From positions 1 to 49,178 of the forward strand of contig CAZJVP010000019.1 of assembly GCA_964549615.1 (NCBI GenBank): 49,178 nt of DNA, in the 5' to 3' direction. The notes below the pieces were generated by a model that saw only the letters and a list, made by a program, of their open reading frames with translations, was not told where the DNA came from and made no database searches. The stretch is from an uncultured Thermococci archaeon (GTDB lineage: Archaea > CAYQAE01 > CAYVLA01). Below are positions 1 through 49,178 of this stretch, piece by piece (position 1 is the first letter of the stretch; each line of letters opens with the position of its first letter). The position numbers were made by a program, and so were the translations under genes.

Positions 1-50
1 TGGCGCAGGCTGGGAGCTGAGAGGGTTCTCGGGAGGGCCAGCCATCTACT

Positions 51-647
51 TTACCGGGAACTGGAACCTGCCGCGAAGTGACCTAGATGACCCACAAAAA
101 GCACGCCCAGAAAAGAGGAAATAATTATGGGATAACACACGTGGGCTTGGGCGGCTAGCTCAAGGGGATATGCTGAAGGCTCGTCGTCAGATGACTTAGA
201 CCGGAGGTGCTTGAGCGCGATGGCGTCGCTGGGCACCAACCCCTCGCACCTAACGTCGTCTTGGTCTTGGATCGTAGAGGCCGAGCAGATTGGAACGGCT
301 CCGACCTTGATGCGGGCCCCAGCTGGGCACGATGCAGCGCACGCGCCGCAGTTCATGCAGATGCCCTCGGGCTTGCCGCTCTCCATTCTGATGATGTTGA
401 TGGGGCATATGACGGCGCACAGACCGCAGCCCGTACACCTAGATCTATCCACGTAGTAGCCTCCTCTGGAGTTCCTCCTGATTGCCTTGGAGGGGCAGAT
501 CTTCGCGCATTCGCCGCAGTTCGTGCAGGCCAGGTAATATCCGCCTTCCGTCCTCCTTATTGCGCCGACCGGGCACCTGCAAAGGCACTTCCCGCAATCT
601 ATCCAGCCTGAGGAGGTCGCATGCACGGCATTTGTTAACGATGTCAA
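51..647 (-). CDS. 4Fe-4S polyferredoxin resembling the N-terminal part of EhbK (energy-converting hydrogenase B subunit K)
   Basis: Three intact CxxCxxCxxxCP motifs plus one degenerate motif (WIDCGKC). The segment GGYYVDRSRCTGCGLC...GICMNCGAC recalls EhbK. The last ~80 aa look unrelated. Confidence 0.75.
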   Translation of the reverse strand: MTSLTNAVHATSSGWIDCGKCLCRCPVGAIRRTEGGYYLACTNCGECAKICPSKAIRRNSRGGYYVDRSRCTGCGLCAVICPINIIRMESGKPEGICMNCGACAASCPAGARIKVGAVPICSASTIQDQDDVRCEGLVPSDAIALKHLRSKSSDDEPSAYPLELAAQAHVCYPIIISSFLGVLFVGHLGHFAAGSSSR

Positions 648-777
648 CTCTTAAGTGGCACAAAGAGACCATGACAGTGCCTCCTCCTTGCGAACAGGGC
701 GAGCCCCCGGTTCCCATGCGGCGTCGATCCATGTTGCCGCTCCGGGTGAGTGAGATCCGCTGATTGATATCCTTATT

Positions 778-1758
778 ATGGAGGGGTCGGGCGGTTCCTT
801 GCGGGATCTCAAGTTGTACGACCTATTGATCATAGGCTCCGGTTGTGCCGGGATGACTGCCGCGATCTACGCTGGCAGGGCTAGACTGAGTACGCTCGTG
901 GTGGCTGGCGAGGCTTGGGGCGGGCAGCTCATGTTGACAACCGAAGTTGAGAACTTCCCAGGATTCAAGGACGGTATCTTGGGTGCCGAGTTGATGACGA
1001 GGATGCGGGAGCAGGCGGGTCGTTTCGGCGCCGAGTTCCTGTTCAGAGATGCGACGAGCGTGGACTTCTCCTCACGTCCCTTCAGGGTGACTGCGGCAGG
1101 CAAGCATTACGATTCCCGGGCGGTCATCATCGCGACCGGTGCCTCGCCGAAGTGGCTTGGCGTGGAGGGGGAGAAAAGGTTTGCGGGAAAGGGGGTCTCC
1201 ATGTGCTCCACCTGCGATGCTCCCCTGTATGCTGGAAAGAAGGCGGTCGTGGTGGGAGGCGGCGACTCGGCGATGGAGGAGGCGCTGGCTCTGGCCAAGT
1301 TTGCGGCGGAGGTCAAAGTCTTGCACCGCAGGGACAGCTTGCGGGCGTCAAAGATCCTGCAGGAGCGGGCCGAGCGGGATCCCAAGATCAGCTTCGTCTG
1401 GAATAGCGTGGTCGAAGAGATACTGGGCAGGGAAAGGGTGGAGGGGATTCGGATCAGAAGGGTCGACACCGGAGAGGAGTCCGTGCTCGAGTGCGACGCG
1501 GTTTTCTTGGCAATCGGGCGTGTGCCGAACACCGCGATCTTTGCTGGCCAGGTGGAACTCGATGAGCGGGGATACGTGGTGTCCAGGGAGATGGTCAGGA
1601 CCAGCGTGGACGGGGTCTTCGTCGCGGGAGAGGCTGCCGATGCGCGCTATCGCCAGGCGATCGTCGAGGCGGGCATGGGCTGTATGGCCGCCATCGAGGC
1701 CCAACGGTACCTCGAGACGGAGAGGGCTAGAGAGCCGCAGATTCGGCGTTTGCCGTGA
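778..1758 (+). CDS. trxB: Thioredoxin-disulfide reductase
   Basis: IIGSGCAG FAD motif, GGQLMLTTEVENFPGF, redox-active CSTC, VVGGGDSAMEEA NADPH motif, HRRD. Confidence 0.95.
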   Translation: MEGSGGSLRDLKLYDLLIIGSGCAGMTAAIYAGRARLSTLVVAGEAWGGQLMLTTEVENFPGFKDGILGAELMTRMREQAGRFGAEFLFRDATSVDFSSRPFRVTAAGKHYDSRAVIIATGASPKWLGVEGEKRFAGKGVSMCSTCDAPLYAGKKAVVVGGGDSAMEEALALAKFAAEVKVLHRRDSLRASKILQERAERDPKISFVWNSVVEEILGRERVEGIRIRRVDTGEESVLECDAVFLAIGRVPNTAIFAGQVELDERGYVVSREMVRTSVDGVFVAGEAADARYRQAIVEAGMGCMAAIEAQRYLETERAREPQIRRLP

Positions 1759-1768
1759 GGTCCCCCGA

Positions 1769-2509
1769 CTAGAAGGAAGGTTCGCTTCCCACGATCCTCT
1801 TGTACGCCTCGTCGTACGCCCTCTTGATGGACTCCGGGCTTCCTCCGTTTCTGAATACCTGCTTGTCGTACTCGACCAGCTTCCCCTCGGCGAAGGCCTT
1901 GGAGTCGAGGATCCGCATCGAATCGCACGCTATCTCGTCGGCGACCACGATGCCGCCATCAGGCCTTCCGAACTCCAGCTTGAAATCCGCGAGCAAAAGT
2001 CCCCTCGCGGAAAGAAATTCGCTCAGGATCGCATTGGCTTTGAGCGTCAGCTCCCTGATCTTCTTCATCTCGGCGACGGTGGCAAGGTTGAGCATGGCTA
2101 TGTGGTCCTCGTTTATCCACGGGTCATGCAGGGCATCGTTCTTCAGGTAGAACTCGATGACGGGGGCCTTCAGCCTCAAGCCCGGGTCGAGGGGGAGGCG
2201 CCTGACGATGCTGCCCATCGCTATGTTCCTGCATACAACCTCGACGGGGATGATCTCGACCCGTCTGACCTCCATGAGGCCGGGCTCGGGCAGGGAGATG
2301 AAGTGGGTTGGGACGCCATTCTTTTCGAGGTCCCGGAGAAGGCGGGCTGAGATGACGGAGTTGTACTTCCCCTTGCTCGGCATCCTGTCGCGCTTCAGGC
2401 CATCGAGTGCGGTCAGGTCATCCTTGAACCTCATCAGGAGCGTCCTGTCGTCCCTTGAGTAGAGTATCTTCGTCTTTCCCTCTCTGAGGAGTTTGCCTTG
2501 CGGTTGCAT
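1769..2509 (-). CDS. purC: SAICAR synthetase
   Basis: EGKTKILY, FKDDLTA, IPVEVVCRNIAMGS, LADFKLEFG, ADEI. Start moved to ATG 2509 after a GGTGG SD. Confidence 0.95.
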   Translation of the reverse strand: MQPQGKLLREGKTKILYSRDDRTLLMRFKDDLTALDGLKRDRMPSKGKYNSVISARLLRDLEKNGVPTHFISLPEPGLMEVRRVEIIPVEVVCRNIAMGSIVRRLPLDPGLRLKAPVIEFYLKNDALHDPWINEDHIAMLNLATVAEMKKIRELTLKANAILSEFLSARGLLLADFKLEFGRPDGGIVVADEIACDSMRILDSKAFAEGKLVEYDKQVFRNGGSPESIKRAYDEAYKRIVGSEPSF

Positions 2510-2590
2510 CCACCACCGGCGGACCAGCGACAGCCGACCCAAAAAAAGTTTGCCTGCCCGTGGTGTTCCGTGTGGTCAAGGAGGCCGGGA

Positions 2591-3526
2591 CTAGAACAGC
2601 AGGAGCCTCCTGGACGGGCTGTCGAAACGCCAGAGCCCGTTCCTGGACGCGATCTGGACTGCCTCCTCGTACTCCCGCCTCGTTATGCCGCGTCTGAGAG
2701 CAGCAACGGTGTCGGCCTTGTAGCAGGGCCTGTACTGGTCCATCAGGTTGATGTAGGTGTCCTTCGAAACCCGTTGGGCAATGAACCTGGTCGTCTCGTC
2801 GGTTCCGGCGAGCCCCTCGGGGAGCACGAGGTGCCTCACGAGCAGGCCGCGCGTCGCGATTCCATCCTCGTTGATCTGCAGGTCGCCCACTTGGCGGTGC
2901 ATCTCGATCACGGCAGCCCTGTTCCTCTCGACGTAGTCATCGATCCCGGAGAGCTTCTTGGCCGTCGCGTTGTCCGCATACTTCATGTCCGGCATGTAGA
3001 TGTCGACTATTCCGTCCAGCAGCTTGAGCGTCGCGATCGAGTCGTAGCCCCCGGTGTTGTAGACGAGGGGAAGACGAAGCCCGCGTTCGATTGCATTGGG
3101 GAGGGCGGACAGTATCTGTGGGACAACATGGGTTGGGCTCACAAAATTGATGTTCTCGCATCCCAGTCTTTGCAGGTAGAGCATGATGGTCGCGATCTTG
3201 TCCGGCTCGACGGGCTCGCCCTCTCCCAACTGGCTTATCTCGAAGTTCTGGCAGAAGATGCACTTCAGGTTGCAGTTTGCGAAGAATATCGTTCCCGACC
3301 CGCCCCGGCCGACCAGGGGCGCCTCCTCGCCGAAGTGGGGGTTGAAGCTTGAGATGATGGCTCTCTCTCCAGTCCTGCAGGCACCGGTCTTGTTTGACAG
3401 CCGATCCACAGCGCAGTTCCTCGGGCAAACCGAACAAGGGGAAAGGAGCGAGCGGGCTGCATCGATGCGGTCGGTAAGTTCCGCGGAACTGAGGTCGAGG
3501 TAGGCGGGATGAAAGCCTTTGGCCAT
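2591..3526 (-). CDS. Radical SAM protein, PflX-like
   Basis: CSVCPRNC N-terminal motif, PHFGEEAPLVG, GSGTIFF, CNLKCIFCQN, YMPDMKY, VRHLVLP. Start placed at ATG 3526. Confidence 0.9.
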   Translation of the reverse strand: MAKGFHPAYLDLSSAELTDRIDAARSLLSPCSVCPRNCAVDRLSNKTGACRTGERAIISSFNPHFGEEAPLVGRGGSGTIFFANCNLKCIFCQNFEISQLGEGEPVEPDKIATIMLYLQRLGCENINFVSPTHVVPQILSALPNAIERGLRLPLVYNTGGYDSIATLKLLDGIVDIYMPDMKYADNATAKKLSGIDDYVERNRAAVIEMHRQVGDLQINEDGIATRGLLVRHLVLPEGLAGTDETTRFIAQRVSKDTYINLMDQYRPCYKADTVAALRRGITRREYEEAVQIASRNGLWRFDSPSRRLLLF

Positions 3527-3576
3527 CACTATGATGGTTTCCGGATGGGGGAGATTAATCTGACTCTGGGAGAGCT

Positions 3577-4047
3577 TCAGTCGCCGCGTATCGCCCGCAC
3601 GAAGGCCTGGATCTGTTGCGCTCGATTGCCAGCGACAAGGTCCTTTCGTCGCACCGCGAGGCATTCGCGAACAACGGCTCCCGCCGCTAGGCGCTTCATC
3701 TCCTCAAAGACATCAGCCGCGCCGCCGTTCGAGACCGAAAAGAAGTACAGCTGCTTCCCGGATAGGGCGTAGTTGGTCAGGAAGGTCCTGACAGCCGGCG
3801 TCATCCGGCCCGCCCAGACGGGGGTACCGACGATGATGGGGTCGTACCCAGCGGGCTCGACCTTCAGTTCGATTCGGGTGAGTTTCCGCCTGAAGGCGTC
3901 CGACCCGGATCTTAGAAATCCCAGCAACCCTTTGCGGTTCTTGCGGTCGACGATCTCGTGGCACTCGGCGCCGACGGCCTTCGCCACGGTTTCAGCCAAG
4001 GTCTTGTTCGAGCCCGTTCGAGAGTAATAAACGACGAGCGGCTTCAG
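3577..4047 (-). CDS. Flavodoxin-like protein
   Basis: VVYYSRTGSNKTLA and GTPVWAG FMN-binding motifs. Probable CTG start after a GGAGGGTGA SD. Confidence 0.85.
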   Translation of the reverse strand: MKPLVVYYSRTGSNKTLAETVAKAVGAECHEIVDRKNRKGLLGFLRSGSDAFRRKLTRIELKVEPAGYDPIIVGTPVWAGRMTPAVRTFLTNYALSGKQLYFFSVSNGGAADVFEEMKRLAAGAVVRECLAVRRKDLVAGNRAQQIQAFVRAIRGD

Positions 4048-4267
4048 ATGCTCACCCTCCGATCCTTTCAAGCCGAGACTGCCTCGCTCATAAATGGATC
4101 GCGCACTTGCCCGATCATGGTACCATCTCATCGCGCTTCACACGGCTGCGCGCCAAGTGCGAACCATGCCGATCGAGCCCGCGTGAGCAGCGAAAGGAGT
4201 CCCGAGGCCTGAAGCCCGCCGCGGCGTCGGGGGTTCCGTCAGAAGTACACGGGTTCCTTGCTTCATT

Positions 4268-5128
4268 CTATGCGGGAGCGAGATCGAAGCTGTAATGGGA
4301 CCTGTGATCGTAGTAATCGTGGGAGGAACCGATGAAGATCCAGGATGTGTCGACCATTGAGCTCTTCCGTTTCATGGTCTGTCCGGTCGTGTCGATGACG
4401 TACCAGCGGAAATCCCCATCCCTGACGTACCACACCTTAGCCTTCACGCCGCCCAGGCCCGATCTCCTCTTCCTTATCCTGCTGATGACGATCTTGCGGA
4501 CCTCCTCTTCGCCGGACGTGACGAGGACGAGCATGCGGTAGTGGAATCCGCGGCTTCCCTTGGAGTCGTCCTCGACCAGATCCACTTTGAACCTGATTCC
4601 GCTGGCATTGAACATCGCGGCGAGGAGGATGGCATGGGACCTGTCGTCACCGGAGTACCTCGTGAGCACGTCCGTCAGATTCGTGTAGTTCCTCGAGTAC
4701 TTGTACCTCACGTTTGCCGCGACGAGGTTGGCGAGGAGGTCGACCCTCTCGAGGTAGCCCTTGTTCTTAGTGCGGGACTCCACGAGCTTTTTCACATCAG
4801 GGGAGTCCATGTTCTGGATGAAGGGAGCTGAGAGGTTTCTTTCCCATTCCGCCAGGCGTTGCGAGTCGTTGAGCAGCCCAAGTTTGGCCAGCAATGCTTG
4901 GCTGCCGTTTTGGATCTCAACGAACTCGACGTCGATCGCCTGTATGTACCTGAAGAAGGGCCCGGGAAACAGCACCGCCAACACGAGGAGCAGGACGGCG
5001 ACCGCGAGGACGACCCAGAAAAGCTTCTCCATCGTGGTCCTTTTCCTGCGCACGGGCCCCCCACAGACCGGACATTCCTGGACGAACTCCGGGAGCCACA
5101 TGCGGCACGCGGGACAGTAGTAGTGCAT
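4268..5128 (-). CDS. Membrane-anchored protein: zinc ribbon, TM helix, transglutaminase-like domain lacking the catalytic Cys
   Basis: CPAC/CPVC, a hydrophobic helix, GDDRSHAILLAAMF (family consensus GDCxDxAxL), HY, WYVIDTT. Confidence 0.65.
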   Translation of the reverse strand: MHYYCPACRMWLPEFVQECPVCGGPVRRKRTTMEKLFWVVLAVAVLLLVLAVLFPGPFFRYIQAIDVEFVEIQNGSQALLAKLGLLNDSQRLAEWERNLSAPFIQNMDSPDVKKLVESRTKNKGYLERVDLLANLVAANVRYKYSRNYTNLTDVLTRYSGDDRSHAILLAAMFNASGIRFKVDLVEDDSKGSRGFHYRMLVLVTSGEEEVRKIVISRIRKRRSGLGGVKAKVWYVRDGDFRWYVIDTTGQTMKRKSSMVDTSWIFIGSSHDYYDHRSHYSFDLAPA

Positions 5129-5384
5129 TCCGGCAAACGGGCATCGATCATCGATAAATCTGTGACGGGAATCCGAACGACTGCGCCTTGGCTCATTGTT
5201 GCAGCGAGGGTCGGTCCCAAGGTTGTCCCTGTCGCGAGGTTTCCCGGGTTCCTCGCATGCGAGCGCGGAGATACGAAACAGCTGTGGAGGGATTGGAATC
5301 TCTAATTACATTTTGTCCTTTTTTGATCCATAAAGAAACAGAAGGAAAGACATATATCTGCATTCCCTATATGGGGATGCCCCA

Positions 5385-6233
5385 ATGAAGGTCAGGGAAG
5401 TCATGACACCGGAACCCAAGTACATCGAGATACCTAGCACTCGCCAGGCGGCGCTGATCATGTTCCAGAAGCATCGCGTGACGGGCCTCCCGGTCCTGAA
5501 GGAGGGGACCAGGAAGCTGGTCGGGCTGATCACCCTCAGGGACCTCGCAAGCCACCCGGACGAGGAACAGGTGGCCATGATCATGAACAAGGACATCCCG
5601 ACCGTCGACCCCGATGATGACTTCAAGAAGGCCTGCGAGATAATGGTAAAACAGGACATCAGGCATGTGCCCGTCGTCTTCGAGGGCATGCTCGTCGGGA
5701 TTGTGACCGTCAAGGACATTCTCAGACGGGCCGTCATGGAGTTGGATCTGGAGATCTTCGTTCGCGATGTCTTCAGCGATCAGGTCACCGCCGTGTGGGA
5801 GGAAACGCCGCTGCGGGCGGCCTGGGTCATCATGAGTGCGTCAAAGTCGCACACGGTGCCAGTCGTGGACGCCAAGGGCAGGGTGGTCGGCATCATATCC
5901 GATGTGGACATCATCCGTGCTTCGGAGATAAAGGAGTCCGCCGCTACCGACATGTTGACCACCGAGACCGAGGGCGACGTGTGGTCGCTTGAGGGCAAGA
6001 ACCTGCTCTACGTGGTTAGCAAGAACCTCGTGATCCCGCAAGACAAGACGGTTCGGGACCTCATGACGAAGGAGATCGGGGTTGGGCGCCGCACACCCAT
6101 CAAGCGCTGCGCGAAGATCATGGTGACAACGGATCTCAAGGAGATCCCCGTACTGGCGCCTGAGGGGGAACTGGTTGGCGTCGTCAGGGACGTTGACTTG
6201 GTGAAGGCCCTGTTGCCTGCTTCAGCTCGTTGA
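5385..6233 (+). CDS. CBS-domain protein (two Bateman modules)
   Basis: MKVREVMT, LPV...LVGLITLRDL, VPVV...VGIISDVD repeats. Confidence 0.9.
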   Translation: MKVREVMTPEPKYIEIPSTRQAALIMFQKHRVTGLPVLKEGTRKLVGLITLRDLASHPDEEQVAMIMNKDIPTVDPDDDFKKACEIMVKQDIRHVPVVFEGMLVGIVTVKDILRRAVMELDLEIFVRDVFSDQVTAVWEETPLRAAWVIMSASKSHTVPVVDAKGRVVGIISDVDIIRASEIKESAATDMLTTETEGDVWSLEGKNLLYVVSKNLVIPQDKTVRDLMTKEIGVGRRTPIKRCAKIMVTTDLKEIPVLAPEGELVGVVRDVDLVKALLPASAR

Positions 6234-7710
6234 ACGTGACGAGCCCGTTGTACAGTCTCCACAACGCGGTGGGGACCTCGGATATGGCGATCCGGATCTG
6301 TGCCGTGGTGTCTCGATCACGGATGGTCACGGACTCGTCCTTGAGGGACTGGAAATCAACCGTTAGCGAGTAGGGACACCCGATCTCGTCGACCCTTGCG
6401 TATCTTCTTCCGATCGAGCCGGACTCATCGTAGAAACAGGCAATACCGTGGGCCTTCAGGTCGTCCTCGACCTTGCGTGCGAGCTGGGGTAGTCCCTCCT
6501 TGTTGAGAAGCGGGAAGACCGCCGCGAGAAATGGGGAGATCTGAGGAGGCAGGGAAAGATACGTGCGCTCGCCCTCCTTCCTCATCGAGACCTCAAGCAG
6601 GCAGATCAGCGTGCGATCCAAGCCGGCAGAGATCTCCCAGACGTGGGGGATGAACTTCTCCCCGTCCTCCCGCGTCCATCTCAGATCGGCCCCGCTTCCG
6701 CGCATGTGGCCGGCCAGATCGTAGTCCACCCTGTAGTTGTTGGCCACCAGTTCGACCCACCCCAGCTTGTCGGAGAGTACCTCGAAGTCCCACGTCTCCT
6801 TGGAGTAGAAAGGCCTCTCATCCTCGCCCACCTCTCTGAACCTCAGGGATTCCCTGGGGAAACCCATGCCCTCCCAGACCCTCTGAACCTCGGCGAGGTA
6901 GTAGGCTATCAGCTTGCCGCTCACAAGCTTCCTATCCAGAAGATCGGGCGGACGAAGTTCCACCAGCTCATCGGACCCCAAGGTTAGGAAGTTCATCCTG
7001 ACGTCAGCGACTTGCTCGAACTGTGGGAAATCGTCGATCTTCTCGGGGTCGAAAAAGATCTCACACTCGATCTGGCCAAACTCCCTCTGCCTGATCAGAA
7101 AATTGCGCGGCGATATCTCGTTCCTGAAAGATGCGCCTTCCTGGCAGATCCCGAAGGGAAGTTTCACCCTCATCGTCTTCGTCAGCCTGAGGTAGTCGCA
7201 GAAGATCGACTGGCAGGTCTCGGGCCTTAGGTAGCATATCTGATCCTGGAGTGGCCCCAGCATCACGCCCATCATGAGGTTGAACCTCCTGACCTTCGAG
7301 AGCTTTCCCCCACAGGAAGGACAGACGAGGCCGTGTTGCGAGATCAGTTCATCGAGCTTTGCTTCTTCCGTCCCTTCAGGGACCTGCTGTCCGGTCGCCT
7401 CCGAAACTACCTTGTCTGCCCTGTGCATCGCGTGGCATTTCTCGCATTGGGTGAGCGGGTCGCTGAAGCCGGTCAGGTGGCCGGATGACTCGAAGACGGC
7501 CTTGGGCATGATCTGGGCGCCCTGGATCTCAAGCATTCGGTTCTTCTGGACCAGATGCCGCCTCCAGAATGCCGCGATGTTCCGCCTCATCGCCTGGCCG
7601 AGCGGGCCGAAGTCGAACAATCCCGAGGGCGCCGAAGCGTAGATCTCGGATGCCGGGTAGAAGATGGCCCTCCTGAGCGCGAGGCTGGTGGCATCGTCAA
7701 ATCTGGAGAT
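6184..7710 (-). CDS. glyS: Glycine--tRNA ligase, archaeal/eukaryotic alpha2 type
   Basis: LRPETCQSIF, FRNEISPR, REFGQIE, GSIGRRYARVDEIG. The conserved N-terminus (LALRRAIFYPASEIY) extends 30 codons upstream of the track's TTG 7620 to an ATC at 7710. Confidence 0.93.
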   Translation of the reverse strand: MSRFDDATSLALRRAIFYPASEIYASAPSGLFDFGPLGQAMRRNIAAFWRRHLVQKNRMLEIQGAQIMPKAVFESSGHLTGFSDPLTQCEKCHAMHRADKVVSEATGQQVPEGTEEAKLDELISQHGLVCPSCGGKLSKVRRFNLMMGVMLGPLQDQICYLRPETCQSIFCDYLRLTKTMRVKLPFGICQEGASFRNEISPRNFLIRQREFGQIECEIFFDPEKIDDFPQFEQVADVRMNFLTLGSDELVELRPPDLLDRKLVSGKLIAYYLAEVQRVWEGMGFPRESLRFREVGEDERPFYSKETWDFEVLSDKLGWVELVANNYRVDYDLAGHMRGSGADLRWTREDGEKFIPHVWEISAGLDRTLICLLEVSMRKEGERTYLSLPPQISPFLAAVFPLLNKEGLPQLARKVEDDLKAHGIACFYDESGSIGRRYARVDEIGCPYSLTVDFQSLKDESVTIRDRDTTAQIRIAISEVPTALWRLYNGLVTFNELKQATGPSPSQRP

Positions 7711-7745
7711 AGAACCACATCCTTTGCCTGCCAGCTTCGGCGAGC

Positions 7746-7760
7746 GTTAAAAATATCTTC
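7746..7760 (-). promoter_or_regulatory. Putative BRE/TATA box of glyS
   Basis: GAAGATATTTTTAAC on the minus strand, about 40 nt upstream of ATC 7710. Confidence 0.55.
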
Positions 7761-7774
7761 GCACCAGATTTGGC

Positions 7775-8227
7775 CTAGGCCTCAAGTAGCCTCAGCGCGG
7801 CAATGTGTTTGCAGCCGCCAAGGCGCCTCCTGTACTTCCAGTCCTCGCAGGAGCACTGGAAATACCTTCTTGAGTAGCCCACCTTTTGCTTCCCCACCTT
7901 GAACCCGTCCGGATCGCGCACCACGGTTTGCTGCAGCTCCGTCGCCTGAAGGGTTCGCTGGTCCTCTGCTAGGCCCCTGATGCGCTCGAGGGAATCCTCG
8001 TCGCGATGGATGAAGAGCTCGGTGAGGTAGACGAGGAAGTAGTTGTCGGTGGTGTTGCCGAGCCTTCGCCCGTCAAGGAAGATGTCGAAACCGACAGCCG
8101 CTGGGCGAAACACCACCCGCGCGTCGCCGGCAGTGATGGAATCGGCTTCGAATCTGCGCGCCTTGAGGATCTTCCTAGCAAGCCTTGAATAGGTTCCCTC
8201 CGGTGCTGTAAGATCCTTGCCCCCCAT
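7775..8227 (-). CDS. SWIM zinc-finger protein
   Basis: C-terminal CSC...CKH motif (FQCSCEDWKYRRRLGGCKHIAA). Confidence 0.75.
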   Translation of the reverse strand: MGGKDLTAPEGTYSRLARKILKARRFEADSITAGDARVVFRPAAVGFDIFLDGRRLGNTTDNYFLVYLTELFIHRDEDSLERIRGLAEDQRTLQATELQQTVVRDPDGFKVGKQKVGYSRRYFQCSCEDWKYRRRLGGCKHIAALRLLEA

Positions 8228-8240
8228 CTGGCCGCACGCT

Positions 8241-8750
8241 TCACCCAGGCCGTTTGCCCGCCGGCTTTGTCGTTGTGCGGGTAATGATGAGTATGAGGCC
8301 GAAGACGAAAAGCCCCGTGAGCATGAATCCAAGGTTCACGGGATCGATGATCGGCTTCTTCGATCGCGGCGGTTCGGGCCGACCGGGAATCGTGAATGAG
8401 ATCTGCTCGTGGGCGGCTATGTCGCCGCTGTCCTCCAAGCCCGCTCCTAGCCTTTCGACGACGTAGAAATCGAAGGTGTAGTTGCCCCCCTCAAGGAAGA
8501 AGTAACCGAGATCAACCCTGGGTTCGACCCTGGGATACAAAAGCACCCCAGCCATGGCACCCGAGATTTCGATCCTGAGGCTCATGTTCGTCCATTCTTC
8601 CTGCGGGGCGATCCGCAGGGTGAGCTGGGCGTCCCCCGGCTCGGTCAGATTCTCGTACCCGGAGAGGTTGAAGAACTGGCACCAGGAGGGTTGGGTGACG
8701 ACCATCACCGGGACCATGAGGAGGGCGAACCGACCCAGGGTGAGCTTCAA
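8241..8750 (-). CDS. Hypothetical exported protein with C-terminal TM anchor
   Basis: Signal-peptide-like N-terminus, several N-x-S/T sequons, C-terminal hydrophobic helix with basic tail. Confidence 0.65.
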   Translation of the reverse strand: MKLTLGRFALLMVPVMVVTQPSWCQFFNLSGYENLTEPGDAQLTLRIAPQEEWTNMSLRIEISGAMAGVLLYPRVEPRVDLGYFFLEGGNYTFDFYVVERLGAGLEDSGDIAAHEQISFTIPGRPEPPRSKKPIIDPVNLGFMLTGLFVFGLILIITRTTTKPAGKRPG

Positions 8751-9115
8751 TCCGGATCCTCTGCTGCTATGGTTCCCCGTCCGAATAAAAGGGTTTTTGG
8801 CATCCCGGCCTTGTTGGCTCGCAGGCCCATTGGACTTTGAGGCCGATCTCAGGAGGGGAGGGATGAATCCTCACTGCCCGTAGACAGCGATCCTAGGAGG
8901 GTATCAATCGACGAAACTTGAACGACATCGCGGGCCCATCGCTCAGGCCGTCCCGAACAAAGGTAACCAGGTGGGTGTCTCCGGTATGGGTCGTGGATAT
9001 CAGGCGGCAGCGAACGCCTCGGCGAGCCCCGACTAGTTGCGCTCGATGGCTCGATGGCAAACAGATATCACCTCAAAGCGCAACTGCGTCCGAGGCCTGC
9101 AAACGAGGGACGCAA

Positions 9116-9769
9116 ATGGTGCCGAAGGATGTGGTGGTTGAGAGGATCGTCGATCTGGGCCTGATATGCGTTGTGAGGCTTCATGACGCAGGTGGGATCG
9201 ACGCGGTCATCGAGGCCCTTCGGGCCGGAGGCGCCAACATCATCGAGATCACGGTGACGGTGCCTGGCGCAGTTGAGCTGATAAGAAGGTACACCGCGGA
9301 GTTCGAGGACTGCCTCTTTGGCTGCGGCACCGTGACCGATGTGGAGACGGCCGTTGGGGCCATGGACGCCGGGGCGGCCTTCATCGTGTCGCCCGTGTTG
9401 CAGGAGGAGGTCGTGTTCGCGGCCCATTCGCGTGGCATCGCAGCAATCCCGGCAGCCATGACTTCCACCGAGGTGTGGCGCGCGTCGGTGATCGGCGCCG
9501 ATGCGATCAAGCTCTTTCCGGCAAGGGTTCTGGGCCCCCGCTATGTCTCGGATCTGCTGGGCCCGCTGCCCGGCTTGAGGATCATCCCCTCCGGCGGGGT
9601 TGGGCCGGACAACGCATCGTCGTTCATCGAGGCGGGTGCTGTGGCCGTTTTTGCTGGCTCCTCGCTTGTGAACGACCGGATCGTCAAGCGGGGCGACTTC
9701 GATGAGATCGAAGGGGTTGCCCGCCAGATGATCTTGGCCGTGTCGCACGGCAAGAGGAGGCGGACCTGA
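9116..9769 (+). CDS. eda: KDPG/KHG aldolase, bacterial type
   Basis: VVRL, IEITVT, GCGTV, GAAFIVSP, TSTEV, IKLFPA (Schiff-base Lys), PSGGV. Confidence 0.92.
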   Translation: MVPKDVVVERIVDLGLICVVRLHDAGGIDAVIEALRAGGANIIEITVTVPGAVELIRRYTAEFEDCLFGCGTVTDVETAVGAMDAGAAFIVSPVLQEEVVFAAHSRGIAAIPAAMTSTEVWRASVIGADAIKLFPARVLGPRYVSDLLGPLPGLRIIPSGGVGPDNASSFIEAGAVAVFAGSSLVNDRIVKRGDFDEIEGVARQMILAVSHGKRRRT

Positions 9770-10737
9770 TGGGCCAGACGAAGGTCGGGGACGTCGTAAC
9801 GATAGGCGAGGCTATGGTCCGGCTAGCGCCCGAGGCGGGCGTAAGACTTGAAGATGCAAGAACGCTGAATGTCCAGGTAGGAGGTGCCGAGTGCAACGTC
9901 GCGGTGGGGCTTGCCGCACTGGGTCGGAAATGCGCCTGGATCTCAAAGCTTCCTGAGAATGAACTGGGGCGGTTGGTCCTCAGGCGCGTCAGGTCCTGCG
10001 GCGTCGACGTGTCCAGGGTCGTGTGGACGAAAGGTGCGCGGTTGGGAACGTATTTCGTCGAGTACGGCAGGAAGCCTAGGCCGACCAAGGTGATCTACGA
10101 CAGGCGGAACTCCGCCGCCAGCCAGCTTACCCCGGAGGAGGTCGATTGGGAGTTCGTCGAGGGTCACAGGATTGTCCATCTTACGGGCATAACGCTCGCC
10201 CTAAGCCCGAGCTGCAGGAGGGTTGTGTCCCAGGCCATGGAGAGGGCAAGGGATGCGGGCACTCAGGTCTCGTTCGACGTCAATTACAGATCGAAGCTCT
10301 GGGGCCGGAAGCGCGCATTCCGATGCCTAGACCAGTTGGTGAAGGGCGTTGATGTGCTGATATCGACGGAGGGGGACGCGCGGTCGGTGTTCGGCCTCGG
10401 GGGGAGCCCTGAGGAGATCGTCGCGCGGCTGCACGACCGGTACGCGTGCCGCGTCACGATCCTGACGCTGGGGGCCGGGGGTGCGTTGGCGCTGAGCGAA
10501 GGGGTGCGTTATAGGGCCTCGGGTCACGATGTCGAGGAAGTGGACAGGATAGGCGCGGGGGATGCCTTCGCGGCAGGCTTCCTCCACGGGTATCTGGACG
10601 GCGACATCCAGCGGGGATTGAATCTGGGTTCCGCGATGGCCGCGATGAAATACACCATCGAGGGCGACTTTCCCGTCGTCACCGAGGCCGAGATCCTGGA
10701 GGTAGCCTCGCGGCATGAAGGCTCGATAAGACGATGA
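9769..10737 (+). CDS. kdgK: 2-keto-3-deoxygluconate kinase, PfkB family
   Basis: GEAMVRL, GGAECNVA, YDRRNSAAS, FDVNYRSKLW, DRIGAGDAFAAG. TGATG coupling to eda. Confidence 0.9.
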   Translation: MGQTKVGDVVTIGEAMVRLAPEAGVRLEDARTLNVQVGGAECNVAVGLAALGRKCAWISKLPENELGRLVLRRVRSCGVDVSRVVWTKGARLGTYFVEYGRKPRPTKVIYDRRNSAASQLTPEEVDWEFVEGHRIVHLTGITLALSPSCRRVVSQAMERARDAGTQVSFDVNYRSKLWGRKRAFRCLDQLVKGVDVLISTEGDARSVFGLGGSPEEIVARLHDRYACRVTILTLGAGGALALSEGVRYRASGHDVEEVDRIGAGDAFAAGFLHGYLDGDIQRGLNLGSAMAAMKYTIEGDFPVVTEAEILEVASRHEGSIRR

Positions 10738-10799
10738 AGTTCGGGTCAGGCAGGCCGATTTGGGAAGCACCTGCGGCTTGTCATTTTCGGCCCAAGACC

Positions 10800-12311
10800 T
10801 CATCCTGGGATCTGCCAGCTGATGCGCTTGACGGCGTCGTAGATGCTCTTGTAGATCTTGAAATGCTCCCGGTATATCTTCACGGATTCCGGGTTCGGTT
10901 GGAACTCATCGACTCGCCTGACCGCAGCGTCAACCCCTTTATCGACATCGGGGTACTGCCCCACCGCTGTGGCGGCAAGGATGGCCGCGCCTAGGCATCC
11001 TGCCTCGGCCACGGCAAGTCGCACGATCTTCTTCTCGAGGATGTCGGCCTTGATCTGGGGCCAGATGCTGGATGTGGCACCCCCTCCTATCGCCCTCAGC
11101 TCCTCAACATGCACCCCACACTTTTCCAACCTGTCGAGGTTCACTTTTGTCTCATAGGTTATTCCGTCTATGATCGCCTTGTAGATCTCGGGCTTGGTTG
11201 TGGATGTTGTCAGGCCGAGGAAGGCTCCCTTGGACCTCGGGTCAAGGTACGGGGTCCCGGTCCCGACGAAGTGAGGCAGGACGTAGACGTTGACGGGCCC
11301 CTTCGCCGCCTCGCGATCCAGAAGCTTGTACGGGTTGATGCCTTCCTCCTTCGCTCTCCTGACCTCGTCCTGCGCAAGGTTGTCCCTGTACCATTTGAGC
11401 ACGGACCCAGCGCCGAAGTGGAAGGCGAGCGTCACGTACATCCCTCGCTTGACATGGCAGTAGCAGGGGAAGTTGGACTCGAGCATCTTCTTAGTCAACA
11501 GCGGCCTTTCCATGGCTGGAGTGACACATTCCACCGTCCCGGTTGAGTCGACCGCTATCTTGGGGCGGACTATTCCGCCGCCCAGCGCGCTGCAAGGCTG
11601 GTCGTGCCCGCCCGTGACCAGCGCCATGCCTCTCGGAAGGCCGAACCGCCTTGCCGTCTTCGAGTCGAGCTCGCCGACGACCTCGCCCGACGGCCTTGCA
11701 TCGGCGAGAAGATCCCGGTCCAGCCGGGCTGCGTCAAGCATGGTGTTGGACCATTGCTTCTTCACGACGTCGAAGGCCATCGTCCTGGATGCGAGCGAGT
11801 AGTCGATCACGGGATCAAGGCCCATCCAGTGGAAGAACATGTCCTCGTAGCAAAGGAACTTCCACGTCTTCTCGAAGATGCGCGGCAGGTTGTCCCGAAT
11901 CCACATTATCTTGCTCAGCGTGGTCATGGGGTGGAGCGGCTGACCCGTGATCGAGTAGATCTTCTCCTTTCCGAGCTCCTTGGCCCACCACTCCGTCTGC
12001 GGGATGGTACGGTTATCGAAGGTCACGATCGAGTTGTGCAGCGCCTTCCCTTCCTTGGAGATCGGGGCAACGGCTTCGCCCTGAACCGATACGCTGAGCG
12101 CCTTGATTTCCCTGGAGCCTTCCCACCTCCCTATCGTTGCGAGCACCTCCCCGGTCCTCTTCCGCACGAGGTTCGAGTCGAGCTCGCGCCAGCCCGGTTT
12201 GGGGTAGACCAGGTCGTATTCCCGGTGAGCCTCGCTGACCGGGTTTCCCTCGAGGTCAAAGACTACCGCCTTCACCATGGTCGTCCCGATGTCAAGGCCT
12301 GCGAAGTACAT
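10800..12311 (-). CDS. FGGY-family carbohydrate kinase (xylulokinase-like)
   Basis: GLDIGTTMVK, SLASRTM, GGHDQPCSALG, STGTVE, GGGATS...QIKADIL. Confidence 0.9.
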   Translation of the reverse strand: MYFAGLDIGTTMVKAVVFDLEGNPVSEAHREYDLVYPKPGWRELDSNLVRKRTGEVLATIGRWEGSREIKALSVSVQGEAVAPISKEGKALHNSIVTFDNRTIPQTEWWAKELGKEKIYSITGQPLHPMTTLSKIMWIRDNLPRIFEKTWKFLCYEDMFFHWMGLDPVIDYSLASRTMAFDVVKKQWSNTMLDAARLDRDLLADARPSGEVVGELDSKTARRFGLPRGMALVTGGHDQPCSALGGGIVRPKIAVDSTGTVECVTPAMERPLLTKKMLESNFPCYCHVKRGMYVTLAFHFGAGSVLKWYRDNLAQDEVRRAKEEGINPYKLLDREAAKGPVNVYVLPHFVGTGTPYLDPRSKGAFLGLTTSTTKPEIYKAIIDGITYETKVNLDRLEKCGVHVEELRAIGGGATSSIWPQIKADILEKKIVRLAVAEAGCLGAAILAATAVGQYPDVDKGVDAAVRRVDEFQPNPESVKIYREHFKIYKSIYDAVKRISWQIPG

Positions 12312-12319
12312 CAGCCCAC

Positions 12320-12931
12320 CTACCATTTCTCATAGTCCTTGTGTTCGTCCTTGTACCCCGCCTGGAGGGCAAGATAGCGAAGCCTGCTGATGCTGTCCAC
12401 AATGCTGACCCACATGTAAGCCTCCTCTAGGATGCTCCCCGTGGCGAATACGCCGTGGGATCTCACCATGACGGCCTTGTAGTTCTTCAGCATGGGCGGG
12501 ACCTTCTCGGCCGCCTCCTTCGCGCCCACGGGCACCTTCAGGTCCAAAACCGGGATCTTATGCATGTGGTAGGCACCCTCGGCATCCACCGCGATGATCT
12601 CCTTCTCAATGAGGGAGAGGACTATCGCGTAGGGTGGATGTGCGTGGATCACCGCAAGCGCGGAGGTATTCTGGTAGATTGCCCGGTGGACGCCGGTTTC
12701 CGTGGAAGCGAGCACGATGCCGCTGTCGTCCTCGTATATCCCGGTTTCGATGACGTCGTTCCTCTTTATGTCGGCCGACATCGATCCCCGGCGCGTTATG
12801 AATATCCTGTCGCCCCTCCTCACGCTCATGTTGCCGCTGTGGGACGTGTTCAGACCGTGGGCGTCCAACATCCTTCCGAACTTGCGGAACTCCTTCCAGA
12901 TCTGGGTCTTCTCCTCCTCGGTCGTCATCAT
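12320..12931 (-). CDS. Class II aldolase/adducin family (fuculose-1-phosphate aldolase-like)
   Basis: HSGNMS, ASTETGVHRAIY, HAHPP, SHGV zinc ligands. AGGTGAT SD. Confidence 0.9.
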   Translation of the reverse strand: MMTTEEEKTQIWKEFRKFGRMLDAHGLNTSHSGNMSVRRGDRIFITRRGSMSADIKRNDVIETGIYEDDSGIVLASTETGVHRAIYQNTSALAVIHAHPPYAIVLSLIEKEIIAVDAEGAYHMHKIPVLDLKVPVGAKEAAEKVPPMLKNYKAVMVRSHGVFATGSILEEAYMWVSIVDSISRLRYLALQAGYKDEHKDYEKW

Positions 12932-13152
12932 GATCACCTTCTCAGCGCTGGGCGCCAAGGTTATATGTTTGCCTCCGCAGAAGATTTCGAAATGCCTGGC
13001 GGCCGAGAAGAAGCAAGGCGGCCCGTGCCACGGAATGAGAAGGCTGTCTTGGGGCGAACCGCTCAGTCCGGGTCCATGCCGTTCCACAAGTCCCCGCCCG
13101 GGCTGCCGGCGGACGCATCGCGCGGCTTATCCCGACCACTCAGCCAGCCGCC

Positions 13153-14070
13153 TTAGCCGCCCTGCTCCAAAAGCTCGTTGATCTCCTTGAATCTTGTCCG
13201 GATGGTGACTTCCGTGACCCCGGCAGCCTCGGCGATTTCCTTCTGGGTCCTCTTCAAGCCTGCCTTGAGGGAGGACATGTACAGGGCCGCGGCCGCAATC
13301 CCCATCGGCCCCTTGCCCGATGCCATGCCCAAGGAGAGGACCTTCCTCAGGGTCTCTATCGCATCCTGCTGGACGGGTCCCGGGATGCCGAGGATGCTGC
13401 CGAAACGCGGGATGTAGTTTATCGGGCTGACGGGGGGAAGGACGATTCCCAACCTTCGGCACACGAACCTGTAACTTCTTCCGATCTCCTTGGCCTCAAG
13501 CTTCGTCGCCTCGGCGATCTCCTCCAGCGTTCGGGGGACCTGGAACTGGCGGCAGATTATGTAGACCACGGCGGCCGAGAGGATCTCGATTGATCTTCCC
13601 CTAGCTAATCCTTCCTCAACCACCCTCCTATAGAGCAGGCTTGCCGCCTCCTTGATGTTCCTCGGGAGGTTGAGAAGGCCGCACATCCTTTCGATGTCGG
13701 CGAGGGCGGTGAGAAGGTGCCTGTCCTTGGACTTCTGCATCTTGCTCCGGGAGTCCCACTTGCGGAGCCTGTAGAACTGGCTCGTCCTTTCCGGGGTGAG
13801 CCTCTTTCCGCCGCTGTCAACGTCCCGTTTGTCGATGACCGACGACAAGCCCTTGTCGTGGAGAACGTAGGTCTGCGGGGCGCCGGCCCTTTCCCTTTCC
13901 TTGCGCTGCTCCGAGTCAAAGGCCCTCCACTCAGGCCCGGCGTCGATGAGCCTATCGGATACGACGTAGCCGCATTTCGAGCAGATGATCTCCCCCCTCA
14001 GCGGATCCTCCTGGAGCTTGTCGCTGCCGCACTCTGGGCAGTAGTCTGCGCTTTCTTCCTCCTCCGACAC
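13153..14070 (-). CDS. tfb: Transcription initiation factor IIB (TFB)
   Basis: CPECGS...CSKCG zinc ribbon, GPEWRAF B-reader, two cyclin folds, TQKEIAEAAGVTEVTIRTR HTH. Confidence 0.97.
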   Translation of the reverse strand: MSEEEESADYCPECGSDKLQEDPLRGEIICSKCGYVVSDRLIDAGPEWRAFDSEQRKERERAGAPQTYVLHDKGLSSVIDKRDVDSGGKRLTPERTSQFYRLRKWDSRSKMQKSKDRHLLTALADIERMCGLLNLPRNIKEAASLLYRRVVEEGLARGRSIEILSAAVVYIICRQFQVPRTLEEIAEATKLEAKEIGRSYRFVCRRLGIVLPPVSPINYIPRFGSILGIPGPVQQDAIETLRKVLSLGMASGKGPMGIAAAALYMSSLKAGLKRTQKEIAEAAGVTEVTIRTRFKEINELLEQGG

Positions 14071-14282
14071 CCCATTTCCTCCTAACGGACGTCGCAGCGA
14101 GCAGAGGCCCGAGCTACCCTTACGGATTAGCCCCTCCCTTAATACTTCTTTCGCATTCCATGCTTGCTTGGATGCCTAAAGACGCGGCCTGAAACGTCAG
14201 TCTCACCGGTTGGCGCGAGGCGCTCACGTAACCGGCTAACTGTTATAAGGCACGGCTCGAACCAAACTGAGAGGATGGGGCT

Positions 14283-15014
14283 TTGTCCGACCAACGCGTT
14301 CTCAAGGATCTGGTCGCGATGTCAAGGAGGGCAGCTAGGCTCGGCTACGCGTGCGCCGGGGAGGGCAACACCTCCGCGCGATCATCGTCAGGCGATTCCT
14401 TCTGGATCAAGAGATCAGGCTGCTCCTTGGAGGACGTTACCAGCAGAGACTTCATCAAGGTCGACATCGAGGGCGCAACGCGCAACTTGGAGAAGGCAGG
14501 CGCGGCGGTGGTCTATGCCGCGAACAGGAAGTATCGGGCCTCGATCGAAGTCGGGATGCACGCGTCGATCTATGCCCACCAGCCCGGGGCCAACTTCATA
14601 CTCCACACGCACCCGCCCCAGGCCCTGGCGGCCTGTTGCGTGGAGAACGTCAAGGACCTCTTCGTTCCGCAGTTCCCGGACTTCGTTGTCTATCTAGGGG
14701 TGCCTGAGAAGAACTGGGTATTCCTCGACTATGCCCCTCCGGGAGCTGGGATCGCTCATTCGCTTACCGCCGCCCTGGGAGGGCTTCGCGCGGACCTGAG
14801 GGTCGTCGTCCTCGCAAAACACGGCGTGATAACCGTGGGTTACAGCGCCAAGGAGGCGATCGGACGGACCGAGCTTCTCGAGAAGGCGAGTTACGTAAGG
14901 CTCATGTCGCTCATGGCTGGGCGGCCAACCTGCCTCACCGAGAAGGAGATAGCGGACCTAGAGCGGATGGAGTCCGAGAAGTACAGGCAGGCCGTGCTCA
15001 AGGGGGAACTCTAG
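14283..15014 (+). CDS. Class II aldolase/adducin family protein
   Basis: GEGNTSAR, ASIEVGMHA, HTHP, KHGV. Confidence 0.88.
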   Translation: MSDQRVLKDLVAMSRRAARLGYACAGEGNTSARSSSGDSFWIKRSGCSLEDVTSRDFIKVDIEGATRNLEKAGAAVVYAANRKYRASIEVGMHASIYAHQPGANFILHTHPPQALAACCVENVKDLFVPQFPDFVVYLGVPEKNWVFLDYAPPGAGIAHSLTAALGGLRADLRVVVLAKHGVITVGYSAKEAIGRTELLEKASYVRLMSLMAGRPTCLTEKEIADLERMESEKYRQAVLKGEL

Positions 15015-15337
15015 GAGGTCATCTTCCAGACGTGCTTGCACTTAGTGCAGGTCAGATAGACCGTCTCCGATTCATCCCCTCCCCTCGTTTGGACGGCGTA
15101 GTAGTAGGCCTCGGTGTTGCCGCACTTCTTGCACGTGACCTTCGTGATCGGGTACGGCACGACCTCGTCCTTCACAACGACAACCTGAGGCTTTTCGTTC
15201 GCCCTCTTGGAAAGCACGTACCTATTCCGTGCAAGCCGGGCGTCCTTGGACCATCCGCAGTTGGGACATGCAAGGACCCTCTTGCCATCGACATCTTTCG
15301 GGGCCAGGAGAGTTCCGCAGTCCGGGCAGAACTCCAT
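15011..15337 (-). CDS. tfs: Transcription factor S (TFS/RpoM family)
   Basis: FCPDCG...CPNCG and CKKCG...CTKC zinc ribbons; QTRGGDE acidic hairpin intact. Confidence 0.95.
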   Translation of the reverse strand: MEFCPDCGTLLAPKDVDGKRVLACPNCGWSKDARLARNRYVLSKRANEKPQVVVVKDEVVPYPITKVTCKKCGNTEAYYYAVQTRGGDESETVYLTCTKCKHVWKMTS

Positions 15338-15643
15338 CGATCTACCTCTTGGCGTAGGTTAGAGACTTGAGTGATAAATAGTCCTTCGGAATCGCGCGCA
15401 CAGCCTGCTTGATCGTTCAGGGCAGAGGGCCGACTGATCCTCGCGGCGGCGCTTGGTCCAGGTTTTGGCTTGCCAGCCCAGCTGCATACTGCGCCGTCGC
15501 GCATTTCCCTCCTCATGGCTCCGCGGTGTCATGCCCACCAGGTTGGGCTTGAGTGGTTCGCACTGGCGAGGGGGATCCTCTCGCGACCCGGAGCACGGTC
15601 TCGTAGGCGGTGAGCCGATCGTAGGTGAGGAGCCAATGAATCC

Positions 15644-16261
15644 TCATACCCTGCCGTAGGATTCGCCCTTGACGACCCCTGACGCTATGATATGTGCCAC
15701 GCGGATTGGCTCGGGAATTAGGCTCCTCGTCGCGGCGATGTCTATTATCGCATGTGCATCTTCGTCCGAAATGCCGAAGGCCTGGAAGTATACGCGTGAC
15801 CTGCCTCGTCCCTGTGCGTAGCGATGCTCCTTCGGCTCTCCGGCGCGGCCGATCCTGCTGAGCTTTTCTCGTGGGTCGGGCAGCCTTTTCAAAGCCTCCC
15901 TGATGGCATCGATATCCGGTTTGGACCGGGTCACCGATATCAACGGCAGGCCTGTTTCATCAAATATGGCTTGGCCATCGATGACGTTGAACCCTCCGAA
16001 GGTCAGGCCGTTGGTCATCGCTACCCTAACTTGCCCCTTGTGGCGCGACCTTGATATCATGCGCACCAGCTGATCCGTCGCGTCATCTCCATCAACGGCG
16101 ATCTGCGTGGTTAGGACGCCTTCGAGCCAGAGACCCCCTCTCAGTATCGCCCCGACCAACATGGCTTTGCCCGGTTGGCCGAATCTGAATGGCCCGTCAT
16201 CGACGCCGAGGATTCTTATCTCCTCTTTGATCTCCCAGAATCTGACGCGTCTTTCATGCAT
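15644..16261 (-). CDS. DUF99/UPF0215 family protein (endonuclease V-like fold)
   Basis: IRILGVDDGPF, VDGDDAT, GLTFGGFNVID, IPEPIRVAHIIASG. Confidence 0.9.
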   Translation of the reverse strand: MHERRVRFWEIKEEIRILGVDDGPFRFGQPGKAMLVGAILRGGLWLEGVLTTQIAVDGDDATDQLVRMISRSRHKGQVRVAMTNGLTFGGFNVIDGQAIFDETGLPLISVTRSKPDIDAIREALKRLPDPREKLSRIGRAGEPKEHRYAQGRGRSRVYFQAFGISDEDAHAIIDIAATRSLIPEPIRVAHIIASGVVKGESYGRV

Positions 16262-16673
16262 CCTGCCGAACCCCCATCGCGTCGAGCATCTTGTCCATGA
16301 GTTGGCTGAGAGCCCGGGCGTATTGTTCGCGGTCGATCCGACGGCCGGGGGAGCTCAAATTGCGCGCGATGAACTCTGCCCCGTCCCCGATCTCGAGAAA
16401 CCCTTTGAGCCAGGCGTACGCGAATATGGCCTCGACTATATCGCCTTTCCGGTGGCTGTCGCTTCGCCTCGGGACGAGGTTCCTGTGTGAGCTGTAGCTC
16501 GCGGCCCTTGCCAGAACGGTGTTTGGGATTCTCCCACCCGTCGGGTCTCCCTTGGCCAGGGAGAGGCTGAGAGAGTAGATCAGGTTCAGCAGCGAATCGC
16601 CGAGCTTGGAGAGGTTCTGGTCGAGCGCTGCCTCCAGAGGCGGCTTTCTCAGGCAGCGGACCAGGTCATCCAT
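16254..16673 (-). CDS. Archaeal ribonuclease III-like protein
   Basis: LSKLGDSLLNLIYSL and KGDIVEAIFAYAWL; usual position downstream of rpoL. Confidence 0.8.
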   Translation of the reverse strand: MDDLVRCLRKPPLEAALDQNLSKLGDSLLNLIYSLSLSLAKGDPTGGRIPNTVLARAASYSSHRNLVPRRSDSHRKGDIVEAIFAYAWLKGFLEIGDGAEFIARNLSSPGRRIDREQYARALSQLMDKMLDAMGVRQDA

Positions 16674-16689
16674 GGATCTGCCTCGGGGT

Positions 16690-16974
16690 TTACCCCAAGG
16701 CCTTCTCAAACTCGGCACGGAGCTCATCACATGTACTTGCCAGCTTCTTGGAGGCGCGCCTGAGCACCGTCGCGGGCTTGGTCTTGGGATCGGTCTCGAT
16801 CTCGAACCGTGGCTTGGTCCTGTGCGTTATCGGGTGCTCGACAGCGTAGGCGACCCTCTTGACCGCAGGGTCCTCGGCCAGTATGCTCCGAAGGAGGTTG
16901 CAGAAGGTGTGGGTCTCTCCAACGATGTAGAACTCCGCATAGTTCTTCTCCGATCTTAGCATCTCTATCTCCAT
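16690..16974 (-). CDS. rpoL: DNA-directed RNA polymerase subunit L (Rpo11)
   Basis: GETHTFCNLLR, AYAVEHP; 94 aa. Confidence 0.95.
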   Translation of the reverse strand: MEIEMLRSEKNYAEFYIVGETHTFCNLLRSILAEDPAVKRVAYAVEHPITHRTKPRFEIETDPKTKPATVLRRASKKLASTCDELRAEFEKALG

Positions 16975-16984
16975 AGCGCTGACC

Positions 16985-17569
16985 TCAGATGGGGCTCATT
17001 CCATACATCGTTGACAACTTCCTGGTCGTGTAGATATCACAAGTCTCACAATACAGCTTCTTCTCCTTGACCACCATTGGGGACCGGCAGTTCGAACATT
17101 TGGACAGGATGACCCCAAGCTCGTCGCCGACCGTGCTCAGGATGATGGGCGATCTCTGGGGGTTGACGACCCTGGCGCGGACGATGTCGCCGACCTGGAA
17201 CTGGTTGGAAAGGTCCCTCACGTAGCCCCTTCTGGCCTGGGATATGTGGATAGCACCCTCAGGTGCGGAGGGGATCTCCCGGTTCTTCTCGCCCTCTATC
17301 GCCACTATCTCGACATGGGCGAACTGGCTCCTGATGAGGCTCACCCTTCCGAGCACGATGTCCCCCCTCGCCGGAAGAGGCGGAAGCCGTGGCGCGGGGA
17401 AGACCGATACCTTCCTGGATCTTGGGTCGAACTGGACCTTTCCGGTCGTGGACGAGTATACGATCCCGCCGTCAACGTATGCGTTCTCTCCTGGCATGAA
17501 CTCCTCCTCCACGCCCAACACGTCCCCGGGCACGACGAAGTCGCCCGTCTCAAGCTTTTTCTGGGCCAT
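16985..17569 (-). CDS. csl4: Exosome complex RNA-binding protein Csl4
   Basis: [17 protein letters not shown]1 domain (GDIVRARV), C-terminal zinc ribbon, RKLS. Confidence 0.95.
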
Positions 17570-18227
17570 TCGATCTCCTCCTCATCAAGAACACTGTGGC
17601 GGCAACGGTGTAAGTTGGCTTCCTGTGGAAGCTGAACTGGTGCGGAACGAGAAGGTCCACATCCATCTTGGCCTCGATCCTGCCACCGATCTCACCGACG
17701 TACGCATATACGAACCTCTCCACCTCAGGGGATCTCTTGTGAAGGGAATACACAGTGGGCGCAAGCTCCAACGCCTTTCTTATGAAAACCCGGTCCGAAT
17801 GCTTCTGCTGAACTCCGAACGGCGGGTTCTGGATCACCGTATCGAGCGCGCCAAGAGTTCGAGCCTCGATCGCACCCACATCGATCTGTCTCAGCTCGAT
17901 CCTGTCGCGGATCGCAAAACCCGACGCCTTCTCCGCTATATTTATGTTTTCCCGGGCCACCTCGAGCGCAACGGGGTCAAGATCAACCCCGCAGACCCTT
18001 CTCGCCCCCGCTAGCGCAGCGCCGATGGAGAGAACCCCGGTTCCACAGCCCAGATCGCAGATCGCACGGTCCTCGATATCTCCGTTCCGCCATGCCCAGA
18101 AAAGCACGTCCGCCGCGGCCCTTGGAGACAGGTCGTACTGCTCAAGCCTCGGGCTCGGGCCAGGGTGTCTGCGCAGGCGGGATAGAGCGATCTCGAGCTT
18201 CTTCCTACGTAATCTCATCGGGGGCAT
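17550..18227 (-). CDS. METTL5-family N6-adenine RNA methyltransferase
   Basis: LEQY, DLGCGTG, NPPFG, YSLHK; sits between dph2 and csl4. Confidence 0.92.
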
Positions 18228-19209
18228 AGTCCTCCCAGGCCCTCTTTCCAAGCAAGATCTCAAGCTCAGGCGGGGTGAGCGCGGGTCTGTGGAAGAGTTC
18301 CGAATCATCTATGGCGATCCTCGGGCAGGCAAAGTTCACGTAGGCATCGAAGGGGTACACCCTCAGCCTGGATGGGTCGATGTGGTCTGCCGCGATGATC
18401 GCGGAGTCAAGACCTTGGGATGCAAGGATCTGCCTGTACCTGTTGGCTTCCTGGATTCTCCTCTGTCCGGGCTTGGTGGAGACCAAGAGTCCGAAGGACT
18501 TGGCTTCTCTTGCCGCCTGGATGCGGCCGAAGCGCTTTGCAAGCGTCCTTTTCCTGAGGTCCGAGATCGTTCGCAACTCGCCGAGGTACGGATCCACGGC
18601 GTACACTTCCTTTCCCGTTGCCAGAGCTACTCCGAGGGGATGGAAGTTCCCTCCTCCGATGTAGATGAAGGCATCCACCCCGGCCGCGACATCCCTTGCT
18701 GCCCTGAAGTCGCATCCGAGCACCTGGCCGGGCCGTTCGGTCCTGGGCCCAGGCCCGCCCAGATGAACTTCGAATCCCCGGCTGGACAGAAGCCCGGAGA
18801 GGTCAGGGAGTTCATGGGCGTGCTGCAGGGTTGAGACCAGCCCGACCCGTCGAGCCGGGATGGATCCGATCACGGATTCGAGGCACCCTCTAGCCGAGAG
18901 CCTTGAGAAGCAGGGCACGTATATGACCGGCGTTCTTCCGTCCGGAAGAATCCTGGAGTGACCCATATGCACGATGAGGTCGCAGCCAAGGTCGGCCAGC
19001 GAGCCGGACACGTCGCAGGCGCCGAAGCACGGCTCACTGCAAAAGACCGGGATGGCGTGGGTCTCGGCCTCTACCCTCTCCTTGATGAGCGGGACAAACC
19101 TCTTGAGACCATCGGGCATCTGGAAACCCACGAGCTTGGCGCCCCGCCTTTCTATCTCGGCGACGAGCGCGTCGATCTGGAGGTCGTAGTCGGCTTGCTC
19201 TCCCGCCAC
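18205..19209 (-). CDS. dph2: Diphthamide biosynthesis enzyme Dph2
   Basis: [35 protein letters not shown]. Confidence 0.95.
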
Positions 19210-19554
19210 GGCGTTGTGGTTTTCGGGTTTCGATTTTAATGCTTGTGTAGATATGTTGACCGTTTTCAGAATGGCGCCTGTGAGCTAGCGTCGTGTAGCT
19301 CCGCGTAAGGGCTCGAATGTCCTTCTAGCTCTTCAGGGTTCCGCAGACGGTCTCTTGCGGGACTGCTCCACAAGAGCGAGAGCGGCGACCGGAGAATAGG
19401 GGTAATGGCGAAGATCCTGGCGCGGATGGGATGCCTGAAAGTCAGCATGTCTCACGTGCCGCGCGAAGGGGGCGGCTGGCCGAAGTCTCTACGTAGAAGC
19501 TCCCGAGCAGTCAAGCAACGCAAGGTCAAGTTAGAGGCGCGACACTCATGTGCC

Positions 19555-21207
19555 TTATGGAGGCCACACGCGGGATCGGAGTTCCACCGCCTCCTGCAGG
19601 TTGTCCCGTCCCGCGAACAGAAGGCGAGCGAGAGTCGGCGAACCACAGCGCCCCTTCCTGATGTACAAGTCCTTGAAGCTTCCCCGTATGAGATTCCCGT
19701 GGACGTCCTCGCAGGGTTGAACCCGAAGCAGGATCTCGTCATCCTCCCTTGCCGGGAACTCCAGTGTCCCGGAGATCAGCATGGCCACGCCACCTCTCTC
19801 GTCGTCATCGCCGGGTTGCCTGGGCCAAGGACCGAACTCGCAATACCTCCGTCCTCCGCTGACGATGAGAATCTCAATCGGACAGTCAACAGGGTCGAGC
19901 GCTCCGCACCGAGTGCACAATGGATCCGAGCATAGCGAATACCATTCGGTGGGCGCATAGATGTCCACGTCCACCTCGGATTCGCCGATGAGCGTCTTCT
20001 TCGCTCCCTCGACCATGTAAGCGGCGACCGACACTTTGTCCCCGGCGCCATCCGTCGCGCCCTCGTTGGCCCGGTAGCGGGCGCAATAACGGTCGGACTC
20101 GTAGACCAATCGGCCCTGTTCATCCACATAGTCGGGGGGACCCACTCCTTCCAAGTGGCCGCTGCGGCCGGACGTGGACCAGCGGTAGGTCATCTCGGCC
20201 CCAACAGGCGGGCGTCCCAATATCCTGCATGTCAGAATTTCGTCCTCGCCGGGCCTGACCTGACAGACCATGTAGGGCTCCAATCGTATTGCAACGCCCG
20301 AAATGATCACCGTCCCCGTCGCCTCCCCGACGAAGACAATCTCCGACACTGAACCACCCTCTTCGGCACTCTCCTGAGCAAAGATCATGTATACCCGGGC
20401 TCTGACCGTGTGTACCTCACCGTCGGCCGAGGATTCCTCCGGGGTGTAGTACGCCTCCGTAGGGCTTTGTGCGCCGGGATACGTCACTTCGAGTTCATAG
20501 CTGCCGTTCGGGTACCAAGTCCACTGGTGGTTACGTCTGTAGTGATACTGCACTCGGCCCTTGGTCCCGTCGATAACCCAAGCAATCCGCGTCTGGGTCC
20601 AATACCAGTTGGCGCGCTGGGCGGCCATCTCACGCATGTAGTACATGGGAATGAAGAAGTCCAGCCTCACCTCCTGCCCGGCCGCGGCAACCGCTGGGTT
20701 GGGTTCGATCCGCGTTTCGTCGCTCGCTGATGCCGCAAGAACGCCGTATATGCTGAAGCCCGTGACCTGGCCGGTCACAGTCTTCGATGTCGCATTCACC
20801 GCGCTCCCGGCAACGATCTCCCACTGGCCATGAGCAACCTTAGCAAGCCTGAGGGATTCCTCCCTGGCTCCGGCGGGGATCTTTGATGCGTCGTACCTGA
20901 GGGTGAGCTGGACCGGTTTCCTGAACTGTATTCCACTTGTGCCCAACTCGAAAACCGTTCCCTCGATTAGGCGTTCATCGGCTGGAAAGGAGGAGGATAC
21001 TCGGACGGTGATGGTGATGTTTTCGTCCAGAGCATCAGGTGGGAAGGTCAGGTCCACCGCACCATCTCCGCCCTGATTGCATCCCCCCTTGGTCCGACGG
21101 TCAGATTCGTCGAAGTGCTGCCCGGCTTGGGGGTGGTCAGACATCCCGAAAGCAACAGAAGGCTGGACGATGCAAATCAGGCCTCGATTCCCCGGGAAGC
21201 TCTTCAT
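19555..21207 (-). CDS. Probable surface lipoprotein with ZU5-like domain; signal peptide displaced by compensating frameshifts
   Basis: LTFPPDAL...FRKPVQLTLRYD...GQW...GQVTGFSIY ZU5-like segment. LLLLSGC lipobox in the adjacent frame, with the Cys codon at 21141-21143. Confidence 0.6.
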   Translation of the reverse strand: MKSFPGNRGLICIVQPSVAFGMSDHPQAGQHFDESDRRTKGGCNQGGDGAVDLTFPPDALDENITITVRVSSSFPADERLIEGTVFELGTSGIQFRKPVQLTLRYDASKIPAGAREESLRLAKVAHGQWEIVAGSAVNATSKTVTGQVTGFSIYGVLAASASDETRIEPNPAVAAAGQEVRLDFFIPMYYMREMAAQRANWYWTQTRIAWVIDGTKGRVQYHYRRNHQWTWYPNGSYELEVTYPGAQSPTEAYYTPEESSADGEVHTVRARVYMIFAQESAEEGGSVSEIVFVGEATGTVIISGVAIRLEPYMVCQVRPGEDEILTCRILGRPPVGAEMTYRWSTSGRSGHLEGVGPPDYVDEQGRLVYESDRYCARYRANEGATDGAGDKVSVAAYMVEGAKKTLIGESEVDVDIYAPTEWYSLCSDPLCTRCGALDPVDCPIEILIVSGGRRYCEFGPWPRQPGDDDERGGVAMLISGTLEFPAREDDEILLRVQPCEDVHGNLIRGSFKDLYIRKGRCGSPTLARLLFAGRDNLQEAVELRSRVWPP

Positions 21208-21534
21208 TCTCCCCACCCCGCCTCCGGCACGGAGATCAGCGTCTTGGTCACCACTCCGGCCTCTTGGCGGATCGCCAACTTCGGGCCTACTGGGTGCTCG
21301 TCTCAGCCCGGCCAAGCTTCATAGGTCTTACGACCGCACCTAGCACCTAGCTCCCGGTACAAGGTATTCCCCTTTCTCCCAAGCTATACGCGTCCCTTCC
21401 CGCAGGCGATCTCTCTCGAGTTGGCCCGGAGAGGGGATACCCTGCGAAGCCCCGATAGACTGGCATCCATCACGGATGGCATTAGGGAACAGTAAAGAAC
21501 TTCCTCCGCTAAGCACACCTGGCGGATTGGTTCG

Positions 21535-22341
21535 TTGCCTCGTCACAAGCTCTACGAGTTCGAGAAAAGGATGGATCTGGACAGGCTGAAACAGGAGAGG
21601 CTGGAGAAGGACATAGATGACTTCAAGATATTCAGCGAGGTCTTCGATACATCGACGCTGATGGTCGTCTACGACCTGCTCAATACTGGCAAGATCTCAG
21701 CGGTTCACGGCTGCATAAGGATGGGAAAGGAGGCGTGCATACACCTCGCCGAGGCGAAGGGCGAGACCGTCATACTGAAGATCTACAGAACCGCGACATC
21801 CGACTTCAGGAACATGTGGGAGTACCTCAAGGGGGATCCGAGGTTCAGCAAGCTGGGCAGGAACAGGAGGGAGATCATCTTCACATGGACCTCAAGGGAG
21901 TACAGGAACCTCAAGGCGGCCCACGATGCGGGCTGCAGGTGTCCCCGCCCAATAGCCTTCCAGAAGAACGTGCTGGTCATGGAGTGCATCACTAGGGGTA
22001 GGGTGCCGGCTCCCAGGCTGGTGGATGTTGGCTGCGACGATCCGCCCTCCGTTTTCGATTCCATCGTTGAGAGCTACCGGGCGCTGTTTCAGAAGGGGGG
22101 ACTGGTGCACGGCGATCTGTCGGCCTACAACATCCTCATGGGCGACAAAGGCCCTACGATGATAGACTTCTCGCAGGGCATCGTCAAGGAAAGCCCGAGG
22201 GCCGTGAACCTCCTGTTCAGGGACATAGAGACCCTGCTCGGCTACTTCCAGAAACTGGGCCTGACGGCAAGCGTTCAGGAGACGGCCGAGAGGATAACCT
22301 CGGTGAAGGGCATAGCTCCGGACGAGAGCATCATCATTTGA
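21535..22341 (+). CDS. rio1: RIO1-family serine/threonine kinase
   Basis: GKEACI, LKIYR, REYRNL, NVLVME, HGDLSAYNIL, IDFSQ. Confidence 0.95.
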   Translation: MPRHKLYEFEKRMDLDRLKQERLEKDIDDFKIFSEVFDTSTLMVVYDLLNTGKISAVHGCIRMGKEACIHLAEAKGETVILKIYRTATSDFRNMWEYLKGDPRFSKLGRNRREIIFTWTSREYRNLKAAHDAGCRCPRPIAFQKNVLVMECITRGRVPAPRLVDVGCDDPPSVFDSIVESYRALFQKGGLVHGDLSAYNILMGDKGPTMIDFSQGIVKESPRAVNLLFRDIETLLGYFQKLGLTASVQETAERITSVKGIAPDESIII

Positions 22342-22933
22342 ACTCGAATATCTCTATGAGCGCCTTGGCCGCCAGCTCGGCGTTCTGGTACGGGTACTCC
22401 TCCACTTCCCTGTCTATGACCACTTTCAGCGTCGCCCCCGAGACAGCCGAATATGCCGCTGCGTAACACCTGTTGAGCTGTTGCTGCAGCTCGATCGCTG
22501 AGAGCTCTTCCTCGTCCCTCTTGGTTCGAACGCCGCTCTTGCGATCCTTCTCCCTCCTCTCGAGGACGGACGCGGGACTTACCTCGCGAACCAGGATCGC
22601 ATGGGGCTTGAGCCTCTGGAGGACCTCGAAGGGCAACCCCGGGAAGTAGCCGGCCGGGGAGAGAATTGTGCAGTGGGTATCCACGATGACGTTCTCCCCC
22701 ATCTTGGCGATCTCGCTGGATATGGCCTCGGCCGCCTTTTTCTGCATCGCCCGCGACGTCTCGACGCTGATCTTCTTCCGCATATCATCCCGATCCTTGA
22801 CCATGCCGGACTCCTTCGCTATGCGGAACATGAAGTCTCCAAAGTTCAGGACGGACACGTCGATCTTCTTCTTAACGAACTCTATCACCTTTCCCTTGCC
22901 GCATCCGGGGACGCCCGTCAGAATCACTATCAT
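22334..22933 (-). CDS. adkA: Archaeal adenylate kinase
   Basis: TGVPGCGK P-loop, NFGDFM, RDDMRK, VDTH, GYFPGLP. True start at ATG 22933. Confidence 0.93.
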   Translation of the reverse strand: MIVILTGVPGCGKGKVIEFVKKKIDVSVLNFGDFMFRIAKESGMVKDRDDMRKKISVETSRAMQKKAAEAISSEIAKMGENVIVDTHCTILSPAGYFPGLPFEVLQRLKPHAILVREVSPASVLERREKDRKSGVRTKRDEEELSAIELQQQLNRCYAAAYSAVSGATLKVVIDREVEEYPYQNAELAAKALIEIFEFK

Positions 22934-22967
22934 GCGATCGTCCTCGGCCTCCGCCGAGCGGAAGGAT

Positions 22968-22975
22968 CTATAAAT
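22968..22975 (-). promoter_or_regulatory. Putative TATA box of adkA
   Basis: ATTTATAG about 35 nt upstream of the start. Confidence 0.5.
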
Positions 22976-23092
22976 GTGACAGATGGTCGCCAGCATACTC
23001 AGGTTGTTGCCCGTCGCGTCGGACACTGCGGGCCGCATTCGTCCCGGGGCTTCGCCGCTTGCGAACGATTCCAGCTTCTGGGCCAAGTAATC

Positions 23093-23098
23093 TTTATA
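23093..23098 (+). promoter_or_regulatory. Putative TATA box
   Basis: TTTATA upstream of a GGAGGT SD and TTG 23153. Confidence 0.5.
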
Positions 23099-23152
23099 TT
23101 CAACCTCTCCAAACCGCAGCCACCCTTTTCCCGAGTTTGGAGGTCGATCCGT

Positions 23153-23383
23153 TTGCGCAAGCCGTTCGTCACGGTCTATCTGGTCCTGATCAGCATCTTT
23201 CTGATCATAGCTGCGCCCTTTTTTGCTCTCTTGGCTTACGAGATGATCCGGGAGAGCCAACTCAACCTGCTCGACAACATCTTTCTCATCATCATAATCT
23301 TCTGCTTTCCCATAGTTCTGCTTCTGGCGATAGGTCTGCTCAGGCCGCAGCTGGAGGACCTGACTAGAAGGGGAGGCCTGTAG
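23153..23383 (+). CDS. Small two-helix membrane protein (76 aa)
   Basis: TTG start after GGAGGT; two hydrophobic stretches. Confidence 0.7.
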   Translation: MRKPFVTVYLVLISIFLIIAAPFFALLAYEMIRESQLNLLDNIFLIIIIFCFPIVLLLAIGLLRPQLEDLTRRGGL

Positions 23384-23499
23384 GGCCTAGTTCGCATCTC
23401 CGCAACGACGCAGCAGGCCGCCTATGGATGGGCTGCTCCAGGGACAGTTAATAGGACGCGTTGGCCTCTAACAAGGCGAGGGGTCGACAGGTGGCCGGA

Positions 23500-24204
23500 G
23501 TGGCTTCCTCCGCAGTGGTCCTGTTGTCAGGTGGCTTGGACTCGACCGTCGCGCTGTGGTGGGCAAAGCGCCGGCCATACCCGGTCCTGATCTCCCTCAC
23601 CTTTTCCTACGGGTCTAGCGAAGAGAGGGCGGGCTTGCGATGCTCCCGCGCGATCTCTAGGAAGGCTGGCTGCCGGAACGTCGTGGTGAGGTTGGGCGCA
23701 TTGGGCCGGATATGGTCGGGGCGTTCGGCCTTGCTTGGCGGGGATGTGCCGGCCGGCCTGGACGGACCCGACAGGTCCATCACGAGGGCCGTGTGGGTGC
23801 CAGCAAGGAATCTGGTATTGCTGTCGTTGGCGACGTCCTACGCCGAAACCCTGGAAGGCGACGTGGACCTGATAGTCGGCTTCAACAAGGAGGAGGCACG
23901 TACCTTTCCCGACAACTCCAGGGAATTCGTGGCCAGGTTCAACGAGTTGTTGCCGCACTCGGTCCTGGAGAAGAGGATCAGGCTGGTGGCCCCGCTGATC
24001 GACCTAACCAAGAAGGAGATCGTGGCGCTTTCCCGGGGGCTTGGCGCGCCCGTGGAGCTGAGCTGCTCCTGCTACCAGCCTCGGGGCTTCGTGAAGGGGC
24101 GGCCCCTGCACTGTGGCGTCTGCCAGAGCTGCATGCTGAGGAACAGGGGATTTCGATCCGCAGGCGTCGTTGATCCCACCTTGTATGAGGTCGAACCGCG
24201 ATGA
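23500..24204 (+). CDS. queC: 7-cyano-7-deazaguanine synthase
   Basis: LLSGGLDS PP-loop, WVPARN, FPDN, SCY...HCGVCQSC zinc site. Start uncertain (23461, 23491 or 23500). Confidence 0.95.
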   Translation: MASSAVVLLSGGLDSTVALWWAKRRPYPVLISLTFSYGSSEERAGLRCSRAISRKAGCRNVVVRLGALGRIWSGRSALLGGDVPAGLDGPDRSITRAVWVPARNLVLLSLATSYAETLEGDVDLIVGFNKEEARTFPDNSREFVARFNELLPHSVLEKRIRLVAPLIDLTKKEIVALSRGLGAPVELSCSCYQPRGFVKGRPLHCGVCQSCMLRNRGFRSAGVVDPTLYEVEPR

Positions 24205-25004
24205 GCCCGAGAGGATTCGTTTGTGAGCTGTTCTCAAGCTACCAGGGCGAAGGCGCCAGCGTGCGCGGAAGTTGCATGGGGAAAAGGCAGGTCTTCGTGA
24301 GGTTCGCCGGATGCAACCTGGCCTCCGGGGATATGGGGACGCGTGGGTGCGTTTTCTGCGACTCGCCTTCCGCGAAGGTCAGGGAGCCAAAGAGCGCGCG
24401 GATCCAGATCGGGGGCGGCAGGCGCGAGTTCCGGGTGCTCACGAATCCGCTGGATGTCGAAACCGTCACGAACTCCGTCAAGAGACTCGCGTCCCGGGAT
24501 CTACACTCGGTGAGCCTGACGGGCGGAGAGCCGCTTTATCAGGAGCAGTTCCTGCGTGCGCTTGCTTTCCGGCTTAGGGACGATGGGTTTAGAACCTACC
24601 TTGAGACGAATGGGTCGCTTCCGTCAAGCCTTTCGCGCGTCGCCGGGCTGTTTGACTTTGCGTGCGTTGACGTGAAGGATGAGTCTGCGCACGCCGCTTC
24701 GGATTGGCTGCACCTCCTTGAGATGGAGTTCGAGTCCATAAGGATCCTCAAGGCCTCGGGGGTGTGCACCTTTGCCAAGATGGTCGTGACCGACCGCAGC
24801 AGACCGGCCGCCGTCGAGCGGGTGTCGGCCAGGCTTGCCGATCTGGATTGCCCGCTCGCAATCCAGGTGGTGACGCCCAGGAGGGGGGTTAGGAGGCCGT
24901 CCGAGCGCCTCCTCTTTGCACTCACCGAGGCTGCGGCAAAGCATTTACAACCGGACGCGCTAGCCATCTCGGTTCAGGCCCACAGGGCGGTTGGTTTCCT
25001 CTAA
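24201..25004 (+). CDS. queE: 7-carboxy-7-deazaguanine synthase (radical SAM)
   Basis: ELFSSYQGEG, FVRFAGC, expanded CX11CX2C motif, LTGGEP, LETNG, QAH; ATGA overlap with queC. Confidence 0.92.
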   Translation: MSPRGFVCELFSSYQGEGASVRGSCMGKRQVFVRFAGCNLASGDMGTRGCVFCDSPSAKVREPKSARIQIGGGRREFRVLTNPLDVETVTNSVKRLASRDLHSVSLTGGEPLYQEQFLRALAFRLRDDGFRTYLETNGSLPSSLSRVAGLFDFACVDVKDESAHAASDWLHLLEMEFESIRILKASGVCTFAKMVVTDRSRPAAVERVSARLADLDCPLAIQVVTPRRGVRRPSERLLFALTEAAAKHLQPDALAISVQAHRAVGFL

Positions 25005-25007
25005 GGG

Positions 25008-25808
25008 ATGCAAATGGTTCGGGCTGGGCAGACGCAGGACAGGATACCAAGGATCATGGAGCCCATCGATAGGGTGGGGGTTGAGAACGTCAGGACTCAC
25101 CTCAAGATCGAAAGGGATGGTTCGACGCTCTTCCATCTCCCGTTGATCGACGTGTTCATAGATCTGCGGGGGGACAGGAAGGGCATACATATGTCCCGCA
25201 TCATCGAGACCATAAACCAGGTGGTTTCGCGCAAGCATGCCGACAAGAGCCTCGAGCAGGTTGGCAGCGACATACTGGACGGGATCGCCAGCCGGCATGA
25301 GTACGTGAGGGGGGAGGTGAGGATAAAGACCCAGTTGCTTGTGCCGCGATTGACTCCGGTTTCCAAGAAGCGCACCTACGAATCGTACGAGGTGCTGGTG
25401 AAGGTGATCAAGGACGGCGGCATGCGGAAGTACCTGCAAGTATCGGCGATCGGCAACACGCTCTGTCCTCACAGCCTGGATCTGACCGGTGGGAAGTCGC
25501 ACATCCAGAGGGCGGAACTGGTGTTCGGCATCGAGACCGAATTGGGCTCCCGGGTTGAGCTGGAGGACATGGCGGACATATGCGATGCCTGCTTCTCCAG
25601 CCCCACCTACATGGTGGTGAAGGGCGAGGACGAGAAATTCCTGGTGGAGCACATGTTTTCGAATCCGAAGTTCGTTGAGGATATGGCGAGGGACTGCCTG
25701 AATCGCGCAAGAGGCCTTGGCGTGTCCGGAAAGGTCACCATCAGGGCGAAGTCGTTCGAATCCATACATAAGCACGATGCAGTGTGCGAGATAGAGAGGG
25801 AGATCTAG
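25008..25808 (+). CDS. folE2: GTP cyclohydrolase type IB (FolE2/MptA family)
   Basis: IDRVGV, KGIHMSR, TLCP, HIQR, NPKFVED, ESIHKHDA. Confidence 0.93.
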   Translation: MQMVRAGQTQDRIPRIMEPIDRVGVENVRTHLKIERDGSTLFHLPLIDVFIDLRGDRKGIHMSRIIETINQVVSRKHADKSLEQVGSDILDGIASRHEYVRGEVRIKTQLLVPRLTPVSKKRTYESYEVLVKVIKDGGMRKYLQVSAIGNTLCPHSLDLTGGKSHIQRAELVFGIETELGSRVELEDMADICDACFSSPTYMVVKGEDEKFLVEHMFSNPKFVEDMARDCLNRARGLGVSGKVTIRAKSFESIHKHDAVCEIEREI

Positions 25809-26443
25809 TGCAGCACCGATCCCGGCTGCAGAGGGTCGGCACCTACTTCCCAACCACCGTCTTCCGCTGGGAGGAGAGGCATACCTACGTCGGGGAGGAG
25901 ATAGGGCATCTCTGGTTCTCAAGCATCATCGGGAAGGACTCCTACGGGAACCTCCTGGTGACCTGGAGGGGCCCGATGGATGTCAGGCTGGAGTACGTGA
26001 GGGACCAGACGGAGAGGCTGCAGTGGGGCGAGGGGGCGAGGATCAGTGGGCCGGACCTTTTCCACATCGTGGCCGAGTTCCCGCAGATCGGAAACGACCT
26101 CGTTCTCATGTACGCGTTCCAAGCGATGCTGGCCGATGGGCTTGCCACGAGGGTGGCGGCCCTCGGGAAAGAGGTCGCCGTGAGGGGCACGGATGTCTAT
26201 GCCCAGGGCGCGAAGCTCACGGTGGGCGTGTGCGCGGCGAGCGCCACATCGTGCACGATGCACTTCGGGGTAAACATCAGCCTGAAGGGGGAGCTTCCCG
26301 TGCCAAGGGACGTCAAGGCAGGCTCGCTTTCCGACCTCGTAGGAGGCGATGAGGCACGGGCTGTGCGGCTGATGGAGGAGGTCGCATCGTCATGGCTTTC
26401 CAGGATAGACGAGATCTACCGGAAGGCCTACAAGACCGCGTAG
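25808..26443 (+). CDS. DUF366 family protein (BPL/LPL-like fold)
   Basis: YxGxEIxHLW, WRGPMDV, HIVAEF, GTDVY...KLTVGV, HFGVNI resemble DUF366/COG2029; embedded in the que operon. Confidence 0.75.
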   Translation: MQHRSRLQRVGTYFPTTVFRWEERHTYVGEEIGHLWFSSIIGKDSYGNLLVTWRGPMDVRLEYVRDQTERLQWGEGARISGPDLFHIVAEFPQIGNDLVLMYAFQAMLADGLATRVAALGKEVAVRGTDVYAQGAKLTVGVCAASATSCTMHFGVNISLKGELPVPRDVKAGSLSDLVGGDEARAVRLMEEVASSWLSRIDEIYRKAYKTA

Positions 26444-26453
26444 GGGGTGCGGG

Positions 26454-26906
26454 ATGTTCTCCATCCGTGTCGCGAAGTCGAGGCTGGGGTTCAGCGCGGC
26501 GCATTTCTTGGTTTCGCACGAGAAGTGCGGTAGGCTTCACGGCCACAACTATAGGGTGAGGGTCGCGGCTCGGGGCGAGCCGAACGAGAGCGGGATGGTG
26601 ATCGATTTCGGCGTGCTGATGGAGGAGGCCCTGAAGGTTTGCAGGGAGATCGACCAGAAGGTCATCCTTGCAGCCGACTCGCCTGACATCCAAGTGTTGC
26701 GCGCCGGCGATGAGACAAGGGTTCTGCTGCCCGGTCGCGAATACGTCCTGCCCTCAAGCGACGTGGTCGCGCTTCCCATTCGGGCGTCGACCGCAGAGAT
26801 GATTGCCGAGTATTTCTGCCGCAGGATCTCCGAGAAGGTGAGCGGCGTGAAGTGGGTCGAGGTGGAGGAAAGCCCGGGCTCCGCAGCCCGGTACGTTCCC
26901 GACTGA
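26454..26906 (+). CDS. queD: 6-carboxytetrahydropterin synthase
   Basis: FSAAHF, CGRLHGHNY, GMVIDF, STAE, VEES. Confidence 0.93.
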   Translation: MFSIRVAKSRLGFSAAHFLVSHEKCGRLHGHNYRVRVAARGEPNESGMVIDFGVLMEEALKVCREIDQKVILAADSPDIQVLRAGDETRVLLPGREYVLPSSDVVALPIRASTAEMIAEYFCRRISEKVSGVKWVEVEESPGSAARYVPD

Positions 26907-26937
26907 GCCCACGGCGGCTGATCTCCGGTTGGCCGGC

Positions 26938-27732
26938 CTAGATTCGGAAGACTCGCCTGGCGTTCCTGTACAGTATGTCCAGCTTGTCATCCTCGGATAT
27001 CGGTGCGTAGATGACCTTTCCCACCTGGGGTGCCGGATCGATGAAGGGCATGTCCGAGCCAAAGAGCAGCCTCTTGCTGCCGACGGCGGTCACGAGCCTC
27101 TCCACTGTCCTGAATGTCAGGGATCCGCTCGTCTCAAGGTAGATGTTCTCGGCCTGCTTGGCTGCGTCGATCGCCTCAATTATCGGCCCTGGCTCCCCTC
27201 CGGAGTGGACGAGGATGAAGGTCGTCTCAGGGTATTCCTTGGCGATCGCGGCGTACATCTTTGGTGAACAGCGCTTGTCCCCAGCCCATGTATGGGAGGC
27301 CACCGGCAGGTGCCTCTTGCCGGCCGCTTCGTAGACCATCCTGTATCGTTCCCCGTCCGCGGGGTAGTTGTGCAGGGCGGGGTGGAGTTTGACTGCCCTC
27401 ATGGCATCCACCCCCGTGAACCTATCGATCTCCGACAGAATGGCCTCGGGGTAGTTCGGATTGATGCAGATAGCCCCGATGAACCTGCCCGGGTGGTCGG
27501 TTGCAGCCTTGAGTGCGACATCGTTCCCGGCGCGGAAGTCGGGCCCAATTCCCAGATGGGCCGCTATGCAGCACGTGCGTATGCCCAGGGCGTCCATGCT
27601 CTGGATCATGCCTTCCGGGTCGTTGAATGGGATGTGGAAGTTGTAATATGGCCCAAGGTGCGCATGCGAGTCTATGATCGGCACGTCAAGCGGAAGCCCC
27701 ATGTTTGCCTGTTCGGCGAGGCGACCCGTCAA
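26938..27732 (-). CDS. Amidohydrolase_2-family metal-dependent hydrolase
   Basis: DSHAH, KLHP, SHTW, LVHSG, FGSDMP metal ligands intact. Confidence 0.88.
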   Translation of the reverse strand: MTGRLAEQANMGLPLDVPIIDSHAHLGPYYNFHIPFNDPEGMIQSMDALGIRTCCIAAHLGIGPDFRAGNDVALKAATDHPGRFIGAICINPNYPEAILSEIDRFTGVDAMRAVKLHPALHNYPADGERYRMVYEAAGKRHLPVASHTWAGDKRCSPKMYAAIAKEYPETTFILVHSGGEPGPIIEAIDAAKQAENIYLETSGSLTFRTVERLVTAVGSKRLLFGSDMPFIDPAPQVGKVIYAPISEDDKLDILYRNARRVFRI

Positions 27733-28475
27733 CCGCGGATCCCCCTCATCAGTGCCTCGAAGTTGCCGCCTAGGATCTTGTCCTTCTCAGCCTTGCTGAT
27801 CCGTGCGTAGCGGATCGCCATCGCCGTCGGCCCGCAGGCCAGATCGGGGCTTCGGCTGCCGAAGATCAGCCTTTCTGCGCCAAACTCCCTGCACAGCGAC
27901 TCTATCCCCCTGTGTGCTTGGTATCTTGAGGTTTCGATTCGAAGGTTCGGGCATGCGCCAAGCAACGCGTAGATGAATCTGCCCGTCCGGTAGCCGACGT
28001 CCGCTAGTATGACGGGCAGACCCGGGTGGGCGGTGCAGATGGCCGCGACCTGGTCGCAGGTGGTCTGGGTGAGGTCGATCATCAGGGGCATCCTTCTCTC
28101 CTCCAAGGCCGACAGCACCGGGCCGCAGCTCCATTCGGAAAGGGAGAAGTTGTGGTCGGCGGGGAACATCTTGGCGAGAACCACGCCGCTCTCAACCATT
28201 CTTTCCACCACCCGCTCTGGAGCTTCCATCTCCTTCGTCTGGTGGGGGAGCAGGACCCAGGCGGGAAGTAGCCTCGGATGGGTCCTGGCTATCTCGACCG
28301 CGGCCGCGTTGCCAACCGCCGGGTGGTGCTCTTTTGCCAGGGCGTGGTGCACCACTGCCTTCTGCACCTCGGCGAGATCCATCTCCTTTTCCAGGATCTC
28401 GGCAGAGAACTCCCTGCCCAGAACAGGGTTCACGGTGGGACCGACCATGCAGTTGGAGTCGATTAATTGCGCCAA
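27729..28475 (-). CDS. Amidohydrolase-fold protein with degenerate metal site
   Basis: DSNCM replaces DxHxH, ILAD replaces LxH, FGSR replaces FGSD; 4-nt overlap with the intact paralog. Confidence 0.8.
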   Translation of the reverse strand: MAQLIDSNCMVGPTVNPVLGREFSAEILEKEMDLAEVQKAVVHHALAKEHHPAVGNAAAVEIARTHPRLLPAWVLLPHQTKEMEAPERVVERMVESGVVLAKMFPADHNFSLSEWSCGPVLSALEERRMPLMIDLTQTTCDQVAAICTAHPGLPVILADVGYRTGRFIYALLGACPNLRIETSRYQAHRGIESLCREFGAERLIFGSRSPDLACGPTAMAIRYARISKAEKDKILGGNFEALMRGIRG

Positions 28476-28609
28476 GGCAGACCGAGAAACGGCCAGGAGG
28501 ATTGAAATCTGTTTGTTGGTCCAGGGGCTGACACGGCGGTCGGGACTGATCGGTTCTGGTGGCGTTTCCGAGATGCGCCATTTTTCAGATGCCCGGTTGC
28601 AATCGGGCC

Positions 28610-29734
28610 GTGATCAACGTACGCAGGTTCATCAGGCCCGAACGCTACGAAGATCGCTTCAGGGTCTCGCGGGAAAGGATCGCGAAGGCGAGGGCCTATG
28701 ATGAACCCGACAGGGTCCCCGTCCTGCTTTCCACCAACTACAGGTTCTCCGAGAGGTTCCACCCCATCAGCATGAGGCAGTACTTCCTTGACCCCAAGAA
28801 GCAGATCATCGGCAACCTCCTGCACACGAGGTTCATGCTGGAGAGTTTCGATCACGACGTCCCCGGAATCGGGCCGATGGCACCGAACTTCCACAACACC
28901 GTTGAGGCAAGCGCCTTCGGATGCGAGGTCGTCTTCCCGGAGCATGATGTCGCCATGGCCAGAACTCCGCTGCTTCACGACATACGGGATGTGGACGACC
29001 TTGAGGTCCCCGACCCCAGGAGGGACGGTCTGATGGCGAAGTGCTTCGAGTACTACGAGGTCTTCAAGAGGGAGCTTGGAAAGCAGATGGAGGTGGGGGT
29101 CGGCGGCAGCTGCGATGGCCCCTTCACCCTCGCGACCCAGCTTGTGAGGCCGAGGCAGATCATGCGGGCAATGCACGACGATCCCGGGCTGGTTAGAAAA
29201 CTCATGGAGATCTGCACCGAGACCGAGATCGTCTGGATCAAGGAGAGACTGGAGGAGGAGGGCAGGGCCGGCGAGGAGCGAGAGTCGTGGGCCTTCGCGG
29301 ACGATTCCTGTCAGTTACTCTCCCCACGGCTCTACAGGAAGTTCGTTGCTCCATACCAGCGACGGATAGTGAATCGGTTCAGCAAGGGCAGGGTGAGCGG
29401 CATCCACATGTGCGGGCATGTTTCGCACCTGATCCCCCTGATTCGAAAGCTGTTCCATCCCCAGCAGTGGGACTTCGGATACCCAATCGATCCACTCTGG
29501 GCCAAGGAGGTCATCGGGGACGAGTGCATCCTGATCGGCAACGTGAGCCCCCTCCTGCTTGCAACCGGAACTCCGTCCGAGGTTCAGGCCGCCTCCAGGA
29601 GGTGCATCGAGGCGGTCGCGGGCGGAGCGGGCTACATCCTGATGGACGGCAACAACATCCCCAGGGCGCCGCTGGAGAACGTGCGGGCGATGATCGATGC
29701 AGCGAAGAAGTTCGGGCGCTATCCTCGGGCTTAG
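28610..29734 (+). CDS. Uroporphyrinogen decarboxylase / MtaA-CmuA methyltransferase-like protein
   Basis: PDRVPV, EASAFG, GPFTLA, ADD, HMCG, GNVSP, GYIL. Start uncertain. Confidence 0.85.
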   Translation: MINVRRFIRPERYEDRFRVSRERIAKARAYDEPDRVPVLLSTNYRFSERFHPISMRQYFLDPKKQIIGNLLHTRFMLESFDHDVPGIGPMAPNFHNTVEASAFGCEVVFPEHDVAMARTPLLHDIRDVDDLEVPDPRRDGLMAKCFEYYEVFKRELGKQMEVGVGGSCDGPFTLATQLVRPRQIMRAMHDDPGLVRKLMEICTETEIVWIKERLEEEGRAGEERESWAFADDSCQLLSPRLYRKFVAPYQRRIVNRFSKGRVSGIHMCGHVSHLIPLIRKLFHPQQWDFGYPIDPLWAKEVIGDECILIGNVSPLLLATGTPSEVQAASRRCIEAVAGGAGYILMDGNNIPRAPLENVRAMIDAAKKFGRYPRA

Positions 29735-29737
29735 CGC

Positions 29738-30736
29738 CTAGCGTGCCAGCAGTTCGACGTTCACCAGGTGGGCCGGTGGCTCGCCCCGAAGGATCTGCGC
29801 AGCTTGTTCGGCTGCCTTGCGCTCAAGCTCAATCACGGACTCCTCCGAATACCATGCCACGTGGGGGGTTATCAGGATCCGGTCCACTCCTAGGATCGGG
29901 CTGTCGGGTGCAGGCGGCTCGGATGCCAGCGTGTCGAGAGCCGCGCCGGCTATCGCTCCGGTTTCAACCGCCCTTGCGAGGGCCGCCTCATCCACGATCC
30001 CGCCCCTGGACGCGTTTACGAGGTAGGCGGTCCTTTTCATCATCGCAAGTTCCCTGGCGCCGATCATCCCCCGCGTTTGCGAGGTGAGGGGAACGTGGAT
30101 GCTGACGACGTCAGAGGCTCTCAGAACGGAGGCGAGGTCAAGGAGGCTGACTGCGCCCGCAAGGTCGCCTAGACTCTCCGGTTTGACGTACGGGTCGTGG
30201 GCGAGGACCGAGACCTGGAAGGCCAGAAGCCGCCTTGCCACCTCGCTTCCGATCCTGCCCAGGCCCACAAGCCCGACCGTCTTTCCGGCCAACCTCGGCA
30301 TCGGCCTGTAGGACTTCCACCCGGAGGTATCGACGTAAAGCCCACGGCGGACGTAGCTATCAAGTTCCGGGATGCGGCGCGTCAAGGAAAGAATCAGGCC
30401 CACCGTGTGTTCGGCAACGTCCACGGTGCAGTAGCCTGGCACGTTCGCGACGTATATGCCTCTCTCGGTTGCTGCCTTGACGTCGACGTTGTCATAGCCG
30501 ATCCCATACCTGATGATCCCGCGCGTCTCGGTCAGGCCCTCTATGATCGCCCGATCCATCATGGCAAGGTTAACCAATGCGACATAGGCGTGGCGAAGCG
30601 CGGACGCCAGTTCATCGCGATTTTTGCAGTCATGGACCTCAAGCTCTCCCCCCGCTCTGGTTACGATCTCCTGCTCCAGATCGATATGGGTCAAGGGCCT
30701 GTCGGTGATTACGACCTTCCTACTCGGCTTGCTCAC
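29738..30736 (-). CDS. D-isomer-specific 2-hydroxyacid dehydrogenase (CtBP-like)
   Basis: RYGIGYDNVD, GLGRIG, HVPLT, NASRG, EP, TPHVAWYS. Confidence 0.92.
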   Translation of the reverse strand: MSKPSRKVVITDRPLTHIDLEQEIVTRAGGELEVHDCKNRDELASALRHAYVALVNLAMMDRAIIEGLTETRGIIRYGIGYDNVDVKAATERGIYVANVPGYCTVDVAEHTVGLILSLTRRIPELDSYVRRGLYVDTSGWKSYRPMPRLAGKTVGLVGLGRIGSEVARRLLAFQVSVLAHDPYVKPESLGDLAGAVSLLDLASVLRASDVVSIHVPLTSQTRGMIGARELAMMKRTAYLVNASRGGIVDEAALARAVETGAIAGAALDTLASEPPAPDSPILGVDRILITPHVAWYSEESVIELERKAAEQAAQILRGEPPAHLVNVELLAR

Positions 30737-30784
30737 GCCGATGCGGATCGCGGTGGGCTTATTCTCTCTTTCGCAGAGGCGCGG

Positions 30785-31165
30785 CTACCTGCCCGATATG
30801 GGAGCCCTCTCGTCGGTGAGGCACATTAGGTAGCTCTGCATCCTGACGGTGTACCTCTGGTAGCCCAGTATGAACTCCCACAACCCCTTCTGCTTTCGAC
30901 CTAGAACGAGTATGTGCAGCCACAATAGCACGTGGGCGACCGCGGCCACCACGGACCACAGCAGGTAGACGATGTAGAGAACGATCCCGTAGAAGAACCG
31001 CACGACGAGCTCCGTTCTCTTGGACTTCTCAGCGTAGTCCGCGTCCAGGCGGATCGGATACATGGCGAACTGCTTTCCGTCTGCCGGGGCGACAGGCCTG
31101 CCGCAGTGGCTGCAGAACGAGAAATCGTCTGGGATGTCCCTGCCGCAGAACCGACAGTACGTCAG
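30785..31165 (-). CDS. Zinc-ribbon plus DUF4389 membrane protein
   Basis: An in-frame YCRFCG...FCSHCG ribbon upstream of ATG 31063 begins at CTG 31165 after GGTGAT; DUF4389-like SRxELxxR...YLxxLTDERxP. Confidence 0.8.
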   Translation of the reverse strand: MTYCRFCGRDIPDDFSFCSHCGRPVAPADGKQFAMYPIRLDADYAEKSKRTELVVRFFYGIVLYIVYLLWSVVAAVAHVLLWLHILVLGRKQKGLWEFILGYQRYTVRMQSYLMCLTDERAPISGR

Positions 31166-31286
31166 ATCACCGGGCTCACAACCATTGGGAATTGATAAAA
31201 ATCTATCGTGATGGCACCAGAATGTAGTGCGAAAACCCCGGGATCACGAACTTCTTCCGAATCTCCAGATGGGATTGGCACGAACC

Positions 31287-31292
31287 TTTAAA
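31287..31292 (+). promoter_or_regulatory. Putative TATA box
   Basis: TTTAAA about 33 nt upstream of ATG 31325. Confidence 0.5.
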
Positions 31293-31324
31293 TCCTCTAA
31301 CCTTCACCTATGTTCGATCAACGC

Positions 31325-31951
31325 ATGTCGAAGAATGGGCTTCCGGTCATCGTCGTCGCGGTCCTCGTCGCATCCATGGGACTGGGGTGCCTGAAGATGG
31401 AAACGCGCCTCACGGTGCTTGAGAACGGCTCAGTAGTAAGCGGGGCACTCATAGCCGTGCAAGAGCTGTACTGGAATCTGACCGAGACCTCGAACCTCAC
31501 CTCATTTGCCGTCGAGAATGCCACGGTGTGGAGCGAGGGGGGTTGGATGTACATTCAGATCCCGGAGACGATCGTTCCGGAGGAGGACATGAAGGTGACA
31601 ACGACCAGGTACGCTGGGTACACGGAGTACGCGCTGGTCGCGAACCTTTCGGACTTTCAGGAGATGGGCGAGGAGGAGGGCTTGAACCTGTCGGACCCCT
31701 TCACGCAGTTCTTCCTTCAGACGATGACCTTCAACTTCACCGTGAAGATGCCCGGCCAGATCTTCGACTCGAATGCACACCGCGTGGAGGGCTCAACCGC
31801 GCTGTGGTTCTACAACGGAGCGACGATCCAGCCCGTCGACAGGCTCTACGTGAAGTCAAGGATCTCAACCCCGGAGGGCGCGCTGCAGCTGGCCGCACTG
31901 CCCTTGCTGCTGGCGGTTGCGCGCCTGAGAAGAAGGCCTAGATCAAGCTGA
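31325..31951 (+). CDS. LppM/DUF3153-like lipoprotein with C-terminal sorting-like tail
   Basis: MGLGC lipobox, FTVKMPGQIFDSNA...W, C-terminal TPE + hydrophobic stretch + RRR. Alternative ATG at 31310. Confidence 0.7.
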   Translation: MSKNGLPVIVVAVLVASMGLGCLKMETRLTVLENGSVVSGALIAVQELYWNLTETSNLTSFAVENATVWSEGGWMYIQIPETIVPEEDMKVTTTRYAGYTEYALVANLSDFQEMGEEEGLNLSDPFTQFFLQTMTFNFTVKMPGQIFDSNAHRVEGSTALWFYNGATIQPVDRLYVKSRISTPEGALQLAALPLLLAVARLRRRPRSS

Positions 31952-32813
31952 GCAGAAGGGCCTTCGCGGTGTGCAGGCGGTTCTCCGCCTCATCGAAGGC
32001 AAGGCACCGAGGCGAGTCTAGGACATCCGACGTTATCTCGTAGCCTCGCTGCGCCGGGAGGCAGTGGAGGACTATGGCATCCGGCTTGGCGAGGGAAAGG
32101 ATGTGCGAATCGATCGTGTAGCCCTTGAAGTCCCTCATGCGCCTCTCCTTCTGCGACTCTTGGCCCAGCGAAACCCACGTGTCCGTTGCCAGGACGTCCG
32201 CGTCCCTAGCAGCCTCTCTGGGGTCTCGAACGACCACCGCATTTGTCTTGATCTTCGGCTCATATCCCTCCGGCGTTGCGATGACCGTCTCCATGCCCAT
32301 CAGGTCGGCTGACTGGGAAAGCGATGTGAAGACGTTCGTCGAGTCGCCTATCCAGCCGAGTTTAAGGCCTTGAAGGCGCCCCTTGGCCTCCTTGATCGTC
32401 ATCAAATCGGCCAGTGCCTGGCAGGGATGGTGCTCGTCGTCCAGGCCGTTTATGACCGGCTTGTCGGATGCCCGCGCGATCCTCTTCATGTCTTCATGGA
32501 GGTATAGGCGCGCCATGATCGCGTCGCAGTACCGGCTCATCACCCGTGACTCATCTTCGATCTCCCCCTTGACGAAGTTGGTCTCGTCCCATTTCAGATT
32601 CACTGCATGGCCTCCCAGCTGCGTCATCGCGACCTCGAAGGACACCCTGGTTCTGGTCGAAGTCTTGGCGAAGAGCATGGCCAGGCTCTTGCCCTTGAGG
32701 TCGTCTCTGACGGCGTGCTCCCTCTTCAGCCTCATGGAGAGCCTAAGGAGATAGTCCAACTCGGCCTTGGTCAGATCGGTCACTTCAAGGAAGTCTCTTC
32801 CCTTAAGGTTCAT
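31938..32813 (-). CDS. argF: Ornithine carbamoyltransferase
   Basis: STRTRVSFE, HPCQALAD, DTWVSLG, HCLP, EAENRLH. Confidence 0.95.
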   Translation of the reverse strand: MNLKGRDFLEVTDLTKAELDYLLRLSMRLKREHAVRDDLKGKSLAMLFAKTSTRTRVSFEVAMTQLGGHAVNLKWDETNFVKGEIEDESRVMSRYCDAIMARLYLHEDMKRIARASDKPVINGLDDEHHPCQALADLMTIKEAKGRLQGLKLGWIGDSTNVFTSLSQSADLMGMETVIATPEGYEPKIKTNAVVVRDPREAARDADVLATDTWVSLGQESQKERRMRDFKGYTIDSHILSLAKPDAIVLHCLPAQRGYEITSDVLDSPRCLAFDEAENRLHTAKALLLSLI

Positions 32814-32929
32814 GGCGGGCCTAGTGGGACCTTCGAAGAAAAGTGCTTCGCAAGGAGACGTTGAGCTTTCCATCGTCGCGTCGAGGTGGGCGGAAAGGCG
32901 GCGCGGCCGCTGCAGCCTGCCTGGGCTAA

Positions 32930-32938
32930 TTTTTATAA
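32930..32938. promoter_or_regulatory. Putative TATA box between divergent argF and RDD genes
   Basis: TTTTTATAA in a GC-rich intergenic region. Confidence 0.5.
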
Positions 32939-32989
32939 GGGTCAGGGACTTGCTTCGCGCGCGTCCGAAAGGATGCTCTGAGGGAGATC

Positions 32990-33517
32990 ATGGCAGCTGA
33001 TATGAAACCGGTTCCCCAGCCTACGCCCGGGCCCCCGCCTGTGGCGCCTGCCCCGCAACCGCCAACCGATTACCTGTCCAAGCCCAGGGGCGACTTCCTG
33101 AGCAGGTTCATAGCCTGGCTGATCGACGTGATCATTCTCGGCATCATCCAGGTCATCATCGGGACCATCATCGGCGTGCCGCTGCTTTTCTCCAGGATTC
33201 AAGCGATGCGGCCGTTCGATATGGCCTCTCGGTACAGCGGTGCAAGCGTGCTGAGCCTGTTGATCGGAATAGCCTACTACGTATACTTCTGGGGCACCAC
33301 CGGTGCGACGCCGGGGAAGATGGCACTCGGCTTGAAGGTCATCGGGACGGACGGGACGATGCCGATCGGCTACGTGCGGGCATTCATACGCTACATAGGG
33401 TACATCGTTTCGACAATAGTCTGCTTGCTCGGCTACGTGCTGATCCTGGTTGACGAGCAGAAGCAGGGGCTGCATGACAAGATCGCCTCAACATACGTCG
33501 TGAAGTCACAAACGTAA
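32990..33517 (+). CDS. RDD-family membrane protein
   Basis: RFIAWLID, GATPGKMALGLKV, QGLHDKIASTYVV; Pro-rich N-terminus. Confidence 0.92.
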   Translation: MAADMKPVPQPTPGPPPVAPAPQPPTDYLSKPRGDFLSRFIAWLIDVIILGIIQVIIGTIIGVPLLFSRIQAMRPFDMASRYSGASVLSLLIGIAYYVYFWGTTGATPGKMALGLKVIGTDGTMPIGYVRAFIRYIGYIVSTIVCLLGYVLILVDEQKQGLHDKIASTYVVKSQT

Positions 33518-33549
33518 GCTCCGGCGGGCTGCTTGCCGGAGCGTTTTTT
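33518..33549 (+). terminator. Hairpin plus T-tract terminator
   Basis: GCTCCGGC/GCCGGAGC 8-bp stem directly after the TAA, followed by GTTTTTT. Confidence 0.75.
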
Positions 33550-33895
33550 GCCGATTCGGCCCCCAGCATCATAACTGTGGAGGTCGCACGGCATCAGGGG
33601 TTCGAGCGAGTTGAGCTTGCATGAACATTTCAGGTTCCGTTGAGTACGGTCGAAGGCCGGCCGGCATGCGCAACGCCTTCCAGGCACCTTTGCGGCAGGA
33701 ACTCCGCACGGTTGGTACTTGACGTCCACCGTCAAGCCTTGTGCGCCGACAGCAGACCGGGAGGCGGTGGGACCGCCACTGGCCGCAGGACTCGTCTGGC
33801 ATGGATGCTGAGAATCGGCAGGGCAGTCACCACGCTCAACGGGTGTTCATCTTCGCCGCGTCGCAGCGCCCTGCCAACTTTTCCGCCGGCACCCG

Positions 33896-34408
33896 TCAGC
33901 TGCGGAGACTTGGCGGTGGGCGTTTCCTCCGGACGTGTAGGACGCTCGACACGGCAGATTCCGCTTCGGGCGCGACGTAGAACGCCAGTGCTAGGCCGAA
34001 GAGGAAGCCCGTCAAGGCCCTGAGCGAATTGGTGCTGGAACGAAGGCCGAGAAGCTGCGTCCCGCCGTCGACCACGAGGGGGAACGCGGCGATGAACAGG
34101 AATCGGGGCCTCGGAACGGGTGGGGATCCGATGGCGGGATACAGTACCGATGTCACGAGCACTCCAAGGTAGAGGAAGGTGCATCTTGTGCACACGGCGA
34201 GGGGGCTTCCCTTGATGGCGAGGGACCTTTCTGGGTCCTGATGGCAGACCCAGGAGAAGATGAAGTAGACCGGCCCGGACAGGGGCCTGAGGCCTTCGGC
34301 TGAGGCAAGAAGCGGCGCCGCTACGATCATGGAAAGCCAAAGCAATAGCGCAAGGAGGTAGACGAGGTATCGGCGACTCGGCCGTCGCGCGCGCATGCGC
34401 ACCGCCAT
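33896..34408 (-). CDS. DUF2085 membrane protein
   Basis: CHQDPERS, VCTRC, PLVVDGGTQ, STNSLRALTG. Start at 34408 or 34396. Confidence 0.88.
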   Translation of the reverse strand: MAVRMRARRPSRRYLVYLLALLLWLSMIVAAPLLASAEGLRPLSGPVYFIFSWVCHQDPERSLAIKGSPLAVCTRCTFLYLGVLVTSVLYPAIGSPPVPRPRFLFIAAFPLVVDGGTQLLGLRSSTNSLRALTGFLFGLALAFYVAPEAESAVSSVLHVRRKRPPPSLRS

Positions 34409-34430
34409 CCGCTTTGTGCCGTGGGCTTGC

Positions 34431-34438
34431 ATTTATAT
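34431..34438. promoter_or_regulatory. Probable bidirectional TATA box
   Basis: ATTTATAT about 25 nt from both divergent start codons (34408 and 34462). Confidence 0.5.
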
Positions 34439-34461
34439 CTGGCTCGCTAGGCCGAGCCGCG

Positions 34462-35283
34462 ATGGGCCGGGTGGACATGAGGTTTTTGGCGCCAACGGTC
34501 TGCGAGGTATTCGGCGTCAGGAAGCCTCAATCCTGTGAGGGAGGGGCCTTGCCCGAGATCGTCCGCGACATGGGCCACCCCCGTCGCCTGGTCACGGTCG
34601 TGCTCGATGGCCTTGGAACCGAGGCGCTTGAGGCGCATGCGGACAGTTGCCCTAATCTCAGGTCCATCTCGAGGCTGCACTACCTTGAGATTCGGGCCGT
34701 GCGTCCGCCCAAGACGCCAGTCAACTTCGCAACGATGGCCACTGGAGCCTCCCAGCGCGTTCACGGGGTTTCCGAGAAAACCGATCCGCTTCGGGTGGAG
34801 ACGATCTTCCGGGTCTTGGAGGAATCAGGCATTTCGACCTGCGTGGCCGGGCGCCAGTCGGGGAGCCCTGCCCACCTTTTCTCGGGGCTCGCCAGGCATC
34901 GCGCGATCGCCGGCACGAATACCGATGCCGAGGTCCTCGAGCTAGTTCTAGATGCCCTGCGTCACCGCAAGCCGGGATTCACGTTGGTCCAGTTCCTGGA
35001 CATCGATGAGGCCGAGCACGAAGCGGGCCCCTTCGGCGAGGCAGTTCGCGATGCGGTCCTGGGCACCGACGTCAGGCTCGGGAGATTGGCGAAAGCCGTC
35101 GCAGCGGAGGGCGGAGGCATGGTCGTGTTGGCCGACCACGGCCAGCACGAGGTCGTCGTGGGACATGGAGACAGAGCTGTGACCAGGGGAAAGCACGACG
35201 GCACATCGCCGCAGGACTTCCTCGTTCCCCTCGTTTGGTGTAACCCGGACGAGCTTGCGGCCCTGGTGGAAACCGCAGCGTAG
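34462..35283 (+). CDS. Alkaline phosphatase superfamily protein (NPP/phosphodiesterase-like)
   Basis: VLDGLG, PPKTPVNFATMATG (Thr nucleophile), DIDEAEH, ADHG, GKH. Confidence 0.85.
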   Translation: MGRVDMRFLAPTVCEVFGVRKPQSCEGGALPEIVRDMGHPRRLVTVVLDGLGTEALEAHADSCPNLRSISRLHYLEIRAVRPPKTPVNFATMATGASQRVHGVSEKTDPLRVETIFRVLEESGISTCVAGRQSGSPAHLFSGLARHRAIAGTNTDAEVLELVLDALRHRKPGFTLVQFLDIDEAEHEAGPFGEAVRDAVLGTDVRLGRLAKAVAAEGGGMVVLADHGQHEVVVGHGDRAVTRGKHDGTSPQDFLVPLVWCNPDELAALVETAA

Positions 35284-35377
35284 CACCAACGAAGCCCTGG
35301 GCCGCCTTTGGGGGGAACGATACATATTTCCTTACGGCGCCCCACCCTATGCCTCCGAACGCCAGACAGGGTCCCCG

Positions 35378-36532
35378 ATGATCGACGTCAAGAAAGTCGA
35401 CCAAGCGTCCAAGATGGCCGCAAGGTGGCTTCTCAAGTCCAGCCAGATAACGGACAGGCACGATCCCAATCTCGGGGCATTCAGGACCGAGTATGAACTC
35501 GCCGAAGGGACGCTGTGCCTGAGCAGGGAGGCTTGGCATACATCCGAGGCCATCAGGGCGCTTCTCAGGATCCATGCACGAACTGGAAACCCCGCGTGGA
35601 AGGATTCCGCGGTGCTGGCCGGAAGATACCTCGAGTCGATCCAGTGCACTGCGGCGGATGGCAACGAAGCGGGGTCGCTGTGGAAGCCGTGGCTGCAGGG
35701 CAAGGATCCCCTCTCCGTGTCGATGAACTATCGGGCCATAGCCGGGCTCCTTGAGCTGTACTCAACGACCGGCGCATCACGCTACCTGGAAAGTTCCAAG
35801 GCGATAGTCGACTGGTTCATCAAGAGGGTCTATCGGGGCGGGGGCACGCACCTTGACCGCTTCTTTCCCGACAAGAGGGCGTTCGGGTGGCCTCGCAGCC
35901 ACATCCTCGACGGGGGGTCCTTCGTGAGGCTGCACGACCTTACCCGCGAGGAAAGGTATGCCGGGATCGTCAGGGACCAGGTTGACGGCCTGATCTCATC
36001 CCTTGAGCCCGAGGGAACCTTCTCGTGCATGCACACGCCGAGGATGGAGAAGGAAGCCGAAGATAGCACCGGCAAGATCCCATCCAGGGGAATGTATTGG
36101 CATCTCGTATCGATGCTCATGGTGCAGCTCAAGCGGGGAAGCGCTCGAGTCATGGAAGGTCTCAACGCCGCGGCGGCCCTCATGAGGGACCTGCAGGACC
36201 CCGACGGATTCCTTTCGCAGGCGTACGCGCTGCAAGGCAGGGCCGAATTTCGACCTGAGCCTGACGGCGCGGCGACCGCGATGTTTGCCTTCATCTGGAT
36301 GAAGATGCATGAGCTCTCGGGCGAGGAAGCCTACCGGCAGAGCGCCGAGAAGGCTCTCCTCTGGATGATGAGGTCGCAGTTCGTCTCACACAGGGAGGCC
36401 GGCGCTTTCGGGGCCTTCTTCCAAGAAAGGAGGATCCACGATGGGCGGCCCACCAACTACCTTGGAGGCCTCGCCTCGATCTACGGAATACTGGCATGCG
36501 AGGAGTATCTCAGGCTCTATGGCGGAGGGTAG
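35378..36532 (+). CDS. (alpha/alpha)6-barrel protein, glycoside hydrolase/epimerase-like
   Basis: Repeated LxxLYxxTGxxxYxxxA helical-hairpin units, QxxDG, ATAMF. Confidence 0.6.
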   Translation: MIDVKKVDQASKMAARWLLKSSQITDRHDPNLGAFRTEYELAEGTLCLSREAWHTSEAIRALLRIHARTGNPAWKDSAVLAGRYLESIQCTAADGNEAGSLWKPWLQGKDPLSVSMNYRAIAGLLELYSTTGASRYLESSKAIVDWFIKRVYRGGGTHLDRFFPDKRAFGWPRSHILDGGSFVRLHDLTREERYAGIVRDQVDGLISSLEPEGTFSCMHTPRMEKEAEDSTGKIPSRGMYWHLVSMLMVQLKRGSARVMEGLNAAAALMRDLQDPDGFLSQAYALQGRAEFRPEPDGAATAMFAFIWMKMHELSGEEAYRQSAEKALLWMMRSQFVSHREAGAFGAFFQERRIHDGRPTNYLGGLASIYGILACEEYLRLYGGG

Positions 36533-36550
36533 AAGGGAGCAAAGAAGGGA

Positions 36551-37258
36551 GTGGCGATGCGGAGGAAGTCCGTGGCGCAGCTCGTCGGCGTCGAGAAGAG
36601 TTATCGGATCGGGGGGATCGAGGTTCACGCGCTGAAGGGTGTAACCCTGTCCTTCTTCTCGGGCGAGTTCGCGTCCGTGGTCGGGTCGACGGGGTCGGGC
36701 TGGCCAACCTTGCTCAGCATCATCGCGTGCCTGTCCAGGCCGAGCTCGGGGCGGGTCGTCGTGGCCGGGACTAACGTCACCCGGGCCGGGGAGGACCAAC
36801 TGGACGAGCTTCGGCTGAGGAAGATCGGTTTCCTTTCACAGGCGTTCAACCTGATCCCGAACATGACGGCGTTTGAGAACATCGAGCTTGCCCTGCGGAT
36901 GGCTGGGACGGTTGACGGGTCCATCGAGGAGAAGGTCGGCGAGATGCTCTCGAGCGTGGGCCTCGAGGGGAAGGAGACCGAGATTCCGAGGAAGCTATCA
37001 AGGCTCGAGGCCATTCGCCTCGCGATCGCCAAGAGCCTAGCCAACGACCCGGTTCTGCTGGTCTGCGATGATCCGACCGCCAACCTCGAGGACGAGGAGG
37101 CGGCCCAGATCATAGGGCTGCTGGGGAAGTTTAACCAAGAAATGGGAACCACCGTCGTGCTTGGGACGGGAAACTTGGAGATCGCTGCGCGCACAAAGCG
37201 GGTCATCGGCATGGCGAACGGAAGGACCGTTCCGGCTGCGTCGCTCGAGGACGATTGA
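36551..37258 (+). CDS. LolD/MacB-like ABC ATP-binding domain with degenerate catalytic motifs
   Basis: VHALKGV, GSTGSGWPT, QAFNLIP, LSRLE, CDDPTANL, GTGN. Confidence 0.85.
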   Translation: MAMRRKSVAQLVGVEKSYRIGGIEVHALKGVTLSFFSGEFASVVGSTGSGWPTLLSIIACLSRPSSGRVVVAGTNVTRAGEDQLDELRLRKIGFLSQAFNLIPNMTAFENIELALRMAGTVDGSIEEKVGEMLSSVGLEGKETEIPRKLSRLEAIRLAIAKSLANDPVLLVCDDPTANLEDEEAAQIIGLLGKFNQEMGTTVVLGTGNLEIAARTKRVIGMANGRTVPAASLEDD

Positions 37259-37611
37259 GGCTGGAAGGAGGCGTCCGGGCTCCGGGGGTTTCGTGCCAAT
37301 CTTGGTTATGCACGCCACATGTCCATTTTGGGGTTTCGGCGGCGCTGAGCAAGAGCAAGCTGGCGGTTGATCCGGCCGAACTGAGAGCATTCATGGAGCG
37401 CGGCGGCCTCCTTGCAACGGCGAGGGTCCGCATGCAAGGGACATCAGGGACCGGCCGTCCATGGATGTACGCTTCGAGCAGGCCTGCAGCTTCTGGGTCG
37501 TTCCGCCGATTTGGGCCAGTTCGATCCGATGTGTCTTGGTCTTTTCTCTCGCGTTCGACCCTCACATAACATTTTTGTATCGATCTGAACCAATTTAATA
37601 CGGGATCGCCG

Positions 37612-37908
37612 TTGGCCGTCACCGTAACAACAAGGGTCGAGAAAGACTTGGCAAAGGCAATCGACGAGATCGCCAAGCAGGAGGGCATGGACCGGTCAAC
37701 CATCATACGCAGGTTCTTGTCGCAGGCGGTAAGGGGTTGGCTTATGCAGACGGCCCTGAGGAAGTACGAGGAAGGTGCCATCACATTGTGGCAAGCCGCC
37801 GAGCAATGCGGGCTCTCTCTCTGGCAGATCATCGAGGAGGCAAGAGCCAGGGGAATCCGTTCACCGTACTCGCTCGAGGACCTCAGGGAAGATTTGAGGG
37901 CTTTGTAG
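37612..37908 (+). CDS. UPF0175-family antitoxin (RHH + HTH)
   Basis: VTTRV...DRSTIIR RHH-like segment; YEEGAITLWQAAEQCGLSLW. Confidence 0.85.
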   Translation: MAVTVTTRVEKDLAKAIDEIAKQEGMDRSTIIRRFLSQAVRGWLMQTALRKYEEGAITLWQAAEQCGLSLWQIIEEARARGIRSPYSLEDLREDLRAL

Positions 37909-38424
37909 ATGAAGCCTGCCGTCTCTAACGCGACCCCTCTCATCTACCTCGCTGGGATTGGGAGGTTGGATCTGCTCAGGGTGATTTTTGGGAAGGTGTT
38001 GATTCCGGAAGAGGTCAAACGGGAGGTTGTCGACGAGGGGAAGAGGCTGGGGAGACCGGACGCCTGGGTGATCGAGAAGGCGTTGGAAGATGGATGGATC
38101 GAGGTGCACGCTGCCAAGGCGATCCATCTGCCTGTCGCTCTCCACCCTGGGGAACAGGCGGCAGTCTCCCTGGCAAAGCAGAAGGGGGTCAAGGTCGTGC
38201 TCATGGATGAACCATCGGCGAGGTTGGCGGCTAGTTTGTCGGGCCTTGAACCTCGGGGGACATTGTATGTGCTTTTGCAAAGTCTGAGGCAGAATGAGTT
38301 GGATCTGGACGGGTTTCTAGAAGTTCTTTGCCGTCTGATTGAGAAGGGGTATCGCTTGCGTGAGGAGGTCTATCTTGAGGTCGTTAGGAGGGCAAGAGGG
38401 ATAGCGGAGCGCAAGGGTCCATGA
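37909..38424 (+). CDS. DUF3368/COG2405 PIN-domain toxin
   Basis: VSNATPLIYLA, IPEEVKRE, LHPGE, LMDE, GTL; abuts the antitoxin. Confidence 0.88.
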   Translation: MKPAVSNATPLIYLAGIGRLDLLRVIFGKVLIPEEVKREVVDEGKRLGRPDAWVIEKALEDGWIEVHAAKAIHLPVALHPGEQAAVSLAKQKGVKVVLMDEPSARLAASLSGLEPRGTLYVLLQSLRQNELDLDGFLEVLCRLIEKGYRLREEVYLEVVRRARGIAERKGP

Positions 38425-38518
38425 GGACGTGACCCATTATCGGGGACGGGCCCCGTTGCATTCCTGATGCCGAGAACAGAGAGCCACTCGTATCAGCGTT
38501 CGGCCGCCGGACGGGATC

Positions 38519-38971
38519 CTAAGTCCGCGCGCCCGCATGGACACGTTCGAGGTGGCCCCGTCGCGAGCCCGGCCTCATCTTGCTGGAGAACTGGATGTAC
38601 CTTGTTGTGGTTTCGGGGGCGTGGCCGTGTTCGATGCCCCTGGGCGTTACGATCAGGTCCCCCGGACCGACCTGGTACTGCTTTGTGCTTCCATCTCCCG
38701 AGCGCAGGGTGACGACCGTGGTTCCCTCGATGAAAAGCCAGTACTCGTCGAAGTCATGGTAGTGTAGGCCCGCAGGCCTGTCGGGCGGCAGGGCGAAGAT
38801 GTGGATCGAACCAACGTCCACCTCGTCCAATATTCCGGTCAACTCGGGCGTGGGCCGCTCTCCCTTGCCAAGTCTAACGACGCATGCGTCCAGGGCTATC
38901 TTCGGCCATTCGTCCCGGCCGTCTGAGGGGCGGGGATTCACGTTGGGCTTGGATCTTGCTTCGGGACCCAT
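38519..38971 (-). CDS. Cupin domain protein
   Basis: HYHDFDEYW and PGDLIVTPRGIEHG cupin motifs. Confidence 0.85.
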   Translation of the reverse strand: MGPEARSKPNVNPRPSDGRDEWPKIALDACVVRLGKGERPTPELTGILDEVDVGSIHIFALPPDRPAGLHYHDFDEYWLFIEGTTVVTLRSGDGSTKQYQVGPGDLIVTPRGIEHGHAPETTTRYIQFSSKMRPGSRRGHLERVHAGART

Positions 38972-39236
38972 ATCCGATCATCTCCGATCGATCGTTGCCG
39001 ACTATCTTGGGATCGTGGTTAAGTATCTTTTGAGCGGGAAAGGAGGGCGAGGCTGAGGCCTGCTCCACAGCCAGTGTCTTTGGACGCTCGTTCCCTTTCT
39101 TCGTCCGATCTTCGAGCCTGTCTCCGAGCTGCCCTGGGCCCTCGTCTCTTGGCGAGGCGTGCTGCCTGGGCGAGTGCGCGTGCACGCCGCAAAAGCTTTT
39201 TCTTGTCTGGGATGAGGCCTGGCGCGGGTGATATCA

Positions 39237-39812
39237 TTGAAGAGCATCAAAGGGACCCAAACGGAGAAAGCCTTGCTGGCGTCCTTCGCCGGGGAGTGCC
39301 AGGCCCGGACGCGCTACACGTTTTTCGCGTCGAAGGCGAAGAAGGAAGGCTATGAACAGATAGCTGCGATATTCCTCGAAACCGCAGATAACGAGAAGGA
39401 GCACGCGCAAGTCTTCTTCGAGTACCTGAAGGGTGGAGAGGTCGAGATCACGGCATCCTATCCGGCAGGGATCATCGGGACTACGGCCGAGAACCTCCTG
39501 GCCGCCGCTGAAGGGGAGAAGATGGAGTGGGGGACCCTTTACCCGAACTTCGCGGAGCTGGCAGAGAAGGAGGGCTTCCCCGAGGTTGCGGGCAGCTTTA
39601 AGGAGATCGGCGAGGTTGAAGAATACCACGAGAGGAGGTACCGGAAGCTGCTGGACAACGTCAATAAGGGGCGGGTCTTCAAGAGGGACAAGCCTGTGAA
39701 ATGGAAATGCCGCAACTGCGGCTACGTCCACGAGGGTCCGGAAGCTCCCAAGGTTTGCCCGGCCTGCCAGCATCCTCAGAGCTACTACGAGCTGTGGGTC
39801 GAGAACTACTGA
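39237..39812 (+). CDS. rbr: Rubrerythrin
   Basis: FAGECQARTRY, EKEHA, EEYHE, WKCRNCGY...CPACQHP. TTG start after GGTGAT. Confidence 0.95.
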   Translation: MKSIKGTQTEKALLASFAGECQARTRYTFFASKAKKEGYEQIAAIFLETADNEKEHAQVFFEYLKGGEVEITASYPAGIIGTTAENLLAAAEGEKMEWGTLYPNFAELAEKEGFPEVAGSFKEIGEVEEYHERRYRKLLDNVNKGRVFKRDKPVKWKCRNCGYVHEGPEAPKVCPACQHPQSYYELWVENY

Positions 39813-40021
39813 GTTGCCCAAGGGGAATCGCGCTGGAACCCGGTCGCTCGTCGGGGTGGCTCCGCGAACGACGACTTCGACAAGACGGCCAACATGCTAC
39901 CGCCGGATGCCGGCAGGGCGGCCGACGGCGGCAGACACGGGCGGGCAAAACATGGACGGGAGGCGCGAGTAAGCGGCGTGCAGGCTAGCGGAGTTGTTGG
40001 CGCGTCAGCGCTAGGCAGAAC

Positions 40022-42184
40022 TCAGGAGCCATAGGCCCTGATCTCGTAGATCCTTGCCGACGGATCGCCCCAGGTTTCGAGGATCTCCAGCTTGATCGCC
40101 CCGGTCCGGACCGGTCTGAAGCGATGGATGGCCCTCCGGTGATGGTTCTCTCCAACACGGGCGAGGCGCTTCCATCCTCGAGTGGTCGAGCAGCTCAGGA
40201 CATAGGATTTCACGCACTTGGCCACCGGCCCGACTTTCACCAGGTCGTCAAGGTCTGTGTCAAACGTCAGCATGACTTGGCCCACCTTTGCCTCGGAGGT
40301 CAACTGGACCGTTATGCTCTGCGGCAGGCCCTGCTTGGGGTCGGATATCCAGATGTTGGTCCAGCCGTCGGGCCTTGAGATGCCGCTCAGGACGTTCTGG
40401 GCGCCGTACGGCTTTGAGGCCGGAAAGGTTCTGAACAGGTACGACCCCCCGAGTCGCTTCCACGGTCCGGGCTGGGTCCTCTGGACGCCTATGGGTTCAT
40501 CGTCGCTGAACCCCCACTCGACTCCGGGGGCCGGATCGACGAGGATCCAGTGGAAGCCGGGCGTGATCCTGGCCCGGAGGTCAAAGCCAACCCATCCTTG
40601 GCCCTCGTCGATTTCTGACTCGGCCACGGCAAGGTCCTCCTTTGACGATGTGTCATCCCACGATCGTGCCCGCCTGAGCCTTATCTTGACCCTTTGTCTT
40701 GCCTTGACGGTTGACTTGAGGAAGAGCTCGACCCTATCCAACCGCCTCTGCGATAGGGGCACGATCTGGCCTAGCTGTGCGTCGAGCTTCACGAAGGATT
40801 TCAGCTGCGTCACCTCAAGTTCCATCTCGCTAGAGGCAACAGCCTTCCCACCCCTGGCCAGATCCTCAGCGTCCGAATTCCTGACGCCGGGGATGTAGCA
40901 GTCGTTCTTGAGGAGCAGCTGCTGGAGTTCCTCGACGTGTGTCCTGCCCAGCTCCCTTGGGGTCACGCCGTGCTTCTTGCACAGATAGGCCGCGGTCCCG
41001 GTCGCCTGCCCCTCCACGGCGCCGGTCGCCATAAGCCTGGTCGTGCCCAGCGCCACATGCGTCACGCTGATGTTCCGGCCGGCCATCATCAAGTTCTCGA
41101 TGTTCTTGGAGTACAGGCACCTGAAGGGTATCGCATAGATGCCGGGAAGGTGGTGCATCTCGGCCGGCGGGTCGGCGCTGCGGATTCCCTCGGGAGGATG
41201 CAGGTCGATCGGCCAGCCGCCGTAGGCTACCGCGTCCGGAAAACGTGCCATGGACTGGACATCATGCTGCGTCAGGATGTAGTCGCCCATGAACCTGCGC
41301 GATTCCCTCTTCCCCGGGACCGACCCGACCCATTCCAGGGCGAGGTTCTCGGCGCCGTGCCCGGGTTTGTTCTTGATGTGGTCCCAGACGCCGAAGAGGC
41401 ATCGCCACAGCTGGTCGCGGATCTCTTCATTATCTAGGATGGTGTTCTGGGTTCCCCCCAGCTCTATCCACCAGTGCCCGCTCTCCATCCTCCCGTGGCC
41501 TCTGAATGGAAGGTCCTCTTCGGTCGGGTATTCTTCCGCCCAGTCAGGACGCGTGAATCTCACGGGCCGGCCCAAGTCGACTGCCCTGAACATCAAGGAT
41601 GTGCCCAAGGTCTTTGCATCCCCCACCTCGGGGGCTATGCTCTCCCCGAACTCTTCTCGGCCTTCCCTTCCCATCCGGAACTCGGCCCCTGCAGAGAAGG
41701 CCACGCGTCCGTCGCCGCTCGCGTCTATGAAGAGGTCGGCCGATATGTGAAAGGTCTTCTCGGTGCCGAGCTGCTCGCAGGCTATCTTGGCGATCTTGGT
41801 CTTGTTCTCCATGATCGCCGCACGGGCCGACGTGTTGAGGTAGAGGTCTAGGTTTGGCTCGCGCTTGGTCCACTCCCAGAGGACCATGTCCCAGATCGAG
41901 TTGGTCTGGCCGCTGACGATGGGGGCGTGGTTCCTGAAGCGGTCCTCGATCCTGAGCTCCTCGATGATCCCGGTCTCCCGGGCCCACCGGAAGTCGTGAT
42001 CAGCTCCCCCTATGGGAACCCTTATCTCGCTGCTGGAGTTGCCCCCGAGCACGGGCCGATCGTTTATGAGCGCAACCTTGAGCCCGAGCCTGGCGGCGGC
42101 GATGGATGCGCAGACGCCTGCCAGCCCGCCGCCGATGACAGCAAGATCGTATCGTCTCTCCTCCACGCTGCTGGCGGTCGCCAT
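40022..42184 (-). CDS. FAD-dependent oxidoreductase (FAD_oxidored family) with C-terminal carbohydrate-binding-like domain
   Basis: IGGGLAG, LGGNSSSE, DASGDG, KRESRR, GGWPIDLH, AGRNIS, RLMATGA; C-terminal ARIYEIRAY. Confidence 0.88.
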   Translation of the reverse strand: MATASSVEERRYDLAVIGGGLAGVCASIAAARLGLKVALINDRPVLGGNSSSEIRVPIGGADHDFRWARETGIIEELRIEDRFRNHAPIVSGQTNSIWDMVLWEWTKREPNLDLYLNTSARAAIMENKTKIAKIACEQLGTEKTFHISADLFIDASGDGRVAFSAGAEFRMGREGREEFGESIAPEVGDAKTLGTSLMFRAVDLGRPVRFTRPDWAEEYPTEEDLPFRGHGRMESGHWWIELGGTQNTILDNEEIRDQLWRCLFGVWDHIKNKPGHGAENLALEWVGSVPGKRESRRFMGDYILTQHDVQSMARFPDAVAYGGWPIDLHPPEGIRSADPPAEMHHLPGIYAIPFRCLYSKNIENLMMAGRNISVTHVALGTTRLMATGAVEGQATGTAAYLCKKHGVTPRELGRTHVEELQQLLLKNDCYIPGVRNSDAEDLARGGKAVASSEMELEVTQLKSFVKLDAQLGQIVPLSQRRLDRVELFLKSTVKARQRVKIRLRRARSWDDTSSKEDLAVAESEIDEGQGWVGFDLRARITPGFHWILVDPAPGVEWGFSDDEPIGVQRTQPGPWKRLGGSYLFRTFPASKPYGAQNVLSGISRPDGWTNIWISDPKQGLPQSITVQLTSEAKVGQVMLTFDTDLDDLVKVGPVAKCVKSYVLSCSTTRGWKRLARVGENHHRRAIHRFRPVRTGAIKLEILETWGDPSARIYEIRAYGS

Positions 42185-42363
42185 GGAAGCGTGCACCGAT
42201 AAGGTTGCTGAAATAGCTTGCGCAGGCGACAAGCGGAGAAAATCATGGCATACCTAAGAGGCGACGAGCGGCGGGAACGCAGATCGAACATGGAATCCCG
42301 CGCGATTTTTGACGGCGCGGGCAAAACGCATGGGGGCCCGGCGGTTGCGTCGGGTCCGGTCAG

Positions 42364-42978
42364 ATGTCACTTCGGGTGCAGCAGATCGATGCGGCGCCGG
42401 CACAGAATCTCTCCTATGTGCTATGGGTCGGTTCGGGGGAAGGGATGGTGGTCGATCCCTCCTTCGCGGCGAAGGAGATCCTGAACGTCGTGGCCGAGCG
42501 GGGGATCTCGGTTCGGTACGTCGTGGATACCCACGGTCACCGCGATCATGTTCAGGGCAACCGCTTGCTGGCGGAAAAGACCGGGGCAAAGGTCGCAATC
42601 CACGAACGTGACGCTTTCATGCTGGAAGACCCGCCCGATGTGCTGCTTCACGACGGGGACGTTCTCTGGATTGGGGAGGCGAAGGTGGAGGTCATCCACA
42701 CCCCGGGGCATACCCCTGGTGGCATATGCCTCTTCTCGGAGGGTTTCCTGTTCACGGGAGACACCCTGTTCGTTGGCAACTGTGGCAGAACCGACCTTGA
42801 GGGGGGAAGCGACGAGGACCTGTTCAACAGCTTGAGGAGGCTGAAAAGCCTAGACGGCGCCGTGAGGGTCTACCCGGGGCATTCCTACGGCGGGAGGAGT
42901 TCAACGATCGAGCGGGAGAGAAGGACCAACCCGGCAATGAGGTGCCGGACGCTTTCGGAGTTCAGGCTCATCCCCTAG
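42364..42978 (+). CDS. MBL-fold metallo-hydrolase (glyoxalase II-like)
   Basis: THGHRDH, HTPGHT, GDTLF, GRTD, PGH. Confidence 0.92.
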   Translation: MSLRVQQIDAAPAQNLSYVLWVGSGEGMVVDPSFAAKEILNVVAERGISVRYVVDTHGHRDHVQGNRLLAEKTGAKVAIHERDAFMLEDPPDVLLHDGDVLWIGEAKVEVIHTPGHTPGGICLFSEGFLFTGDTLFVGNCGRTDLEGGSDEDLFNSLRRLKSLDGAVRVYPGHSYGGRSSTIERERRTNPAMRCRTLSEFRLIP

Positions 42979-44227
42979 CTACGATCCGGGTCGTGGCCAC
43001 CTGTCTGTACAGTTTGCGCCTGACCATCAGATACCACAGCGAGCTCCCGCATACGAGCGCCACTCCCGAGACGGCTGACCACTCGATCGCGTAGACCCAT
43101 ACGAGCGCCTTCTCCTTCATCCTGATGGCGTCCGCGTTGAGCCTGTTCCAGGATTGGTGCACCTCCTCGAAAGCATGCGCAGCGCTATCGTAGTCATCCA
43201 GGCGGTAGAACTCCTCCGCTTCCTTCTCCTTCTGGTTGATGGCGTCAAGATCGGCGTAAAGCCTACTCGCACTCGCCCCGAACTTCTCCACGAACTCGAT
43301 CAGGCACGTCAGCGTAGATGCCTTCTCCATGTGGGTGTTTATCTCCTCCCTAATCCGGTGGGCGCGATAGATGTCCTGCGGTATGGGCTTGTCGGCTCCG
43401 AAGTAGACGAGGTAGATCAGGAAGTCCTGGTACCATCTCCACTGTTGGAGCATCCTGTTGGTCGTGCCCATGCTGCCGAAAACCTGGGTTTCGCCCACAA
43501 CCTTCCCCTTCCCCGAGATCCACCACGCTATCCAAGGGAACTGCTTCCCGGGACCGACCGCCTCGGCGACGAGGGTGGCCCCAACCTTTACCTTCACCTT
43601 GTTCAGGAGCTCAACGGGCCCGGCTTCCTTCCAGGGCAGACGGGCCAGGGGATGGTCAGGGTCGATGAAGCGGGGCAGCTGGAATGCCGCCTGAGGGGGA
43701 TTGTAGCCTTCGAGCGACTCGAAGGGGAGGATGACGTCCAGCATGGTCTCGCCCCAGGAGACATAGGAGCCCTCTCCATGGCCTCCCCAGGAGGCGTCCC
43801 CGCCCCACATGGAGAGCGGCATCCCGTCCTCCTGCACGGCTTTGACAAACCAGGATATCCATTTCGCGTCGAAGTAGACCTGGGGATAGGCCAGGCTGCC
43901 GCAGGGAGCCTCATGGAGGATGACCATATCCCTCTCCGACATGAGTTGCTGATAGCTCCTGGGCATGTACATCCTCATGGCCCTGTTCATCAGGTCCGGG
44001 TCCTTCCCAAGATCCCCGATCGAGTAATGACCGGGCATCGGAACGCCCAGGAGGTCTATGGAGGGGTCCGCCCCCACGATCTTGTGGATGACGGATCCCT
44101 GCGCCAGGCCCCGCGAGATGTAGAGTAGGTCGATGACCTGGGGTTCGCCCGCCGGGTACGATGCTTGGAGCGAGGTCGGCAGGGCGCCGATCCAGAGGGC
44201 GAAGAGCAGGAGGATGCGGGCATGCAT
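42968..44227 (-). CDS. Hypothetical exported protein with C-terminal TM anchor; possible GATase-like/Rossmannoid domain
   Basis: Signal peptide, MWGGDASWGG segment, helical stalk, C-terminal TM followed by RRK. Confidence 0.65.
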   Translation of the reverse strand: MHARILLLFALWIGALPTSLQASYPAGEPQVIDLLYISRGLAQGSVIHKIVGADPSIDLLGVPMPGHYSIGDLGKDPDLMNRAMRMYMPRSYQQLMSERDMVILHEAPCGSLAYPQVYFDAKWISWFVKAVQEDGMPLSMWGGDASWGGHGEGSYVSWGETMLDVILPFESLEGYNPPQAAFQLPRFIDPDHPLARLPWKEAGPVELLNKVKVKVGATLVAEAVGPGKQFPWIAWWISGKGKVVGETQVFGSMGTTNRMLQQWRWYQDFLIYLVYFGADKPIPQDIYRAHRIREEINTHMEKASTLTCLIEFVEKFGASASRLYADLDAINQKEKEAEEFYRLDDYDSAAHAFEEVHQSWNRLNADAIRMKEKALVWVYAIEWSAVSGVALVCGSSLWYLMVRRKLYRQVATTRIVARG

Positions 44228-44419
44228 GTTTGGGCACGCCGAGGGGATTCCTGGCGCGCATGCTGAAAGGTTTTTTGTTCTCCTGGGAATGCCCGGGGCG
44301 ACCCGATCGGTAACCGGGCGGCGAAAAACGTTTGGGGGGGGCGAGGGTGTCAGAAAACTTCATCATGCAACCTCCGCATTCCCTTAGCCGATAGAGGGAC
44401 CCTTCGCCGAGCTTTCTCC

Positions 44420-44903
44420 TCCAAAGCCCAGACCTGACCGTAGGATTCTGGAACGAGGTCAAGGAGGACTTTCTAGCCAAAGGTATCTATGCACACATCA
44501 TGCTGGATCAGGGGAATCTCGACATCCCTGGTGACATCACGAGTGACTGGGCGGATGCAAGGTCAGGCGACGGAATGGACCCGTATGTGAGGTGCTGGTG
44601 GGGCAAATCAACGGCGGGGCCACCGTTGGTCTAGGCATGGCAAAATCTAACGGTGCTGGGCAGAGAAGCGGTACCGCATGGTTTGCGCGAGGTTGGTGCC
44701 AGTACATGGGATATAGTCAGGTCAGCCAGGCAGACGTCTTCTCTCACGAGTTGGGACATCTCCTAAACCTCGCGGATCAGTACACGGATAACAGTTGCAT
44801 CATGTACGGTTATATCACCGGGGACAGAAGCTGGAAAGTAGACCCTGATGTCGGCGGCAAATTCCCGGAGAAGTGGATGACGCCTGGATACATTCTGATC
44901 TAG
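44420..44903 (+). pseudogene. Frameshifted C-terminal remnant of a zinc metalloprotease
   Basis: HELGHLLNLAD and a CIM Met-turn in 44592-44903. An upstream coding-like frame (FWNEVKEDFLAKGIYAHI) shifts near 44590. No full N-terminus. Confidence 0.6.
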
Positions 44904-44966
44904 GAAAGGACGGATGAACAGAGAGATGCCGTCCTTCCTCTTTTTTTCCGTGCTCGCGAACCAGCT

Positions 44967-45506
44967 TCAACTCCAGAAATCGGGAGAGAGCTCAAAGGCA
45001 GCCGTGCAAACCAGCCTGGTTGGCACTACAGTTGTATCTAGACTGTCGTCGAAAGGCGTATACGTTGCGGTGAGCGTGTACCTCCCGGAACTTGAGAATA
45101 CACGCGTTCCGGGAATCCACCCATCACCGTTCTGGGTTCTCCACGCCCCCAGGAGGTCGTAGGTCTTCGACATCGACTCCCCTGGACCAAGGAGGACTCG
45201 CCTCCGCACAGGCGTGATGTTCGAGACGTCTTGTGCAAAATAGATGGTGCCGTCGGGAGCCTTGACGGAGAACCAAGGTTCCGAACCCCATTGCAGGAAC
45301 ATCGTTACGCTTTTCGCTTCGTCGCCAGTATTGGTACAAGTCACCTCCACAGTAATGCAACCTCGTCGGGATACGTCGGGCTGCAGTTCAAAGAGAAGCC
45401 CAACTCCTTTCTCAGGGCCAAACAGGCATCCACACACCAACAGGGCGGAACAGCCAACAACACAGACTAGACTCCCGCAAAGGGAAGACCTGAATGGGCC
45501 CCGCAT
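44967..45506 (-). CDS. Hypothetical lipoprotein, Ig-like beta sandwich
   Basis: LLVCGC lipobox; TNTGD, LGPGES, GRYTLTATY pattern. Confidence 0.65.
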   Translation of the reverse strand: MRGPFRSSLCGSLVCVVGCSALLVCGCLFGPEKGVGLLFELQPDVSRRGCITVEVTCTNTGDEAKSVTMFLQWGSEPWFSVKAPDGTIYFAQDVSNITPVRRRVLLGPGESMSKTYDLLGAWRTQNGDGWIPGTRVFSSSGRYTLTATYTPFDDSLDTTVVPTRLVCTAAFELSPDFWS

Positions 45507-45599
45507 GTGCCTCCGAATCCTTTCCCGGTTGATGAATGTTAATGAACGTTACGGGAGCAGAGCAGCCAGGATCTCTTGCCCGAAGGAAGGGCCTACCTC

Positions 45600-46281
45600 C
45601 TACATCCTGTGGGTGCCCAGGTCTGCGGCAATGATGACACCCGAGGGGTCGACCACTGCGCTGACCAAACCGGTGAAGTGTCCGGGCTCCTTTCCATAGG
45701 ATCCCAAACTCATCAGCCACCCCAAATCTTGGTCAAGGATCACCACCCTCTCAAGCTCAGGGATGCACTGTGTCTCATAGCCGATCGACTCCGCGACGAT
45801 CACTCTTCCCTGGGCATCCACCGTGATATCCTCCGGGTCACCATGCCTGTGGGCGCAGTCCTGGCCGGGCGGACAGCCTGTTTTTGGAATCGACCGCGAT
45901 GTCGCTAAGATAGTATCCGAACTGGGGGATGGGGATCGTCACATCTTCTGTGCTCCCTATGACCTCCTCCACCTGCATCTTCTGATTCAGGACAATTATC
46001 CTTACAGGCTCTAGTCCCTCCAGCACGCCGTCAAGAATGAACATCCTGCCCTTGGAGTCAACGCACATATCGAAAGGTGCTCTCAGAGAGATCTCTCCGG
46101 GTCCCTTTGCTTTGGGGAAGCTGGTCCAGATATCCGAGACAACCGCCGAGATGTTGTGCTCGGAAGGAACTCTGACTTCCTTTGACCCGGAAATCGCCAC
46201 GGGAACCATGGCCAGAAACACCAAGAAACCGACCGCCACGGCTTTCCCACTGCAACAACTGCTCCTTTCGGACATCTCCAA
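45600..46281 (-). pseudogene. Degenerate copy of the NHL-repeat gene
   Basis: Closely similar to 46411-47633; out-of-frame internal deletion near 45876 and 3' truncation. Confidence 0.8.
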
Positions 46282-46410
46282 TCACCTAGGGCCTCCGTCC
46301 CAGATCAGCCGCCAGCCATATCTGTTGCAGGCGGTCTTGGCAAGGCTGGTTGACCGAGCTAGTTCTCGTTGCGAAGGGCCAGCAGATCGCCATCCAGCCA
46401 GCAAAGCCAG

Positions 46411-47633
46411 CTAGCTCACTTTGAGGGCCCGCCCCGCGATGCCGAGGATAGCGCCCAGAAAAGAACCCAACAGAGCCAGATTCTCTGATACGCGGATCGG
46501 GCGGAGGGAGGATAAATCAACGGAGATCTTCTGAATCCTCCCATTCCCACTATCGGCCAGAAGTATCGTGCCCTGGTCGCTTACCATCATCCATCCCATG
46601 CCCCAAAACTCGCCCGGTCCCGATCCCTGCCTGCCTATTCGGCCTGCGAAGGTCCCGTTTGCAAAGAAGAACGAGATCGTCCCGGTGCCCGCGTCATATA
46701 CAATCAGCACGCCAGACCGATCAGCGACCGCGCTGGAAACGCATGTGAAATGTCCCGGTTCCTTTCCGTAGGAGCCGAGGCTCATCACCCAACGGCAGTC
46801 CTGGTCAAGAACCACCACCCTCTCAAGATAAGGAAAGTACTGCGTGCCGTAATCGAGCGTCTCGGCGATTATGATCCTGCCTTGCTGGTCCACCGAAATG
46901 TCCATGGGAAGGCCGTGCAGGTTTGTGGGACATTCCTCTCCTAGCGGGCAGGGCTGGACAACCATCTCAAGAAACATGGATACATCGTTCACGCCCGTCT
47001 GGTTGGGTGCAAAGACAAGTATCCTAGACTGCCCGAGAGCCCTCGATTGACCCACGATAAGCCTGTCCTTCGAGTCTATCGCGATACAGTTGGGGCCACC
47101 GACAGCCTCCCCGTACGGAACCTCTACGCAACCAAGCCACGAGAGATTACTGTGCAGGACATGTACCCTGCCAGGGAGAGGCGGGCCACCAGGATAATCC
47201 TGCCAGATGGTACGGTCGCACACATACAGTCTGTCTTTGGAGTCAACAGCAATGTCAACGATATCGTGGCCAAACTGGGGAATCCTAACCGTCACATCCT
47301 CTGTGCTCCCTATTACCGCCTCGACCTTAAGCTTCTGGTTCAAAACGTATATCTTCTCAGGCTTCCCGGTTTCCCCCTGTCGAGGATGAACATCCTTCCC
47401 TTGGAGTCCATACACATGCTGTACGGGGCGTTCAGGACAAGATCGCCCGGTCCCTGCGCCTTGGGGAAGCTGGTCCAGATCTCGGCGACAACAGCCGATA
47501 CATTCATGTCGGAGGGAACCTTGGAGGCCTGCGCCCCACAAACCATCCCCGGAACCGCAACCAGAATGGCCAGAAAACCACACAAAACTGGTAGCGCTGT
47601 GCCCCGGCCTGAAACGAGTCTTGCCAGCAACAC
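46411..47633 (-). pseudogene. Exported NHL-repeat beta-propeller protein interrupted by one frameshift (may be an intact gene with a sequence error)
   Basis: Signal peptide and N-terminus in one frame; IAVDSKDRLYVCD, GSYGKEPGHF, GRQGSGPGEF, ADSGNGRIQ in another. The junction is a C5 run at 47373-47377. Confidence 0.75.
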
Positions 47634-47634
47634 T

Positions 47635-48348
47635 CTATCCACCGCCTTCAGGTTTCCAATCCAGATCGGCCGCCAGCCATATATCCTGCTGGTCGGCCCA
47701 CACATCGTGCACAGGCAGAACACCCATCTGCCCGTTCCCGGTCTCAAAAGAGGAGGCATACGCGTCCGGGTACCACCACCACAGCAAGACCTTTGCACGC
47801 TTGCCGGTCCTGGTTGCCACGTTGTAGTACTCCCACATGTACGTGTCGTCAGGCATGATGTAGGAGTTGGTTTGATCGTTGTCCTGCTCGAAGAAGCCGG
47901 CATCCGGCGAGTAGTACCACCCGCACTCCGACCGGCTATTGTTGACGGGGGGATCATAGGACTGACCCACAAGGACAAGCGGTCTGCCAACACCGTACAG
48001 CAGATCCCAGTCAGCATCGTCAGCAATCATGGACAGGGGACATTCAGAGGTGTTCTGGTAGCTTGGATAGCAGTACGGATCCACACCCATCCAGTCACAG
48101 AACTGTATGTATCCAAAAGCTATCTGGTCAAAGCTTGTGCTTGTCCAGTCTAGGGGAGCGTTGCCCTGTCTGTGATGCGCATTTGGCCTATCATAGAGCA
48201 TGTCGAAGGTCGTTTCTACATCTGTGTCAAGCGCGACCGGCCGGAAGGCGAGCCATGCAATGTCGGTGGGTCCAGATACCTCGATCCGGTGGCAGTACTT
48301 CTCGTCCCTCATCTGTCGGTCAGGGTATTCGACAAACAGAGCCCACAC
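47635..48348 (-). pseudogene. C-terminal portion of a disrupted Trp/Tyr/Asp-rich protein of unknown family
   Basis: Coding-like 237-aa ORF with no convincing start; upstream frames contain multiple stops; stop abuts the NHL gene start. Confidence 0.5.
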
Positions 48349-49178
48349 CCCTTCTGGTGCAGGACAAAGCAGTTACTTGTCGAGAGTTATAAGTTTCCCT
48401 TCGAAGCAGCCAAGGATTCTCAAGCGCCTAGACTGGCATGAGGGCGTGGCCTGACCGATGAGCGCCATGGCTGCCCTTGCTTCCGTCAGTAATCGTCGCA
48501 GGCGTGGTAGGGACAAGCCGAACGGTTCATGTGCGAAGATGATGGCCGCCTCAGATAGCTTCTTTCTGATGCCCAGTTTCTAGATCTCGTTGTCCGCTTG
48601 ATCCTTGCCGTTGTGATCGATTCTGAGCCTTCAGGATGAGCGGATGGATCCTTGGAGGTATCTCCAGACACATTACGTGACGGTCCCACATCCTTAAGCC
48701 TGTTTGAGCCAGGCTGAGTGCCAGCGGGGCCCCGGCCCGGCTGTGAGCTGGTTAAGGAGAGCAAGCCCGCGATGGGGGGATCACCGGTCGGCTCCTGATA
48801 TGAGGACTGAGAAAGGCAAGACCATTCCCGCCAGGACAGGCAGGCCTACGCCCATGGTGAAGCCCCAGGAATCTCGAGGGACCAGATTCGTGCCGCTGAA
48901 ACACCCGTAAGCCGGATCACCAAGCCGCGACCGCATCAGTCCATGAAAGAACAGTGCAGCTCCAGGTTCAATACAACCGGAGCCACCAAAATGGTCGGAA
49001 TCCCAGACTTGCGGCAAAGGTCAAGATGCACGAGACAACCACTCGGAGGACGAACACGGAGCACAAACCACAGGCCCTGTCTGGAGCTTTACGCCGATCT
49101 CCTGAATTCCCCTGCTCCGAGCCAAGCCTGCCTGCCCGCCCCGCGTACGTGCCGTTTGGGAAGAAGAAGGAAATGCAA

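Follow-up and report, generated by a model that had tools for sequence, protein, structure and literature searches.

The analysed window is a stretch of 49,178 nucleotides (contig CAZJVP010000019.1) from an uncultured hot-spring Thermococci archaeon; its glyS gene lies on the minus strand, and the features at the locus are collected in Table 1. The glyS product scores 485.4 bits against NF003211, an equivalog profile for the whole protein (cut-off 312), and 458.3 bits against TIGR00389 (cut-off 243.3). The NF003211 match pairs profile positions 2–453 of 454 with residues 17–494 of the stop-to-stop translation, giving a full-length match that includes the N-terminal segment ahead of motif 1. 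PF00587 and PF03129, precomputed on the public model P0002, indicate that the class II core and the anticodon-binding domain are present. Profile scores above the curated cut-offs classify the product as a glycyl-tRNA synthetase (GlyRS) of the class II alpha2 (archaeal/eukaryotic) type. The gene is single copy in the genome, where three further matches (E ≥ 1e-5) are all other synthetases. The CxC...CxH motif of the upstream gene is one that we take to be SWIM-like, and the glyS neighbourhood, this gene included, is also kept in genomes G002 and G003.

Table 1. Features of the glyS start region, in coordinates of the window
Feature	Position	Strand	Remarks
glyS CDS as proposed	6184..7710	-	508 codons plus stop; class II alpha2-type glycyl-tRNA synthetase
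Proposed near-cognate start ATC	7708..7710	-	aligned with ATG of relatives; conserved in the family
First in-frame canonical start TTG, rejected	7618..7620	-	30 codons inside the conserved N-terminus
ATG of the public gene model	7507..7509	-	67 codons 3′ of ATC; 441 aa, begins MPKAVFESS; P0002, 87% query cover
Out-of-frame ATG (7720–7718) and its 7-codon ORF, MWFYLQI then stop	7697..7720	-	not part of glyS
Shine-Dalgarno-like motif GGATGTGGT	7714..7722	-	aligned spacer to ATC 7 nt
A/T-rich TATA-like box ATATTTTTAA, GAAG ahead	7747..7756	-	contains the in-frame stop TAA 7749–7747
Gene upstream of glyS	7775..8332	-	ends in a CxC...CxH motif; stop 64 nt ahead of ATC

On the minus strand, the glyS frame leaves the in-frame stop TAA and runs through RSPKLAGKGCGS, the isoleucine codon ATC (7710–7708) and SRFDDATSLALRRAIFYPASEIYASAPSG to the leucine codon TTG (7620–7618). 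No in-frame ATG, GTG or TTG occurs between the TAA and TTG 7620, in agreement with the first-pass annotation. CTG 7734–7732 is in frame, and GGATGTGG stands directly ahead of ATC. A 42-codon run without a canonical start also occurs in 194 of the 2287 likely genes of the genome and so is not rare by chance. The non-chance feature is the conserved protein sequence inside the start-free stretch, not the stretch itself. A conserved GlyRS N-terminus had been proposed 5′ of TTG 7620, and two comparisons bear this out. The NF003211 match opens at profile position 2, an aspartate located four codons past ATC, and residue 3 of the solved T. thermophilus GlyRS structure (1ATI) pairs with residue 2 of a glyS product begun at ATC. 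The codon-usage score of the frame 5′ of TTG 7620 ranks 18th of 1034 ORFs.

The base calls at the start codon were checked on contigs from two runs. An independent contig of run X1, which is probably the source sample, is identical over 7400–8000 at a word depth of 40. The X2 contig comes from a second hot-spring sample that belongs to another study; it is ~96% identical and has 23 differences over 7400–7912, none of those listed being at 7708–7710. The change at 7719 in the X2 strain removes the out-of-frame ATG. Runs X3 and X4 offered partial cover at less than 95% likeness and were left out of the base comparison. None of the runs listed for this stretch is recorded as RNA. The contigs of X1 and X2 show that the base calls at ATC 7708–7710 are sound, including base 7708, whose confirmation the first-pass annotation had called for.

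The glyS genes of sister genomes were aligned using seven distinct family loci that include the N-terminus and the 13 outgroup loci that were printed; the phylum of the source genome has only 5 species in the genome collection. The codon aligned with the glyS start is ATC in five of the seven family loci (L001, L038, L039, L005 and L007) and ATG in the two nearest relatives (L034 and L035). All 13 printed outgroup loci carry ATG at this codon. By this alignment, the ATC of glyS is homologous to the ATG start codons of its relatives. An in-frame canonical start 5′ of ATC is absent from all five ATC loci. Amino-acid conservation opens at the codon directly after ATC, the peptide upstream is not conserved, and the codons right after ATC vary synonymously in the family (TCC/TCT/TCA, AGA/AGG/CGC and TTT/TTC). 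Public models group the family proteins into 14 clusters, nine N-terminally truncated, two with isoleucine at the site and a called start upstream, and three with methionine at the site; the start codons of clusters P0004–P0015 are deduced solely from the called proteins. The methionine state appears at three places in the tree, each adjoining ATC lineages. ATC looks like the ancestral state in the family, swapped for ATG about three times, and these replacements show that ATC is not required.

The sequence ahead of ATC was compared with the 16S rRNA 3′ end, where the anti-Shine-Dalgarno (SD) sequence reads GGATCACCTCCT. The glyS SD forms a duplex with this end at -10.7 kcal/mol, and its spacer falls inside the genome's peak of 6–10 nt. 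GTGRT at -8 to -4 is retained in all seven family loci. The duplex energies are -7.4 to -12.5 kcal/mol at the ATC loci, -6.3 kcal/mol at the family ATG loci, and -2.4 kcal/mol on average at the outgroup loci. Homology to ATG, conservation within the family, conservation from the next codon onward and an SD at the preferred spacing together favor ATC 7710 as the start, the choice of the first-pass annotation. A/T-rich boxes comparable to the one in Table 1 end 35–39 nt ahead of the start in all seven family loci; the box of the 13 outgroup loci ends ~23–25 nt ahead of ATG. Judged by general archaeal promoter geometry, the box at 7747..7756 is a putative promoter element. In leaderless archaeal mRNAs, the start codon sits no more than a few nucleotides from the 5′ end and the TATA box ~25 nt ahead. 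By this geometry the box of the family loci lies too far upstream for a leaderless glyS mRNA, which was rejected. A shared or unusually stable RNA fold around the start was not found in the seven family loci (-16 to +60; z-scores of -0.94 to +0.26 from mononucleotide shuffles).

Near-cognate starts appear elsewhere in the genome. Conserved N-termini in at least eight other genes, uS19 included, are predicted to require a CTG or ACG start. Of 18 ORFs tested, which were chosen by eye from the 48 top-ranked and given their SD and codon assignments after the sequences were seen, seven have a Pfam domain that opens 5′ of any canonical start codon. The seven encode an ABC ATPase, MtrH, a radical-SAM zinc ribbon protein, TrkA, a Gfo/Idh/MocA protein, a SAM methyltransferase and thymidylate kinase. 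In all seven, a CTG or ACG lies 7–9 nt past an SD-like motif. The SD duplex is strong in six of them, thymidylate kinase being the weak exception at -6.8 kcal/mol. The ORFs with epimerase (C14), UvrD_C (C95) and UPF0236 (C86) matches are gene fragments and were discarded as start-codon cases. In uS19, profile position 2 comes right after CTG, and three relatives have ATG, ATG and TTG at the codon aligned with this CTG. The TrkA ACG aligns with GTG, ATG, TTG and ATG in relatives.

The association between near-cognate codons and SD motifs was also counted genome-wide. An exact 6-mer SD precedes 13 of 368 near-cognate codons versus 16 of 2109 other codons (odds ratio 4.8, p = 1e-4). The enrichment is modest and is gone at a 5-mer SD without the codon-usage filter (odds ratio 1.07). 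ATC alone is not enriched (0/54 at the 6-mer SD), because the glyS SD is imperfect. A loose duplex threshold of -8 kcal/mol gave no signal genome-wide over an 18% background, and a 9-mer SD score left only eight hits. In the control genome G007 (41% GC, 1.60 of 1.62 Mb), no near-cognate enrichment was detected, with 0/231 versus 1/1476 at the 6-mer and an odds ratio of 1.67 (p = 0.23) at the 5-mer; this control has little power because SDs are barely used there (11/718 ATG). Some top-ranked ORFs of G007 may be non-canonically started.

The initiation machinery encoded by the genome is ordinary. A SUI1 match of 81 bits shows that aIF1 is present, and the initiator tRNA is normal, with A1:U72, a CAT anticodon and an anticodon stem that has three G-C pairs. 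The presence of both means that the machinery offers no explanation of near-cognate tolerance. The aIF1 of S. solfataricus rejects an AUU model mRNA in vitro (PMC4705826), and this result counts against an ATC start.

The best explanation, and one that we consider probable, is that glyS translation starts at ATC 7710–7708 as one case of a genome-wide tolerance of near-cognate codons (CTG, ACG and ATC) behind strong SDs, not as a device specific to glyS. A TATA-type promoter of its own, ~36 nt upstream, would drive transcription of the gene, and the leader of the mRNA is predicted to span ~11–16 nt. The leader GGAUGUGGU would pair with the 16S rRNA 3′ end and set AUC in the P site. The ordinary initiator Met-tRNA (CAU) would then read AUC with a third-position mismatch, and the protein would begin Met-Ser-Arg-Phe-Asp-Asp. 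Translation from AUC is expected to be less efficient than from AUG, and the codon would be an old family state that was several times swapped for ATG. A wider formulation is put forward tentatively and is somewhat less likely to be right than wrong. It holds that start selection on SD-led mRNAs is relaxed in this archaeal family, such that at least ~0.4% of genes, the essential glyS and uS19 among them, start at AUC, CUG or ACG. Start codons would turn over quickly among ATG, GTG, TTG, CTG, ACG and ATC between sister genomes, with the mismatch offset by a strong SD even though aIF1 and the initiator tRNA are normal. The AUC of glyS would have been retained from the time the family arose, and it may serve to set how much synthetase is made.

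The idea that selection on glyS itself keeps ATC as a weak or factor-sensitive regulatory set-point, in the manner of the infC AUU, is unlikely but has several observations on its side. The codon is ATC and never ATT or ATA in five of seven family loci although the adjacent third positions are scrambled, whereas the uS19 and TrkA starts turn over among ATG, GTG, TTG, CTG and ACG in the same genomes. The SD duplexes are also stronger at the ATC loci than at the family ATG loci, and the IF3-responsive AUU of infC is a precedent (part of PMC4705826). Against these stand the roughly three independent replacements by ATG, the lack of a conserved or unusually stable fold in the seven loci, and the near-cognate starts of unrelated genes in the genome. 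The lineages are few and related, so inheritance could account for the retention of ATC. The first-pass annotation had left a choice between relaxed initiation and regulation. Relaxed initiation fits better, because CTG or ACG starts also occur in other genes of the genome, and the ATG replacements and the missing fold weigh against regulation; neither is proven.

Initiation at TTG 7620 or ATG 7509 would give a GlyRS 30–67 residues shorter at its N-terminus and leave the upstream frame non-coding. Standard gene finding yields this result in the 441-residue public model, and no canonical codon precedes TTG 7620 in the frame. Such a start is nonetheless very improbable, since the 30 codons 5′ of TTG match the GlyRS profile and solved structure almost from their first residues, are conserved across the family with synonymous changes, and score among the top 18 of the ranked ORFs for codon usage. 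The TTG site itself reads CTG, TTG, ATA, ATT, ATA and ATC in the other six family loci.

Initiation at the out-of-frame ATG 7720, or at the GTG at -8, followed by a frameshift into glyS is hardly credible, and the same holds for ATC as an assembly error or recent lesion of ATG. ATG 7720 lies near where the mRNA is predicted to begin and the GTG occurs in all seven family loci, but the ATG is absent from the X2 strain and from five of the six other family loci (L035 alone keeps it), and the GTG belongs to the complement of the anti-SD. The family loci share no slippery sequence or heptamer, and their overlapping out-of-frame ORFs are unequal (7, 10, 14 and ~40 codons). The codon directly after ATC is already under selection in the glyS frame, which leaves no room for a frameshift. 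A programmed 5′ frameshift was rejected, as both a conserved out-of-frame start and a slippery site are lacking. The error or lesion reading conflicts with the depth of 40 at this base and with the same ATC in independent assemblies. The in-frame CTG 7734–7732, the second candidate of the first-pass annotation, would add eight residues and is of a type used elsewhere in the genome, but it is just as hard to credit: it has no SD ahead and is itself 5′ of the glyS SD, it lies ~13 nt past the TATA-like box and so probably outside the transcript, its relatives have no CTG there, and the peptide from CTG to ATC is not conserved.

The proposed glyS start at ATC has partial parallels in known systems. 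The bacterial infC gene for IF3 starts at AUU and responds to IF3 levels (PMC4705826). The glyS gene resembles infC as an essential gene of the translation apparatus in which a conserved AUH replaces AUG behind an SD, and the initiator tRNA would read the codon with a third-position mismatch in both. For infC, a bacterial gene with AUU, autoregulation by IF3 has been demonstrated, whereas glyS is archaeal, would be served by aIF1 and aIF2 and uses AUC, a codon that ATG has replaced several times in the family. In yeast, the synthetase genes GRS1 (UUG) and ALA1 (ACG) have non-AUG initiation (excerpts of PMC2909995), and GRS1 likewise encodes a glycyl-tRNA synthetase. The yeast codon is an extra upstream start that yields a mitochondrial isoform in addition to the AUG-started one, whereas in the archaeal glyS, ATC would be the sole start, with no second isoform or organelle. 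Ribosome profiling in model archaea also points to initiation one base off AUG. In Haloferax volcanii, ~30% of putative alternative start sites are near-cognate and were set aside by the authors (excerpts of PMC7261190), and CTG starts 5% of the new small ORFs of Methanosarcina mazei (excerpts of PMC11456600). The profiled sites are alternative ones or belong to small ORFs, whereas in the present cases the near-cognate codon would be the sole start of full-length housekeeping genes and is conserved between genera. The literature searched yielded no description of an archaeal gene that starts at ATC.

The main consequence of an ATC start is for annotation. If glyS starts at ATC, public gene models drop its first 67 residues. 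Gene finders limited to ATG, GTG and TTG would truncate this essential gene, as seen in the public model and the nine shortened family clusters, and the same truncation would apply to other genes of the genome, uS19 included. For uncultured archaea, such truncations are passed on to protein databases, to estimates of completeness and to predicted structures. A housekeeping gene with a conserved AUC start would join the few hints that archaea tolerate near-cognate codons. The ATC and ATG loci form a natural allele series with varied SD strength, which would give a handle on the trade-off between SD pairing and aIF1 stringency.

The glyS open frame runs on the minus strand from just after the stop TAA 7749–7747 down to the stop at 6184–6186. 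Its earliest in-frame ATG, GTG, or TTG is TTG 7620, 30 codons inside ATC 7710–7708, and CTG 7734 also lies in frame upstream; the first-pass annotation had described this frame correctly in every detail. The translation scores 485.4 bits against the glycine--tRNA ligase equivalog NF003211 (cut-off 312), with profile position 2 on the Asp four codons 3' of the ATC. In the protein started at the ATC, residue 2 pairs with residue 3 of the solved T. thermophilus GlyRS (1ATI). These alignments confirm the earlier proposal that a conserved GlyRS N terminus lies upstream of TTG 7620. Starting at TTG 7620 or ATG 7509 would remove these conserved residues that match the profile, and the TTG itself varies among the family loci. 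A second GlyRS was not found in G000, the window's genome (3.21 Mb, 104 contigs, 99.5% complete), where the three remaining matches had E-values of 1e-5 or worse.

The window's phylum comprises five species genomes in the genome collection, and glyS of G001, from the window's genus, is interrupted by a contig end. A metagenome scan for glyS relatives gave 78 loci, and the codon aligned with the ATC was located in all those with an N terminus. Seven distinct family loci (66–84% protein identity; L036 and L040 duplicate L035) have this region. The codon is ATC in five of the seven, namely the window, L038, L039, L005 (genome G003), and L007 (genome G002), none of which has a canonical in-frame start upstream of it. 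It is ATG in the two nearest relatives, L034 (84%) and L035 (82%), giving M-SRFDD, and in all 13 loci printed from a longer outgroup list (about 50–59% identity over the N-terminal 120 residues). This is the comparison of sister-genome glyS genes that the first-pass annotation had proposed. The codons after the ATC vary synonymously among loci and the translated region upstream of it is unrelated, which indicates that protein-level selection begins at the codon after the ATC.

The base call was compared on contigs. An independently built contig from sequencing run X1, probably the source sample, is identical over 7400–8000 with a word depth of 40. The contig from X2, a hot-spring metagenome from a different study, has 23 differences over 7400–7912, and none is listed at 7708–7710. 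An alternative is initiation at the out-of-frame ATG 7720, whose own ORF encodes only MWFYLQI*, or at a GTG at −8, followed by a frameshift. ATG 7720 is missing in five of the six other family loci and in X2, where a change at 7719 removes it. For either codon, there is no slippery site in common, the overlapping ORF length ranges from 7 to about 40 codons, and glyS-frame selection is already present at codon 2. Frameshifting was rejected on these data. A conserved or unusually stable RNA fold was not found around the glyS start.

The 16S rRNA 3' end of G000 is GGATCACCTCCT. The aligned spacer of Shine-Dalgarno (SD) 5-mers peaks at 6–10 nt in 686 G000 ORFs whose first canonical start is unambiguous. 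The glyS leader contains GGATGTGGT at a spacer of 7 nt with a duplex energy of −10.7 kcal/mol, and GTGRT occupies −8 to −4 in all seven family loci. Duplex energies range from −7.4 to −12.5 kcal/mol in the five ATC loci, are −6.3 kcal/mol in the two family ATG loci, and average −2.4 kcal/mol in the 13 outgroup loci. The weaker codon is accompanied by the stronger SD, although in this small sample of related lineages the trend is only a hint. In family loci, an A/T-rich box after GAAG ends 35–39 nt 5' of the start; in outgroup loci, its distance to the ATG is about 23–25 nt. The centre of an archaeal TATA box lies near −26. By this rule, the family mRNA is predicted to carry a leader of roughly 11–16 nt with the SD, and the outgroup mRNA is predicted to be leaderless. 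The box position and spacing rule also put CTG 7734 outside the predicted glyS transcript. Judged from sequence, ATC 7710 is very probably the SD-led start codon of glyS; the homologous codon in relatives and the SD uphold its earlier reading as a near-cognate start.

This start has real consequences for annotation. The window's GlyRS model in the public protein collection, which holds 14 family clusters, is 441 aa long and begins 67 residues late, and eight more clusters have likewise truncated models. The site is Ile in two clusters, whose called start lies 3 or 14 codons upstream, and Met in three. A tree built from 17 family rows together with 8 of the 26 outgroup rows shows the Met state in three separate places, always adjoining ATC lineages. 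One basal change to ATC with three returns to ATG takes fewer steps than at least six independent ATC gains. By this step count the ATC, very probably ancestral in the family, is old and long-lived, yet not obligatory.

The glyS ATC is very probably one of several near-cognate starts in G000. Codon usage called 2287 likely genes, and the 1034 with at least 12 codons before the first canonical start were ranked by coding signal there; glyS ranked 18th. Pfam domains were checked in 18 of the 48 top-ranked ORFs, picked by eye, and in seven the domain begins well ahead of the first canonical start. These seven, uS19, and a GH4-like gene all have CTG or ACG 7–9 nt behind an SD-like motif, read by eye from the printed codons for the SAM methyltransferase and GH4-like genes. 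Duplex energies, for six of the seven ORFs and uS19, are −11.6 to −16.1 kcal/mol, except for thymidylate kinase at −6.8 kcal/mol. The genes outside the window lie on contigs C97, C100, C45, C30, C52, C101, C72, C81, and C36. The archaeal uS19 profile begins at the CTG, which is ATG, ATG, and TTG in relatives, and the TrkA ACG is GTG, ATG, TTG, and ATG.

Gene adjoining glyS and G000 genes with candidate near-cognate starts
Feature	Window position	Strand	Domain from residue	First canonical codon	Start required by conserved N terminus	Remark
Gene upstream of glyS	7775-8332	minus				ends in conserved C-x-C ... DWKYRR..GGCKHI motif
ACG-started ORF	31160-31162 (ACG) to 30785	minus		ATG 31063		
ABC ATPase			41	103	CTG	
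MtrH (MtrH-like)			21	71	CTG	
Radical-SAM zinc ribbon			7	57	ACG	
TrkA_N (TrkA-like)			3		ACG	domain immediately after a stop
Gfo/Idh/MocA			26	52	CTG	
SAM methyltransferase			31	68	CTG	
Thymidylate kinase			10	24	CTG or ACG	
uS19					CTG	
GH4-like					ACG	

Three other Pfam-checked ORFs were rejected as start-codon cases and are gene fragments instead. The ORFs on C14, C95, and C86 hold C-terminal NAD-dependent epimerase (profile 80–240), UvrD-like helicase (UvrD_C 285–347), and UPF0236 pieces, and are probably broken or split genes. Within the window, an ACG follows GGTGATC at an aligned spacer of 7 nt, and the ORF it opens begins (M)YCRFCG...CSHCG. This double CxxC motif precedes the first canonical ATG. 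It is likely a second non-canonical start in the window; an NCBIfam family was not found for this ORF.

Enrichment was measured with filtering on codon usage, for an exact 6-mer SD at a spacer of 6–9 and with the first canonical start preceded by 8 codons or more. In G000 the score was 13/368 for near-cognate codons versus 16/2109 for all other codons (odds ratio 4.8, p = 1e-4). The near-cognate hits were CTG (5/75), ACG (5/42), ATT (2/19), and ATA (1/29), with zero for ATC, AAG, and AGG in this exact 6-mer test. The enrichment was weaker or absent at looser settings (odds ratio 1.07 for 5-mers without the filter). The unrelated archaeal genome G007 (41% GC; 1.60 Mb covered) showed no enrichment in the same test; it hardly uses SD and is therefore a weak control. 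In G007 (L207–L286), several top-ranked ORFs look coding before the first canonical start, one of them over 72 codons that immediately follow a stop. The use of near-cognate starts may extend widely across the archaea. The initiation machinery of G000 looks ordinary, with aIF1 and a canonical initiator tRNA both present.

Near-cognate starts are already known in prokaryotes, and the glyS ATC would add a case. The review PMC4705826 describes the AUU start of infC and also the in vitro rejection of AUU by S. solfataricus aIF1. Given that rejection, conservation of AUC on an essential gene of an archaeon is mildly unexpected. Ribosome profiling hints at near-cognate initiation in Haloferax (PMC7261190) and CTG small ORFs in M. 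mazei (PMC11456600). The UUG and ACG starts of yeast GRS1 and ALA1 make extra isoforms (PMC2909995). Our literature search did not find an ATC start described for an archaeal gene.

The nearest outgroup of the family GlyRS (L116–L193; 50–56% identity) comes from records labelled Iainarchaeum, Woesearchaeota, Aenigmatarchaeota, and Micrarchaeota (DPANN), and GlyRS of G004, from the window's own class, is longer (581 aa) and 38% identical. The DPANN-nearest outgroup and the divergent G004 protein suggest that the family acquired glyS by transfer. The gene upstream of glyS, whose C-terminal motif we take to be a SWIM zinc finger, also adjoins glyS in G002 (L007) and G003 (L005).
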